Below, piece by piece: positions 1 to 64,000 of a stretch of 64,000 bases of DNA. The position numbers were made by a program, and so were the translations under genes. The DNA is taken from sequence record LC727701.1; one strand, given 5' to 3'. The notes under the pieces were generated by a model. It made no database searches. It was not told where the DNA came from and saw only the letters and a list, made by a program, of their open reading frames with translations. The stretch's first letter is position 1; the number at the start of each line of letters is the position of its first letter.

Positions 1-111
1 AGTACTGAATATATTCATACAAGTTGTCTAGGGTATGATGAGTACGACCCCAGCGATTACAGTAATTATTTATGCATCTCTCGTGTTAGGGAAACATCGC
101 TGGTTAAATAA
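1..111 (+). CDS. 3' end of hypothetical protein (partial, ...YDEYDPSDYSNYLCISRVRETSLVK*)
   Basis: Frame +1 is open from base 1 to TAA at 109-111 and is followed directly by a terminator hairpin at 125. Confidence 0.5.
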   Translation, partial: STEYIHTSCLGYDEYDPSDYSNYLCISRVRETSLVK

Positions 112-124
112 ATTAACGACATAA

Positions 125-146
125 GCCCTCTCCTTCGGGAGAGGGC
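125..146. terminator. Intrinsic terminator hairpin
   Basis: GCCCTCTCC-TTCG-GGAGAGGGC: 9-bp stem, UUCG loop, followed by ATTTATT. Confidence 0.85.
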
Positions 147-180
147 ATTTATTCAGTTAAACTTTTAAGAATAAAAGAAT

Positions 181-208
181 TAGCCCTACTGCTGTAACAG
201 TAGGGCTA
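181..208. terminator. 11-bp hairpin (terminator or processing site)
   Basis: TAGCCCTACTG-CTGTAA-CAGTAGGGCTA. Confidence 0.55.
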
Positions 209-276
209 TATGCCGTTGAGTAAAAAATACTCAACATTTTCGCCCAAGTGGGCTTGGATTAACAAGAGGAACAATC

Positions 277-582
277 ATGTTAATTCCAGTTACCGCTAAC
301 AATGTTAGCCCTGACCTGCACAGAATGCAGGAAGTAGGTTTCTTTTTCAAGAGACCCGATGAATCAACCCATAGCATGTCGGTTGCGAAAACGCAAGCCG
401 ATAATGTTATCCAATGTCGAGATCGTAGAGGTAACTTCATTGGTTATTGGGCTGGCCCTACAATAGGATACGTCAACAACGCAGGTTTAGCCGTATCCAT
501 CAACCCCTTCGACAATTTCATAGTAACATACACTGACATGGATCAGAAGAAGTTCTATGTAACCGAAAGGAGAAGCCTATGA
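277..582 (+). CDS. Hypothetical protein, 101 aa
   Basis: GAGGA Shine-Dalgarno (SD) at 266-270, ATG at 277, terminator right after the stop. Confidence 0.75.
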   Translation: MLIPVTANNVSPDLHRMQEVGFFFKRPDESTHSMSVAKTQADNVIQCRDRRGNFIGYWAGPTIGYVNNAGLAVSINPFDNFIVTYTDMDQKKFYVTERRSL

Positions 583-590
583 TAAACAAC

Positions 591-610
591 CCCTCTCCTA
601 AAGGAGAGGG
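591..610. terminator. Intrinsic terminator hairpin
   Basis: CCCTCTCC-TAAA-GGAGAGGG directly after the 277-582 ORF. Confidence 0.8.
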
Positions 611-642
611 ACTTATCTGAATTCTTTTTTTTGTTTAAGTGA

Positions 643-1217
643 GAGCCGCCCGCTAAAGCGGCTCCCAAGTGGAGTTAAGTCTCCCGCTAAAGAGAAACTC
701 CAGAATACATGGGGTAGCGACTCCTCATGTAGATATCCTAATTAATCTCTTTAGCTAGTAATCAATACCAGTTATCACTCGTTGATAATTGATTTGTTTA
801 TTAGCTAATTTGACTTAATCAGAATGATCAATACATATTGTTAATAATCTAGTATATTATTACCAGTATCATTGAGTAATACTGGTAATCAAATATTACT
901 CATGAATCTTACCTAATGTGGAACTGAGGAATCGGATCGCCCCGTAGGGGCTTTTATTTCATAATAAACTATACCGAAGGTATATCCTTATTCTAATAAT
1001 AAACAATATTAGCATTATTCTAATAGCGTTAGCTAATACATACTGTCTCCCTAAAAGGAGACACAGTATAGATTATATTTTTTTTAATTAAAAATAATAA
1101 GTCTAGAGATAGACTTTCTTTATGCCTTTAATACCTTCTAATTTGCTCTATAATCGATTTTATTCGTTATTCACTAGCATATTAGCCATACGACATAAAA
1201 GCCCTCCTAAGAGGGCT
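643..1217. other. Hairpin-dense non-coding island (candidate ncRNA, origin or packaging region)
   Basis: Stems at 643-664, 671-701, 706-731, 859-889, 939-951, 970-984, 1040-1069, 1099-1116 and 1200-1217; no credible ORF. Confidence 0.55.
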
Positions 1218-1464
1218 AAAATGCTTTATTTTTCATTAGTTGGATATAGGAGTACAATAGACTCTGCGCATACTTTAATAACTTGGATATTTTCACTGTC
1301 ATTATTTTTTTGATTGTTTATTTTTAACGCAGTATTCAAATTGTTGGGATTTGAGTTTATATACGTTATTGTTCTCTTCTCCCAGTATTCCTCCAAATAC
1401 CAATCCTAGGATAAATATTAATAAACCACCAATAAAGATAATATAAACATTACCATAGTACATA

Positions 1465-1833
1465 TTACATTAACTCCTTTACATCATCTGGAATAGATTC
1501 ACACCGATCTAAATCCCAGTAGATGTGTGTATAGTGATCTTGGTTTACGATACTGATAAAATCCCCATTAGGATCGGGTAATGGTTTACGGATAATATCA
1601 ACGTAAATAGTGTAATATAAATAAAGATCACTGATGAGTTCATCAATGTTTAAATTATTACCCTCTGCATATTTCCCATATTTAAAATAATGGGCTTCTT
1701 CTGCTACAGCATAACGGATTTTATCGTAATTTTGTGATGCGGCATATACACGTGCAAATAGAGGGCGATTAAACTTTCTACATTCACTAATATTTTTTCT
1801 TAAAGTATTTACTAAATTATCAATTGCACTCAT
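1465..1833 (-). CDS. Hypothetical protein, 122 aa (phiKZ gp117-like position)
   Basis: Clean ORF with AGGT SD upstream on the minus strand; co-oriented with the helicase. Confidence 0.75.
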   Translation of the reverse strand: MSAIDNLVNTLRKNISECRKFNRPLFARVYAASQNYDKIRYAVAEEAHYFKYGKYAEGNNLNIDELISDLYLYYTIYVDIIRKPLPDPNGDFISIVNQDHYTHIYWDLDRCESIPDDVKELM

Positions 1834-1858
1834 TTAGATTACCTATTAAAATTATAGT

Positions 1859-1878
1859 GCTCTCCCCGAAGGGAGAGC
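1859..1878 (-). terminator. Intrinsic terminator downstream of the helicase gene
   Basis: GCTCTCCC-CGAA-GGGAGAGC; the loop reads UUCG on the minus strand. Confidence 0.75.
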
Positions 1879-1887
1879 TTTATGTTG

Positions 1888-3435
1888 TTAATATCCCCAG
1901 TCATCTCCACCAGTGGCTTGCATATTGCTAAGACTTGGTACAAAGTCCATGTAATTGTTTTCTTCTTTATCGATATCCCATCTAATACCACCAATACGGT
2001 CTGGATCAAACGGCATAACAAAATAGTGATGCTTACTATCACTTACAACGTTACGGTGTTTACCACGTTGTACGGTTAGATAATACTTACCACTTACTTT
2101 AACAATGTGGAAGAAGAATTCCAGATCAGGTTCTTGTCCAAGTCGGCGACAACCGTCATAGTAACCTTTGTTAGCAACTTGTTTAACAAAGTCTTCTGGT
2201 GGGATATTATCCCTGATTAGTTCTAATGCCTGAGAACTTAACTGATGCGGACTAAAGAATGTGATACCACGTGGTGCAGTATAGTTACGCATTCGCCTAA
2301 ATAGGAGACGAACGTCATCACCTGCTACACTGGTCACTAATCCAGTTTTAGGCAACATGTTTAGATAATCTACGCAGAGATATTGTAGTTCATAACCACG
2401 TGCTTGATATGTATCTAGGTAGTTAACTAAACCAGCAATCGTAAATTCAGTTGGGTCAAAACGATACATTACTGGTTCAAAACCATTTTCACGGAGACGA
2501 GCTGATACATATTCAGCTGCTTCAGCTTTACTAATAGAACTACGATCTACCTTGATACCTGTTTCATTTTCGTAAATATACTCATAAATGAAAATAAGGT
2601 TATCCGGAATCTCATTCTCAAGAGTAATAAACATTACTAATGGTTTCTTATTGATATCACGCATGTATGGTTTATTAAATAGACACACATGGCAAAATAG
2701 ACTCATAGAAACGCCAGATTTATATTGATGTTGTAGGCCACCACCGATAATAAATTCACCACGTTTTAATGCACCCAGATCACCAAGCATCCTGTTAAAA
2801 CCTTTCCATCCAGTTCGGAAAGCACCATTTGGTGAAAGAATGGTTTTAGCTTCTTCGAAGAAGCCTTCAATAGAGTCTAGATTACCAAAATCAAGTGCAC
2901 CCATTTCAGCTGGGTGTTTCTCTTCAGCACGCGCGCGAATATATGGGTCAGCTCTGGTTGCCATTTCATTAATGATTGCCGGAATATCAGCAGAGCCCCT
3001 ATTGAAAAGAATTTTTGATGAACATTCTTTTACAATAGCTTTTACCTTCTCATCAGCTAAGTAGCTATTTAGATCACGACGATATGAAGTTACACGCATG
3101 GCCAATGCCATGCCATTTGGAAATTCTTCTTCTACCGCATTTTTAACAGCATCGTATAGATAACTTTCTTCACGACAACATACTTGTAGTGATTGTAATA
3201 CCTGTTGGGTAGCTGGGAAATATGCTTTCTGTTTCTTATTTAGATCCACTAGTAGATTACGAAGATCTAAAAATGTTTGTCGACCATGATCTACATCTAA
3301 TGTACCACCCTTATCATTTAGAGTATCAAGAATCTCGGTAACCAATTCATTGGATGGTTCCACAGGAGAATCTTCTCGATTTTCTAAACATAATAGAGTG
3401 ATACATGAAACGAGTAATTGTTTTGGACTTGACAT
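1888..3435 (-). CDS. dnaB: DnaB-like (SF4) replicative helicase, phiKZ gp118-like
   Basis: TGWKGFNRMLG, variant Walker A GGGLQHQYKS, FITLEN, Walker B LCVDYLNM, HQLS and VQRGKHR motifs; 515 aa. Confidence 0.9.
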   Translation of the reverse strand: MSSPKQLLVSCITLLCLENREDSPVEPSNELVTEILDTLNDKGGTLDVDHGRQTFLDLRNLLVDLNKKQKAYFPATQQVLQSLQVCCREESYLYDAVKNAVEEEFPNGMALAMRVTSYRRDLNSYLADEKVKAIVKECSSKILFNRGSADIPAIINEMATRADPYIRARAEEKHPAEMGALDFGNLDSIEGFFEEAKTILSPNGAFRTGWKGFNRMLGDLGALKRGEFIIGGGLQHQYKSGVSMSLFCHVCLFNKPYMRDINKKPLVMFITLENEIPDNLIFIYEYIYENETGIKVDRSSISKAEAAEYVSARLRENGFEPVMYRFDPTEFTIAGLVNYLDTYQARGYELQYLCVDYLNMLPKTGLVTSVAGDDVRLLFRRMRNYTAPRGITFFSPHQLSSQALELIRDNIPPEDFVKQVANKGYYDGCRRLGQEPDLEFFFHIVKVSGKYYLTVQRGKHRNVVSDSKHHYFVMPFDPDRIGGIRWDIDKEENNYMDFVPSLSNMQATGGDDWGY

Positions 3436-3574
3436 TTTTATAGATTTCCAATTGTGAAATTAAGAGATGTACAGTGTATCATTTAGATAGCTAGTAATTT
3501 TAGTGAATGTATTTGCTATATTGCTATGTAGACAGTTCCCAAAAGCCTAAAGTTACAATATAGGTACTTTCACA

Positions 3575-4108
3575 ATGACCCAAGTTCTGGTTATGCCAAA
3601 AGCTGTTTTTGAATCATATAAAACAGCAGGTGTACAATTTAACAAATTGTTAGACACCAACTATATAGTTTCCGAAACCTCCGTAAATGATCTTGCGGAG
3701 ATACATCAGGCTTTAACTGCTTTCCCCTTTCTATTACCAGAAAAACTAGATATTAAGTTAGCAGTAAGCCCGATAATCAAAGTTGCTGAGCTAGGTGAAA
3801 TAGACGGTCCTGACCAATTTAAGATGAAGGATTTACACAATCGTTTAGAGAGCCGCCTAGCGACTAATGAACTTAGGGATGCAGGTAACCGTAATTTAGT
3901 GTACGATTATTACCTATATCCTGTAGATGAGAATCTGTGGGTTGCGGTGCAGCAGAGTGCGCACATTGCAAGTAGCGATCCTAGACGTGTCTCAATTCAA
4001 CTTAACCATACTTTCTTTGATAGTATGATAAATGAAATGTTGAACACCCGCCCACGTGAATCCGTGGCGTCAACACAAATTTTTACCTATTATTTGGAGA
4101 GCTGCTAG
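3575..4108 (+). CDS. Virion/minor capsid protein, phiKZ gp119-like
   Basis: 177 aa directly upstream of the MCP; synteny with phiKZ. Confidence 0.75.
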   Translation: MTQVLVMPKAVFESYKTAGVQFNKLLDTNYIVSETSVNDLAEIHQALTAFPFLLPEKLDIKLAVSPIIKVAELGEIDGPDQFKMKDLHNRLESRLATNELRDAGNRNLVYDYYLYPVDENLWVAVQQSAHIASSDPRRVSIQLNHTFFDSMINEMLNTRPRESVASTQIFTYYLESC

Positions 4109-4180
4109 GTTGATTCCGGAAAAGATGCTTAGTAGACCCAAATTTTTAAACCAAAAACTCATCCTACGTAGGAATAAAAA

Positions 4181-6424
4181 ATGAGCGTACATGCCCTAAG
4201 AGAACTGTTTAAACACAAAGGCGAAAAGAATTACGAAGTCTTCTCAATGGAAGATTTCATTGGCCGCCTAGAAAGTGAAATTGGTCTAAATGACAGCGTT
4301 GTTAGTCAAGGTCGTTCCCTTATTAGCAGCATTTCACATGAAAACTTCGGTACCGTGCAAGCTACCGACATTCAAGATGCCGCTGCAATTTATAACAAAA
4401 TGCAAATGCTCGTTAACGACTATGGTTTCGAACGAGTAAGTTCCAGTGATCCTCAAGTACGTGCTCGTGAAGAACGTGTCCGTGAGAACCAAATCACTGC
4501 TGCTACCATGGCTGCTATCGCCTGTGCTGATGAAACTAAATATATCCGTGCACTACGTGGTATTACCAAAGCTAAAGCTTCTAATGAAGATCATGTTAAG
4601 GTTGTACAGCATCAGTTCAATGGCCCTGCTGGTGGCATTCAAGTATTCGAAAATGGTGTTGGCCTAGAGAACTATAACGAGAAGTCACAGCGTGATTTCC
4701 GTGTTGTAACTATTGGTTATAACCTAGCTGCTAGCCGTCAGGATGAATTCGCTGAGCGTATCTATCCGACCACCGTTATCAACCCGATTGAAGGTGGTGT
4801 TGTTCAGGTTCTTCCTTACATCGCTGTAATGAAAGACGTTTACCACGAAGTATCCGGCGTTAAGATGGATAACGAAGAAGTGAACATGGTAGAAGCCTAT
4901 CGTGATCCTTCCATCCTCGACGACGAAAGCATTGCACTAATTCCTGCCCTAGATCCGGCTGGTTCCAATGCTGACTTCTTCGTAGACCCGGCTCTTGTTC
5001 CTCCGTACACCATCAAGAACGAGCAGAACCTAACTATCACTACTGCTCCGCTAAAAGCGAACGTACGTCTTGATCTAATGGGTAACTCCAATGCTAACCT
5101 ACTCATCCAGCGTGGCATGCTTGAAGTTTCTGACACCATTGATCCGGCTGGTCGTCTAAAGAACCTATTCGTTCTACTCGGCGGTAAAGTTGTTAAGTTC
5201 AAGGTTGACCGTCTACCTCGCGCTGTGTTCCAGCCCGATCTAGTTGGTGATACCCGGAACGCAGTTATCCGTTTCGATAGCGATGACCTTGTTGTTAGTG
5301 GCGATACCACTTTCATCGACGGTTCAGCTGATGGCGTTATTAACGACCTTAAGACTGCTAAACTAAGCCTACGTCTAAGCGTTGGTTTCGGCGGTACTAT
5401 CAGCCTATCCAAAGGCGATTCTAAGTTTGGTGCTACCGACACTTACGTCGATAAAGTTCTAAACGAAGATGGTCAAGTAATGGATAATGCTGACCCGGCT
5501 GTTAAAGCTATTCTAGATCAGCTAACTGACCTAGCTGTTATCGGTTTCGAACTAGATACTCGCTTCACCAACACCAACCGTCGTCAGCGTGGTCACCTAC
5601 TACAGACCCGTGCACTACAGTTCCGTCATCCGATCCCGATGCACGCTCCTGTAACTCTACCGATGGACACCATGACCGATGAAGGTCCGGGTGAGGTTGT
5701 TAAAGCTCTAACCGTTAACACCAACATCCGTAACAGCAACAACGCTGTTAAGCGCATGCTTAACTACCTTGCTCAACTACGTGAAGTTGTACACAATGGT
5801 TACAACCGTCCGAAGTTTGGTATCATCGAAGGTGCACTATCCGCTGTAATGCGTCCGACCTATCGTTACAAAGAACTAGATCTTGAGAAAGTCATCGACA
5901 CCATCAAGTCTAAAGATCGTTGGGACGACGTTTGCGCTGCGATCCTAAACTGTGTTAAAGCTGAGCTATTCCCGGCTCACCGTGATTCCAACATTGAAGC
6001 TGCCTTCCGTGTTATCTCCGGTAACCAGGATGAAACTCCGATGTATCTCTTCTGCTCCGACAAAGAGATTGCTAACTATCTAATGACTAAAGGTGACGAC
6101 CGTACTCTAGGTGCTTATCTCAAGTACGATATCGTTTCCACCAACAACCAGCTATTCGATGGTAAGCTAGTTGTAATTCCGACCCGCGCAGTACAACAAG
6201 AAAACGACATCCTCTCCTGGGGTCAGTTCTTCTACGTATCTACTGTTATCGCTGACCTACCGATCACCCGTGGTGGTCACCAGGTTACTCGCGAAATCGC
6301 GGCCATTCCGTTCAACCTACACGTCAACAACATTCCGTTCGCACTAGAGTTCAAGATCACTGGCTTCCAGAAAGTCATGGGCGAAACTCAGTTCAACGGT
6401 AAGCTTGCTGATCTTAAGCCGTGA
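4181..6424 (+). CDS. Major capsid protein, phiKZ gp120-like
   Basis: 747 aa; recognised N-terminus MSVHALRELFKHKGEKNYEVFSME; strong codon bias; GLE|NYNEK fits the S/A/G-X-E head-protease motif; ends in TGA. Confidence 0.95.
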   Translation: MSVHALRELFKHKGEKNYEVFSMEDFIGRLESEIGLNDSVVSQGRSLISSISHENFGTVQATDIQDAAAIYNKMQMLVNDYGFERVSSSDPQVRAREERVRENQITAATMAAIACADETKYIRALRGITKAKASNEDHVKVVQHQFNGPAGGIQVFENGVGLENYNEKSQRDFRVVTIGYNLAASRQDEFAERIYPTTVINPIEGGVVQVLPYIAVMKDVYHEVSGVKMDNEEVNMVEAYRDPSILDDESIALIPALDPAGSNADFFVDPALVPPYTIKNEQNLTITTAPLKANVRLDLMGNSNANLLIQRGMLEVSDTIDPAGRLKNLFVLLGGKVVKFKVDRLPRAVFQPDLVGDTRNAVIRFDSDDLVVSGDTTFIDGSADGVINDLKTAKLSLRLSVGFGGTISLSKGDSKFGATDTYVDKVLNEDGQVMDNADPAVKAILDQLTDLAVIGFELDTRFTNTNRRQRGHLLQTRALQFRHPIPMHAPVTLPMDTMTDEGPGEVVKALTVNTNIRNSNNAVKRMLNYLAQLREVVHNGYNRPKFGIIEGALSAVMRPTYRYKELDLEKVIDTIKSKDRWDDVCAAILNCVKAELFPAHRDSNIEAAFRVISGNQDETPMYLFCSDKEIANYLMTKGDDRTLGAYLKYDIVSTNNQLFDGKLVVIPTRAVQQENDILSWGQFFYVSTVIADLPITRGGHQVTREIAAIPFNLHVNNIPFALEFKITGFQKVMGETQFNGKLADLKP

Positions 6425-6502
6425 GCTGGAAAGGGTTACCGTTATCTAGAAAATGGGACTATCCGTTATTTGGAAGACGGTAATGCCCGGAAGTTAGAAT
6501 AG
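6425..6502 (+). other. In-frame 25-codon extension after the MCP UGA (candidate readthrough domain AGKGYRYLENGTIRYLEDGNARKLE)
   Basis: Same frame as the MCP, ends TAG TAA, lies before the terminator, and repeats the C-terminal motif of the 31600-32133 protein. Confidence 0.7.
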
Positions 6503-6514
6503 TAACAGACATAG

Positions 6515-6534
6515 GCCCTCCCTTCGGGGAGGGC
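6515..6534 (+). terminator. Terminator of the capsid operon
   Basis: GCCCTCCC-TTCG-GGGAGGGC followed by TTTATG. Confidence 0.85.
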
Positions 6535-6543
6535 TTTATGTTG

Positions 6544-6579
6544 TATTACATTAAAAAAAGTTTAAGATCTATATTACAG
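6544..6579 (+). promoter_or_regulatory. phiKZ-type early promoter (virion RNAP)
   Basis: TATATTAC at 6570-6577, the established phiKZ early -10 motif; 35/36 nt identical to 58251-58286. Confidence 0.8.
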
Positions 6580-6620
6580 TAATGATCATGATCTTCTAAT
6601 TTAAAAATAGGTTAATCCAA

Positions 6621-7073
6621 ATGAACGTTCAATTATTTCCAGAAGTCATCGAAAGATGGCAGGATGCCCTGAGGGTATCTCTTATAGAAAAAAATACCAT
6701 GGTAGATAATAAGATGTCTACCGTAGATGATGATAAATACATTAATACTTTCTTTGAAGAATTCCATCCTGTTCAGGATGCCTTTATGCCCAAAGGGCTA
6801 GAGGACTTTATTACAGATTATGCCAAGAAAAACACTGAGGAGATCCCTCAAGAAAAACAGTTTAAGCGGGCCACCGAAAAGTTATATTGTTCGAGTGACC
6901 CGCATAAATGGCAGAAGTCAAGTAATAAGGAAAAGAGTGAATCCTTTAAGGGAAGGTCCGTACATCAAACTAAAAAGAGGCTCCCCAACATTGTAGATTT
7001 GGAGGCCGTTGTGATTAAGGTAGATTTCAATGGTAACACTAAAAATTGCGGGGCTTACTCAAGTATCAGTTAA
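6621..7073 (+). CDS. Hypothetical protein, 150 aa (gp121-like)
   Basis: AGGT SD; first gene after the early promoter. Confidence 0.7.
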   Translation: MNVQLFPEVIERWQDALRVSLIEKNTMVDNKMSTVDDDKYINTFFEEFHPVQDAFMPKGLEDFITDYAKKNTEEIPQEKQFKRATEKLYCSSDPHKWQKSSNKEKSESFKGRSVHQTKKRLPNIVDLEAVVIKVDFNGNTKNCGAYSSIS

Positions 7074-8112
7074 GCCTACTATCGATCACCCGTATGATAA
7101 GAAATCGGGAACTGCATACACTAAGGGTGATCCATACGCTAATTGGAATCTCCCTGTCTCACGTTTTGTTGAGTATCGGAATGAATCATTTCATCGTATT
7201 ACTGTAGTTGATTCGTCTGGTCACGCTATCAATATTGGGACATCCCGTAAGTATGTAATGTCTAATAGACTGGTAGTTAAGGTCATTTACCGATGGAGTG
7301 GTGATGATAGTTTTAACTATGAAGTTATGGCTAAATCTATTCCAGGTTTTACACCTGAGGAAATGTTAGAATATATTCAGTCATTTAGTCGACAGACATT
7401 CGATCAGTTTAATAACCAGTTATCTGAGATTACTATTTGGTATTCAATTGACTTATCAAAACTAGTAGATCAGTATCATGGTGGTTGGATTCAGAGTTTA
7501 GGTATCCAAGTATTTAAAACTGAGTATAGTCAGTATTTTGAATTTTATCCAAATAGAAATATTAGTCCTCCTGGTTATAGCGGACTTAGTCCAGAAGAAG
7601 AAGCACTTTCTAATCAAGTATGGAATGAAACATATTCTTTAACGTATAATACTGACATCAATAAACCAGATAAATTGTTTTATGTAATGGCTGGCAGAAT
7701 TATGGCCATTGAGTCAATCTATAATCCATCATTAGATCCTGGTCTTATTGTTAATATCCGTGGTAAGCATGGATGTATTAGTCATAATGGCGAAAAGAGA
7801 TATGTAATACCTCCTGAACAGTTCCATGAAAATGGTTTCTTTAGAACACATGAAGAAGCTGCTGCAATGGTTGGAATTAAAGATAAGAAAGTTATTGAAC
7901 GTCTTAAGACTGCGCTCTTAACAGCGGCTGATATTAAGGAAAGGGAAGCCCAGGAAAAAGCAGCTGGTACGTTTGATAAAGAATTCAAACCAAAAGATGT
8001 TGTATTGATTCATGGTCTAAAATGGGGTGATCTAAACTCCATTGCCTCTGATCTAGTATCATCCATTAAAATTGTAGGTTCACTGATGGATTTAATTTTG
8101 CCAAAAGTTTAG
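7030..8112 (+). CDS. Hypothetical protein, 360 aa (gp122-like)
   Basis: Long ORF in an operon with the nvRNAP subunit gene. Confidence 0.8.
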   Translation: MVTLKIAGLTQVSVKPTIDHPYDKKSGTAYTKGDPYANWNLPVSRFVEYRNESFHRITVVDSSGHAINIGTSRKYVMSNRLVVKVIYRWSGDDSFNYEVMAKSIPGFTPEEMLEYIQSFSRQTFDQFNNQLSEITIWYSIDLSKLVDQYHGGWIQSLGIQVFKTEYSQYFEFYPNRNISPPGYSGLSPEEEALSNQVWNETYSLTYNTDINKPDKLFYVMAGRIMAIESIYNPSLDPGLIVNIRGKHGCISHNGEKRYVIPPEQFHENGFFRTHEEAAAMVGIKDKKVIERLKTALLTAADIKEREAQEKAAGTFDKEFKPKDVVLIHGLKWGDLNSIASDLVSSIKIVGSLMDLILPKV

Positions 8113-8121
8113 GAGTTTATA

Positions 8122-9753
8122 ATGCCGGATCCATTTCTAATTGAAAAGATTCGTGAAAATACGCCTTGCATGAATCCAACACTAGCAAATGGTATCACAG
8201 TCGAACACACCATGACTCGTGATCCAAATACTGGTGTTAATATGACCAGGCGTTATATTGATTCTTTATTTGATATCAGTTCAGTTCTATTTCCCGATGG
8301 CTTCAAATATGAAGGCAATCGTGCATGTACACCGCTTAAGCATTTTGAAGAGATTACTCGGGAATATAATGCTAAGCGTATTGCCAATATTGCTCCAACT
8401 GACATGTACATGATTGACCTAATGTTTAGTTATAAAGGGGAAATGCTTTATCCTCGTCCAATGTTGTTACCAGCTTTTAAGAGAGGCAATATGGTAACTA
8501 TCAATGGTGCGAAATATATCGGTTCACCAGTATTAACTGATGTTGGGTTCTCTGTACTTAATGATAGCATCTTCATCCCGTTTCGTCGTACTAAGCTAAC
8601 CTTTAAACAAACTGACCACCATTACATGTGCAATGGTCAGCGTAAAATCATGTATGTGATCTGGTCACAGATTCACAATGAAATGGCTAAGCGTACTAAA
8701 CGAGATCTGGATAATCGACCACACATTGAGTCATGTTTAGCTCATTATTTCTTCTGTCAGTTTGGAGTAACTCAAACTTTCAAACAATGGGCTAATGTAG
8801 ATGTTAAATGTGGGCTACTGTCTGATTTTCCTGAAGAAGAATATCCACGTGAAAAGTGGAATATTTATTCCAGTGCAACGTTAAAAGGTAAACATCCCAC
8901 CGGTGAAATGGTTCTTGTTATGCCTCGCCATCAAGAATCTATTTTTGCCACACGACTTATCGCTGGTTTCTGGTATGTGGTCGATGCATTTCCAATGCGG
9001 TTTACTCGACCTGAATATGTAGATAGTACCAACTTATGGCGTGTTATCCTAGGTCACATGGTGTTTGGTGATTTTGAGCACCAAGGTAAAGTAGAGGAAA
9101 ACATTGATTCACACCTGCACAGTTTCTGTAATTCACTAGACGAAATGACTATTGAAGAACTTAAAACAGTTGGTGTCAATGTAAGTACTATTTGGGAACT
9201 TCTTTACGAGATCATGACTAGTTTGGCTCATCATCTATATGCTACCGATATTGATGAAACTAGTATGTATGGTAAAAGGTTAACAGTACTACATTACCTG
9301 ATGTCAGAGTTTAACTATGCTGTAAGTATGTTTGGCTATATGTTCCAGTCTAGGCGTGATCGTGAATGGACTGTGCAAGAGCTAAATGAAGGTTTAAAAC
9401 GTTCCTTTAAACTACAGACAGCTATTAAACGATTAACAGTGGATCATGGTGAACTCGATACAATGAGTAATCCAAACTCCAGTATGTTGATTAAAGGGAC
9501 ATCTATCCTAGTTACACAGGATCGAGCTAAAACAGCTAAGGCGCATAATAAGTCTCTAATCAATGACTCATCTAGGATTATTCACGCATCTATTGCTGAG
9601 GTAGGTCAATATAAAAATCAACCTAAGAATAACCCGGATGGTCGAGGTAGGCTTAATATGTATACTAAAGTTGGTCCAACTGGACTAGTTGAACGTCGTG
9701 AAGAAGTACGTGAAATAATTGACAATGCTCAGTTAATGTTCCGTGCAAAATAA
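8122..9753 (+). CDS. Non-virion RNA polymerase beta-like subunit, N-terminal part (phiKZ gp123-like)
   Basis: 543 aa; GNMVTINGAKY region and C-terminal HASIAEVGQYKNQPKNNPDGRGRLN resemble RpoB segments; AGGAG SD; synteny. Confidence 0.88.
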   Translation: MPDPFLIEKIRENTPCMNPTLANGITVEHTMTRDPNTGVNMTRRYIDSLFDISSVLFPDGFKYEGNRACTPLKHFEEITREYNAKRIANIAPTDMYMIDLMFSYKGEMLYPRPMLLPAFKRGNMVTINGAKYIGSPVLTDVGFSVLNDSIFIPFRRTKLTFKQTDHHYMCNGQRKIMYVIWSQIHNEMAKRTKRDLDNRPHIESCLAHYFFCQFGVTQTFKQWANVDVKCGLLSDFPEEEYPREKWNIYSSATLKGKHPTGEMVLVMPRHQESIFATRLIAGFWYVVDAFPMRFTRPEYVDSTNLWRVILGHMVFGDFEHQGKVEENIDSHLHSFCNSLDEMTIEELKTVGVNVSTIWELLYEIMTSLAHHLYATDIDETSMYGKRLTVLHYLMSEFNYAVSMFGYMFQSRRDREWTVQELNEGLKRSFKLQTAIKRLTVDHGELDTMSNPNSSMLIKGTSILVTQDRAKTAKAHNKSLINDSSRIIHASIAEVGQYKNQPKNNPDGRGRLNMYTKVGPTGLVERREEVREIIDNAQLMFRAK

Positions 9754-9788
9754 ATTAAATCTTTAACTACTTAATAGGTATTATTCAC

Positions 9789-11954
9789 ATGAACTATGCA
9801 CAGTACAATCTACCTGTCGATTTTGAGAGTGTAGATACCAGTACTTTCGATCCTAACCTACCTAATGGGAATTATCTGTTTAGCCTACCGCTACAGTTAT
9901 CACCACATCAACAACATCCTCAACTACAACCATATTTCAATGGTGTAATTGGGCTGTTCCGGCTGAATGCTCAAAATGCTGCTACTACCACCCAGCTTCA
10001 TGCATTTGCGTATAATCTGCTATCTAGTAATGGTTTTCAGAATAACTATTATCAGCAGTGGGCTCAGAAAGTTATTGACTTTCTAGAGTTTCTATTTATT
10101 CATCGTCAAATGGTGAATAACCCACAGCAGGCAATGCAGCAAGCTGCATCTCTAGTATGGTCTGGTTTTGTTGGTAAATGTGCTCAAACCTTCCCGCAGC
10201 TACAAAGTCTAGTTCAACATCTAATGCCGAATATCCAACAGGCACTTGGTGTAATCGGGCAGATTGAATCAGATATCCAAAAGATGCGTATGGGTGGTAA
10301 CACCATGATGCAGGGTGGATATCAACAACCTGGTGTACAGCCTGGAAGTTTCCCTGGGATGGGTGCAGCAATGGGTCGTCCTGGCATGAGTTCACAACTA
10401 CCTCCAATTAACGCAGGTATCCAACAGACCTATGGTCAACCGGCTACCATGGCTAATCCGCAGCTGAACATTCCAGGGGCATATACACCAACAACTAATC
10501 ATGACACTGGTCCATCAATTGCAAATGCTGCATATGACGTACCTGGTTCTTCTCCTTTCCTGGAAAACAAACCAGTCATGCAACCTAAAGACTCTTGGGG
10601 TGCCACTGTTGAAGTATCTCCAAATAGTAGTTATGATACAATCCCTGGTGGAGGTGATGTAATGATTCTACCTGAACTACAACAAAATGCAAATACTGTA
10701 ACTAATGATAATACGGATCTACCCATCCCTCAAGATGTGAAAGAACTCGTATTCGATCCGAACTATTATGTACCCAATGGATTTGTAATTAATAAAGATC
10801 GTCCGATGGATGTTATCTATAATCCAGGTGGCATTGAAATCCGACCTGCTCATCTAGTTGCAGATAAACCTGATTGGGTACGTACTGCTAGTTCAGCTAA
10901 TCCATACAGCATCCTAATGGATCCGGCAGTATATTGTCGCTTCCTTGCTAAATGGCCTGATAACACTGTACATGAAGTATATCGTAAGTGGGAGAATCAC
11001 ATGGAAATGGATTATCTAAAGCATGAGCTTCAAGATGATCTCCGTCGTCAAGCACATCGTGGTGGTGGTGCGCGTACTGCAACCAGTTATAAGCTATCTA
11101 CCATTATGGGTGATGCCAAACCGGTTAAAGAAGTAGCCGAAGAGTTTTCACCAAATGATGCTGGGTTAACTGATAATCGTGAACATGATCCAGTTATCCT
11201 AGAAGGTTATATTGCTTGTGCAAATAATCTTGAAGCAGAAGCTGGTGCACTCAATGCAGTTCGTGAAGCACTTGAGCTAAGCGAAGATGATGTAGTTCCA
11301 GCACATGAGTATCGCGCAGCATCATCCCATCCATTTGATGCTTCAACTGAAGTCATGTATGAGATCGAGGATATTCGAAAAGAACCCGATCCGCATCTAA
11401 TTGCAAAGCGCCTTAAGCAACTAATGCTAGATGGTAAGCTGGCTCAACGCTACTATCGGTTCCTAGTTGAAAGGCTCACCAGTGCAGTTAATGAGTTCCT
11501 GGCTGATTCAATGAGTCAGAAGGTAACCATTGATGACTTCTGTGAAGATATCGGTGACCTTATCGCATATCTGATCGGTAAGAAGGGTAAGTCAGTAGCT
11601 GATAAATTTACCGCTAGTATTCCGTTTATTGTTGGACGGAGTATGTGTGTTAATATTGATCCAGAAGAAGGTAATTCTATTCTAGATCTATCAGTGCGTT
11701 TCCAAACTGGCTGGCGCCTTGAGGAACTATCCTGCCTAAATATTTATACCGAGAAAGCAGTGCTTATCAGTAAACTTACTGAACCTAAGATTACTCAAGT
11801 AATCATGGGAATGGCAAAGCGTCTAAATAGCTCTAAAGATTCAGATGATGCACGTACCCACAAAATGTACATTATCACTGCTGATGGATCTTATCTACAA
11901 GTTATTCGTGGCGCTCTTGTTGATAATGCTGTTCTACTTAAGCTTATCAAATAA
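9789..11954 (+). CDS. Hypothetical protein, 721 aa, with Q/G/P/M-rich linker (gp124-like)
   Basis: Long ORF followed by a terminator. Confidence 0.85.
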   Translation: MNYAQYNLPVDFESVDTSTFDPNLPNGNYLFSLPLQLSPHQQHPQLQPYFNGVIGLFRLNAQNAATTTQLHAFAYNLLSSNGFQNNYYQQWAQKVIDFLEFLFIHRQMVNNPQQAMQQAASLVWSGFVGKCAQTFPQLQSLVQHLMPNIQQALGVIGQIESDIQKMRMGGNTMMQGGYQQPGVQPGSFPGMGAAMGRPGMSSQLPPINAGIQQTYGQPATMANPQLNIPGAYTPTTNHDTGPSIANAAYDVPGSSPFLENKPVMQPKDSWGATVEVSPNSSYDTIPGGGDVMILPELQQNANTVTNDNTDLPIPQDVKELVFDPNYYVPNGFVINKDRPMDVIYNPGGIEIRPAHLVADKPDWVRTASSANPYSILMDPAVYCRFLAKWPDNTVHEVYRKWENHMEMDYLKHELQDDLRRQAHRGGGARTATSYKLSTIMGDAKPVKEVAEEFSPNDAGLTDNREHDPVILEGYIACANNLEAEAGALNAVREALELSEDDVVPAHEYRAASSHPFDASTEVMYEIEDIRKEPDPHLIAKRLKQLMLDGKLAQRYYRFLVERLTSAVNEFLADSMSQKVTIDDFCEDIGDLIAYLIGKKGKSVADKFTASIPFIVGRSMCVNIDPEEGNSILDLSVRFQTGWRLEELSCLNIYTEKAVLISKLTEPKITQVIMGMAKRLNSSKDSDDARTHKMYIITADGSYLQVIRGALVDNAVLLKLIK

Positions 11955-11961
11955 GCATGAA

Positions 11962-11981
11962 AGCCCCTCTTCGGAGGGGCT
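11962..11981 (+). terminator. Intrinsic terminator
   Basis: AGCCCCTC-TTCG-GAGGGGCT followed by TATTT. Confidence 0.85.
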
Positions 11982-12034
11982 TATTTATGAGTAATGTATA
12001 GTTTAATCAAATATTGTAAAAAAGGAGTAATACA

Positions 12035-12667
12035 ATGCTAGCTAAAATGAATAAATTCTTTAAAGAATTACTAAACAAAAATACGGTGAATATGGCAGGA
12101 CTATTCGATGATGTGGTATTGATGAATAGTTATAGTAACTATAAACCAGATTTTAATGACACTGTAGAAGTAAATACAAAATGTGATCTACCGGCAAATG
12201 GTAAAGTTCTAGTTCTATATGTCGTTCAAGATACAATGGATATGTATATTTGGGATGGCCAACAATATCTTTCTTATAATCCATATTCCACTGAGCAATT
12301 AGCACCAATGATTGATGACCCATCAGCATTTATTCCATCAACCAAAGCTAATACTTCTCTAAAAGTAACTTATGGTATCTGGGCGCTTAAGAAAGATCTA
12401 GAAACTATCCAGAAGTATTCAATTGGAATGCACACTCTTCTTGATAAACATTCACTAGCACGAGTTAATGATAAGAATCCTATTAATAAGGTATTCTTCG
12501 AAACATGTCATAAAGCCCTATATACTGCACTTCGTGAATCATACAAAAACAATATGGTTAAACCACAAATCGCAGATGCAGTTACCAAGGAAGGATGTTG
12601 GTTTGGACGAGATCATCGATCTAATAAACTGTCATTTAAATGCGGTGAATTTAAGGTTGAATGGTAA
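12035..12667 (+). CDS. Hypothetical protein, 210 aa (gp125-like)
   Basis: AAGGAG SD; clean ORF. Confidence 0.8.
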   Translation: MLAKMNKFFKELLNKNTVNMAGLFDDVVLMNSYSNYKPDFNDTVEVNTKCDLPANGKVLVLYVVQDTMDMYIWDGQQYLSYNPYSTEQLAPMIDDPSAFIPSTKANTSLKVTYGIWALKKDLETIQKYSIGMHTLLDKHSLARVNDKNPINKVFFETCHKALYTALRESYKNNMVKPQIADAVTKEGCWFGRDHRSNKLSFKCGEFKVEW

Positions 12668-12687
12668 TAATTAAGTAATGGCATAAA

Positions 12688-12709
12688 CCCCTCTCCGCAT
12701 GGAGAGGGG
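12688..12709. terminator. Bidirectional terminator between convergent genes
   Basis: CCCCTCTCC-GCAT-GGAGAGGGG. Confidence 0.8.
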
Positions 12710-12731
12710 CTATGTCTTTATTTTTTTTTAT

Positions 12732-13175
12732 TTAACTACTTTCAAATTCAAGAGTTACTGGTATTGTTGGTATCCACGACAAGTTATTAAAGTATGGATG
12801 TATCGTAACCGTATTCCCAGTAATAGGTTGCGGTTGTATCTCATCTATAATAAATGGAATACCGTAAACATCTCTTAATTTTTCAGCTACTTCTAAATTA
12901 TCAGTATAGTCAGTTGGTTTACCCGGTACTTTTATACCAAGACAGTACTCTGGTAAAGAGCGTCTATTAAAGTAAATAACTGTCTCACCTTTAAAATAAA
13001 GTGAACTGGTCTTCGCTCTCATTGTTGTTTTGGCATTTGTACCAGTTGCTAAGAATGTATCAGTCCCTATAAATTCAACATCATCAACAGTTAAATCCCT
13101 AGGCTTACCATTATTATCTTTAGGTTTATTAGCCACATTCCAAGCAGCTACTAATTCAGCTCTTGTATCAGCCAT
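12732..13175 (-). CDS. Putative virion structural protein (gp126-like)
   Basis: 147 aa; GETVIYFNRRSL motif resembles the proteins at 13184, 31600 and 48375. Confidence 0.7.
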   Translation of the reverse strand: MADTRAELVAAWNVANKPKDNNGKPRDLTVDDVEFIGTDTFLATGTNAKTTMRAKTSSLYFKGETVIYFNRRSLPEYCLGIKVPGKPTDYTDNLEVAEKLRDVYGIPFIIDEIQPQPITGNTVTIHPYFNNLSWIPTIPVTLEFESS

Positions 13176-13183
13176 TACACACC

Positions 13184-14059
<876 letters not shown>

Positions 14060-14066
14060 TCGCTCC

Positions 14067-16247
<2,181 letters not shown>

Positions 16248-16267
16248 TTACTCACTTTAAAATTTAG

Positions 16268-18961
<2,694 letters not shown>

Positions 18962-18978
18962 TTTCTAAACAACATAAT

Positions 18979-18999
18979 GCCCTCCCGTAATGGGAGGGC
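18979..18999. terminator. Bidirectional terminator
   Basis: GCCCTCCC-GTAAT-GGGAGGGC between convergent genes. Confidence 0.8.
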
Positions 19000-19007
19000 T
19001 TATGACG

Positions 19008-20291
<1,284 letters not shown>

Positions 20292-20388
20292 CTATTAGTC
20301 TCCATGGAATGATTGGACAATCCTATGTGAATTTCACATCATTACGCTAACAAATTGCGCAATAGCGTTTTATTAAAGGAGGGCAACC

Positions 20389-22704
20389 ATGGCCCACGGT
20401 GAAACTGGGTTATATCCATTCGACCCCAATGGAACAAATCCCCAGAACTTTATTAAAGGTGAGCGCCAAACTCTCCAGGTACCAGATGGTGATGATTATT
20501 ATTTCATTATACCATTTGCTGCACCTTTCTTTGTAGATTCATTACGACTATTTAACCCACTGACCAATCAGACTTATGTAGAAGGTGTTGATTACCTTAT
20601 TGGGCATTGGTTTATTGAAGCTATGGAATCGATAGGTAGACCTATCGCTGGATCTATACGTATCATGAAGCGTTCGATAAACGCTATGATTGGTATGGAT
20701 TATCGTACAATAGGTGGGCAATGGGGATTTAGTAATCAACAGATCCTGGCTGAGCTTGCACGCAAACAGTATAACCCCTTGATTCGGTCATGGGGTGCAA
20801 TTGGTCCATTACCTGCTTCTTTCCCACCTTTAGAACACAATCAACCTATTGATTCATTAGTAGGTAGTAAAGAGATTCTTGAAGGTATCGAAGGTATTAT
20901 AGAAGCTATCCGTGCTGCGGCTGCCGGTACAACTGACCAACATATTCGTGATTATAACAACCCACACAGGGTAACTAAAGCACAAGTTGGCTTGGCACTA
21001 GTTCCAAACTATGCGATGGCAACTGATCAACAGCATTTAGATGCTAATCGTAATGATCTATTTACGAACCCACGTGGTACATTAGCATTAGTCAATAAGT
21101 TTGCCGTAAATCCACTTAATGCTCACATAGCGGCTAGGGGTAATGTACACGGTCTAACAGCAGCTGATATTAATTTAGGTAATGTTCCTAACTATCCAGC
21201 TGCAACACCAACCACCGCAGTAGATGTAACTAATGATTCGGTATTATTAACACCTTATACTGCATCTATTCTCTATAGTCAGATTGGTGATGCTTCTAGA
21301 ATTAATGAACTAGAAGAGAAACTTAACCAACATATTAGTAATGAAAATAACCCACACGTTGTAACTGCCGACCAGGTTAATGCATATACTAAAACACAAG
21401 TTGATCAACTACTGGCAGGACTAGGTGGTGGCGATGCTTCTACCTTTGGTGGATTAACACCTGAGCAATGGAAAGATGAATTCCCATCATTCGGTGATAT
21501 TGAAAGGATGGCAGCCGGCTATAACGCTAACTGGGATGATGCACAATTAAAGATAGATACATTGCCAGTTATTGTAGATGATACCAGTGAATATGACCGA
21601 ATGGAATTAATTCAAGGTGTCATGGCAGGTTTCCATGCTTATGCTGGATTTAATAGTTGGTGGGATTGTACAATTGTCAGAGATGACCATATAGTTCATC
21701 CTAAATCGCCAGCTAACCCTTATGTAGTTATGCCAGAGCGCTTAGGCTATGCTCAGGAATCTTGGGTATCTCACCGATATGGTCAGTATTGGGTAGAAAA
21801 TGGTGTAGCCAAGTCAGCATGTATCGATGAAACTAAAGTCGATGAGATGATACCAATTCCAGTAGAATGGACTGCACCTATAGATGGGAATATCCCTTCA
21901 AGTATCTGGGCAAATAAAACATCTCTGTATATGTTAACAGGTAAGTTTATCTTTAGTTCAACAGGTGAATCAGCTATCTTTGAGCACCAAGATCTTTATC
22001 GCTGTGTTAAAGGTGGTACATCTGAACTATTAGTACCTGCTGCTAATAAACCATGGGCTTTATTTACCAATACTGAAGATACCTATCCTGGTGAAATGAC
22101 AGTTGTTGTAAACATAGGTCCAGCTAGCAGTGCTGACTATGTATATACAGCTTATGGTATCCCAAGCTTCGTTAGTGCTTTTAATGATTTTGTTAACAAC
22201 ACAATTAAACCATTGAATCATGTTATTGATTCAATGTCAATTGGTTGCACCCACATCATCATACATTCAATAGACCCATTAGTTGCCTCTGAAGATTACA
22301 CATCTGAATCTAGTAAAGTACATGTCATGGAAATCATCCGCAATGGTAATGATACATCCTTTACGGTTATCTCGCCATTATGGTTCGATGGACGTGGTAA
22401 CGATGTAACTGCTAATGTATATAGTAACCCAATTGGTGGTGTATCAGGATTATATACACATTACACTGTGATGTATGGTGATGGCCAAATCGCTTTCTTC
22501 GGAAATAACGATAATGGACAATGTGACGTGGATGATCATGCTGGACCGTATATTCAATTGGCAGCAGGGCATAATTTCACTGTGACAGTAAATACTTTGA
22601 ATCAAGTCATGTTTTGGGGAGATTCACCTGATAACTCCTTATTATGGAATGGCAGGGGTACACGTGTGAAACATATTGAACCAACTCCACCCACTGGTCC
22701 ATAA
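20389..22704 (+). CDS. Baseplate-periphery/tail-fibre protein (gp131-like)
   Basis: 771 aa; three HxxxxxNPHxVT repeats; C-terminal RCC1-like GxNDNGQ and QLAAGHNFT segments fit the beta-propeller known for phiKZ gp131C. Confidence 0.85.
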   Translation: MAHGETGLYPFDPNGTNPQNFIKGERQTLQVPDGDDYYFIIPFAAPFFVDSLRLFNPLTNQTYVEGVDYLIGHWFIEAMESIGRPIAGSIRIMKRSINAMIGMDYRTIGGQWGFSNQQILAELARKQYNPLIRSWGAIGPLPASFPPLEHNQPIDSLVGSKEILEGIEGIIEAIRAAAAGTTDQHIRDYNNPHRVTKAQVGLALVPNYAMATDQQHLDANRNDLFTNPRGTLALVNKFAVNPLNAHIAARGNVHGLTAADINLGNVPNYPAATPTTAVDVTNDSVLLTPYTASILYSQIGDASRINELEEKLNQHISNENNPHVVTADQVNAYTKTQVDQLLAGLGGGDASTFGGLTPEQWKDEFPSFGDIERMAAGYNANWDDAQLKIDTLPVIVDDTSEYDRMELIQGVMAGFHAYAGFNSWWDCTIVRDDHIVHPKSPANPYVVMPERLGYAQESWVSHRYGQYWVENGVAKSACIDETKVDEMIPIPVEWTAPIDGNIPSSIWANKTSLYMLTGKFIFSSTGESAIFEHQDLYRCVKGGTSELLVPAANKPWALFTNTEDTYPGEMTVVVNIGPASSADYVYTAYGIPSFVSAFNDFVNNTIKPLNHVIDSMSIGCTHIIIHSIDPLVASEDYTSESSKVHVMEIIRNGNDTSFTVISPLWFDGRGNDVTANVYSNPIGGVSGLYTHYTVMYGDGQIAFFGNNDNGQCDVDDHAGPYIQLAAGHNFTVTVNTLNQVMFWGDSPDNSLLWNGRGTRVKHIEPTPPTGP

Positions 22705-22716
22705 GAGGATTTAAAA

Positions 22717-23049
22717 ATGGCAGAAGTTACACGTCAAGAGATGGATGCTCAAATAAATGCTTCTATTAGTAATCAAGGCTTATTTACTAAGGCGGTCCTT
22801 AATAAATTCATAGCCGTTATCAATAGGATCAATGGGCATATTGCAGCTAGAGGTAACCCGCATAATCTGCAACCATCTGATATTGGTCTTGGTAATGTGG
22901 CTAACTATCGTCCAGCTACTAAGAAGCGTGCACAAGAAGGTTTCAATAACACTACGTACATGACTCCTAAACGGACAGATGATTATAATCGAGTGCACAT
23001 ATACGGTCCACTTGCGAAATTATTTAATGACGCAGCAGACCGTCTATAA
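22717..23049 (+). CDS. Short tail-fibre-family protein (gp132-like)
   Basis: 110 aa; one HIAARGNPHNLQPSDIGLGNVANY repeat. Confidence 0.75.
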   Translation: MAEVTRQEMDAQINASISNQGLFTKAVLNKFIAVINRINGHIAARGNPHNLQPSDIGLGNVANYRPATKKRAQEGFNNTTYMTPKRTDDYNRVHIYGPLAKLFNDAADRL

Positions 23050-23065
23050 ACATCTGACCCGGCAT

Positions 23066-23094
23066 AAGAGACACAGCTTTTGGCTGTGTCTCTT
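23066..23094 (+). terminator. Intrinsic terminator
   Basis: AAGAGACACAGC-TTTTG-GCTGTGTCTCTT, then TTT. Confidence 0.8.
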
Positions 23095-23123
23095 TTTGCT
23101 GTTTCAGTTAAAAGGTATTTCTT

Positions 23124-24512
23124 ATGTATAATCCTATTTTACAATTACCATTTGATCCATTAGGTACAAATCCAGATTGTTTCATTGGTAGTGAACCACA
23201 TACTCTAGTTCAGTATCAAGGGTTCGACTATAGAATCATCAAATTATATCATGGTGGATTCTATACAAAAGGGTTAGAAGTTTATGATGGTAAATATAAT
23301 CGTTTAGTTAAAGATATCGATTACATTGTTACTTATTATCATAAAGATGCTAGTGCATATGTTGGTCAAGAAATATGCTCAGCAATTGTTTTCTTAAAAA
23401 CACCTAGTACACCAATAGTGTATACTTCAGCTCACATGGTTGGTGGTGACCTAGCTTTTAGTTTCACAGTTATTGATGATTATATTAACTGGTGGAAAAC
23501 AAATGGTAAACCAAAGCCAAAAGACCTTGACTACACTGGTAATGAACCATACTGGAAAGATGGTGAGTTAGTTGGTGAACGATGGCATCTTGATACATAT
23601 CAGCCTTACAATAATGAGATGGAGTGGATAACACAAGCACTCATGGCTGGCGATACAAATGGTGAAGATGAATATCGTAGTAAAGTTAAAGAGATCTATG
23701 ATGAATTCTTAAAGAAATTTAATGATAGGCTAGAAAAACATATTCAAGATAAAGCCAATCCGCACAAGATCACTCCAACTAATGTAGAACTAGGTTTAGT
23801 TAATAACTTCCCATTGGCTACTCCAGCCATTGCTCAGCTAGGTCAATCTAATGCGCATTATCTGACACCACAATTAGCATATGGTGTATTAGATGAAATA
23901 GCTATAAAACCACTTAATGCTCACATAGCTCGTCGAGATAATCCACATAAAGTCAAAAATACACATGTACAGTCATATTTGAAAAGTGATTTCGATACAC
24001 GGGTCACTGGTAAGTATTTAAAGACTGATACGGTGGCTAATACCAATATGGTTTATTATAAACCTAAAGGGCAACCTACTGCTACTTTAATGGGTTATAG
24101 CGATCTTATTTGGTGGATGCGCAAGAACTTTGATACCGATGTGAACTTTACAGCTGGTGATGGCCAGAGTAATGTCATCAATATAAATCGGATTGGTTCT
24201 GGTACAATGGGGCAATGGAAAGCACCGCTCCGTGGGAATGGTATATTTACACATTTTGATCAATTAGCCACAGAGTATTCATTTCCGGTTAAGTTAAAGT
24301 TTTATGCACTAGGATTACAACCATCCGTGCAGGCAGCATTAGATTTCTGTAGAACTAACTTTACTAATCTAGATACATGGCCTATTGGATCTACTGTATT
24401 CTTTACTATTAAAGAACAGAAAATCCAGGCAGCTGGTAACGGATTGATTTTCGTTGATTATACTCCTAACTACGTGTGTTTCCGTTCACAAGGTGGCTGG
24501 GTAATTCCATAA
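23124..24512 (+). CDS. Tail-fibre-family protein (gp133-like)
   Basis: 462 aa; N-terminal LPFDP..GSEPHTL module and NPH repeats shared with neighbouring genes. Confidence 0.8.
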   Translation: MYNPILQLPFDPLGTNPDCFIGSEPHTLVQYQGFDYRIIKLYHGGFYTKGLEVYDGKYNRLVKDIDYIVTYYHKDASAYVGQEICSAIVFLKTPSTPIVYTSAHMVGGDLAFSFTVIDDYINWWKTNGKPKPKDLDYTGNEPYWKDGELVGERWHLDTYQPYNNEMEWITQALMAGDTNGEDEYRSKVKEIYDEFLKKFNDRLEKHIQDKANPHKITPTNVELGLVNNFPLATPAIAQLGQSNAHYLTPQLAYGVLDEIAIKPLNAHIARRDNPHKVKNTHVQSYLKSDFDTRVTGKYLKTDTVANTNMVYYKPKGQPTATLMGYSDLIWWMRKNFDTDVNFTAGDGQSNVININRIGSGTMGQWKAPLRGNGIFTHFDQLATEYSFPVKLKFYALGLQPSVQAALDFCRTNFTNLDTWPIGSTVFFTIKEQKIQAAGNGLIFVDYTPNYVCFRSQGGWVIP

Positions 24513-24523
24513 GGATAGTTTAG

Positions 24524-25897
24524 ATGAATCCATTACTTTTACCTCTTCCATTTGATGAAACTGGAGAGAGTTATAGTAACCGAACAAAGGGTGAATACCA
24601 TTCACTAGCAAAACAGAAAGGATTCCCCTATCGCATCATCGTGATGGATAAGGGTTACTTTTATACTAAAGGAATGGTTATCAGAGATGGTAGGCAAAAT
24701 GAGTTAAATCCAGAGATGGATTATCAGTGCACTGGTATTAATCCGGAGGTAATCGAGAAGACTGGACTTGAAGCTTGTTCAGTAATTGTCATTACAAAAC
24801 AAGATGTCCACGAGGATATTTACATTGATGCTCAGATGTGCGGTGGTATATACTGTAACCTTGCGCCTTCCATTTCTGAACATGCTAATGCTCTTTTAAA
24901 TAATACCCGTAAACCACATTGGTCTAATATCTTAGATATTCCTGACCAATTCAAACCTAATGGACATATGCATGCCTATTGGGAACTTTATGGTTTTACA
25001 CCTAGAGTTGTTAAGTTAAAAGAAATAACTGACTTATTAAAGAAAAGCTCATCTGACTCATATGACTCCATTTTAGATGAGTTTAAATATCAATTAAGTC
25101 TAATAGAAGCTGATCTGAATACAATTGAAGCACGGCTTACTACACACATCAATGATACCACCACCAACCCACACCAAACACGTAAAGGGCAGGTGGCATT
25201 AGGTAATGTTTATAACGCTGGTATTGCAACTGAAACACAAGCCAAACAACCAAATGGCGCTATCATGAATGTCTATGCTACGCCATGGTCAATGAAGTTA
25301 TCTGTTGATACCAATTATACAGTACAGTATTTAGCCCACGTTAACGATATTACCACTAACCCACACAGGGTAACAGCTGAACAACTAAATACATATACTG
25401 TTACCCAAGCTAATATTTTACTAAATCAAAAATTAGATAAAGGTAAAACAGCTAATACATCTAAACTATTATTTGGTCAAGATGTTTATAGCATGGGTGA
25501 AACGGTACGTGCTAAAATGCCTTTAAGTGTATTGACGACTGGTCGGCTAGCACCTGGCCGGATCGGTAACTCAGCGACTTGGCCAGGTCGTGATTGGACA
25601 TTAATGCCTAATGGCCAATGGACACACTTTGGATTTATATTCAATCGCTTCCAGAAAACAGGGACGATGGTTCACTGGAACAATACTAACTTCAAGTCTA
25701 TCCAAGAAGCAATTGCTTTCCATAACACATACTTCTCAGATCCTGACCAATGGTGGCCTGGTTCACTAGCTATCTGCCATTACGAGCAAGAGTTCGTTAT
25801 TGGGCATGGTAATGGTACAACAGCTACTTCCTATAGGAATACTTTATTCTTACGTAAAGTGGGATCAACGTGGACCAATATAGGGGAACCGGCATAA
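24524..25897 (+). CDS. Tail-fibre-family protein (gp134-like)
   Basis: 457 aa paralog (LPFDE..GEYHSL, NPH repeats). Confidence 0.8.
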   Translation: MNPLLLPLPFDETGESYSNRTKGEYHSLAKQKGFPYRIIVMDKGYFYTKGMVIRDGRQNELNPEMDYQCTGINPEVIEKTGLEACSVIVITKQDVHEDIYIDAQMCGGIYCNLAPSISEHANALLNNTRKPHWSNILDIPDQFKPNGHMHAYWELYGFTPRVVKLKEITDLLKKSSSDSYDSILDEFKYQLSLIEADLNTIEARLTTHINDTTTNPHQTRKGQVALGNVYNAGIATETQAKQPNGAIMNVYATPWSMKLSVDTNYTVQYLAHVNDITTNPHRVTAEQLNTYTVTQANILLNQKLDKGKTANTSKLLFGQDVYSMGETVRAKMPLSVLTTGRLAPGRIGNSATWPGRDWTLMPNGQWTHFGFIFNRFQKTGTMVHWNNTNFKSIQEAIAFHNTYFSDPDQWWPGSLAICHYEQEFVIGHGNGTTATSYRNTLFLRKVGSTWTNIGEPA

Positions 25898-27288
25898 TGA
25901 TTACTTTTTTACCATTAGATCTAAAAGCTAAATTGGCTTCTAATTACATTGTAGATGAGGAACACACACTCATTCAAGTTGCTAATAAAACACACCGTGT
26001 ACTGATGTGTACACATGGTGGTTTCTATACAAAGGACTTTAATCTACGTGATAAGAAGACTGGTTTATCTTTAAACAAAGATCAATATAAAACAACCTAC
26101 CTTTATTCACAGTTATCTGAAATGACTGGTTTAGAAGTAATGGGTATTGTTGTAGTAACTGATCCTAAAGTTAGTCCTAATGTCCAAGTTACATATAGAG
26201 CAGTTGGTGGTTTCTTTAGTATTTCAGCATTAGAACTTAAAGCTGTTTTTGATAAACTTGAATTAGATGAATTAAGTTTCACCTGGGATGATATTATTGG
26301 TAAACCCGATGCATATCCACCTGCACCTCATGGCCATGAATATTGGCAGATTTATGGCACAGATACAATGGTAACCGAATTAAACCGAATAGCACATGCT
26401 TATCGGGTCGGTAGAAGTGCTATGGATAATGCTGCTGATGATTATTATAAAGTTTATCTTGCTGATGCAAAAACTGCTGTAGATGATTATAGAGATCGGG
26501 TTACAGCACACTTAACTGATTATAATAATCCACATGCCGATGATCGGTTCAAGTTAATTCCACCGCTTGATAAGATATCTAACTGGGGTTTTGCTACTGA
26601 AGCTGAGTCAGTTAATAGAAATATAAATAATAAATACATGCCAATTGGTGGTATTTATCGTATTCTTAATATTGATACATTGGCTAAACTTGCATCACAT
26701 ATTAAAAACTTTAATAACCCACATGTTGTCACAGCTGACCAAGTTGGATCATATACCAAACCAGTAATGGATTCTAAAATATCTCCATTGTTAGGTATCA
26801 ATGAACAAGCAGCTAATGCAACTACTATTGGTGCTACTACCAATAGTCAGGGTTATCCAGTTGCTGGAACAGGTAAGGTATATCAGAATTTCTGGAATGA
26901 TGTTCGAAAAGATATTCCAGCTGAAGAGGTAACTAGCGGTGTATTTAAATGGGGTGCATTAGGTAAAGGTAATGCATCAATATTAAATGATCCTGAAAGA
27001 TATTATCTCGCAAGCGATGGTACTTGGCAAGACTGGGTTGAAGCTTTTAAAGAGTGGAACAAAGATAAGATTAAAGCTATTACCTTAGGCCAGGTAAATA
27101 GTGAAGCAGAAGCATTAAACACGTTAAATACGATGTTTACCGATAATACCAAATATCCTGAAGGCACTTACGCTGTTGTAGGTGTTAGAACCAATACCCC
27201 CTTTGAAGCCTATTATTACCAGCAATATGTAGCAATTAGAAATAATGGTACATGGCGTTGGATGATTCGAGCTGGAGCACTTGTATAA
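25897..27288 (+). CDS. Tail-fibre-family protein (gp135-like)
   Basis: Start moved from track 25870 to the TAATG-coupled ATG at 25897 (MITFLPLDL, parallel to its paralogs); NPH repeats. Confidence 0.8.
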   Translation: MITFLPLDLKAKLASNYIVDEEHTLIQVANKTHRVLMCTHGGFYTKDFNLRDKKTGLSLNKDQYKTTYLYSQLSEMTGLEVMGIVVVTDPKVSPNVQVTYRAVGGFFSISALELKAVFDKLELDELSFTWDDIIGKPDAYPPAPHGHEYWQIYGTDTMVTELNRIAHAYRVGRSAMDNAADDYYKVYLADAKTAVDDYRDRVTAHLTDYNNPHADDRFKLIPPLDKISNWGFATEAESVNRNINNKYMPIGGIYRILNIDTLAKLASHIKNFNNPHVVTADQVGSYTKPVMDSKISPLLGINEQAANATTIGATTNSQGYPVAGTGKVYQNFWNDVRKDIPAEEVTSGVFKWGALGKGNASILNDPERYYLASDGTWQDWVEAFKEWNKDKIKAITLGQVNSEAEALNTLNTMFTDNTKYPEGTYAVVGVRTNTPFEAYYYQQYVAIRNNGTWRWMIRAGALV

Positions 27289-27890
27289 TGAACAATCCGT
27301 TATCACTCCAAGAACTATCTTTAGCTACTGCACCTACTGAAGATAAAGTAAAAGTACTATTAATGTTTAACCGTACATCTGAGGTATTCCTACAAAGCGT
27401 GGGTTATCTACCTTTAGATGCATTTGATGCTAAGTCACGTGAGCACACTATTTTTGTTGAAGCAGAAATGGGTACTTATGATGTGGTCGTAAGTAATACA
27501 CCTGGTAAACAACCTACACTTTCTGATTGGAAGATTGTTCCTAAAGAAGAAGCACCACAAGTGATTACTGAAGATCACTTAAATAGTAAAGTAGCTTACA
27601 AAATTACTGAACGCTATCCAGTGACTGAGCAAATCAATATCCTTGCACGTGCAATTAAAAAGCTAGCTGAAAAATATGGTCAAGAGTTAGATGAACTAGA
27701 AGAAATGCTTGATTATATTGATCTTGTTAAACGAACTAATCGTGCGCATAAGGAGGCCCTAATTGAGAGCCCAGACGTTATCTATAAATCCAGGGAAGAT
27801 CTCGACGCTGAGAAAGCACATCGATATGCAGGTGGCCTGCATGAGCTTATCGGCCCACGAAAGATCGACCAAGGACGTGTTTTCAGCTGA
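27288..27890 (+). CDS. Hypothetical protein, possible tail-fibre assembly factor (gp136-like)
   Basis: TAATG-coupled start at 27288 (track start 27252); directly follows the fibre genes. Confidence 0.65.
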   Translation: MNNPLSLQELSLATAPTEDKVKVLLMFNRTSEVFLQSVGYLPLDAFDAKSREHTIFVEAEMGTYDVVVSNTPGKQPTLSDWKIVPKEEAPQVITEDHLNSKVAYKITERYPVTEQINILARAIKKLAEKYGQELDELEEMLDYIDLVKRTNRAHKEALIESPDVIYKSREDLDAEKAHRYAGGLHELIGPRKIDQGRVFS

Positions 27891-28323
27891 ATTTGCAGCT
27901 GACCTTGTATCTTATCTGGATACACTGGAAGATTCCTGGTGGTTTAATCGGAAAAAAATTAATAGTATCCCAACCAAAGGTATCACTGAATGTGATTATT
28001 GGTTTTTAGGTCATAACCAAATGCCAGTAGAATTACGGGAATTACTATTTCATATTGCACCTAAGGTAGAAGGTGCTTGGTTAGGCGAAGTACTAATCAA
28101 TCGATATGAAATTGGTACAGGTATGCCTGAGCACATCGACCAAGCTGTTTATCGTTACAACATGGTTATTGCATTAAATGACAATGGCGATGGTATAACG
28201 ATCAATGGTGAGTTTTATCAGGATGTACCAGGTAGGGCTACTATTTTTCCAATCCGTTCAGAGCCACATGAGGTCCCTCCAGTTAAAAATAAAAGATACG
28301 TCCTTATATATCTCTACGAGTAG
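27763..28323 (+). CDS. 2OG-Fe(II) dioxygenase-fold protein (gp137-like)
   Basis: INRYEIGTGMPEHID (HxD), PHEV (distal His) and KRYVLIY (2OG-binding Arg). The true start may be ATG 27841, which has AGGTGG upstream. Confidence 0.75.
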   Translation: MRAQTLSINPGKISTLRKHIDMQVACMSLSAHERSTKDVFSAEFAADLVSYLDTLEDSWWFNRKKINSIPTKGITECDYWFLGHNQMPVELRELLFHIAPKVEGAWLGEVLINRYEIGTGMPEHIDQAVYRYNMVIALNDNGDGITINGEFYQDVPGRATIFPIRSEPHEVPPVKNKRYVLIYLYE

Positions 28324-28331
28324 GGTACAAC

Positions 28332-28820
28332 ATGGCAATTAAACTTAAGACTCTATCTAAGACAGAACTAAAAACATTAACAAAGCTTAAAGGTGAAGTT
28401 TCATTTAGAGACTCATATGGCCACCGTATGCGAGTTGGCACTAATGGCCTTAAAGCATGTAGTGTTTATAATACTTCAAAATGGTTTAATTGGACTGCTA
28501 AACAGCGTAAAGAAATTAAACCAATTTTAGGCGAAGAACTATTTAACAAAGCATTACAAGTATGGTTTTTAGATTTCCCCAAAATAGATGGATTTCTAGA
28601 TGAGATGAATTATTGGGTAGATAAACCCGAGTCCGGTACTATTCTTGCTTGGAATATTGGACCTGATGCTAAGTTCATTTTAGATGGCGAAGAACTATTA
28701 ATTGGAAAAGGTGAAGGATTAGTATTTCATCTATCCCAATTACATGAAGTAAAACGTTCCCATAATGGACAATCATGGATCTGTGTAATGGTACGTGGTG
28801 CTCCTGAAAAATTTGCTTAA
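28332..28820 (+). CDS. Degenerate double-stranded beta-helix (2OG-Fe(II)-like) protein (gp138-like)
   Basis: Same strand pattern as the preceding gene (GEGLVF..LHEV..SWICVM), but no HxD. Confidence 0.6.
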   Translation: MAIKLKTLSKTELKTLTKLKGEVSFRDSYGHRMRVGTNGLKACSVYNTSKWFNWTAKQRKEIKPILGEELFNKALQVWFLDFPKIDGFLDEMNYWVDKPESGTILAWNIGPDAKFILDGEELLIGKGEGLVFHLSQLHEVKRSHNGQSWICVMVRGAPEKFA

Positions 28821-28829
28821 CAGCATAAA

Positions 28830-28849
28830 TCCCCTCCACATGGAGGGGA
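28830..28849 (+). terminator. Terminator hairpin
   Basis: TCCCCTCC-ACAT-GGAGGGGA. Confidence 0.7.
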
Positions 28850-28885
28850 ACTCTTACAAATTTACTCAATAGTACAGTGTACTAA

Positions 28886-29812
<927 letters not shown>

Positions 29813-29814
29813 AT

Positions 29815-30378
29815 ATGCTTAAGCTTCCAGCGAGTGATGAGCCATTTCGGGTACTAGCATTAGACCCTGGTTCACAAAACCTCGGCATAGCTATTCTGGA
29901 AGATAAGTTGGATGGAAGTAATAAGGTGGTACGTAATGCATTTACTTGCCACCTTAAAGATACAAATCCGGCATATGCTGCCATTTCCGAGGTTCATGGT
30001 AGTAGATTCACTAGAATGCAGCAAATGAGTGATGTGGTACTAAATATACTGCATACAGAAAAGCCACATGCAGTGATTGTAGAATCTAACTATCTTGGTA
30101 AGTTTGCCCAAAGCTTCGCTGTACTTGTAGAATGTGTAACCTATGTACATAGAGCATTATACGAGTATGATAGATTTATACCTTTATACATGATTGATCC
30201 GACCACAGTTAAGATCAATGCTGGTATGAAAAAAGTAAAGGGTACTACTAAAGACGATGTTAAAGAAGCAATGCGCTCTCGTACTGATATCACATGGAAC
30301 ATCGACATAGATAGTCTAGATGATCACTCTATGGATGCTTGTGCGATAGCTTACTACTACCTTACTAGGATTGTTTAA
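29815..30378 (+). CDS. ruvC: RuvC-like Holliday junction resolvase (gp140-like)
   Basis: VLALDPG, VIVES and DDHSMDACAIA give the D/E/D/D catalytic set. Confidence 0.85.
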   Translation: MLKLPASDEPFRVLALDPGSQNLGIAILEDKLDGSNKVVRNAFTCHLKDTNPAYAAISEVHGSRFTRMQQMSDVVLNILHTEKPHAVIVESNYLGKFAQSFAVLVECVTYVHRALYEYDRFIPLYMIDPTTVKINAGMKKVKGTTKDDVKEAMRSRTDITWNIDIDSLDDHSMDACAIAYYYLTRIV

Positions 30379-30393
30379 CAATTCGAGGCAACA

Positions 30394-30900
30394 ATGTTCC
30401 TATTAGCAGGTATACGAAAAATAATTGGTAGTGTGCCATTGCATATATGGTTACTATTAGTTATTCTGATAGGTGCCTTAATTGGTATCATATATTACAA
30501 AAATAGTTATGAGACGGAACTTGTTCGCTCTACAGATTTAATTGGAAAAATTAAATCTTATGAAGCGGCAGAAAAGGTTAGGATTGAATCAGACCGTATC
30601 TCCGATAAAATTCAAGCTGAACTAATTACTAAAAAGAAAGAGATACAAAAAGAGCAGGCGCAATCACGCACTGAGGTGATTGATGAGTACATTAGTTTAT
30701 CAGGTCGTGGATATACTCCCCCTGTATGGCCTGAGGTTAAAGCTAAAACAACTAATGGGGAAAGTACCACTACTGAGATTAAACATGAAACTGACACAAA
30801 AAAAGATAGCATTAATAAGTCTATTAATGTTATTGCTAAACGGATGTACGAGCACTACTGTGCCGCCTCCCGTGAAAATACCAGTTGCAATCCCAAGTAG
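30394..30900 (+). CDS. Inner-membrane spanin (Rz-like)
   Basis: N-terminal transmembrane (TM) segment IWLLLVILIGALIGIIYY, coiled coil, C-terminal Cys pair; overlaps a lipoprotein gene. Confidence 0.8.
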   Translation: MFLLAGIRKIIGSVPLHIWLLLVILIGALIGIIYYKNSYETELVRSTDLIGKIKSYEAAEKVRIESDRISDKIQAELITKKKEIQKEQAQSRTEVIDEYISLSGRGYTPPVWPEVKAKTTNGESTTTEIKHETDTKKDSINKSINVIAKRMYEHYCAASRENTSCNPK

Positions 30901-31147
30901 TTTGCTTCTCCCTTGTGATGTAGAAGCCCCACCTACAGCTAATGAGATCATCAATGCATTAGATAGATATAAAGCTGTTGGGGTTACTGATGAGAATGAA
31001 GCACGTTTCTTACTTATGACCGAACATTGGCTTTTACAAACTGATGCACTTGGACTATGTAATATCCAAGTAGACAAATTGCGTGAATGGAACGAACGTC
31101 AACGTAATTTGGAGAATAGTCATGACCCTAGAGGACGTTCTGATTGA
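30785..31147 (+). CDS. Outer-membrane lipoprotein spanin (Rz1-like), overlapping the i-spanin
   Basis: Start MKLTQKKIALISLLMLLLNG|C (lipobox LNGC), then Pro-rich PPPVKIP..LLLPC. The track start at 30680 is too far upstream. Confidence 0.8.
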   Translation: MKLTQKKIALISLLMLLLNGCTSTTVPPPVKIPVAIPSSLLLPCDVEAPPTANEIINALDRYKAVGVTDENEARFLLMTEHWLLQTDALGLCNIQVDKLREWNERQRNLENSHDPRGRSD

Positions 31148-31517
31148 GATCGATGGTAATCCTTTATCTTCTTCTAAAGACTATGGAAAGAAGATACGTA
31201 CCTATTTAAATAGTGTATTGGAAAAGGAACAACGTATAAATCTAAGTATAACTGGTGAAGAAGTACTTAGTCGAATTTATGCTATTACCGATTCAGATCT
31301 TCAATATAAAATTCTCAGCCGGGAAATTGCTGAAGTGAAGGCTAAAGATTCTTACCGTAATGCGGTATTAGTATTAGCTGGTGGTGTTACTCTTATTGGG
31401 GCATCAGTATCTACTATGGTGGTTTTATCTGGTGCACCTATGTCAGAAGAAAGTGCCAATGTGTTAAAGACTATTGTGCAAGGTACCTTTGAATTAATAA
31501 AGATGCTTATGCAATAA
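31122..31517 (+). CDS. Membrane protein with C-terminal TM helix, holin/antiholin candidate (gp142-like)
   Basis: GGAG SD at 31111, ATG at 31122; hydrophobic AVLVLAGGVTLIGASVSTMVVL; lies within the lysis cluster. Confidence 0.6.
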   Translation: MTLEDVLIEIDGNPLSSSKDYGKKIRTYLNSVLEKEQRINLSITGEEVLSRIYAITDSDLQYKILSREIAEVKAKDSYRNAVLVLAGGVTLIGASVSTMVVLSGAPMSEESANVLKTIVQGTFELIKMLMQ

Positions 31518-31527
31518 AAACTATAAT

Positions 31528-31552
31528 AGCCTTCCTCTTGAAGAGGAAGGCT
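31528..31552 (+). terminator. Terminator hairpin
   Basis: AGCCTTCCTCT-TGA-AGAGGAAGGCT, then TTATA. Confidence 0.75.
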
Positions 31553-31599
31553 TTATAATGCTATGTGGATTAAACATTTTACCACTATAGAGGTTTGAC

Positions 31600-32133
31600 A
31601 TGCAGGATATCTTTCCGTATGACATGGCATCGAGGGACGCGCTAGTAAAACTTGCGCGGGATGATTTAAAAATAAACTTCAAACCAGAAACAGTTACATT
31701 TGAAGATATGTTTTTTAGTCCAACCACGATTGAGCCTGGACGTACATTTATTGAAATGATCGACATTACTACTGACATTAAGTACATGTTAACTTACCGT
31801 CGGTTAGATTTTGCTGATCCACGAGCTATTGGTGAAGGATCTATCCTTAAGATAGTTGGTACTTTAACACCTAAAGCAATTGCTGAAGAAATCAACCGTT
31901 CACGGGGTTGGAAGCTTGGACCAGATGATGTTTCATTTGATACAACACCAATCAATGCAACTACGGATGTTGTTCCATACACGATAGTAGCTATGTCGAG
32001 TAGTTATGCTTACTATGGTGAATGTAATATACTAATTCAACGTATTGATGATACATCGGATACTATCCGGCTATTAGAGAATGGCGCAGCACGTTATCTA
32101 GAAAATGGGACTATCCGTTATCTAGAAAGTTAA
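31600..32133 (+). CDS. Putative virion protein (gp143-like) with C-terminal RxLENG repeats
   Basis: GAGGT SD; LTYRRLDF motif; ends RLLENGAARYLENGTIRYLES. Confidence 0.8.
   Translation: MQDIFPYDMASRDALVKLARDDLKINFKPETVTFEDMFFSPTTIEPGRTFIEMIDITTDIKYMLTYRRLDFADPRAIGEGSILKIVGTLTPKAIAEEINRSRGWKLGPDDVSFDTTPINATTDVVPYTIVAMSSSYAYYGECNILIQRIDDTSDTIRLLENGAARYLENGTIRYLES
32092..32121 (+). repeat. Exact 30-nt direct repeat of 6440-6469
   Basis: CGTTATCTAGAAAATGGGACTATCCGTTAT at both loci, in the same reading frame (RYLENGTIRY). Confidence 0.95.
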
Positions 32134-32145
32134 GTAATACCCTCA

Positions 32146-32977
<832 letters not shown>

Positions 32978-33060
32978 GATGTAGCAATAGAATGGAGTCT
33001 ATGGTATCATGTGAAACTTCCCCTCATGATAAACCACATCTTGTGTCAATGTAACTTTTT

Positions 33061-33080
33061 GAGAGTCCTTCGGGACTCTC
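33061..33080 (+). terminator. Terminator after the endolysin
   Basis: GAGAGTCC-TTCG-GGACTCTC, then TTATG. Confidence 0.85.
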
Positions 33081-33182
33081 TTATGTTGTTAAAATATTAC
33101 TCATTAGCAATAGTACATTACTGTATGAGTCTTCTTCGAAAGACTAACATGTTAGTGTTTCTTATACAGCAAGGAAATAAAA

Positions 33183-35552
33183 ATGGCAAATGCTACAGAC
33201 AAAGGCAAGATCAGTCAACTGCCGGATCTAGCTACTCTTAACGATAGCGAGTATATTGAATTAATTCATACCGATGCAGCTGGTCAAGTCGATAACTATA
33301 AGTTTCTGCTGTCAAAACTACAGACTGGGGCACCCGGTCTTAGTGCGTACGAGATTGCCGTTAAAAATGGTTTCCAGGGAACTGAAACCGAATGGCTTGA
33401 TTCGCTTAAAGGTAAATCTTCTTATCAAATCGCAGTCGATCTAGGCTTCGTTGGTACTGAAGAAGAGTTTATAGCATCCCTTAAAGGTGATGCTGGTAAG
33501 AGTGCATATGAAGTAGCTGTGGAAAATGGTTTCCAAGGTACTGAACAGGAATGGTTAACATCACTGCATGCAACCATGACTGCTGAACTACTCCAGACAC
33601 TCTTAAATCAACAAGGCTATACAGTTAAAGATGTACTGCGTGTAACTGGTAAGAATGGTGGATTATCATCCAACGCTGCTTTCCATAACTTTGCTTTCCT
33701 GTTTGATAAGCGTCTAAATCAAGATGACTTAACCGCTGGTGATAAAGTACCACAGCGTATGATGGAACAAGGCCGTATGGAAGCAGAAGGTTATTCTTAT
33801 CTAAAGAACGCCTCTGCACCCACTACGCAAGGTGCATTACCCGAATTACCTGAGTCTGAAATTCGTATTTATGACAATGGTGAATTCCAGATTGGTAGTT
33901 TAACTGATTACATTGCATTCAAGAATGACGGCAATATCCGTATTGTTGAAGGCGCTGATGAATCAACTGTTGATCTTAAGAACCTTCCTAAAAACGAAGG
34001 TATTAGTGGCGGTGTATTCGTCAAAGATGTACAAGCAACTGATCCCAGTCAGAACGTAGGTAGTATTGTGCGTACCCCTGATGGACACAGCGTACAGTCA
34101 TGCCTATCGACCACTAGTAATGTTCGGGTTATCGTTGATGCAATAACTGGACATTCTAGTTATGTACCTAGTGTTAAAATCAATAACGTAGATGCAGTTG
34201 TAACTCCTGGCGTTAATCCACCCATGTGGATTGCTACCGCCGATATTGATCTTGGTGCACCTACTACTGAAGGTTATGCTGATATTGTTGTAGAACACGC
34301 CGATGGGGCTAAATTCACTACTAAGGTATTAGCCGATACTCCCGCTAATATTACCAGTGCTGTATTTACTGGCGGTTATCCGTTAGGTCAAACAGAACTT
34401 AAAGAAGATGACCTTGTTGCAATTAAAGTTGTTACTGATGAAAATATAGTAGCATACGAAATTGCTGACTTTGGTGCACTGAAAGAAAGTAGTGGCACTG
34501 TTGCACCTACTAAAGAACTAGAGGTTACTGGTCTTTACGTAGCTGATCGTGGTAATACTACTAAGGCATATGGTTTCCGTGTACGTGTTCAGAAATCAAC
34601 TGGGTCATGGTCAGAATGGTTTACTTCCAGTGATGCTGGTTCCGAAGATAAAATTAACACCATGCAGTTAAACGATCTTCGCCCAGTTGTTAATATTGGT
34701 CAAGTAACTTATCCGTCTGGTCAAAGTGCTATTAAAGTAGGTGAAACTGCTACTGTAGCCAATACAGTATCTAATGCTGATAGTGTGGTTTATTCCTCAC
34801 CAAATGATCAGCTCACTATAACCAGTGCAAATGAAGCAGAAATTGCTAAGGTAGTTACTTATAAGTCTGGTACTTATAACGACAGCACTAATAACCTATT
34901 AATTACTGCTAAACGTGCAGCTAATGGTAGTGTAGCTACGGCTACTGCTGTTGTAGCTATTGCAAATGCGGTACCTACTGCGACGGTTACCTACCCTGCT
35001 GCTCGCCTTCGTTCAGGTGGTAACTTTGGAACCCAAGTACAAAGTCATGTCATTACTTTAACCTCTACTCAGAAACTAAGTGCAGCTCCGGCCATGAATG
35101 CGCCTGGCGGTAAGTGGGCTACTGAGGATTGGAAATCTGATGCCACTGGTAAGGTATGGACACGTGCATTACTAGTACATGACGATGATCCTAAAGGAAC
35201 CTACGATTTTAACAGTGTGGTTCTAAAAGGTTTAGCTGGTGTTGAAGCTAATAGTGTAAATGGTGGTACTTATGTACTAGGTGGATTTGTATTCCGCACT
35301 CTAAGTGTGGCTGCTTGGCCGAACCGTGAAACTGATATTGGTACTGAAGTAACCAATACTGGTAAACTACGTTGCAGTAACCTATCTAAAGGTTCTACTG
35401 GTAGCTTAAACTTCACTTATAAGGCGGATGATGCAAATCAAGTTGACACCTACACCATCAAGGATGGCAATAAGTGGTATAACTGTGACTCAGCAAACGC
35501 TGTGTCCAACACCACTGGACTGATGAAAATCGAACTTGAGGAAGTAGTATAA
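33183..35552 (+). CDS. Fibre protein (gp145-like)
   Basis: 789 aa; N-terminal KISQLP module, three GxSAY(E/Q)IAVxxGFxGTExEW repeats, beta-rich (Ig-like) C-terminal domains. Confidence 0.8.
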   Translation: MANATDKGKISQLPDLATLNDSEYIELIHTDAAGQVDNYKFLLSKLQTGAPGLSAYEIAVKNGFQGTETEWLDSLKGKSSYQIAVDLGFVGTEEEFIASLKGDAGKSAYEVAVENGFQGTEQEWLTSLHATMTAELLQTLLNQQGYTVKDVLRVTGKNGGLSSNAAFHNFAFLFDKRLNQDDLTAGDKVPQRMMEQGRMEAEGYSYLKNASAPTTQGALPELPESEIRIYDNGEFQIGSLTDYIAFKNDGNIRIVEGADESTVDLKNLPKNEGISGGVFVKDVQATDPSQNVGSIVRTPDGHSVQSCLSTTSNVRVIVDAITGHSSYVPSVKINNVDAVVTPGVNPPMWIATADIDLGAPTTEGYADIVVEHADGAKFTTKVLADTPANITSAVFTGGYPLGQTELKEDDLVAIKVVTDENIVAYEIADFGALKESSGTVAPTKELEVTGLYVADRGNTTKAYGFRVRVQKSTGSWSEWFTSSDAGSEDKINTMQLNDLRPVVNIGQVTYPSGQSAIKVGETATVANTVSNADSVVYSSPNDQLTITSANEAEIAKVVTYKSGTYNDSTNNLLITAKRAANGSVATATAVVAIANAVPTATVTYPAARLRSGGNFGTQVQSHVITLTSTQKLSAAPAMNAPGGKWATEDWKSDATGKVWTRALLVHDDDPKGTYDFNSVVLKGLAGVEANSVNGGTYVLGGFVFRTLSVAAWPNRETDIGTEVTNTGKLRCSNLSKGSTGSLNFTYKADDANQVDTYTIKDGNKWYNCDSANAVSNTTGLMKIELEEVV

Positions 35553-38500
35553 TGGCTTCTGCATTTGAAGATTATGTAAACGGGGAACTTCCCAAACGGG
35601 TATCATCAATTGATGAGCCCACTTCTGTAGTTAATGGACACATCCCGGTTTCTACCGGGGTGGGTCTTAATACTACTTTCGTTGATCCTGTTACTATACC
35701 TGGATTAAAGGGTGAAGATGGTCAGCCGGGTAAAGATGGCGAACAAGGCCCTCCTGGCCCAGTTGGTCCGGCTATTAACATTATCGCTAATGTTGATCTA
35801 GCAACATTCGAACAAGATATTAAACCATTAGATACGCATAATGTCGGTGATGCTTGGTTCGTTGAAGATCGGCTATGGGTGTGGGAATCACCGTTAGGTA
35901 ATGAAGACCCCCCTGTAAAAGGTCGTTGGGTTGAAACAGGTTCACTTCGTGGTCCAGATGGTACTGGTCTAGTTATCCGTGGTCGTTGGCCTAATAACTT
36001 AGAATTACCTAAGACTGAAAGTAATAAACCTGGAGATGCTTATTCATGGAATAATCAACTCTGGGCGTGGATGCTTATCTCAGGTAATAATCCGCCAGAG
36101 AATCCAACTATTGATGACTATGATTGGTTCCCAGTTACACCACAGGGTGAACGTGGACCTGAGGGCCCTGAGGGTCCGCAAGGTAAAGATGGTGAAATTG
36201 GTCCTGAAGGTCCTCAGGGTGAACCAGCAATGCCGTTTACCATTAAGGATTCACTACCATCACCAGCTGATTTACCTGATCCATCTGTAGCTAAAGAATC
36301 AGAAGCATACTTAGTTACTATGGAAGCTGGTAAACCAGAACATCTATTCATCTTTGTAAAAGGGGCATGGTCAGACCTAGGTACTTTCCAAGGCCCTGAG
36401 GGCCCACAAGGTAAACCAGGTAATACAGGTGATCCGGGTCCCGATGGTAAACAAGGTGAACCTGGTCCACAAGGTCGTAACTTAGAAGTAGTTAAAGCAG
36501 TTGAAACTGCTGATGATCTATTAACCACCACTGGTGTAGAACAATACCAAGGTGTTTCAGTACGTTCCACCAATACGGTTTATGTACTGACTGGCCAAGA
36601 TCCGACTGTTGATATCTCATGGACAGCCATGGGTTCATTCCGTGGCCCGCAGGGCCCTGAAGGTCCGCAAGGTGAAGATGGCGAACAAGGTCTACCTGGT
36701 GAACCAGGGGCACAAGGTAAATCGGCTTTCCAAGTAGCATTGGACAATGGCTTCACTGGTACTGAGGGTGAATGGTTAATCAGTCTACATGGTAAGAACG
36801 TAGTTATTACTGGTGCTGTTGCCAATGAGGCAGCCCTGCCGGCAGATGCTCCTGATCAGGCAGCGTACTTCACACAAGACACATCTACCTTATTTGTTAA
36901 GATAGATGGTAATTGGGTAAATAGTGGTACACATCGAGGTCCTAAAGGTGAAGATGGCGCACCTGGTAAAGACGGTGATCAGGGACCAGAAGGACCCGAG
37001 GGACCAGAAGGCCCACAAGGTCCCGCTGGTGAACCTATCCAGATCATCGCAGCGATTGACACTCCTGAAGATACCCCACCAGAAGCACTTGCCGATAACC
37101 AATGGAAAGCATATACTGTTAAGTCCACGGGCGAAGTATTTGTTAACATGGACGGTAGTCGCTGGACTAGCATTGGTATTATGGCAGGTCCGCAAGGTAA
37201 ACCGGGTGAAGGTTTAAACATTAAAGGTGTTTTAACCGATGCTTCACAACTACCAAAGAAAGACACTGATCCTGACTTAGTAACTGGTGATTCATACTGG
37301 GTTGAAACTAACGAAGGTACAATGCTCTATACTTACCAAGGTCAGGAAATTGATGGCTATATCGGCCCAATTAATCTAAATGGTGAGCAGGGTATCCAGG
37401 GTGTCGAAGGCCCACAAGGTCCTGAAGGTAAACAAGGTGGTGGTCTATTAATTATCTATGTTGGTGATGATGCTGGTAAACCAGTAGCATCTGCTGATAA
37501 CGTAGGTAAAGGTATTGCCATTCGCACCAATACTGAAGGACAAGTAGAAGTATTTGTAAGTATCGATACTGAAGGTACATTTACTTGGGAAAGCCTAGGT
37601 GTCTTAGCCATGGGTCCGCAGGGTCCTGAAGGTCCTGAGGGCAAACAAGGTGTTCCAGGTATCCCTGGTAAAACCGGTCAGAAAGGTGAACGTGGATCCT
37701 CTTGGGTAATTCTACCTGAAGGTCAAACTGCACCCACTTCTATCGATGGTAATCGTGGTGACTGGTGTATCGACAAAACTGGTACCGTTTGGTATAAAGA
37801 TGCTAACTGGGTTGTATTCTACAAATTAATGTCAGTTCCAGTTAGTGAAGTCGATCCAGAAGATGTCGATAAGAAAATGGTTCGGTACAAACTCGGTTGG
37901 ACTGAACTACCTGTTGATGAGGTGGTAGATGCTGAAGTAGGTGTCTTCTATGGTCGCCGTAAAGCAACCGCTGACGGGGCTGTTGAATGGACTGCTATTG
38001 AATTACCAACACCTGCCATTGATGCTGTACCTAGTCCAGTTGTTAATGCACAATACGTTCGTAAAGGTATTGCAGGGGGTGAAACTGAATGGGCTACCAT
38101 TACATTCCCAGAAATTCCTTCAGATGTAGTACGCGATACTGCACAAGCTACTAAGCCTCAAGGTCGTGTAGCTGGTAACTGGGTTGATGTAGCACCTCTG
38201 CAAACCGATGATACTCTAATGGGTATGCAAAATGGTGAATGGGTAGCTGTACCAGCCGCAGTTATTGGTGAAGTACCTAGTGAAGGTGCTAATGGCACTA
38301 ACTATGTACGTGAGAAAACAGCTAGTGGTTCTAAATGGACACCTGTAACTATTATAGTTGATCAAGCTGATGCTACTAGTGGACAACTATTCCTACGTAA
38401 TGCTGCGGCTAAATCATGGACTCTATTCCAAGGTCCGAATAATGATGTAACCGCTGATGGTGATTGGCTACGTAGCCGTACTGGTACTAATATTACTTGG

Positions 38501-38833
38501 AAGAAGCTAGATAAATCATTCGATGCATATAGCCTAAAATCAAGTACATTCACTGGTACAGCTCTGACTATAACACCTGCTAACCAGCAGTGCTATAGGG
38601 TTCAAACTGCTGCTAACCAAACCATTACACTAGAGAATGGACCTGTTGATCGCATGATCACAGCTGTTCTTGTATTGCTTGGTAAGGTAGCTATGCCAAC
38701 ACTGTCTAGTGCAGTGCTACAGTGGAACAATGGTACTCCAGTAATAGTAGATGACCTAGGTGATACTAAAACAGTTCTCACCCTCTTATGGGATGGTACT
38801 AACTGGATAGTTTCCAAAGGTGCTGTTATTTAA
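35552..38833 (+). CDS. Collagen-like fibre protein (gp146-like)
   Basis: 1093 aa; about nine Gly-X-Y blocks separated by small Trp-containing domains; C-terminal W..G.P...D..LLWDGTNW domain. Confidence 0.85.
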   Translation: MASAFEDYVNGELPKRVSSIDEPTSVVNGHIPVSTGVGLNTTFVDPVTIPGLKGEDGQPGKDGEQGPPGPVGPAINIIANVDLATFEQDIKPLDTHNVGDAWFVEDRLWVWESPLGNEDPPVKGRWVETGSLRGPDGTGLVIRGRWPNNLELPKTESNKPGDAYSWNNQLWAWMLISGNNPPENPTIDDYDWFPVTPQGERGPEGPEGPQGKDGEIGPEGPQGEPAMPFTIKDSLPSPADLPDPSVAKESEAYLVTMEAGKPEHLFIFVKGAWSDLGTFQGPEGPQGKPGNTGDPGPDGKQGEPGPQGRNLEVVKAVETADDLLTTTGVEQYQGVSVRSTNTVYVLTGQDPTVDISWTAMGSFRGPQGPEGPQGEDGEQGLPGEPGAQGKSAFQVALDNGFTGTEGEWLISLHGKNVVITGAVANEAALPADAPDQAAYFTQDTSTLFVKIDGNWVNSGTHRGPKGEDGAPGKDGDQGPEGPEGPEGPQGPAGEPIQIIAAIDTPEDTPPEALADNQWKAYTVKSTGEVFVNMDGSRWTSIGIMAGPQGKPGEGLNIKGVLTDASQLPKKDTDPDLVTGDSYWVETNEGTMLYTYQGQEIDGYIGPINLNGEQGIQGVEGPQGPEGKQGGGLLIIYVGDDAGKPVASADNVGKGIAIRTNTEGQVEVFVSIDTEGTFTWESLGVLAMGPQGPEGPEGKQGVPGIPGKTGQKGERGSSWVILPEGQTAPTSIDGNRGDWCIDKTGTVWYKDANWVVFYKLMSVPVSEVDPEDVDKKMVRYKLGWTELPVDEVVDAEVGVFYGRRKATADGAVEWTAIELPTPAIDAVPSPVVNAQYVRKGIAGGETEWATITFPEIPSDVVRDTAQATKPQGRVAGNWVDVAPLQTDDTLMGMQNGEWVAVPAAVIGEVPSEGANGTNYVREKTASGSKWTPVTIIVDQADATSGQLFLRNAAAKSWTLFQGPNNDVTADGDWLRSRTGTNITWKKLDKSFDAYSLKSSTFTGTALTITPANQQCYRVQTAANQTITLENGPVDRMITAVLVLLGKVAMPTLSSAVLQWNNGTPVIVDDLGDTKTVLTLLWDGTNWIVSKGAVI

Positions 38834-38844
38834 AATGACATATT

Positions 38845-38864
38845 GCCCTCCCTTCGGGGAGGGC
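38845..38864. terminator. Bidirectional terminator
   Basis: GCCCTCCC-TTCG-GGGAGGGC, identical to 6515-6534. Confidence 0.85.
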
Positions 38865-38932
38865 TTTATTTTGTCTTTTAAGATTGATTCATTATTAACC
38901 ATACCATCGTACCAGTTATATCTAAAAAAAGC

Positions 38933-38959
38933 ATAGAAAGCCCTAATAGGGCTTTCTAT
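38933..38959 (-). terminator. 12-bp hairpin at the end of the minus-strand operon
   Basis: ATAGAAAGCCCT-AAT-AGGGCTTTCTAT; T-run on the minus strand. Confidence 0.7.
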
Positions 38960-38965
38960 TGGGTA

Positions 38966-39682
38966 TCATGGCTTAAACATGGAAAAGTATTCAGCATCGA
39001 TGAAATCAAAGTCGATATTAAGTTTATGCTTTAACTGGAAATCCATGATAATAAACTGTTTATCTTCAACAGCTAATTCACTTACATCTTTCTCAAATAG
39101 TTTTGGACCAATAATAGTAAAGTCAGGCATCAACACTTGTCCTAATTCAAGAACATGGGTTTTACACCATTCTCCAAAATTATACATAATCGCCATTGAA
39201 TAGATAGAGTTTAATCTAGAACAAGTAAGGTCTGTTAATGGAGTATTAATCAGGGTGATCTGAATATGATCACCAATGTACTTATGTAAGCAGTATAGTA
39301 ATTCATCTTGAGCATCTGGTGTCAATTCATATGGCCAGATATTGACTTCAAGACATGTTTCAAAATTAGCATTAACTATACCATCTAATCTATTCAAATC
39401 TGATTGGGCTATTAATTGAATAATAAATGGAATGATACCAGTGAATATAGAACTATTGATAGTGTCAGCAGTATTTTCACCACCACGTTTAGAATAAGCT
39501 TCGACAAATTGTTCATTAGTTACTAAACCATCTGTTAGTTTAGTCCAATCATCCATTTCCCTATGCCAGTAAATTTGACCATTGGTAACAAGCTTATTAG
39601 CTGCATCTTTATTTAGTAACCTAATGGTTCCTAATCGTGTATCTAATAGTGAGTCAAGATCAATTAAGATTTTACGAAACAT
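38966..39682 (-). CDS. Hypothetical protein with HAD-like motif I (gp147-like)
   Basis: N-terminal KILIDLDSLLD. Confidence 0.7.
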   Translation of the reverse strand: MFRKILIDLDSLLDTRLGTIRLLNKDAANKLVTNGQIYWHREMDDWTKLTDGLVTNEQFVEAYSKRGGENTADTINSSIFTGIIPFIIQLIAQSDLNRLDGIVNANFETCLEVNIWPYELTPDAQDELLYCLHKYIGDHIQITLINTPLTDLTCSRLNSIYSMAIMYNFGEWCKTHVLELGQVLMPDFTIIGPKLFEKDVSELAVEDKQFIIMDFQLKHKLNIDFDFIDAEYFSMFKP

Positions 39683-40178
39683 TATTATTTACCGCCTTCT
39701 TTTTAGATGGCTTAGCTTGAACTGGGATAGATTCAACTAGATTAGTAATATAACGGATATTTAAACATTGGCAAATAATCCAAACTAACCAATCATTTTG
39801 GTATAAAATGTCAGTTAATTCTTTTCGTGGAATTAATCGCGCTAACATTTCTTGGTCAACAATAGTTGAATTAGATTGATAAGGATAAATAGAATTAGCT
39901 AGTAATTCCACCACACCATCCCAATCATTAACAGCCATTTTAAATCGACTAACTAAACTTAAGATAGGTTGAAGACGATTACCTTTATTACGGAATAAAT
40001 TCCAGATATCCCTAATAACTGTTTTATCAGCAATGTGATACCAATGAGTATTGGTACTCCAGTTATTTAGTAAATCCAAAATATCCGCAATGATTTCAGC
40101 ACTGTATCCATTTACTAACTCAGTATTAGATACAATTAAAGCTTCGCACATATCTTCATAAATCTGGCGATTATTCAT
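39672..40178 (-). CDS. Hypothetical protein (gp148-like)
   Basis: 168-aa ORF coupled within the operon. Confidence 0.75.
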   Translation of the reverse strand: MNNRQIYEDMCEALIVSNTELVNGYSAEIIADILDLLNNWSTNTHWYHIADKTVIRDIWNLFRNKGNRLQPILSLVSRFKMAVNDWDGVVELLANSIYPYQSNSTIVDQEMLARLIPRKELTDILYQNDWLVWIICQCLNIRYITNLVESIPVQAKPSKKKAVNNNVS

Positions 40179-40180
40179 AA

Positions 40181-40855
40181 TTACACCAAGTTATTTTGTA
40201 GCATCATGCCTTTTAGATAACATGCAAATGTTTTATTAGATTGCACAGTAGTATCATAAGTGGACATGATGGAATCAACAGAAGCACTACCAGTTTCGAT
40301 AATAGAGCGGTTCATTGCATTATACGCCTTCTGGTCGCCACCACGCAGTTTCATGAATTCGATCATGGAATAACGGAGACCTTTTGAAGCGTTAACTTGA
40401 ATCTCTGGTGCAGACATACGTGATCCTTTAGAATCACCAGTTACCTGCCCTGACCTCTGGTCAATCACGTGACTAGAACCTGGAATACTTTTCTTTTTCT
40501 CAAGCATTTGTACTTGACGACGAATTGGTATTAAACCAACTAAATGTTTATTAGCAGTTCGATATACCTGGCCAGTACCTGGATCAGTTAAAATGATGTG
40601 TTGGAATAAATTATGACCAATCGCTTTAGCAACTTTATAATTTTGCTTAATGGTTAATTTAGGCTTAGTGCATAAGTTAGGAGCATATAATGCCAACATC
40701 TCTTCACCAGAATCTAACTTATTAATCCACTCCTCAAATTCCTCATCATTCATTCGTGCAAACATTTCTTTATAGATATCAACATTACTACTACCAGGTA
40801 GAAACATGTCAATAATCCATAGGCATTCTTTTTCTACCAATTCTCGTTTAGTCAT
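40181..40855 (-). CDS. Virion RNA polymerase beta-like subunit, C-terminal part (phiKZ gp149-like)
   Basis: RSGQVTGDSKGSRMSAPEIQV...MIEFMKLRGGD parallels the RpoB C-terminal GGQRFGEME...LQEMLTxKSDD; 224 aa; synteny. Confidence 0.85.
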   Translation of the reverse strand: MTKRELVEKECLWIIDMFLPGSSNVDIYKEMFARMNDEEFEEWINKLDSGEEMLALYAPNLCTKPKLTIKQNYKVAKAIGHNLFQHIILTDPGTGQVYRTANKHLVGLIPIRRQVQMLEKKKSIPGSSHVIDQRSGQVTGDSKGSRMSAPEIQVNASKGLRYSMIEFMKLRGGDQKAYNAMNRSIIETGSASVDSIMSTYDTTVQSNKTFACYLKGMMLQNNLV

Positions 40856-40887
40856 GGTAATTTCCTCTAAGGTTGTTTAACATACCA

Positions 40888-41208
40888 TTAGCTTGAGCGA
40901 GATACCCCTTGATAGACAGGTATTGAATTCTGGTCAGTACATGGTGGTAACCTATGCCTCTTAAGAATTGGTAATATATTGGCTAGAAAATTAGCATACC
41001 ATACTTCAAAGGTGACTGAATCATCAATGGTGGTTCTAGCTGTCAATGTCTGACTAGGGTATTGAGCTAATAGTTGCTGAAAGCAAGCTGATAAAGTGGG
41101 TACGTCTGTACACACTGGTAATCGACGTAATAGATCTTCTGATAGTTCAACATCAAACATTCGTAGACGTTGACAAAGTGTTAAACGATAATCTTCTGTA
41201 GTTTTCAT
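40888..41208 (-). CDS. Hypothetical protein, 106 aa
   Basis: AGGA SD; part of the minus-strand operon. Confidence 0.7.
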   Translation of the reverse strand: MKTTEDYRLTLCQRLRMFDVELSEDLLRRLPVCTDVPTLSACFQQLLAQYPSQTLTARTTIDDSVTFEVWYANFLANILPILKRHRLPPCTDQNSIPVYQGVSRSS

Positions 41209-41231
41209 TATAGTTCCTTAGGGTCTTTATT

Positions 41232-41582
41232 TTACTTTGATATCTCGCCACAGTAAATGACCTCTGTTTTTGTTTCAAGCCATTCTACTAATAAATGCCG
41301 GTGACAGAAATTACCAGCGCGACAATAACAACCTAATGCTACTTCCTCTAATTGGAAGAACCATTTAAAGAATTCTGGATTATCAATCAATGATTGCTCT
41401 AATATACTGAGATATGCTTCAGTGTATTCATCACTTGATATAATTCCTTTCTTATGTCCCATAACCATTAACCACGTAGGCGCGAGTTGATATGCACCTG
41501 ATTTAACAGTTATGTCTAGCGGTTTTATTCCTTTCTCTATAACTAACTTATATTTAGCTATCTGATAAGTGTAAACATTCAT
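41232..41582 (-). CDS. DUF488-like protein
   Basis: LAPTW..Y..Y...L and VALGCYC..CHRHLL motifs. Confidence 0.7.
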   Translation of the reverse strand: MNVYTYQIAKYKLVIEKGIKPLDITVKSGAYQLAPTWLMVMGHKKGIISSDEYTEAYLSILEQSLIDNPEFFKWFFQLEEVALGCYCRAGNFCHRHLLVEWLETKTEVIYCGEISK

Positions 41583-41658
41583 ATACCAAACCTGACATAA
41601 CTAGGGATCTTATTGACCCCTAGTTATTTTGAAACTGGCGATAACATCTATACTAACA

Positions 41659-43098
41659 TTAAGCTTTTGCTTTAGCTAGTTCAAGAGGTACAATTTTAGC
41701 TTTTTCTTCGTCAGTCATCCAGTATGGTTTATATTCACTTTTACGCATACGTAGTAGGTCATACGTGGATAGGAATTTTTTATCACTAAACTGTTCGTCT
41801 TCTTCGAACATCCAATAGCCACGAGTATTATTAAGAATAATATCCCAATCATAACCCATTACTTTAAGATCAGCATATAGCTCAGCTGGCGTTACTACAT
41901 AATCTCCAAGATTCCAACGTTGGAATTGAATTAATTGTAGCATTTCAGATTGGATTTCAACAGCTCGTTGTAGAGCAGGGTTATCCATCAATTTCTTACG
42001 AACAGTGGTCCGACTTAGTTTGATATCAGGACATAGCTCAACGAAGTAGTTAATGTTATTACCACCAATCCCCCAATCATTTTCACGGCAATAATGGAAT
42101 TCTGATAGTGATGGAAGAATACCTTCAGTTTGTGAAACAATGAGATGGAATGGTAGACCAGTAATTCCACCTTTACCACGTAAGTTAATAACTTCTAGAA
42201 TACGTAGATCTGTATCGCCTTCAATAGCAGTTGAATTGTCAATTGGATATAAAGGCATTTTTTCTTTATTGACTAACGGTTTATTAGATTCAATAGAAAA
42301 CACATTATTCGGTAGAGAGTAGAAACCACCTGACACCCCTTTAAGAACCGTATCCTTCTTCATATGCGATAGATTACGTTTATCAGTAGGGTACATCTCA
42401 ATTTGAATGATATCTCCAACGTGTGCAGTGAGAATCATGTATGTACTGGTTTTAGCACAGATCTGCGGTAGCTGGTTAAATAACTGATTCTTAGCTTTAC
42501 CATTAGTCATTGCATCAGTGTTTACTTTAGAATCACCGATAGCATTTTTAGCATACATTTCAGACACAGCTGAGACAATGAACTTTGAGAAACTATCAAT
42601 GAACCCGCCAGTTGGGTACAGTGCTTTCTTATTATTACCATTCACATCAAGAAATGGGGTAGTACGTAGATAATCTTTTTCAGCCTTTTCTTTTTCAGAT
42701 AATGCATCGCGGAAGATTTTGAACCACTCATCCCCAGTATAACGAGATAAGTCAGTAAACATGTATTGCTCATCATTTTCCCAATCGATAGCAGCTAGCT
42801 CAGGATAAGCTTGTGCTAAAGATGTAAATCGAGCACCTGGGTTTAATGTACCTTCTGTATCGTAAGTCATTGCATGTGCACCGGGGAAAGCACGGCGCAT
42901 CATTGCCATGAGGTAGATACCTAATGCAGTTTTAAAATTGTTAGGTCGTGAAGCAATACCAGTTAGTGATCCCATACCACCATTTAGAATCATTTCACCA
43001 TGCTTACCTTGTTCATACTTACCAGTTGAAATGTCCATAAGGCATCCGATGTTAAGAGCCGGTCGGAAAGCTGGACGTTCGAAATGTTTACCAAACAT
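41659..43098 (-). CDS. uvsX: RecA/UvsX-like recombinase (gp152-like)
   Basis: Walker A ASRPNNFKT, YDTEGT, FIDSFS and LTAHVG motifs; GGAG SD. Confidence 0.85.
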   Translation of the reverse strand: MFGKHFERPAFRPALNIGCLMDISTGKYEQGKHGEMILNGGMGSLTGIASRPNNFKTALGIYLMAMMRRAFPGAHAMTYDTEGTLNPGARFTSLAQAYPELAAIDWENDEQYMFTDLSRYTGDEWFKIFRDALSEKEKAEKDYLRTTPFLDVNGNNKKALYPTGGFIDSFSKFIVSAVSEMYAKNAIGDSKVNTDAMTNGKAKNQLFNQLPQICAKTSTYMILTAHVGDIIQIEMYPTDKRNLSHMKKDTVLKGVSGGFYSLPNNVFSIESNKPLVNKEKMPLYPIDNSTAIEGDTDLRILEVINLRGKGGITGLPFHLIVSQTEGILPSLSEFHYCRENDWGIGGNNINYFVELCPDIKLSRTTVRKKLMDNPALQRAVEIQSEMLQLIQFQRWNLGDYVVTPAELYADLKVMGYDWDIILNNTRGYWMFEEDEQFSDKKFLSTYDLLRMRKSEYKPYWMTDEEKAKIVPLELAKAKA

Positions 43099-43195
43099 GT
43101 TGACTCCATTTTTTAAGTTAAACAGTCAATTAATTGATTTGGAGAGTAATTTTATGTCTACATATTCAACAATCCTTGCGCAAGGAAATTAAGAC

Positions 43196-44110
43196 ATGTT
43201 TAACATCCATAAATACGCTAAAAGTATTTCACTAGAAAATGATTGTCAGGATCTAATTGAATCTGACAATATTGTTAATGATGATATTAGTTTAGTACAA
43301 GTTGATCCAAAACAACAGCTTGTAGATATTACTGAGACTATTTCTCAAGAAGCTAATTTCGCAACAAACGCTATTAACATTATCAATAAACGCGGTGCTA
43401 ATTTTGCTATCGCTGCTCGTAATGCATTTACGTCGATGACTAACTGGAGTAATCAAATTATTCCTGAGTTCCATCCAGCGCAGATGCGCCATTTAGTTTC
43501 ACACATTGATTATTTAGAAGTAGCAAATACAATCGTGCCACAACCAGTTGGTTTTAATGGTGAGATTCCAGACTATGTTGATTATCTATTAACAGAAGCT
43601 AAGGAAATGGCCACTATTATTCCAGCGGTATTAGACCCGGTTAAAGCACAACTTGGATATTATCTACAACAGCGTGCTGATCGAATGGATAAGCGTGGCT
43701 TTGCTAATTCATTTGCAATGGCATCGATCAATGATCTTGCTAAAGATGCTTCTTTCTATGACAGTGACAACCGGTCAAGTACAGCTGAGTTTGGTAAGCT
43801 TTACCCATCATTAAATTCATTTGTTGACGCAACAAAGAAAATGAACGATATTCGTAGCATTTTATCACGGGTTCGTCCAAATGATGTAAAACGTGCTTCA
43901 GAAGCGCTTAGTCAATTAATTGATAGCTTTATGGAGGATGTTAAGGATAGTAACTCTGACACCTCTCCAGAGCTGTTACAGACATTAATTGAAGGGGTTA
44001 CATGGGCAGCAGACCATGTTGAACGTTATTCAACACTCTTTACTAAGATTGTTGAGACTGCGAACACAATGAAAGCCACTGAAGATATTCTTCGTGAAAT
44101 CATTGGATAA
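43196..44110 (+). CDS. Virion head protein (gp153-like)
   Basis: 304 aa; ISLE near the N-terminus fits the S/A/G-X-E protease motif; synteny. Confidence 0.75.
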   Translation: MFNIHKYAKSISLENDCQDLIESDNIVNDDISLVQVDPKQQLVDITETISQEANFATNAINIINKRGANFAIAARNAFTSMTNWSNQIIPEFHPAQMRHLVSHIDYLEVANTIVPQPVGFNGEIPDYVDYLLTEAKEMATIIPAVLDPVKAQLGYYLQQRADRMDKRGFANSFAMASINDLAKDASFYDSDNRSSTAEFGKLYPSLNSFVDATKKMNDIRSILSRVRPNDVKRASEALSQLIDSFMEDVKDSNSDTSPELLQTLIEGVTWAADHVERYSTLFTKIVETANTMKATEDILREIIG

Positions 44111-44118
44111 CAGCATAA

Positions 44119-44141
44119 GCCCTCTCCCAAAAGGAGAGGGC
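44119..44141. terminator. Bidirectional terminator
   Basis: GCCCTCTCC-CAAAA-GGAGAGGGC. Confidence 0.85.
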
Positions 44142-44156
44142 ATTATGTCGTACCAA

Positions 44157-44642
44157 TCAATTTGGAATACACTTCTCATGTAAACTTAATTTAAAGAGGG
44201 TTTTCAAATCCTTTAAAAAAGTTGCATCATCAGCATATTTCATCCAACACGGAGTCTTACGAATAAGCCTCATGAAAAATTGATCAGTGGTTAGATCTGC
44301 TTTATCAATCTTATCGATTGCTATCACGCCTTTCCATACGTACGGCCCATAATGAATTGGGAGTCGTAAGGCAGCTTCATCGCGTACTAGTTTCATGTTA
44401 GAATTCAAATGAGAGATCTTTTCACACTCATTTGTCTTACACTGTACTATAACGGAGTACAGTGACGCCATGACGCACATCCGCTTTAGTTCGGGATCAG
44501 CATAGTCCCAGAGCTTAATCCAAATTGCCCTGAAACCATTCTTAACCGACTTTTTGAATCTGCTAATAAGGTTCATGGAATACCCACTATTTTGGGAGAA
44601 TAAATTGTGTATAGGGTGATTGATAGATAGCTGAGCCATCAT
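44157..44642 (-). CDS. Hypothetical protein (gp154-like)
   Basis: Track ORF; the true start may be 44576 (MNLISRF), which avoids overlap with RNase H. Confidence 0.7.
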   Translation of the reverse strand: MMAQLSINHPIHNLFSQNSGYSMNLISRFKKSVKNGFRAIWIKLWDYADPELKRMCVMASLYSVIVQCKTNECEKISHLNSNMKLVRDEAALRLPIHYGPYVWKGVIAIDKIDKADLTTDQFFMRLIRKTPCWMKYADDATFLKDLKTLFKLSLHEKCIPN

Positions 44643-46035
44643 CCGTCACGAACACAATTGAATATGAATAAGAATATGGGCCTTCAGCTACTACAAGAAT
44701 TTCCATTTTAACTTTATTAGCTCCAATACGAGCTAATTGGTTTCTACTTGGAATATCGATATTTAATACAAGCTTTAATTTTATCTTACGATCTTTAAAT
44801 GTGATCGGAACTTCTACAAAGCCTGTATTAGATGTAATCGTCTTAAGTAGTTGATAGCCAACTTTCTTACCCTTTGCGACTTCCTCGAAGAAGTGCTCGG
44901 TAATATCAATAATACCAACCGACTCTCCAAGTTTACCAGCCAAGTAATCTTCAAGACGACTGCGCATAACATTAAATGTAGCTACAGCATCATTTGCCAT
45001 ACGTGGTGGATTAAGAGTCCGACTAATGAGTTCATCTGTTGGCGTCGACAAAACATTGATATCTTTCCATACGACTAGAGCAGGTAGCCCCATGGATTCA
45101 ATTTTCTGTCGAATGGTTGCACGATATGCGTTTGCCAAATTGATGATACCCAGTTCTGGATTTTCAGTACCCAGTGCTTCTGTATGCATATTAATTAGTA
45201 ACTGGAGATACTCATCTGGTTCATTTGCCTTATATACACTGAAGGTTGCTTCAGAGATACGACGCCCTAAAATTAAATCAGCTTTAGCTAATTTATCTTT
45301 AGCAGTGTCTTTTGGTTTATGACCATAGTTATGCATACGACCTAAGTTATAGGTGTAATAGAACCCATCTGGTTCTTCTCCAGAGTTAATGGCGAAGAGT
45401 AACCTACTTTCGAGGATAAGTGGATTAACAACTTGTTTTTTAAGTTTGTTAATTTCCTCGCCTTTAACCGAAACCATCACTGGCTTATCATTATTCTGTC
45501 CCGAACCAAGCTTAGCGTTAGCATCAGCTTTTTCATTACCAATGTCTCCGTTATGTCCACGGACCCATTGGATGCTTAATGGTTTATTAGTTTCTTCCCA
45601 TTTAGCTTTTAGTTCGACCATCTGTTTCCATAGGTCCTGGTTTGCTACCGGCGTGCCGTCTGATTTAATCCAATTAGACTTAATCCATTTGGGTAAATAT
45701 GCGGTCATACCTTTTCTAACGTATTCACTATCCATGAGCATCGTTAGTCTAGGAGCATCTGCTTCATGAGCTATTTTGAAAGCCTCAATTGCAGCGGTTA
45801 GCTCACCTGTATTATTAGTAGGGTTATTAGTTACACTACCAAATGCATCAATATAATTTAAAACAGTGCATGTCTCATCTGCACCTACATCTAAGTATCC
45901 CTTAGCTGTTGGTTGCTGTTTGGTGGCTGCTTTAGATTTCATTGCAACATTTTCATAGGTATAACCATGAATACCCCAACCAGCTTTACCCTGTCGGAAT
46001 GATCCGTCAGTGTATAAAACCATACCGTCTGCCAT
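44587..46035 (-). CDS. rnhA: Ribonuclease HI with long C-terminal extension (gp155-like)
   Basis: YTDGS, TNNTGEL, MDSEYV and WVRGHNGDIGNEKAD motifs; GAGGA SD. Confidence 0.92.
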   Translation of the reverse strand: MADGMVLYTDGSFRQGKAGWGIHGYTYENVAMKSKAATKQQPTAKGYLDVGADETCTVLNYIDAFGSVTNNPTNNTGELTAAIEAFKIAHEADAPRLTMLMDSEYVRKGMTAYLPKWIKSNWIKSDGTPVANQDLWKQMVELKAKWEETNKPLSIQWVRGHNGDIGNEKADANAKLGSGQNNDKPVMVSVKGEEINKLKKQVVNPLILESRLLFAINSGEEPDGFYYTYNLGRMHNYGHKPKDTAKDKLAKADLILGRRISEATFSVYKANEPDEYLQLLINMHTEALGTENPELGIINLANAYRATIRQKIESMGLPALVVWKDINVLSTPTDELISRTLNPPRMANDAVATFNVMRSRLEDYLAGKLGESVGIIDITEHFFEEVAKGKKVGYQLLKTITSNTGFVEVPITFKDRKIKLKLVLNIDIPSRNQLARIGANKVKMEILVVAEGPYSYSYSIVFVTDDGSAIYQSPYTQFILPK

Positions 46036-46090
46036 TATTGTTTCCTCATGTGATCGATTACTAAACTAGATAATAATTCTAGCAAGTAAA

Positions 46091-46492
46091 TTACTCATCA
46101 CACTTTGCACGCCATTCTTCATATGCTTGCTCAATTTTAGCGCGCTCAGATACAATATGTGACTTTAATTCTTTTATATAGTCAGTCAACAAGATATCGA
46201 TTTGTTCCGGAGTTTCTATAAACTCTGTAATAATCGGTGTTGGCGGTACCGGTTTCTTTCTTGGTAGTTCGAAAACCATACACTTCTTACTAGTATCCTT
46301 ACTATATTTTTTAGGTGTAGGCAGAACTTTTTGTATTACCTCTTCTTTAGTTGTAACAACAGATGTATGATCATCTGTAGAAGAGGAGTGTTCATATTGG
46401 ACCACAGTCGTGTTGTGCGTGTGGTACTCATGTGGCGTATAAACACAGCCACTTATAAGTGGTAGGAGTATTAGAAAGAACTTTCTTGACAT
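46091..46492 (-). CDS. Lipoprotein, o-spanin-like
   Basis: MSRKFFLILLPLISG|C lipobox; Pro-rich PRKKPVPPTP, then an amphipathic helix (track start 46504). Confidence 0.7.
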   Translation of the reverse strand: MSRKFFLILLPLISGCVYTPHEYHTHNTTVVQYEHSSSTDDHTSVVTTKEEVIQKVLPTPKKYSKDTSKKCMVFELPRKKPVPPTPIITEFIETPEQIDILLTDYIKELKSHIVSERAKIEQAYEEWRAKCDE

Positions 46493-46512
46493 GTGATCCA
46501 CCAATTTGGTAC

Positions 46513-46803
46513 TTACTTTAGCAAGTCATTTAAACGACGGCGGCGCTCAAGCATTTCAGCCTTCTCAGGCGTCATTTTCTTGAGTCGATCCATTTCGGCT
46601 TTAACGGCCCAGTTCCTTGCTTTAACTGACTTCAACTCACTAGTCACTATGAATAAGGTACCTAGTAATATTACGACTAGGATCAACATCGCCGTGACGT
46701 GTTTGTTTTCCAGCAACACTTCCTTAATAGTTCTATCACCAAAGATAGCCCTCTTAAGGAATGGCCAAACGAAGAGCAAGGCTTTAATAGTCAAACCGAG
46801 CAT
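46513..46803 (-). CDS. Membrane protein with C-terminal coiled coil, i-spanin-like
   Basis: TM AMLILVVILLGTLFIV, then a charged helix; directly upstream of the lipoprotein; GAGGT SD. Confidence 0.65.
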   Translation of the reverse strand: MLGLTIKALLFVWPFLKRAIFGDRTIKEVLLENKHVTAMLILVVILLGTLFIVTSELKSVKARNWAVKAEMDRLKKMTPEKAEMLERRRRLNDLLK

Positions 46804-46978
46804 GATGACCTCTGTTAGTACTATGCCTACCCATAAAAGCCAGTATTGGCATTTCTATCAATAGACTGTTACAAGGGTATTACGTAAAGCTCATAATACC
46901 AGACTTTTTATTTTAACACAACTAGAACAGACTGATTTTATAGATGGAAACCCATCGCGCTCTAATTATGAGGATTAA

Positions 46979-48319
<1,341 letters not shown>

Positions 48320-48330
48320 TGCATAAATGA

Positions 48331-48350
48331 GAGAGGGCAAAGGCCCTCTC
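48331..48350 (+). terminator. Terminator hairpin
   Basis: GAGAGGGC-AAAG-GCCCTCTC, then TTATAT. Confidence 0.8.
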
Positions 48351-48374
48351 TTATATTAATCTAAAGGTGGTGCA

Positions 48375-49325
48375 ATGCGTAGATTCACTCTTAATCTTGC
48401 GGATAACCCGCGTGGGCAAGATCCACGAATAGGTTTCTTCAAAGCAGTTACAACAACATATCCGGATTTAGGTTTATCTGAGGATAAGTCCATTATTGTA
48501 ATGGTGATGGATAGTGCAACTATCGATGAACCTAATAGGACATTTGTTCGCATTCAAAAAGATGCAACTAATAGTGCTGTTTATTACGACTTTCTTTATA
48601 ATCGTTTTAATGTTAATGATTATATTAAAAATCCATATTGGACAGCATCAGAAGTAACGGTTGTTCAAGGGTTAAAAAATAGCGAAGCTTTAGTTGCGTA
48701 TGTTGCTAATAAAGCTAAATTAAATTTTACTGCTAGTGACATATGGTTAGAAATATCTAATATAACGTATACCGGTGGTAAGAAACAACCAAACTTTTTA
48801 TTTAAAGCTATTGATTCGTCACTATGGTGGAGAGGATGGTTAAATCTATGGTTACATTCAGGTGGTGATGTTGACCCTGATCCGCCGGACCCAGATCCAG
48901 ATCCTGATCCAGAACCAACAGATGGCTATCAGATATTCCCGCAATTGCTTGTACCATTTACAATTACAGTTGATAATGAAACAGGTAAATTTGGTAATTG
49001 GATTTGTCCGCCTTATGATCAAGCTATAGGTAGGCTATTGGTACTAATGCCTAAACCAGATGATGCTCAAATAGCAGAGTCACCTAAAGGTGTTATACTA
49101 CCTTCTGGCAATAGCGAGAAACTTAAGGCTGGTGCTGAATATCGAATACTGAATTTAACTAATGAAGATGTTGATATAGCTACTGCTTATCAACAGAGTA
49201 TCATTAGGCCAATGTATACAAGTACTGGTTTCTTACCTAATAATGGCTATACTCGATTTATCTGTTATAATGAAACAACTAAAGCGATGTATACACTTGG
49301 TCTGTCATGGTGGATGCAATCATGA
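48375..49325 (+). CDS. Two-domain putative virion protein with Pro-Asp linker (gp158-like)
   Basis: N-domain DFLYNRFNV motif; DPDPPDPDPDPDPEP linker; beta-rich C-domain. Confidence 0.75.
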   Translation: MRRFTLNLADNPRGQDPRIGFFKAVTTTYPDLGLSEDKSIIVMVMDSATIDEPNRTFVRIQKDATNSAVYYDFLYNRFNVNDYIKNPYWTASEVTVVQGLKNSEALVAYVANKAKLNFTASDIWLEISNITYTGGKKQPNFLFKAIDSSLWWRGWLNLWLHSGGDVDPDPPDPDPDPDPEPTDGYQIFPQLLVPFTITVDNETGKFGNWICPPYDQAIGRLLVLMPKPDDAQIAESPKGVILPSGNSEKLKAGAEYRILNLTNEDVDIATAYQQSIIRPMYTSTGFLPNNGYTRFICYNETTKAMYTLGLSWWMQS

Positions 49326-49726
49326 GCGAATTCTGTTATATCTACCCACCTATGAAAGTAATTAACACGTCTAAAGCAACTGGACGTAAGTTTGATATTG
49401 ACTCAACTTATCTTAATGCGCACATTATCGTTGAAGATCCTAATTATACTGATAATGATAATTCAGATAGTCCATTTATAGTAAATTTACCAGCTACTGC
49501 CTATGATACTAAAAAAGGTAAATATGTATTTACTATTGCTAATAAGACAAATGGATTATTGGTGATTCGTGCTTATGGTAATCGTTTAGTTGGTAACCGT
49601 GTATTCAAAGTTGACTGTCAATTAAACAAAGGTGAGGCATGTGAATATAGAACGGTTTATGATTCATTAGAAAATGAATTATACTGGTCTATCGAAGGAC
49701 GTGTAATGACGGATGTACAGGAGTAA
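49322..49726 (+). CDS. Small beta-rich protein (gp159-like)
   Basis: ATGA overlap with the upstream stop (track start 49307); IVNLPA..G..VFTIAN pattern. Confidence 0.7.
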   Translation: MSEFCYIYPPMKVINTSKATGRKFDIDSTYLNAHIIVEDPNYTDNDNSDSPFIVNLPATAYDTKKGKYVFTIANKTNGLLVIRAYGNRLVGNRVFKVDCQLNKGEACEYRTVYDSLENELYWSIEGRVMTDVQE

Positions 49727-49729
49727 ATC

Positions 49730-50203
49730 ATGGCAGATACATCAAAATGTGATAATTTCATTCCTGGTTCATTTTACACAACAATAAATAAATATCCATT
49801 AAAAATGAAACACCCTCTTTATGGAGATGATGTTATTTATAATCTGTTAGATGTTAAAGATTATTTTGATACTAACATTATCTTTAAAGAAGAAGATGGA
49901 TATGTATCATCACCAACAACACCTACATTTATTGGCACTGTTATTAAATATAATACATCATTGCCAAATGGATTTACTTTCGTATTGAGTTTCTATGAAA
50001 AAGATCCTATTAATGGCAAAGAGACTAGGGACTCATTAAGTTTTTGGGCACAAGACAAAGATGGTAAATTAGTTATACCTAGAGGTTTTCCATTTGAAGA
50101 TGCTTCTGTGCGCGGTACGGTTGGACAACGATTTATATTAGTCAGACCTAATGGCCAAACAACTGGTGATTATATTTGGGTTTGTCCTGGTCAAGCATTT
50201 TAA
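49730..50203 (+). CDS. Small beta-rich protein (gp160-like)
   Basis: AGGAG SD; clean ORF. Confidence 0.75.
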   Translation: MADTSKCDNFIPGSFYTTINKYPLKMKHPLYGDDVIYNLLDVKDYFDTNIIFKEEDGYVSSPTTPTFIGTVIKYNTSLPNGFTFVLSFYEKDPINGKETRDSLSFWAQDKDGKLVIPRGFPFEDASVRGTVGQRFILVRPNGQTTGDYIWVCPGQAF

Positions 50204-50208
50204 TTTAA

Positions 50209-50236
50209 AGCGGATCTGCTTTAAAGTGGATCCGCT
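50209..50236 (+). terminator. Terminator hairpin
   Basis: AGCGGATC...GATCCGCT, then ATTATTT. Confidence 0.65.
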
Positions 50237-50277
50237 ATTATTTCGTCTTAAAGTAACTATAGTGCTCAATTGAATGA

Positions 50278-50937
<660 letters not shown>

Positions 50938-50972
50938 CAACCTTATGAACTTTAATACTCCGGAGTTTTAAA

Positions 50973-52541
50973 ATGGCTAAGAAAAAAACAGTTCCCGCAA
51001 TGGATTTCTTTGCAAGTCTTGAGCGCGTTTCTGATGCTGAAGATAAGAATGTCAATCTTGATGTTGGTAAAGAATTACCAGAACAATTAAAAGATGATGA
51101 AGATGGTAAAGTAAATCCATGTGATGAAGTTACCAATGTCGTTACCAATACCCCAATTGACGTATGCAAAGGTCCAGATGTTGATGGAACTGCTGATAAG
51201 ATCAATGATAAGAAGATTCATGTTAGTCAAGGGCTAAAAGAATTCCAAGTAGCTAAAGGTGATCGTGTTGAAAACGAAATCACTGAAACAGCTGATGAAA
51301 TGATCACTAAAGTAAGTGATACTAAAGATCTTAATGTTAGTACCAAAAAACCACACCAAATTGCAGATGTCCCATCGAATGAAGACATTTCTATTATGGA
51401 AGCCAATGAGACTGAGCAGCTAGACCATGGCTATGATGCCACCGCACTACTGGAAACTACTGAAGATATCATCACTGGTGAACTAGATGATCATCTAGAA
51501 TCATTATCAGTTGAAATGTTTACAATTGTAAATGAACTGACTAAAGTAGAATCTGTTCAAACTGCATTAGAAAACTATATTGGTTTAGTTAGTAACCGCC
51601 ATCATCGCGGGCATGATGTCGATCATGATCTAGCTAAAGCTATTAGCATCGCGCTAGAGTCATTTGACTATAAATATTTTAATAACACTGTGCCATCAAT
51701 GGAATCCTTTATATCACCGCTAACTCGGCCTAAAGCTTCTATTGAAGTATTAGATAATCTACAAGCTAAAGCAAAAGAAGTATCTACTGTTGCATTAGAT
51801 TTCATTAAGAAGCTAATTCGCATTGTTGTAGAAACTTATCAACGTATTCGCCAGAATGTCAGTAATCAAATAGAACGCGTTAATAAGATCATGAAACGCG
51901 TTAAAGAGAATGAACTACCCGATGAAGTTCGTACTATCGCAATTCCACGCGATCTGATTCTAGGTGACACTGGTGAGAGTTGGGTTGGTGTAGACCCTGT
52001 TCAGGGGGTTACTGTAATCCGTAATCTATTTGACAGCATTGAAAAGAATGGACTGCGTGCTCTTAAAGCAGCCTTAGCTGGAAAAACAACTGATGATAAA
52101 GCACTGGCTTTAGCTAAAGGTATGTTTGGAACAGCTACCAAAATTAATGCTAATGGTGTCCGATATGCTAGCCCGGTTGTGCCCGGTAATCGTGTTTATA
52201 CCTTTGGTAAAGACAAAGCTGCGGTAGACTTCTCCATTCTTGATGCACCGGGTAAACCCAACTATGGAATTACTGTTGAACTATTAGTTGATAAGAATGT
52301 TGTTATGGCTCAGCTAAAAGCAGTTCATAACCTCCTAAATCATCTAAATAATATTCGCGGTATCTCTAAAGAGTCAACTGCTGAAATCATTGCACAGATG
52401 ACTGATAAAGAAGCAACCAATGTTGGTAAGGCTTATCTAACTGGCACCACTGAAGCTAGTAATGATCTGTTTAAATGTGTGATGATCTGGATCACCGTAC
52501 TTGAGAAACTAGTTGATAGTGAAATCAAGGAAACTGAATAG
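50973..52541 (+). CDS. Inner-head protein (gp162-like)
   Basis: 522 aa; acidic propeptide-like N-terminus with several S/A/G-X-E sites (ASLE, TALE, IALE, PSME). Confidence 0.8.
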   Translation: MAKKKTVPAMDFFASLERVSDAEDKNVNLDVGKELPEQLKDDEDGKVNPCDEVTNVVTNTPIDVCKGPDVDGTADKINDKKIHVSQGLKEFQVAKGDRVENEITETADEMITKVSDTKDLNVSTKKPHQIADVPSNEDISIMEANETEQLDHGYDATALLETTEDIITGELDDHLESLSVEMFTIVNELTKVESVQTALENYIGLVSNRHHRGHDVDHDLAKAISIALESFDYKYFNNTVPSMESFISPLTRPKASIEVLDNLQAKAKEVSTVALDFIKKLIRIVVETYQRIRQNVSNQIERVNKIMKRVKENELPDEVRTIAIPRDLILGDTGESWVGVDPVQGVTVIRNLFDSIEKNGLRALKAALAGKTTDDKALALAKGMFGTATKINANGVRYASPVVPGNRVYTFGKDKAAVDFSILDAPGKPNYGITVELLVDKNVVMAQLKAVHNLLNHLNNIRGISKESTAEIIAQMTDKEATNVGKAYLTGTTEASNDLFKCVMIWITVLEKLVDSEIKETE

Positions 52542-52550
52542 GTAAACATA

Positions 52551-53738
52551 ATGTCCACATATGCAGAACTATTAATTACCAATAATGAACTCAAAGAGGC
52601 TATTGTTTCTGTTGAAGCATATCGCCATCGATTAGCTCGTTATCAAGATCTGCTAGATGGACGTGACGTAGCATCTGAAGACCTGTCTAAAGCGATGTCA
52701 TTTGCTTTAGAAAGTATCGATCCCGCCTTCTCCATAAAAGAAGGCGGTATAATTACACTACGTGCTTTAAAAGATGCATTAGTTCGAGCTGCTAAGGCTG
52801 CACGAGATATTGTGCGGATGGTAATCGAAACACTCACGGCATTCTACGTCAAGTTTACTGGCAGTATTTCACATGTGCGTAAAACACAGCAAAAATTATC
52901 TAGGCGACTTGCAAAACTAGGTAATCGTACGACTAATACTCGATTGACTGTTTCTGGTTTACAGCGATTATCTATTAACGGTGAATTCATTGGTGATCGA
53001 CCAGATAATCTTTTAGATATCAAAGAAGTCACTAATTATATTTTAATGACTTATCCTAAAATGACTTCTAATATTGCTCGAAATATTAGTAGACAAGCAT
53101 TGAATATCTTAGATAATCAAGGCGAAGATACCACTACAGAAATCATTGATGAGTTATTACAATCTTTTGCCGATATAGTGCGTCGTGATTTTAAAGCGCC
53201 GCCAGGGGATGAGCCATTAAAGAAAGGTGAGACTACTTCTACTGGTACCCATAGAAGTTATATTTTACCAGCTAATCGTGCATTTGTTTATACTGATGCT
53301 GACCATATAGCTACATCAGTTACTAATAAACAATCTGCACTAGAAATGGTTCGCAATACATTTACAATGGAATTTACAGAGTTACAAATCAATGCAATTG
53401 ATAGCACTGAACGAGATATAGAAGTACCTTCTGTAACTACGCTAAGTGATATTGTAACTGGTATTGCTAATATTTTAACGATCGCTGAACGTGCTAAACA
53501 AGGCGAAGTAGAATATAAAACAGTTAAGGTAGTTGTAGATGATTCAATTCGACAGCTAGCTGAACGTAGTGAGTTATTGGGAAGGGCAAATGGCGAGGCA
53601 ATTAATATGCTCGCTGAGATATCCCGAAAATTAGCAGAACCTGTTGGTAACTACACCCATTGGTTAGCAGTAACTCTTAAAGTCTGGTTAACATTTGTTA
53701 GTCACTGCATTACTCATTATGAGAATGAAGGTATTTAA
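52551..53738 (+). CDS. Inner-head protein, paralog of the preceding gene (gp163-like)
   Basis: Shared segment E.Y..L......G.DV..DL.KA.S.ALES.D. Confidence 0.8.
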   Translation: MSTYAELLITNNELKEAIVSVEAYRHRLARYQDLLDGRDVASEDLSKAMSFALESIDPAFSIKEGGIITLRALKDALVRAAKAARDIVRMVIETLTAFYVKFTGSISHVRKTQQKLSRRLAKLGNRTTNTRLTVSGLQRLSINGEFIGDRPDNLLDIKEVTNYILMTYPKMTSNIARNISRQALNILDNQGEDTTTEIIDELLQSFADIVRRDFKAPPGDEPLKKGETTSTGTHRSYILPANRAFVYTDADHIATSVTNKQSALEMVRNTFTMEFTELQINAIDSTERDIEVPSVTTLSDIVTGIANILTIAERAKQGEVEYKTVKVVVDDSIRQLAERSELLGRANGEAINMLAEISRKLAEPVGNYTHWLAVTLKVWLTFVSHCITHYENEGI

Positions 53739-53746
53739 CAGCATAA

Positions 53747-53767
53747 GCCCTCCCATAGTGGGAGGGC
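53747..53767. terminator. Bidirectional terminator
   Basis: GCCCTCCCA-TAG-TGGGAGGGC. Confidence 0.85.
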
Positions 53768-53777
53768 ATTATGTTCT

Positions 53778-54950
<1,173 letters not shown>

Positions 54951-54999
54951 TTACTAGGGTTATTAACTCTATAGAGTAAGACATTATTAAGGGTTAATC

Positions 55000-57492
55000 A
55001 TGCAGATCAAGCTACTTAAGCTAATTGGCTATACTAGGTTGATGGCCAATAATACACATTATTTTGAATGGACTCCAAGCAAACAGATGATGGTTATACT
55101 TGGTAGTAATGGTTCTGGCAAATCATCTATTATTAGTGAACTGACACCTGTTGTATCTAGCAGTTCAAACTTCAAGCAAGGTGGCGAGAAACATTTCCAT
55201 TGTCATGCAAATGGTAAAGACTATAAATTAATTTCTAAATATAACCGTGGCACTGGACATCATTCCTTTTTATGTAATGATGAAGAATTAAATAGTGGTC
55301 ATACCTTTAAAGAACAAGAAGAACTTGTAATGGCGCATTTCGGGTTAAACCGAGAACTGCATGAAATGTTGACAGGTAAGATGCGTTTTACAAAGTTAAA
55401 ACCTAATGAACGTAAAGCATGGTTAACTAGAATGTCTGTAGTTAACCTTGATTATGCATTTAATGTTTATAACAAAGTACGTAAAGAATTATCTAACCAG
55501 CAAGGTACTGTTAAAACAATTAATAAGCGATTGGTCACAGAACACCATGGGGTATTGAATGATTCAGAAATGACACAGTTGAAAGAAGTGAAACAACGGT
55601 TAGTTAGTCGTATTGATTTACTTTATAAAACACGTGATAAGAAAGGTGTCCTTCATTTTAGAGATGAAACCACTGCACGTAAAGAATTAGATTCTATCTT
55701 AGATGAAGCTCGTTCATTGTTAATGTCATTTCCAATGTTACCTATTCAAGTTAAAGTAGATGGGTATGAATCTTTCTTAGAACTAAATAATAAGAAGATT
55801 GAAGAATATAAATCTATACAAGCAGTTATTGCACGTTTAGTTGAAGAATTAGAAGAATTAAAAAGCTCTAATCCGAATACAGCTGAACGTATGTCTCCAG
55901 AAGAAATACAAGAACTTAAGGACAGACATGAACATCATACACGCATTGCTGAAGAAGCTATTAGTAAATATAAGAAGTATACCGGTAGATTTCCTTTGGT
56001 TGACATTTCTGTTAACGGTGATCCATCTGGTAAACTTACTGATCTCTCAGATCGTTGGATCAAACTTCTCACTACATTTCCTAATAATGAGAATGGTTAC
56101 TTAAGTAAAGAAACTGCTATTAAAAATGCAGAAAGGCTAAAAGAATTAAAAAGTAAATATTCAACCATGGAAGGCATGTATTTACAAATTAATCAACGCC
56201 TAAATTCATTTAAGGAATGTGCATCTATTATTTGTCCATCGTGCACTCATTCATTTAAACCTGGTGTTAGTGAACAAGATATCACAATAGCAGAAGAGCG
56301 CAAAGCTAAGTTAGATGAAGCAATGGATAGCTGTTCAAATGAGATCAAGGTTCTTGAACAGTACATGACTGATTTCAATGAATATGTAAGTTATGTACAT
56401 GGCTACGTTCAATTAACGAAAGAGTATAATGAATTTGATACGCTATGGAACTATGTAGCTGAGCATATCGTAATGTATCGCACACCAGCAAAATATATAA
56501 ATGATGCATTAGACTGGCGAGATGCAATGCAGCAACTCATTGTCTCTAAGCAAGCTCATGCGGAAGCTACTTTATTAGCTCAACGACTACGTGTTATTGC
56601 TGAGATGGATCAAGATGCATTAGGATTCATTAAGGCACGTACAACTGCACTAGAAACTGAAATTAATAATAAAACACATGTAGCAACTGACTTACAAAGA
56701 AAAGCAGCTCATTTCAATAAAGCTGGTAATGCTATTCGTGAATGGGAAGATAAGTATCATTCTTTTATTGAACGGTGGGAGCAGTTTATTAAAAAGATAG
56801 TGGATACAGCTGACAACTTTGTAGATAAGGCATACCAAGCGGAGATTGATGCTGTTAACTTAGAACTATCTAGTGTACATAGCCGTTTAAGTGAAATGGA
56901 ACGTCATGAAGAACGTATTAAAGTTTTAGAATCAGAAGTTAACCATGCACAACAAATGGCTACTGATTTAGCTATTCTTGAAAAAGCACTATCGCCAAAA
57001 AGTGGTATTCTTGGTCGTTATTTATTAGGTTTCTTACAAGGAGTAGTTAAACTAGTAAATGCATACATCAATGAGATTTGGACTTATAGGTTAGAAGTAT
57101 TACCTTCTAATGTTGACAAAGATGGCATGGATTATAAGTTCCCAATGCATATTGCAGGTGGCGATGTTCAGCCACCGGACATTGAATACGGGTCTGACTC
57201 ACAATTAGAGATTGTTGATTTTGCTTTTAGAATGGCTATCTTGAAATTTTTACATCTAGATGACATGCCCCTTTTCTTAGATGAATTTAGCAGGACTTTT
57301 GATGAACAACATCGAGCCAATGCTATTCCATTCATTAACAGGTTAATTGAAAATGGCATTGTTAATCAAGTGTTCTTCATCAGCCACTTTGAATCAACAC
57401 ACGGTGCATTTAACCAAGCTGAATTTATTGTACTTGATCCAGCTAATATTAGTACTCCAGAAGTATTTAATAAAAATCTAGTATTAAAATAA
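55000..57492 (+). CDS. sbcC: SbcC/Rad50-like SMC ATPase (gp165-like)
   Basis: Walker A GSNGSGKSS, coiled coils with central CPSC zinc hook, signature GSDSQ, Walker B LFLDE, ISH. Confidence 0.92.
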   Translation: MQIKLLKLIGYTRLMANNTHYFEWTPSKQMMVILGSNGSGKSSIISELTPVVSSSSNFKQGGEKHFHCHANGKDYKLISKYNRGTGHHSFLCNDEELNSGHTFKEQEELVMAHFGLNRELHEMLTGKMRFTKLKPNERKAWLTRMSVVNLDYAFNVYNKVRKELSNQQGTVKTINKRLVTEHHGVLNDSEMTQLKEVKQRLVSRIDLLYKTRDKKGVLHFRDETTARKELDSILDEARSLLMSFPMLPIQVKVDGYESFLELNNKKIEEYKSIQAVIARLVEELEELKSSNPNTAERMSPEEIQELKDRHEHHTRIAEEAISKYKKYTGRFPLVDISVNGDPSGKLTDLSDRWIKLLTTFPNNENGYLSKETAIKNAERLKELKSKYSTMEGMYLQINQRLNSFKECASIICPSCTHSFKPGVSEQDITIAEERKAKLDEAMDSCSNEIKVLEQYMTDFNEYVSYVHGYVQLTKEYNEFDTLWNYVAEHIVMYRTPAKYINDALDWRDAMQQLIVSKQAHAEATLLAQRLRVIAEMDQDALGFIKARTTALETEINNKTHVATDLQRKAAHFNKAGNAIREWEDKYHSFIERWEQFIKKIVDTADNFVDKAYQAEIDAVNLELSSVHSRLSEMERHEERIKVLESEVNHAQQMATDLAILEKALSPKSGILGRYLLGFLQGVVKLVNAYINEIWTYRLEVLPSNVDKDGMDYKFPMHIAGGDVQPPDIEYGSDSQLEIVDFAFRMAILKFLHLDDMPLFLDEFSRTFDEQHRANAIPFINRLIENGIVNQVFFISHFESTHGAFNQAEFIVLDPANISTPEVFNKNLVLK

Positions 57493-57507
57493 TTATAAGC
57501 AACATAA

Positions 57508-57528
57508 GCCCTCCCGCAATGGGAGGGC
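57508..57528. terminator. Bidirectional terminator
   Basis: GCCCTCCC-GCAAT-GGGAGGGC. Confidence 0.85.
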
Positions 57529-57534
57529 ATTATA

Positions 57535-57711
57535 TTAGTAACTATCTTTATAAGTGCTATTAAGTGAAACACTTTCAAAACTCTTTTTATTTTTATCAGC
57601 CTCAACAAAGTCTTTACCAACTGATTGTGGTATACCAACTTTCTTAGCAAACTTCTTATCATTGGCTACAGCAGCCATGAAGTTATGTTGTTTTTTACTT
57701 TTACTAGGCAT
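57535..57711 (-). CDS. Small basic protein, 58 aa (MPSKSKKQHNFMAAVANDKKFAKKVGIPQSVGKDFVEADK...), not in the ORF track
   Basis: Translated by hand; GAGGA SD 7 nt upstream; TAA at 57535-57537 abuts the terminator. Confidence 0.8.
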   Translation of the reverse strand: MPSKSKKQHNFMAAVANDKKFAKKVGIPQSVGKDFVEADKNKKSFESVSLNSTYKDSY

Positions 57712-57737
57712 CGTATATTCCTCTAAGTTTTCACAAC

Positions 57738-57768
57738 TACACTAAAAAATAATTAAGATTTATATTAC
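57738..57768 (+). promoter_or_regulatory. phiKZ-type early promoter
   Basis: TATATTAC at 57761-57768 with upstream TACACTAAAAAA..TTAAGAT, similar to the other two copies. Confidence 0.75.
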
Positions 57769-57802
57769 TACTATGCATACAATATCTTAAGAGGTTAATG
57801 AC

Positions 57803-58198
57803 ATGTTTAATCAACAATATAATCCAAATAGTTCAGCTAAGGTAATGGAGACATTACATGCCTGTGCTAAACTTATTAAGGAAATGTTTTATTATAATGA
57901 TCAATATGTTCAAGTAGAATCGGCTTATACAGATGATCCAATCCAAGCATCCATTGAAACAGTAAATGATGGGTATTACAGATTAGTTATTCAAGACACC
58001 ACACCAGATAGTACGTGGCCAGTGTGGGCAGTTGTTTTTATCAGACAACGTGGTGGAGATATTAAGTGTCTCCATATTATCAATCGTATTACTGGAGTAT
58101 CTGCAAATATAGATACGCAATTCAACTGTGATTCTTTTTACTCTGTTATTGATTTACTATTAGATCATTATCGAGTATTAACTTCGATGGAATACTGA
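57803..58198 (+). CDS. Early hypothetical protein, 131 aa
   Basis: GAGGT SD; lies between an early promoter and a terminator. Confidence 0.8.
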   Translation: MFNQQYNPNSSAKVMETLHACAKLIKEMFYYNDQYVQVESAYTDDPIQASIETVNDGYYRLVIQDTTPDSTWPVWAVVFIRQRGGDIKCLHIINRITGVSANIDTQFNCDSFYSVIDLLLDHYRVLTSMEY

Positions 58199-58208
58199 TA
58201 TACATATT

Positions 58209-58230
58209 ACCCTCTCCTTCGGGAGGGGGT
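58209..58230 (+). terminator. Terminator hairpin
   Basis: ACCCTCTCC-TTCG-GGAGGGGGT, then TTATAT. Confidence 0.8.
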
Positions 58231-58250
58231 TTATATCGCATTAATTTTTT

Positions 58251-58286
58251 TATTACACTAAAAAAAGTTTAAGATCTATATTACAG
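58251..58286 (+). promoter_or_regulatory. phiKZ-type early promoter
   Basis: TATATTAC at 58277-58284; 35/36 nt identical to 6544-6579. Confidence 0.8.
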
Positions 58287-58339
58287 ACATGTATCTATAT
58301 TGGATACTTATTAAAACTTAATGATTAGGAAAATAGAAA

Positions 58340-58546
58340 ATGAAAGTACTAAAGATCGCAGCTGCAATTATCTCAACTGGTGCCCTCGCTGTTGCCGCTA
58401 TTAATCTATATAAGGCCGTTTCTAAATCAACCGTTATTGATGACACCGTAGCTGATGATGATACGGTACTAGACAGTGAAGTAGATATTCTAACTGATGA
58501 GCTAGATAAAATCGATATTGATGATAGTGCTCAACAAGTCGATTAA
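58340..58546 (+). CDS. Early small protein with N-terminal membrane anchor and acidic tail
   Basis: MKVLKIAAAIISTGALAVAAINLYK, then D/E-rich; AGGA SD. Confidence 0.75.
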   Translation: MKVLKIAAAIISTGALAVAAINLYKAVSKSTVIDDTVADDDTVLDSEVDILTDELDKIDIDDSAQQVD

Positions 58547-58564
58547 ATAATAGGGTTATCGCTA

Positions 58565-58993
58565 ATGGCGGCATTCACTTTAGCAAACTTAATGGGTGAG
58601 CTAAAGAAGAGTTCCGTCATTGACTTATTCAACGATGGAAAGGTCAAGGCAGAACTCTATCCAGCTCATATGACATATATGGGTAGTGTGGTTGACTTAC
58701 ATCGTGTAGGCGATACATTCAGCTTCTATGTTGCAGATGGACATGGAGGCGTCACACGCTATCCATGTAGTAATCAGATTCTTGAATCGATAACATTAGA
58801 ACCAGATGTTTATTATAAGTTAACTGGTAAAAAAGTTATTGAGAAAAGAATTGAATTACCAGCTGTTACAGTACCAATTGAAGAACCCGCTAAGCGCATG
58901 CCGCTGGAAACAATCACATCAGTTGCTGTTATTGGCGGGTTTATTTTGTACGTTGGTACACGGTTTTATAAAGCATGTAAAAAATTAAAATAA
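58565..58993 (+). CDS. Early protein with C-terminal TM helix
   Basis: ITSVAVIGGFILYVGTRFYKACKKLK. Confidence 0.75.
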   Translation: MAAFTLANLMGELKKSSVIDLFNDGKVKAELYPAHMTYMGSVVDLHRVGDTFSFYVADGHGGVTRYPCSNQILESITLEPDVYYKLTGKKVIEKRIELPAVTVPIEEPAKRMPLETITSVAVIGGFILYVGTRFYKACKKLK

Positions 58994-59000
58994 TACGGTC

Positions 59001-59699
59001 ATGCAGTATACTTTAGGTACAATAACCCTAGAGGAAACTGCAATGGCCGTATTAGACCGTCAATTTAATATTCGTTTAAATGGTGCTGATTTAGATAAAC
59101 AAAAGCGAATTATTAAAGAAATTTATACCAGGATTGCAAATGTGAATAACACAGTAATCAATGGTACTACTGTAAGACTGATTTTATTTGTTAAAGCTAA
59201 TGGCCAAGTGGCTACTGGAAGCGATGCTATTAAACTAATCAACGATGCAGAAACTAATCTACAGGCGTGGGTTCTTTCTAATCGCTTTATCTTTAAATGG
59301 ATGTTTAGCCATGCTAGTGATTTTGGTGCAATCTCTTCCAATTTTGAAGAAGTTTCACCAGGTGTTTATGATTGGAGTAAACGCCGTAGCTTTAATAAAG
59401 AATTTGATGATGAGCTAGCTAAAGCAAAAGAACGAAAACTAATTCGTCAAAATAAACCTACTCTATTTAAAACTATTAAGAAAGTAGGTAAAGCTGCATA
59501 TGAAACTATTTCAGATAACTCAACTGCAATCGTAAGTTTAACTGCTATTGGACTATTAGCTCTTAAAGTAACATCTGATCATAATCAAGTTATTAACCAA
59601 ATGAATGTTATTAAGAAATCAATTGGTAATATTGAGCTACCACCTGTTGAAGTAATCGTAAATACAGTTGGTGATGTATTAGATATCGATTTGTATTAA
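59001..59699 (+). CDS. Early hypothetical protein with a hydrophobic segment near the C-terminus
   Basis: 232 aa; STAIVSLTAIGLLAL. Confidence 0.75.
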   Translation: MQYTLGTITLEETAMAVLDRQFNIRLNGADLDKQKRIIKEIYTRIANVNNTVINGTTVRLILFVKANGQVATGSDAIKLINDAETNLQAWVLSNRFIFKWMFSHASDFGAISSNFEEVSPGVYDWSKRRSFNKEFDDELAKAKERKLIRQNKPTLFKTIKKVGKAAYETISDNSTAIVSLTAIGLLALKVTSDHNQVINQMNVIKKSIGNIELPPVEVIVNTVGDVLDIDLY

Positions 59700-59708
59700 G
59701 TGCATAAC

Positions 59709-59729
59709 GCCCTCCCATTACGGGAGGGC
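59709..59729. terminator. Bidirectional terminator
   Basis: GCCCTCCC-ATTAC-GGGAGGGC. Confidence 0.85.
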
Positions 59730-59744
59730 TATATGTCGTTAATA

Positions 59745-60260
59745 TCAATCGTTTTCTAATTCTTTTTCTCGTGCAGCATCCATCCGCTCCATAAATGCAT
59801 TGGATTCCTCCATGATGATACCGATTTCAGTTTCACCTTCTTCAATAGTGTAATTCTCAAATTCCTCATCAGGAATATCTGGAATCTCACGTGGTGTTGC
59901 AGGGACATCATTCGGATCACGTATTAATGGATTACGGTTCATTTGCATCTTAACGAATTCAGCAAAGCCTTCAGCAAGTTCACGGTTAGAGCGTGCACCC
60001 TCAGAATCAACTTGAATACGACGGTTAGCAATTGTTGTCTTATCCATTGAATCTGTTAATTTAAGAATCATATCAACTGATTCTTTATCAGTAGGTACTT
60101 TACCAGTTGTATTTTCTAATACAGCTTTTAGTACTTTCTCTTTAACTGATTGTGTATACCGTATCTGCTGCTCATATTCTAGATCAGCATATACCTTTTC
60201 TTCTGTAGTTGATGATTTCTTTTCTAAAGGCTCATCAGATAAATCTGCACCATGGAACAT
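59745..60260 (-). CDS. Acidic helical hypothetical protein, 171 aa
   Basis: GAGGA SD; clean ORF. Confidence 0.8.
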   Translation of the reverse strand: MFHGADLSDEPLEKKSSTTEEKVYADLEYEQQIRYTQSVKEKVLKAVLENTTGKVPTDKESVDMILKLTDSMDKTTIANRRIQVDSEGARSNRELAEGFAEFVKMQMNRNPLIRDPNDVPATPREIPDIPDEEFENYTIEEGETEIGIIMEESNAFMERMDAAREKELEND

Positions 60261-60339
60261 TTTATTATCCTCTAATTAGTAATAGTAATACCTAACATAC
60301 TTACCATATGCTAAGTATCTGAAAAATAGGTCCTATATC

Positions 60340-60864
60340 ATGTTTAAGAAACTTATTCAATATTTCCGGGGCTTCCAAAAGGAAGTTGGTAAAGAACAAC
60401 TTCTAACTGAATTAGAACGGATAGATAAAGATATTATTTCAGGTGAGGAACGATTAAAAGCTATTAATAATTTCTGGCAATTAATTAATCTGGATGAATT
60501 AAAAACTCTGACCATCAGGAAGATGATAGGTGTTCCTGTCTATCTAAGACATTACAGTATTGGTTATTTATTAGATGCTCTAACTAGGTTAAATGATCAT
60601 ATTGCAAATGAAGATGATCTAAAGATTAGTGAAATGTGTCGTACTGAGTTTATCGACAGGAAATCAATTGACCTTGATGAATATTTTATAAACAGTAATG
60701 ATAGTTTTATTGATGTATGTAAATCTATTGAAACTATGCGTGACTTAATTTGGCAACAAACTGAATATCTTGAACAGATTAACCATCAAGCATATCAGCG
60801 CCAGATGGATAGAATGTACTATGATATTATTGAACTATCAAGAGCAATTATTAAGTTACTATGA
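60340..60864 (+). CDS. Hypothetical protein, 174 aa
   Basis: AGGT SD; clean ORF. Confidence 0.8.
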   Translation: MFKKLIQYFRGFQKEVGKEQLLTELERIDKDIISGEERLKAINNFWQLINLDELKTLTIRKMIGVPVYLRHYSIGYLLDALTRLNDHIANEDDLKISEMCRTEFIDRKSIDLDEYFINSNDSFIDVCKSIETMRDLIWQQTEYLEQINHQAYQRQMDRMYYDIIELSRAIIKLL

Positions 60865-60934
60865 GGTGCAGACTATACAAGTATAAATTAATATAAAGTG
60901 TGTTTATTATCAATTCACCGTAGGTGTAAAAAAG

Positions 60935-61696
60935 ATGGAATCTGTAAAAGACTTATTAAGCGATCCTCAAAAAGGATTAAGGCAGGCAGAAGGGGTTTTG
61001 TGTTATGTTTTCCGGGAAGTACTACTGTGGCGTAATATGACACAGTTTGCTTGGGATAAACGTTTGAATGCATACTTTCAAAAACCACATAACAAGAATA
61101 ACCCAGATAAAGGTAATCTTAATAAAGCACTTAAAGCTGATACAATGAGTTGGGATGGCTTTAAGAAAGCTATTGATTTCTTATCACCTGTTAAAGCAAC
61201 ATTAGAGGTACGTCTGATTTGGGGTACATCAAAACCTGATTCAGTTTATACGATCAATATCGATCCAACTGAAGATGAGGTAACTTGCTCTGCAAATGAT
61301 TTCCCCTATGAAGAATGTGAAATTTTTAAGAATCAAAAACCAGCTACAACTACAATGGCCCATCTGTATAGGCATATTCTCTGGAAAGAAGGAATTAACC
61401 AGGAGAAGTGGGATAAGCTATGGGAAGAGTTTTTAAATAATCCAGTCAACCTTGTAGGATTGGATAAAAAGAAACTTACCTCATTGGCTAATACACAAAG
61501 GCGTGGTTTACTATCGCCCAATATGTCTTGGAATACATTAAGACGTGGATTCCTACTACTACGGCCTAAAGAGGAGAGATACACTCTTTCTCTACAATGG
61601 ACTGATGATCCTAATCTTCGAGATAAACTAGAGGACAGTGTGCATATTGTTCCTGTACCTGATCCTCATTGGGTGGAGCCTAATTCAAATGAATAA
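60935..61696 (+). CDS. Hypothetical protein with two tandem homologous domains, 253 aa
   Basis: Repeats ending MSWDGFKKAIDFL and MSWNTLRRGFLLL. Confidence 0.8.
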   Translation: MESVKDLLSDPQKGLRQAEGVLCYVFREVLLWRNMTQFAWDKRLNAYFQKPHNKNNPDKGNLNKALKADTMSWDGFKKAIDFLSPVKATLEVRLIWGTSKPDSVYTINIDPTEDEVTCSANDFPYEECEIFKNQKPATTTMAHLYRHILWKEGINQEKWDKLWEEFLNNPVNLVGLDKKKLTSLANTQRRGLLSPNMSWNTLRRGFLLLRPKEERYTLSLQWTDDPNLRDKLEDSVHIVPVPDPHWVEPNSNE

Positions 61697-62129
61697 TTCA
61701 GAAACCCCATGGGTACAAAATAATTATCCTGTAGATAGCATCATTGTAGATCAGAGCGGTAATACACCGCTCCCTGATCTATTTCAGTTTAATGGAAAAG
61801 AGAAGAAGACCACACTTGATAATGAGAATTTCTTTTCATTCAAAGGTCTTCGGATGTATCTCATCACTGGTAAAAAAGAAAAGGCTTTTCTTCAACCAGA
61901 GGTTAATTCCCATTATAAATTAGACTATGGTTTAAAGTATCAATACGTAGATGGACTTACCAATATCCTTCGTGATACCCTATTATTAAATCTTAATAGT
62001 CGACCATTCGTTTTATTTAAAGCAAAAAGTTTTGGTCCATTAGTTTTATCAGGAGCAAACCTAACCATTCAAGAAAAAGAATGGTTTGAAATTGTTTGTG
62101 ATGTTATTAAATCAATCAAACAGAGATAA
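61689..62129 (+). CDS. Hypothetical protein
   Basis: GGAG SD at 61675 favours ATG 61689 (track start 61638). Confidence 0.7.
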   Translation: MNNSETPWVQNNYPVDSIIVDQSGNTPLPDLFQFNGKEKKTTLDNENFFSFKGLRMYLITGKKEKAFLQPEVNSHYKLDYGLKYQYVDGLTNILRDTLLLNLNSRPFVLFKAKSFGPLVLSGANLTIQEKEWFEIVCDVIKSIKQR

Positions 62130-62133
62130 CTTA

Positions 62134-63060
62134 ATGCATACTGAACATAGCCTTAAAATCAGTAAAAAGATTAACTTCCTTGTGCAAGTAGAAGCACGTA
62201 TTAATGAACTATATCAGCAAAGACAAAATATGTCAATTGATCAATTCTCAAAAGAATTTTTCAATGAATCACCTGATGTAGTTAAACAAGCTATCACTGA
62301 GCTATATACAACATATCCATTCCAAGATGAAACTAATCCAAAACGGCAAAACCTTCGTTTAGCTATATTTATCCACGATAATGATGTTAGTTGGATTAGT
62401 TCAATTCTAGGCGTAGATGAATTTAATAATGTTTTAAGGCACGCAGATATTTTTTATAATTATGTTAGTAGTTGCGAGACTGTTGTTCAGCGTAATTATT
62501 ATGCGTCTTTACCAGATTACCGTGGCTACATGTATGCTATCTATGAAGAGGCATTCAACCGCGTTGCCCCACTAGTCAATAAGTATTTAGATATTGATGC
62601 ACATGACAGTGTTTCATTTTTAGAAACACCCCATGTTCTACCAAAAAAGAGTGTATCTATTAAAGATATTATTGATCCATTTGGTCCATATAAACCTAAT
62701 TACTGTATTAGTGATATTTATAGTGCACAAGCTACACAAGTAACAGAAAATACATATATCGCAGTTAATACATTTATCCGTACTGAGGTATATGAAAGAC
62801 TATGTGCTGAAGGCGATACTGTAGATAAGATTGTTATTTCAGATAAACAAAGTATTATTAATGATGAGGATTATATTAAACTAGTCCAAGATAAGATTAA
62901 TGCATTCCATAAAGAAATGGTAGATAATGATTTTATACTTTATGCGCCGTTTAATATGTCCAGGTTAATTTATGTAATGAAGGCTAAATATCCGATTAAA
63001 GTTACTATTAGTTGTAAGGGATTCAAGCATATTGGAAAATTTATTGCTTATAAAAAATAG
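62134..63060 (+). CDS. Hypothetical protein
   Basis: ATG 62134 just after the upstream stop preferred (track start 62086). Confidence 0.75.
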   Translation: MHTEHSLKISKKINFLVQVEARINELYQQRQNMSIDQFSKEFFNESPDVVKQAITELYTTYPFQDETNPKRQNLRLAIFIHDNDVSWISSILGVDEFNNVLRHADIFYNYVSSCETVVQRNYYASLPDYRGYMYAIYEEAFNRVAPLVNKYLDIDAHDSVSFLETPHVLPKKSVSIKDIIDPFGPYKPNYCISDIYSAQATQVTENTYIAVNTFIRTEVYERLCAEGDTVDKIVISDKQSIINDEDYIKLVQDKINAFHKEMVDNDFILYAPFNMSRLIYVMKAKYPIKVTISCKGFKHIGKFIAYKK

Positions 63061-63070
63061 TAGTTTTTAA

Positions 63071-64000
<930 letters not shown>

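What the first reader, a model, noticed from the sequence alone, without database searches (positions are those of the whole stretch)
6422..6505. Candidate programmed UGA readthrough producing a C-terminally extended major capsid protein
Seen: the MCP ends ...AAG CCG TGA and continues in frame GCT GGA AAG GGT TAC CGT TAT CTA GAA AAT GGG ACT ATC CGT TAT TTG GAA GAC GGT AAT GCC CGG AAG TTA GAA TAG TAA. This adds X-AGKGYRYLENGTIRYLEDGNARKLE (773 aa total). The single leaky-type stop comes first and the double stop last, all before the terminator at 6515. There is no SD or start codon ahead of the motif, so it can only be translated by readthrough. The peptide is a non-random 8-residue repeat (RYLENGTI/RYLEDGNA/RKLE) also ending the gp143-like protein. 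Most other genes here end in TAA. Established: extended minor capsid forms arise by readthrough (Q-beta A1) or frameshift (T7 gp10B). I do not recall this being described for phiKZ-like phages, but could not search. Inference: a few capsid subunits carry an extra tag.
Basis: partly seen in the sequence, partly recalled or inferred. Interest (0 to 1): 0.92.

Follow-up and report, generated by a model that had tools for sequence, protein, structure and literature searches.

The report
Leaky stop extends jumbo-phage capsid protein
In phiKZ and its Pseudomonas-phage relatives the major capsid gene ends in a conserved UGA followed, in frame, by a short conserved peptide-coding stretch, so a few capsid subunits probably get an extra C-terminal tail by ribosomal readthrough; this has not been reported for tailed DNA phages.

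Summary
The window is a phiKZ-type phage. Its major capsid protein (MCP, gp120; 4181-6424) stops at TGA. Then come 25 in-frame sense codons (AGKGYRYLENGTIRYLEDGNARKLE), TAG TAA and a terminator hairpin.

An open frame of this length after a stop is not unusual here: 22% of window genes have one. Comparative data carry the case:
- 24 distinct relatives, with MCP identity down to about 59%, keep TGA followed in frame by the same octapeptide-repeat tail.
- Synonymous sites are saturated, all indels are multiples of three, and Arg is encoded by both CGN and AGG.
- The other two frames are closed by stops in almost all of them.
- Thirteen relatives without an extension end in TAA.
- Two relatives carry a folded Big_2 Ig-like domain directly after the TGA, with no start codon.
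- None of 120 MCP cluster representatives has the extension fused through a sense codon.

The same tail ends gp143 and many unrelated phage tail proteins.

Programmed UGA readthrough making a minor, C-terminally extended MCP is therefore well supported. It is not shown at protein level, and the function of the tail is unknown. This is a Qbeta-A1-like strategy in a new setting.

The parts
4181..6421 (+). Major capsid protein gp120, 747 codons
   Evidence: ORF list and translation. Pfam PhiKZ_MCP E 5.4e-228. 99-100% identical to phiKZ-type phages.
6422..6424 (+). UGA stop, proposed leaky. It is preceded by a Pro codon (CCG) and followed by G.
   Evidence: TGA is kept in all 26 relatives that carry an in-frame extension. 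The base after the stop is A17/G7/C2/U0, and the codon before it is Ala/Pro/Gly in 25 of 26.
6425..6499 (+). In-frame 25-codon extension: AGKGY + RYLENGTI + RYLEDGNA + RKLE (octapeptide-repeat tail)
   Evidence: The peptide is conserved directly after the MCP stop in PhiPA3, PA1C, Phabio, 201phi2-1, Psa21, Noxifer, Viktualia and 16 metagenomic relatives. pN/pS is 0.56 in frame 0 against 0.88 and 1.10 in the shifted frames.
6440..6469 (+). 30-nt stretch identical to the 3' end of gene 143 (32092-32121)
   Evidence: Exact-match search
6433..6488 (+). Predicted long RNA hairpin starting 8 nt after the UGA. It is a possible readthrough stimulator, but its status is inconclusive.
   Evidence: MFE -28.3 kcal/mol, z -4.1 against dinucleotide shuffles. 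68% of cells paired against 42-50% for slid partners. It is no more stable than synonymous recodings of the same peptide (mean z -0.43).
6500..6505 (+). Tandem stops TAG TAA that end the extension
   Evidence: In phage PA7 (L007) the TAG is GAG and the frame ends at the TAA.
6513..6536 (+). Terminator-like GC-rich hairpin followed by the conserved sequence TTTATGYYGT
   Evidence: The same arrangement is seen in all relatives.
31600..32133 (+). gp143 (177 aa), whose last 24 residues (32059-32130) are the same octapeptide-repeat tail
   Evidence: Orthologues in Phabio, Noxifer, PhiPA3 and metagenomes end in the same tail, and the invariant columns of the family are mostly in the tail. In the AF2 model residues 1-150 are confident and the tail is disordered.

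Best explanation
The MCP gene of phiKZ-type phages uses programmed readthrough of its UGA stop.

Most ribosomes terminate at 6422-6424 and make the 747-aa MCP. A minority decode the UGA, most likely with a host near-cognate tRNA that would insert Trp. They continue for 25 codons to TAG TAA and make a 773-residue MCP that carries a flexible C-terminal tail of three RxLE[D/N]Gxx repeats.

The six MCP C-terminal arms of a hexamer meet in a central helix bundle. A tail on every subunit would probably clash there. Readthrough sets a low copy number, and the stop codon itself is kept by selection.

The tail is a module that also ends gp143 and many unrelated phage tail proteins. It probably sits on the capsid surface at hexamer centres, as a docking or adhesion element in the architectural slot that Ig-like decoration domains occupy in other phages.

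Shown here: the anatomy, its conservation and coding-type selection.
Inferred: translation itself, the amino acid inserted, the fraction extended, the surface location and the function.
For: 1. The same arrangement (MCP, TGA, in-frame tail, stop, terminator) is found in eight cultured lineages and 16 metagenomic ones, with MCP identity down to about 59%.
2. Selection is coding-type. There are 22 distinct extension DNAs. Codon-position entropy is 0.99/0.93/1.34. pS is 0.65 (saturated) and pN 0.37 in frame 0, while shifted frames give ratios of 0.88 and 1.10. Frames +1 and +2 contain stops in 20/22 and 19/22 extensions. The conserved Arg is CGN in most and AGG in Noxifer. All indels are multiples of three.
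3. Stop type tracks the extension: TGA with extension 26, TAA without 13, with one exception each way. Fisher p = 1e-8, uncorrected for phylogeny. At least four tree-forced changes of stop type occur, and phylogenetically independent pairs go the same way 3-4 times and the opposite way 0 times. TGA ends only 17% of window genes.
4. In relatives L026 and L081 a Big_2 domain begins directly after the TGA with no nearby start codon, and it follows a low-complexity linker at the MCP end. The L081 and L031 extensions give dN/dS 0.19 in frame 0 against 1.19 and 1.52 shifted. AF2 folds residues 1-72 of the L081 piece as a beta-sandwich with pLDDT 92-94. Its first strand starts at codon 2. The closest PDB folds are Big_2 domains, and the list includes capsid chains of phi29 and mycobacteriophage Douge.
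5. None of 120 MCP cluster representatives has the extension fused through a sense codon.
6. The tail is genuinely translated elsewhere. It is the most conserved part of gp143 orthologues, which are annotated as virion proteins in Phabio and Noxifer.
7. [quoted passage not shown]
8. Structure: the MCP C-terminal arm is residues 728-747. Six arms form a central bundle in hexamers, and in pentamers the arm contacts the outer protein gp244 (PMC11297242). A C-terminal GFP fusion of the Goslar MCP still localises like capsids.
Against: - There is no direct evidence of translation. No peptide, footprint or reporter data were found.
- The cryo-EM model of the MCP ends at residue 747 and no extra density is described. 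Icosahedral averaging would hide a substoichiometric flexible tail, so this is weak evidence.
- There are two exceptions: L031 has TAA before a Big_2-plus-tail extension, and L079 has TGA with no extension.
- The sign test on independent pairs has little power (p = 0.125).
- The downstream hairpin cannot be separated from the coding constraint, so no dedicated stimulator is demonstrated.
- UGA leakiness in Pseudomonas at this context is unknown.
- The function of the tail is unknown. gp143 is reported as a non-essential cytoplasmic holin regulator (PMC12894885, PMC12676376). That report does not point to a capsid role.
Confidence: 0.8

Rival explanations
1. The post-stop ORF is translated on its own, by termination-reinitiation or a non-canonical start. 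This would give a free 25-aa peptide (or a free Big_2 protein in relatives) and no extended MCP.
For: L026 has an ATG at the third codon after the stop, preceded by AAAGGG. L031 has TAA, a poorly suppressible stop, before its extension.
Against: No ATG, GTG or TTG and no Shine-Dalgarno sequence is conserved at the start of the 22 aligned tails. Peptide conservation begins at the first codon after the stop. All 27 extensions start immediately after the stop and in the MCP frame, which an independent ORF does not need. In L081 and L031 the first beta-strand of the Big_2 fold starts at codon 2, and the MCP upstream ends in an interdomain-type linker.
Confidence: 0.07
2. The stretch is an untranslated RNA element, such as a 3' UTR hairpin, a stability element or a 3'-derived sRNA. 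Its conservation only looks like coding.
For: The RNA folds into a stable hairpin (-28.3 kcal/mol, z -4.1). Some compensatory pairs occur across relatives. phiKZ does make 3' UTR-derived ncRNAs elsewhere (PMC8545117).
Against: RNAalifold finds almost no consensus structure (-1.9 kcal/mol, no double-sided changes). Any synonymous recoding of the peptide folds equally well. Arg columns switch between CGN and AGG, third positions vary most, and only frame 0 stays open. There is no Rfam match. The same peptide is part of annotated proteins elsewhere. The known phiKZ ncRNAs map to other loci.
Confidence: 0.03
3. The extension is the decaying remnant of a once longer MCP, or of a fragment copied from gene 143. 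It is no longer expressed.
For: In phiKZ 30 nt are identical to gene 143, which shows DNA exchange between the two loci. Several relatives have lost the extension altogether.
Against: The frame, the motif and the TGA persist across lineages whose synonymous sites are saturated. The spacer after the second stop is not alignable between the same lineages. The loss events go together with a switch to TAA, which is not expected for a neutral relic.
Confidence: 0.03
4. The UGA is fully or specifically recoded. It could be read as selenocysteine through a SECIS-like hairpin, or by a phage or host suppressor tRNA, so that most or all MCP carries the tail.
For: A hairpin starts 8 nt after the UGA, which is a SECIS-like position.
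Against: There is no Rfam hit to any family, SECIS included. No tRNA is present in the window, and no suppressor is among the seven tRNAs of a near-identical phage. Ten window genes end in TGA with unrelated downstream sequence. The cryo-EM model of the MCP ends at residue 747. The hosts span several Pseudomonas species and unknown metagenomic hosts.
Confidence: 0.03

Closest known systems
Qbeta A1 (readthrough) protein of ssRNA leviviruses (from established knowledge)
   Same: The coat gene ends in a leaky UGA. A minority of ribosomes read through it using a host near-cognate tRNA. The product is a C-terminally extended coat protein that is incorporated in a few copies per capsid.
   Different: Qbeta is a small T=3 RNA phage. 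Its extension is a roughly 200-aa folded domain and has been shown experimentally. Here the virus is a 280-kb dsDNA myovirus with an HK97-fold MCP in a T=27 shell. The extension is a 25-aa repeat tail (a Big_2 domain in some relatives), and the evidence is comparative only.
Frameshift-extended major capsid proteins of tailed phages: T7 gp10B, Listeria phage PSA Cps, Lactobacillus phage A2 gp5B (from established knowledge)
   Same: The outcome is the same: a minor, C-terminally extended form of the major capsid protein, made by recoding at the very end of the gene.
   Different: Those use -1 or +1 frameshifting at slippery sites into another frame. Here the extension is in frame 0 directly after the stop, and the other two frames are closed.
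Ig-like decoration domains on phage structural proteins: lambda gpV, phi29 gp8 BIG2, T4 Hoc at hexamer centres, and the domains said to be often added by frameshifting (Fraser et al. 2006, from memory)
   Same: These are accessory modules at the C-terminus of the major capsid or tail tube protein. Relatives L026, L031 and L081 carry a Big_2 domain in exactly this slot. The octapeptide tail also ends a Phage_tail_2 tail tube protein.
   Different: The window phage has no Ig domain, only the short tail. The module is added by stop-codon readthrough. It is neither fused permanently nor supplied as a separate protein.
Luteovirus/polerovirus coat protein readthrough domain (from established knowledge)
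   Same: Readthrough of the coat-protein stop yields a minor surface-exposed extension.
   Different: That is a eukaryotic plant RNA virus with distant RNA stimulators and a large domain.
gp143 / phrog_2935 family (DUF7941-related) of chimalliviruses
   Same: It carries the same C-terminal (RxLE[D/N]Gxx)x2 + RxLE tail, with 30 nt identical in phiKZ.
   Different: In gp143 the tail is an ordinary part of the ORF. The globular part of gp143 has no similarity to the MCP.

Membership tests
Programmed stop-codon readthrough giving an extended capsid protein (Qbeta A1 type) | The capsid gene ends in a single leaky-type stop that is conserved among relatives | tested here: met
   TGA in all 26 relatives with an extension. 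Thirteen relatives without one use TAA.
Programmed stop-codon readthrough giving an extended capsid protein (Qbeta A1 type) | The downstream ORF is in frame 0, starts at the stop and has no initiation signals of its own | tested here: met
   No start codon or Shine-Dalgarno sequence is conserved.
Programmed stop-codon readthrough giving an extended capsid protein (Qbeta A1 type) | The extension is under purifying selection as protein | tested here: met
   pN/pS 0.56 against 0.88 and 1.10. dN/dS 0.19 against 1.19 and 1.52 for the Big_2 extensions. Indels are multiples of three and Arg switches between CGN and AGG.
Programmed stop-codon readthrough giving an extended capsid protein (Qbeta A1 type) | The extended protein is detected, and readthrough efficiency is above background | not testable with these tools
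   No proteomic, Ribo-seq or reporter data were found.
Programmed stop-codon readthrough giving an extended capsid protein (Qbeta A1 type) | A stimulatory context or downstream RNA structure | tested here: inconclusive
   The base after the stop is never U (A17 G7 C2). A hairpin lies 8 nt downstream, but it is no more stable than synonymous recodings and the consensus fold is weak.
Programmed ribosomal frameshift extension (T7 gp10B type) | The extension is encoded in the -1 or +1 frame after a slippery site | tested here: not met
   The extension is in frame 0. Frames +1 and +2 carry stops in 20/22 and 19/22 extensions.
Selenocysteine recoding | A SECIS element downstream of the UGA | tested here: not met
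   No Rfam family matched, even at E up to 10. A hairpin exists, but no consensus structure is conserved across relatives.
Stop-codon reassignment or phage suppressor tRNA | A suppressor tRNA, and in-frame TGA inside genes | tested here: not met
   [quoted passage not shown] Ordinary ORFs end at TGA.
Ig-like (Big_2) decoration domain | A Big_2 fold in the extension | tested here: not met
   The window extension has no Pfam hit. Relatives L026 (36.7 bits) and L031 (30.1 bits) pass the Pfam cut-off of 22.8. L081 scores 19.5 bits but folds as Big_2.
DUF7941 (for gp143, the other carrier of the tail) | A match to Pfam PF25613 | tested here: inconclusive
   E 0.0017, 18.3 bits, below the cut-off of 27. 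A 2026 preprint lists gp143 as a DUF7941 protein.

The most novel reading that the evidence does not exclude
The octapeptide-repeat tail is a general protein-docking tag of phage virion proteins, and readthrough doses it onto the capsid.

In phiKZ only two loci carry the tail: the MCP extension and gp143. The rare tailed MCP subunits would therefore either recruit a tail-binding partner to hexamer centres or compete with gp143 for that partner. Candidate partners are the globular domain of gp143 or other DUF7941 proteins, which are proposed to chain head-to-tail through flexible linkers. Competition would couple capsid production to the gp143-holin lysis timer.

A second, unrelated extension behind a UGA in PCH45 and SPLA10 would make MCP readthrough a recurrent strategy in Chimalliviridae.
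Probability: 0.15. Interest if true: 0.9.

Novelty: new variant of a known kind. Interest (0 to 1): 0.8.

Why it matters
phiKZ is the model nucleus-forming jumbo phage. Its capsid has been solved to near-atomic resolution and its virion proteome has been catalogued, yet this product would have been missed. It is absent from every annotation, and therefore from the search databases, and it would be averaged out in icosahedral reconstructions.

If it is real, it would be the first case I could find of programmed stop-codon readthrough building a structural protein of a tailed dsDNA phage. It would show a simple way to dose a surface module at sites where six C-termini converge. It also points to a widespread, uncharacterised C-terminal repeat tail on phage tail and head proteins.

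It can be tested directly. Existing mass-spectrometry raw files can be searched again, and single-codon phage mutants can be made. It also marks a natural low-copy display site on a therapeutic-candidate phage.

Tried and rejected
- **RNA structure as the conserved feature.** RNAalifold gave a near-empty consensus. A hand-drawn hairpin showed modest excess pairing. Synonymous-recoding controls removed the signal. I therefore keep the hairpin only as a possible by-product or helper.
- **Rfam scan of 6300-6700.** It gave only sub-threshold noise and no SECIS.
- **tRNA scan of the window.** Nothing was found.
- **Search for an MCP with the tail fused through a sense codon.** There was none among 120 representatives.
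- **Pfam, PHROG and PDB sequence searches for the tail and gp143.** There is no family for the tail and no solved structure of gp143.
- **AF2 of gp143 and of a Big_2-plus-tail extension.** The tail is disordered in monomers, so no fold can be proposed.
- **Literature searches** for readthrough in phiKZ or jumbo phages, for the motif letters, and for Ribo-seq. None was relevant.
- **Distant chimalliviruses.** LucasX, Deimos-Minion, DT01, SA002, PhiKp24 and pVa-21 end in TAA with no tail, so the feature is limited to the phiKZ clade.
- **The small GTG ORF 6421..6483 in another frame.** It is not conserved, because that frame is closed in most relatives.
Full report
**What is there.** The window is a phiKZ-type Pseudomonas jumbo phage. 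It is 100% identical to phage NK1 and 99.1% to phiKZ over 5900-6700. ORF 4181..6424 is the major capsid protein gp120 (747 aa; Pfam PhiKZ_MCP, E 5e-228). It ends AAG CCG TGA. The same frame then reads AGKGYRYLENGTIRYLEDGNARKLE, followed by TAG TAA at 6500-6505. A GC-rich terminator-like hairpin follows at 6513-6536. No ATG or GTG lies in frame in the extension.

The extension contains two and a half copies of an eight-residue unit, R-x-L-E-[D/N]-G-x-x. gp143 (31600..32133) ends in the same unit...IRLLENGAARYLENGTIRYLES*, and 30 nt are identical between the two loci (6440-6469 = 32092-32121).

**Is it more than chance?** Not by length. 22% of the 59 long ORFs in the window are followed by at least 25 open codons. 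The argument rests on comparison with relatives.

**Comparative test.** A tblastn search with the 25-aa piece alone hit unannotated DNA in PhiPA3 and the PA1C group, exactly at the first base after their MCP stop codons and in the MCP frame. I then read the MCP 3' ends of seven cultured lineages, 32 IMG/VR loci, Viktualia and nine contigs found through MCP homologues.

24 distinct relatives have TGA followed in frame by 24-30 codons with the same periodic tail, and then a stop and a terminator. Their MCP identity falls to about 59%. Examples:
- PhiPA3: *AGKGTLRYMENGNVRYLEDGVARRLDTPVI*
- Phabio: *TGKGTFRTLEDGTRRTLQDGQARLLE*
- Psa21: *SQPGNVRRLEDGSIRYSEDGTTQRYLE*
- Noxifer: *LPAAPSSRKFEDGSLRSTEGGVPRTLES*
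- L074 (90%-identical MCP): *GKRSYRYLEDGKTIRLLEDGTTYRQLEN*

**Selection on the extension.** The first 22 of these extensions collected all differ at DNA level. Their features are those of a translated sequence:
- Third codon positions vary most (entropy 0.99/0.93/1.34).
- Indels are multiples of three.
- Synonymous differences are saturated (pS 0.65) while pN is 0.37. The same alignment read in the two other frames gives ratios of 0.88 and 1.10.
- Those two frames contain stops in 20 and 19 of the 22.
- The conserved Arg is CGN in most lineages and AGG in Noxifer.

These features argue against a purely RNA-level constraint.

**The stop codon tracks the extension.** In the window TAA ends 42 of 59 genes and TGA only 10. 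Within the MCP clade the counts are:

| Stop | Extension present | No extension |
|---|---|---|
| TGA | 26 | 1 (L079) |
| TAA | 1 (L031) | 13 |

Fisher's exact test gives p = 1e-8, uncorrected for phylogeny. On an MCP tree the stop type changes at least five times, four of them forced by well-supported branches. In phylogenetically independent pairs the two traits move together 3-4 times and never in opposite directions. With so few pairs the sign test reaches only p = 0.125.

The base after the UGA is A (17), G (7) or C (2) and never U. The last sense codon is Ala, Pro or Gly in 25 of 26. None of 120 MCP cluster representatives has the tail fused through a sense codon. This suggests the stop itself is maintained.

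**Folded domains behind the stop.** Three metagenomic relatives have more than a short tail.
- In L026 the MCP ends in a Gly/Asp/Thr/Pro linker, then TGA, then 203 in-frame codons that open with a Big_2 Ig-like domain (Pfam 36.7 bits). Its near-identical relatives L027 and L028 lack the extension and end in TAA.
- In L081 an acidic linker and TGA are followed by 95 codons: a Big_2 domain and then RFLEDGSFRALENGLPRLLES.
- L031 has the homologous 95 codons, but after TAA.

The L081 and L031 extensions are 55% identical. They give dN/dS 0.19 in frame 0 against 1.19 and 1.52 in the shifted frames, and the other frames carry 4-8 stops each. AlphaFold2 folds residues 1-72 of the L081 piece as a beta-sandwich at pLDDT 92-94. 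Its first strand begins at the second codon after the stop, and the octapeptide tail is disordered. The nearest solved folds are Big_2 domains, and capsid chains of phi29 and mycobacteriophage Douge appear in the list.

A linker, a stop, and then a domain with no start codon makes sense only as a fusion made by reading through the stop.

**What the tail is.** A degenerate DNA pattern for the motif found 24 IMG/VR loci. In nearly all of them the repeats are the extreme C-terminus of a protein. These proteins include:
- gp143 orthologues;
- a Phage_tail_2 tail tube protein (E 6e-21);
- a Tail_P2_I protein (E 1e-37);
- tail proteins of about 770 aa, and others.

In the gp143 family the invariant columns are mostly in the tail. 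AF2 models residues 1-150 with confidence and leaves the tail flexible. The tail is thus a widespread, uncharacterised C-terminal module of phage virion proteins. It occupies the same slot as Ig-like decoration domains, and in L031 and L081 it follows one.

tblastn found only two places with the tail in each phiKZ-type genome: the MCP extension and gp143.

**Mechanism proposed.** Most ribosomes stop at UGA. A few read it, most likely with host tRNA-Trp (from general knowledge of UGA leakiness; not tested here), and add the tail. [quoted passage not shown]

The RNA after the stop folds into a long hairpin that starts 8 nt downstream (-28.3 kcal/mol, z -4.1). Similar hairpins are predicted in most relatives. 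However, any synonymous recoding of the peptide folds as well (mean z -0.43), and RNAalifold finds no consensus. Whether the hairpin helps readthrough is therefore open. Attenuation-type coupling is unlikely, because these phages transcribe inside a nucleus-like shell and translate outside it (review abstract, PMC12908238).

**Why a low dose fits the structure.** In the phiKZ capsid the C-terminal arm is residues 728-747. In each hexamer six arms form a central helix bundle around a pore about 9 Å wide. In pentamers the arm contacts the outer protein gp244 (PMC11297242). A tail or domain on all six subunits would converge on one point, whereas one per hexamer or fewer would fit. The position matches that of T4 Hoc (from memory). 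A T=27 shell has 1,615 MCP copies. Assumed readthrough of 1-5% would give roughly 16-80 tailed subunits per capsid. The Goslar MCP tolerates a C-terminal GFP and still goes to capsids.

**Function of the tail.** This is unknown. gp143 is reported as a non-essential, cytoplasmic regulator of the holin (PMC12894885, PMC12676376). It is also listed as a DUF7941 protein, a family proposed to chain head-to-tail through flexible linkers into fibres (bioRxiv 10.64898/2026.04.21.720040). My preferred inference is that the tail is a docking or adhesion element. That inference is weak.

**Rivals.** I considered and rated as unlikely:
- independent initiation of the post-stop ORF;
- a purely RNA element;
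- a decaying relic;
- Sec or suppressor recoding.

The reasons are given in the rival entries. The main open weakness is the absence of any protein-level evidence.

**Distribution.** Six distant chimalliviruses end their MCP gene in TAA with no tail. Serratia phage PCH45 and Salmonella phage SPLA10 both have MCP-linker-TGA-C followed in frame by a different conserved extension of 48 and 55 aa. Readthrough of the MCP stop may therefore have arisen more than once in this family.

**Novelty.** Searches of the paper library found nothing on translational readthrough in phiKZ or jumbo phages. The two cryo-EM papers on phiKZ do not mention it. None of the 47 phiKZ-type records annotates the stretch. 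The principle is known from Qbeta A1 and from the frameshift-extended MCPs of T7, PSA and A2. New here are its use by a tailed dsDNA jumbo phage, the repeat-tail module, and the tight link between stop type and extension.

Noticed in passing
L048 (Serratia phage PCH45) 1437-1583; L083 (Salmonella phage SPLA10) 598-765: A second, unrelated case. Both MCP genes end in a Pro-rich linker and TGA C, followed in frame by a conserved unannotated extension of 48 and 55 aa (L[SH]EIFK.EVL.GFALPA...TVDTE.G.PI.LE; 56% identity), then TAA and a terminator.
   Followed up: partly
L026 2428-3040; L081 3275-3565; L031 2443-2733: Metagenomic phiKZ-clade MCP genes with a low-complexity linker, a stop (TGA, TGA, TAA) and an in-frame Big_2 Ig-like domain. 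In L081 and L031 the domain is followed by the octapeptide tail. L027 and L028, near-identical to L026 in the MCP, lack the extension and end in TAA.
   Followed up: yes
L055, L068, L071, L072 (tail tube, Phage_tail_2); L073 (Tail_P2_I); L053, L063, L064, L070 (tail proteins of about 770 aa); L050, L051, L058: The (R-x-[LT]-E-D-G-x-x)x2-3 + RLLE tail is the extreme C-terminus of many unrelated virion proteins in non-jumbo phage contigs. I found no Pfam family or paper for it.
   Followed up: partly
window 6534-6545 and 6559-6569; the same positions in L001-L006: Two sequences are conserved in all relatives: TTTATGYYGT directly after the MCP terminator stem, and a TCTATATTAC-like box 20-45 nt further on. 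They probably include the promoter for the next gene (gp121). From memory, a TATG motif was described for phiKZ late promoters; I did not check this.
   Followed up: no
L045 (Ralstonia phage RP31) 1419-1470; L079 3317-3340: RP31's MCP ends ...TTTP TGA A with a 15-aa open extension and no motif. L079 has TGA T with only 5 open codons. It is the one clade member with TGA and no extension, and the only TGA followed by U.
   Followed up: no
L007 (phage PA7) 2401-2485: Within the phiKZ species the first of the two tandem stops varies. PA7 has GAG where the window has TAG, so its extension is 26 aa and ends at the TAA.
   Followed up: no
L041 (phage Viktualia) 2478-2576: A gene caller annotated a 32-aa 'hypothetical protein' overlapping the MCP end in a different frame from the conserved extension. 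It is probably a spurious call caused by the open region.
   Followed up: no
P0114-P0120, P0074, P0076, P0083, P0086, P0089, P0094, P0098, P0099 (MCP homologues); L027, L028, L035, L078, L080, L082: Many clade members end their MCP in a 15-30-aa acidic, Gly- or Thr/Pro-rich linker-like tail, usually finishing in Pro, followed by TAA and nothing else. These could be flexible tails at hexamer centres, or linkers left behind after loss of a readthrough domain.
   Followed up: partly

Follow-up and report, generated by a model that had tools for sequence, protein, structure and literature searches.

What does a short peptide do when it is encoded twice in one phage genome, once at the end of a small virion protein gene and once behind the stop codon of the major capsid gene? 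This question is raised by a 64,000-nt (64-kb) stretch of sequence record LC727701.1, referred to here as the window, which belongs to a phiKZ-type Pseudomonas jumbo phage with 100% identity to phage NK1 and 99.5% to phiKZ in the regions compared; its gp120-type capsid protein was likewise 100% identical to that of phage NK1 and 99.5% identical to PHIKZ120 of phiKZ. PhiKZ is the model for jumbo phages that form a nucleus, and phage-therapy research makes use of it. We favor the reading, at a probability of about 0.5, that the two sites carry two copies of a portable C-terminal fiber-docking tag and that the capsid copy is reached by UGA readthrough. The features that enter the argument are as follows.

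4181-6424, + strand: major capsid protein gene of the phiKZ gp120 type, 747 codons (from the ORF list), with its TGA stop at 6422-6424.
6425-6499, + strand: stretch after the capsid stop, a candidate readthrough extension of 25 codons in frame, then TAG TAA.
6433-6488, + strand: possible RNA hairpin beginning 8 nt past the UGA, weakly indicated.
6440-6463, 6464-6487 and 6488-6499, + strand: the three tag units of the stretch after the capsid stop, preceded by a five-residue linker.
6440-6469, + strand: copy A of the exact 30-nt repeat, from sequence comparison.
6513-6536, + strand: intrinsic terminator hairpin, beginning 8 nt past the TAG TAA that closes the candidate extension.
12732-14056, - strand: genes for gp126 and gp127, the window's two further DUF7941 proteins, with Pfam E-values of 8.9e-10 and 7.3e-28.
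31600-32133, + strand: gp143-type gene, 177 codons, with a DUF7941-type N-terminal domain (residues 1 to ~150) and the C-terminal tag.
32068-32127, + strand: three-unit tag of gp143, with units starting at 32068, 32092 and 32116, then a serine codon and the stop.
32092-32121, + strand: copy B of the exact 30-nt repeat, from sequence comparison.
32195-32977, + strand: gp144 endolysin / lytic transglycosylase gene (Pfam PG_binding_1 and SLT), between the gp143 and gp145 genes.
33183-35552, + strand: gp145-type fiber-like protein gene, 789 codons, with the KISxL module at its N-terminus and PHROG fiber-repeat matches.
~33201-33338, + strand: KISxL module of gp145 (our own HMM, E = 3e-6; the only ORF matched in the window).
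35552-38833, + strand: gp146-type collagen-repeat tail fiber protein gene, a context gene assigned by Pfam and PHROG.

The initial annotation had reported that positions 32092-32121 equal 6440-6469 exactly and in the same frame. Direct reading and a script both confirmed this: the two copies were identical over 30 nt, each lay in the coding frame, the bases flanking each copy differed, and the pair was the longest exact repeat (at least 20 nt) within the 64-kb window. Both copies belong to a tag with a consensus of three eight-residue units, R-x-x-E-[DN]-G-x-x, the third of which is shortened to R-x-L-E. In gp143 the C-terminus reads RLLENGAA / RYLENGTI / RYLE, followed by S and the stop, and the stretch after the capsid TGA, as it stands, reads AGKGY and then RYLENGTI / RYLEDGNA / RKLE before TAG TAA. 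The repeats are C-terminal in both copies, as had been described, but the earlier count of about 2.5 repeats per copy is better given as exactly three R-x-x-E units. The copies are offset by one unit, such that capsid units 1 and 2 match gp143 units 2 and 3. Within the window the tryptic peptide YLEDGNAR occurs solely in the stretch after the capsid stop, and YLENGTIR is common to it and gp143.

A scan of the window for R.LE[ND]G, one of the checks that the initial annotation had suggested, found four occurrences in the six-frame translation, all of them at the gp143 and capsid sites (0.08 in shuffled sequence), and a tblastn search with the gp143 tail found exactly two matching places in every complete phiKZ-type genome. 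Relatives kept the motif at both homologous loci, namely in all 53 full-length gp143 homologues (53/53, with identity down to 34%) and behind the TGA stops of the capsid genes described below, so that the loss from relatives, which the initial annotation had named as grounds for refutation, was not seen. The identity of ten codons at all synonymous sites fits a recent gene conversion, one of the two origins that had been put forward alongside duplication. This event is specific to the lineage: the exact 30-mer has been lost from gp143 in a PA7-like strain, and in other genera the two tags within one genome differ at free positions.

Carriers of the tag and the KISxL module

Searches by tblastn with queries of 24-46 residues had little power in the cultured-phage collection. 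A degenerate DNA pattern of three in-register units, scanned against IMG/VR, matched at least 120 loci. Among the 120 IMG/VR matches listed, 99 had the tag at the extreme C-terminus; exactly three units were present in all 99 of these (99/99), and the tag ended 0-2 residues from the stop in 89. The tags listed comprised 87 distinct core sequences, and most of the tag-bearing contigs among the matches listed were of ordinary phage size. When the tag was removed, the carriers fell into at least 29 unrelated virion-protein clusters, with gpJ-like tail tip proteins, tail tube proteins, beta-helix spikes, a PASTA-domain protein, proteins of 45-60 residues and the gp143 family among the kinds represented. 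The proposal that the tag is portable, made from the two copies in the window, fits well with IMG/VR, where at least 29 carrier families unrelated to one another have this three-unit tag at the C-terminus. Some tags among the matches listed lay internally (one followed a Dit-like domain, for instance) or at the N-terminus, which suggests that the units may also serve as a structural linker.

The gene that follows a tagged gene offered a candidate partner. A module with the consensus M-x-x-K-[IL]-[ST]-x-L ... G-x-E-L-x-E-[IV]-x-Q, the KISxL module, was very often present at the N-terminus of the gene immediately after, and the KISxL HMM was built from the N-termini of genes following tagged genes. 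Among the matches listed, the KISxL start lay between -60 and +150 nt from the stop of the tagged gene at 49 of 97 loci, compared to ~1% by chance, and the module was found further downstream at 8 more of the 97. This adjacency occurred in 22 of the 29 carrier clusters among the matches listed. About 40% of the tagged genes listed had no nearby KISxL gene, and an adjacent KISxL gene was absent from tail-tube and capsid carriers. The reciprocal scan with the module gave 95 new KISxL loci. At 24 of them a relaxed three-unit tag closed the upstream gene, in most cases 14-26 nt ahead of the module's conserved Lys codon. A tag was present somewhere at 32 of these 95 loci (against a single match in 861 kb of shuffled control sequence), and ~70% of KISxL genes had no upstream tag.

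Proteins with a KISxL module contain collagen-like or fiber repeats, and because such repeats follow the module we consider these proteins, from their sequences, to be probably trimers. A PDB profile search with the module alignment found no solved structure containing it. Within the window there are two tags and one KISxL module, that of gp145, which is encoded one gene past gp143 and starts 1.05 kb after it; the module was not detected in gp146. The gene order gp143-gp144-fiber gene was also found in relatives, and in PhiPA3-, Psa21- and Noxifer-type relatives the corresponding place is taken by one or two fiber-like genes with a diverged KISxL module. From these patterns we infer that the tag binds the KISxL module, and the pair is apparently widespread and undescribed. 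The initial annotation had suggested that L-E-[DN]-G repeats occur next to KISxL modules in other phage fiber proteins, and had named the N-terminus of gp145 as one candidate partner. The suggestion is borne out by the 49 of 97 loci among the matches listed, by the 22 carrier families and by the reciprocal scan, and the adjacency of tagged genes and KISxL genes speaks for gp145 as the partner.

The tag could also act on its own, as a surface adhesion or self-association element comparable to displayed Ig-like domains, in which case its adjacency to KISxL genes would come only from their sharing a host-recognition tail cluster. The kinds of protein that carry it, namely capsid, tail tube, tail tip and spike proteins, are indeed those on which Ig-like domains are displayed, internal and N-terminal tags exist, capsid and tail-tube carriers have no adjoining KISxL gene, and in one relative (L029) a Big_2-looking ORF occupies the equivalent place past the capsid TGA. 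We nevertheless think this unlikely. The ORF of L029 starts at an ATG of its own, three codons past the stop, a KISxL start within a few nt of the tagged stop recurs in 22 unrelated carrier families among the matches listed, and the strict number of three units at a fixed C-terminal distance better suits a defined partner.

The body and tail of gp143

Previous work has described gp143 both as a lysis regulator, which acts on the holin via its globular domain and in plasmid systems either brings holin triggering forward or prevents it, and as a virion protein, with homologues also found in virions. It is one of three phiKZ proteins of the DUF7941 family, whose members have been proposed to dock head to tail into filaments anchored at the baseplate. 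In published virion models gp143, gp145 and gp146 are all unplaced, and gp145 and gp146 are missing from the virion atlas. A transposon screen found that insertions were tolerated in gp143 and not in gp145 or gp146; since only gp143 tolerated insertions, it cannot be the sole anchor of the essential gp145, unless polar effects account for the transposon result.

The match of gp143 to the Pfam DUF7941 profile was below threshold (E = 0.0017, 18.3 bits vs a cut-off of 27), and PF25613 was present as a precomputed assignment on 17 gp143 homologues from the protein search. An AlphaFold2 model of gp143 (pLDDT 89.5) had a sole significant PDB fold match, to 9xqd_0, a chain in the outer baseplate of phiKZ (E = 1e-6, TM 0.59/0.69), which going by the whole-virion paper would be gp127. 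As modeled, the gp143 body is the DUF7941 N-terminal domain fold, as in phiKZ gp127. The tail of the model (residues 151-177, pLDDT 73-83) showed beta-bridges every eight residues, and of the beta-hairpin that the initial annotation had proposed the model showed these periodic bridges only. The tag motif was absent from gp126 and gp127. Some lineages have a tag on the gp143 homologue and none on the capsid gene, so that gp143 looks, from these sequences, like the older tag carrier.

A fold shared with filament proteins raises an alternative for what the tag binds. It might dock on the N-terminal domain of a DUF7941 protein (gp126, gp127 or gp143 itself) by the head-to-tail rule put forward for Goslar filaments, and the capsid extension would then anchor DUF7941 filaments and not gp145. 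Besides the fold of the gp143 body, this agrees with published AlphaFold models in which the disordered region of one protomer adds strands to the next one's N-terminal domain, and with the periodic beta-bridges of the gp143 tail, which are predicted at moderate confidence. We judge such docking improbable, as the tag is common in contigs of ordinary-size phages whereas DUF7941 is reported to be chimallivirus-specific, gp126 and gp127 themselves are without the tag, and the adjacency of tag and KISxL module does not need it.

The stretch beyond the capsid stop codon

In all Pseudomonas phiKZ-like lineages examined (seven named genera), the capsid gene ended in TGA and was followed by 24-30 open in-frame codons containing the tag. 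The open codons numbered 26-30 in PA1C, PhiPA3, Phabio, Psa21 and 201phi2-1. Besides the phiKZ, PA1C/PS119XW, PhiPA3, 201phi2-1, Phabio, Psa21 and Noxifer types, the arrangement was found in uncultured relatives, including a Noxifer-like contig whose capsid protein is 49% identical to that of the window. All 25 extension-bearing capsid loci (20 distinct sequences) had TGA as the stop, a codon that ends only 10 of the 59 likely genes in the window. Of 28 capsid loci from IMG/VR whose 3' end was complete, 20 ended in TGA, 19 of them tagged, and 8 in TAA; at all eight of the latter the next stop came after 3-8 codons and the motif was absent. The tag was also absent from five distant chimalliviruses with 25-30% capsid identity, where the capsid gene ends in TAA (RAY, RTH11 and pVa-21) or in TGA-A followed by 15-18 unrelated codons in frame (FLC9 and RP12).

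Within the 20 distinct sequences, each of the invariant Arg, Glu and Gly columns used 2-4 synonymous codons, with switches between CGN and AGR in two of the three Arg columns. The capsid frame was open in 20 of 20, while stops occurred in frame +1 in 19, in frame +2 in 17, and in the three reverse frames in 20, 11 and 10 of the 20 sequences. No in-frame ATG, GTG or TTG was present within the first eight codons after the stop, and the base directly 3' of the stop was always a purine. Pooled pN/pS for the extension was only 0.63, which we counted against the model. An equivalent of the terminator hairpin 3' of the extension was present in all relatives examined. Searches with the 25-residue piece found no Pfam match, and hence no known display-domain family, Ig-like or other, and no PDB sequence match.

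The pattern points to a stretch that is conserved as protein and to programmed UGA readthrough of the capsid gene, because TGA and extension occur together, codons change synonymously, one frame is open, a start codon is absent and relatives with TAA lack the extension. We infer that the stretch is translated, for which UGA readthrough would be the only economical route. The Big_2-like ORF after the capsid TGA of L029 was considered as further support for readthrough and was rejected on account of its own ATG three codons past the stop.

We also looked for signals that could assist decoding. The RNA hairpin after the UGA has a minimum free energy of -28.3 kcal/mol (z = -2.8), which is weak evidence, and a 5-bp stem that pairs the first Arg codon with the second pair of Asp-Gly codons was kept in 19 sequences with limited covariation, which is also weak. 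An Rfam search of 6350-6650 found no family at threshold, with only terminator-like matches below it, and no SECIS element at E up to 10, so that selenocysteine recoding of the capsid UGA was rejected. The window contains no tRNA genes and thus encodes no suppressor.

The literature searched contained no protein evidence for an extended capsid isoform, and full-text searches for readthrough in phiKZ and for the motif strings returned nothing relevant. Neither readthrough nor gp143 nor gp145 is mentioned in the cryo-EM papers on the capsid and the whole virion, and these papers do not mention head fibers on phiKZ. In the capsid structure the C-terminal arm is modeled to residue 747, at the hexamer center, and touches the exterior protein gp244 at pentons (PMC11297242). 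The Goslar capsid protein with a C-terminal GFP fusion has been reported to localize like capsids.

A different explanation is that the stretch stays untranslated, either as a conserved nucleic-acid element close to where the capsid gene ends or as a passive product of gene conversion from gp143. Gene conversion has clearly occurred in the phiKZ lineage, a stable hairpin overlaps the stretch, and the extended protein is unreported. Yet the amino acids stay constant while the codons change, even by CGN/AGR switches at Arg, only one frame of six is open, and among the IMG/VR capsid loci the stop is TGA wherever the stretch is present and TAA where it is absent. The paired tags of other genera are moreover unlike in DNA, so conversion cannot maintain the stretch. 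An untranslated element is, on this evidence, quite improbable. We give least credence of all to a role in lysis timing, in which tags on gp143 and capsids would compete for one factor and so couple lysis to head production: gp143 does advance or block holin triggering in plasmid systems, but its predicted holin contact lies in the globular domain and not the tail, in many phages tail tube, tail tip and spike proteins carry the tag without any connection to lysis genes, and gp143 homologues are present in virions.

A candidate fiber attachment system and its relation to known systems

If the tag is a fiber-docking site, it would be the attachment site for fiber proteins with an N-terminal KISxL module, which in this phage would be gp145. 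The three units on one chain could hold one fiber trimer, giving a presumed stoichiometry of one chain to one trimer. One carrier would be gp143, a small protein whose DUF7941 N-terminal fold has been proposed to join baseplate-anchored filaments. The other would be a minor capsid isoform, produced when a ribosome passes the TGA at 6422-6424, most likely by near-cognate decoding, and adds 25 residues. Because the capsid C-terminal arm is found at the capsomer center and, at pentons, in contact with an exterior protein, the rare tagged subunits would be expected to show the plug on the head exterior and to recruit a few head fibers per virion; the head location of such fibers is itself a prediction of this arrangement. 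A broader claim, that tag and module form a general plug-and-socket in tailed phages, with the tag on any exposed virion protein recruiting trimeric KISxL fibers, and that Pseudomonas chimalliviruses place capsid plugs, and hence head fibers, by programmed UGA readthrough, seems to us possible at somewhat less than even odds.

Recoding of a dsDNA phage capsid gene by conserved readthrough has, to our knowledge, not been described before. Although structures of the phiKZ capsid and of the entire virion are available, none of the public records examined annotates the stretch that follows the capsid stop. If readthrough is correct, translational recoding has been overlooked in a well-studied dsDNA phage, and a surface feature of low occupancy would escape symmetric averaging. 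The pairing of tag and KISxL module also gives a concrete rule for where the unplaced gp143, gp145 and gp146 attach, and if it holds over the at least 29 carrier families it would provide a sequence-level way to match fiber to carrier in uncultured phages.

Minor extended forms of phage structural proteins are known from other systems. In phage Q-beta, UGA readthrough of the coat gene produces the A1 protein, a minor C-terminally extended subunit that is present in few copies per virion and takes part in host interaction. The capsid case would resemble A1 in having a leaky UGA at the end of a capsid gene that leads to a minor extended subunit, the phiKZ product being a predicted one. It differs in that Q-beta is a small RNA phage whose extension is a domain of ~200 residues, whereas here a dsDNA jumbo phage would add 25 residues, apparently as a plug for a separate fiber. 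Programmed frameshifting likewise produces gp10B of T7 and adds Ig-like domains to phage structural proteins. In common with these cases would be a high-copy structural gene that is recoded at its 3' end and the sub-stoichiometric decorated form that results, and the same carriers (capsid, tail tube and fibers) are involved. The differences are that they use a frameshift and a folded domain, and the capsid gene here would use readthrough and a peptide of three eight-residue units without a Pfam match. Judged by sequence, the putative combination of capsid readthrough in a dsDNA phage with a 25-residue plug instead of a domain sets this case apart from the known analogues.

Capsid fibers have been described on phages 7-7-1 and phiCbK, with an adenovirus-type model in which the tail of a trimeric fiber docks on a capsomer (PMC12796354). 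A flexible trimeric fiber with its N-terminus at the capsomer center, making first host contact, would be common to these phages and to the arrangement proposed here. The 7-7-1 and phiCbK fibers sit at pentons on dedicated anchor proteins with full occupancy, whereas the predicted anchor in phiKZ would be the major capsid protein in a rare readthrough form, with hexamer centers as its probable site.

The closest comparison for gp143 is with the head-to-tail filaments of DUF7941 (PF25613) proteins described for chimalliviruses in the Goslar study. The N-terminal fold of gp143 is shared with these filaments, as is the idea of a flexible C-terminal segment that docks on a partner. The published docking segment differs from the tag in that it is a linker that binds another DUF7941 domain, and the tag goes unmentioned in that study; gp126 and gp127 do not have the tag, and it is widespread in phages other than chimalliviruses.

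Placement of the tag on other proteins

The loci of other phages and uncultured contigs compared with the window (L-numbers) include eight from uncultured siphophages in which the three-unit tag forms the C-terminal end of the tail-tube protein (L098, L102, L137, L147, L150, L151, L177 and L184). These tagged tube proteins belong to Pfam family Phage_tail_2 and are ~145 residues long; should the tag act as a fibre plug, every tube subunit of these siphophages would bear one. The three units were also found in N-terminal or internal positions in a minority of loci (L124/L148, L142, L176, L076 and L106; L114, L154, L162 and L169), the internal units separating, for instance, a Dit-like or gpJ-like body from a further domain. 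These placements suggest that in fibre-bearing proteins the units may have an additional role as a linker or split point.

Sequences following the stop codon

One ORF in a small phage, represented by an IMG/VR contig of 27,955 nt, emerged as a candidate for a second, independent instance of a tag added by readthrough:

L135:824-1837, minus strand: 310-codon ORF

This ORF is located three genes downstream of the capsid gene and ends in TGA-A, past which 27 in-frame codons encode the three-unit tag. A gene for the KISxL module, the proposed partner of the tag, starts 26 nt past these codons.

Several other phages carry different sequences after the capsid stop or at the capsid C-terminus. The capsid gene of L029 (55% identity) has TGA as its stop codon, and the in-frame stretch beyond it resembles a Big_2 Ig-like domain:

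L029:3754-4365, plus strand: 203 in-frame codons after the capsid TGA

Because an ATG is present three codons past the capsid stop, this stretch may be a separate decoration gene and not a readthrough extension. The distant capsid genes of Burkholderia phage FLC9 (L066) and Ralstonia phage RP12 (L067) end in TGA-A, and the 15-18 in-frame codons that follow begin with R, include DGF and have no relation to the three-unit tag. Thr/Gly-rich C-terminal tails replace the extension in the TAA-ended capsid genes of L028, L031, L032, L036, L039 and L040. The L040 gene is on the same contig as L054, a gp143 homologue with the tag. Another tagged gp143 homologue, L057, comes from the metagenome that also yielded three others of these TAA-ended capsid loci.

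A tag-like pair in a cultured phage

Two neighboring genes of Ralstonia phage RsoM2USA resemble the pair formed by the tag and the KISxL module:

L285:1092-2193, plus strand: genes 409-410, three units and a KISxL-like module

Gene 409 ends in three 8-residue units that have the geometry of the tag and an x-L-x-[DT]-G periodicity, without the Arg/Glu pair. The KISxL-like module forms the start of gene 410, which begins 14 nt after gene 409. These genes may represent a diverged tag/KISxL pair in a cultured phage.

Gene labels and a repeated element past the capsid terminator

Two different roles have been published for gp143 (window 31600-32133), one as a holin-specific lysis regulator and one as a virion DUF7941 protein. 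The gp145 gene (window 33183-35552) belongs to PHROG family phrog_15433, whose label 'tail sheath' has been copied into several GenBank records. This label looks wrong, given the fibre-type repeats and KISxL N-terminus of gp145 and the identity of the sheath as gp29.

A short repeated element lies ~20 nt past the capsid terminator and at the matching place in L001-L006:

6552-6579: 28-nt stretch with TCTATATTAC

Another exact copy of this stretch is present elsewhere in the window. The four closest of the relatives compared retain the short motif TCTATATTAC past the terminator, and Psa21 and 201phi2-1 have a variant form. The stretch resembles a phage promoter element upstream of gp121.
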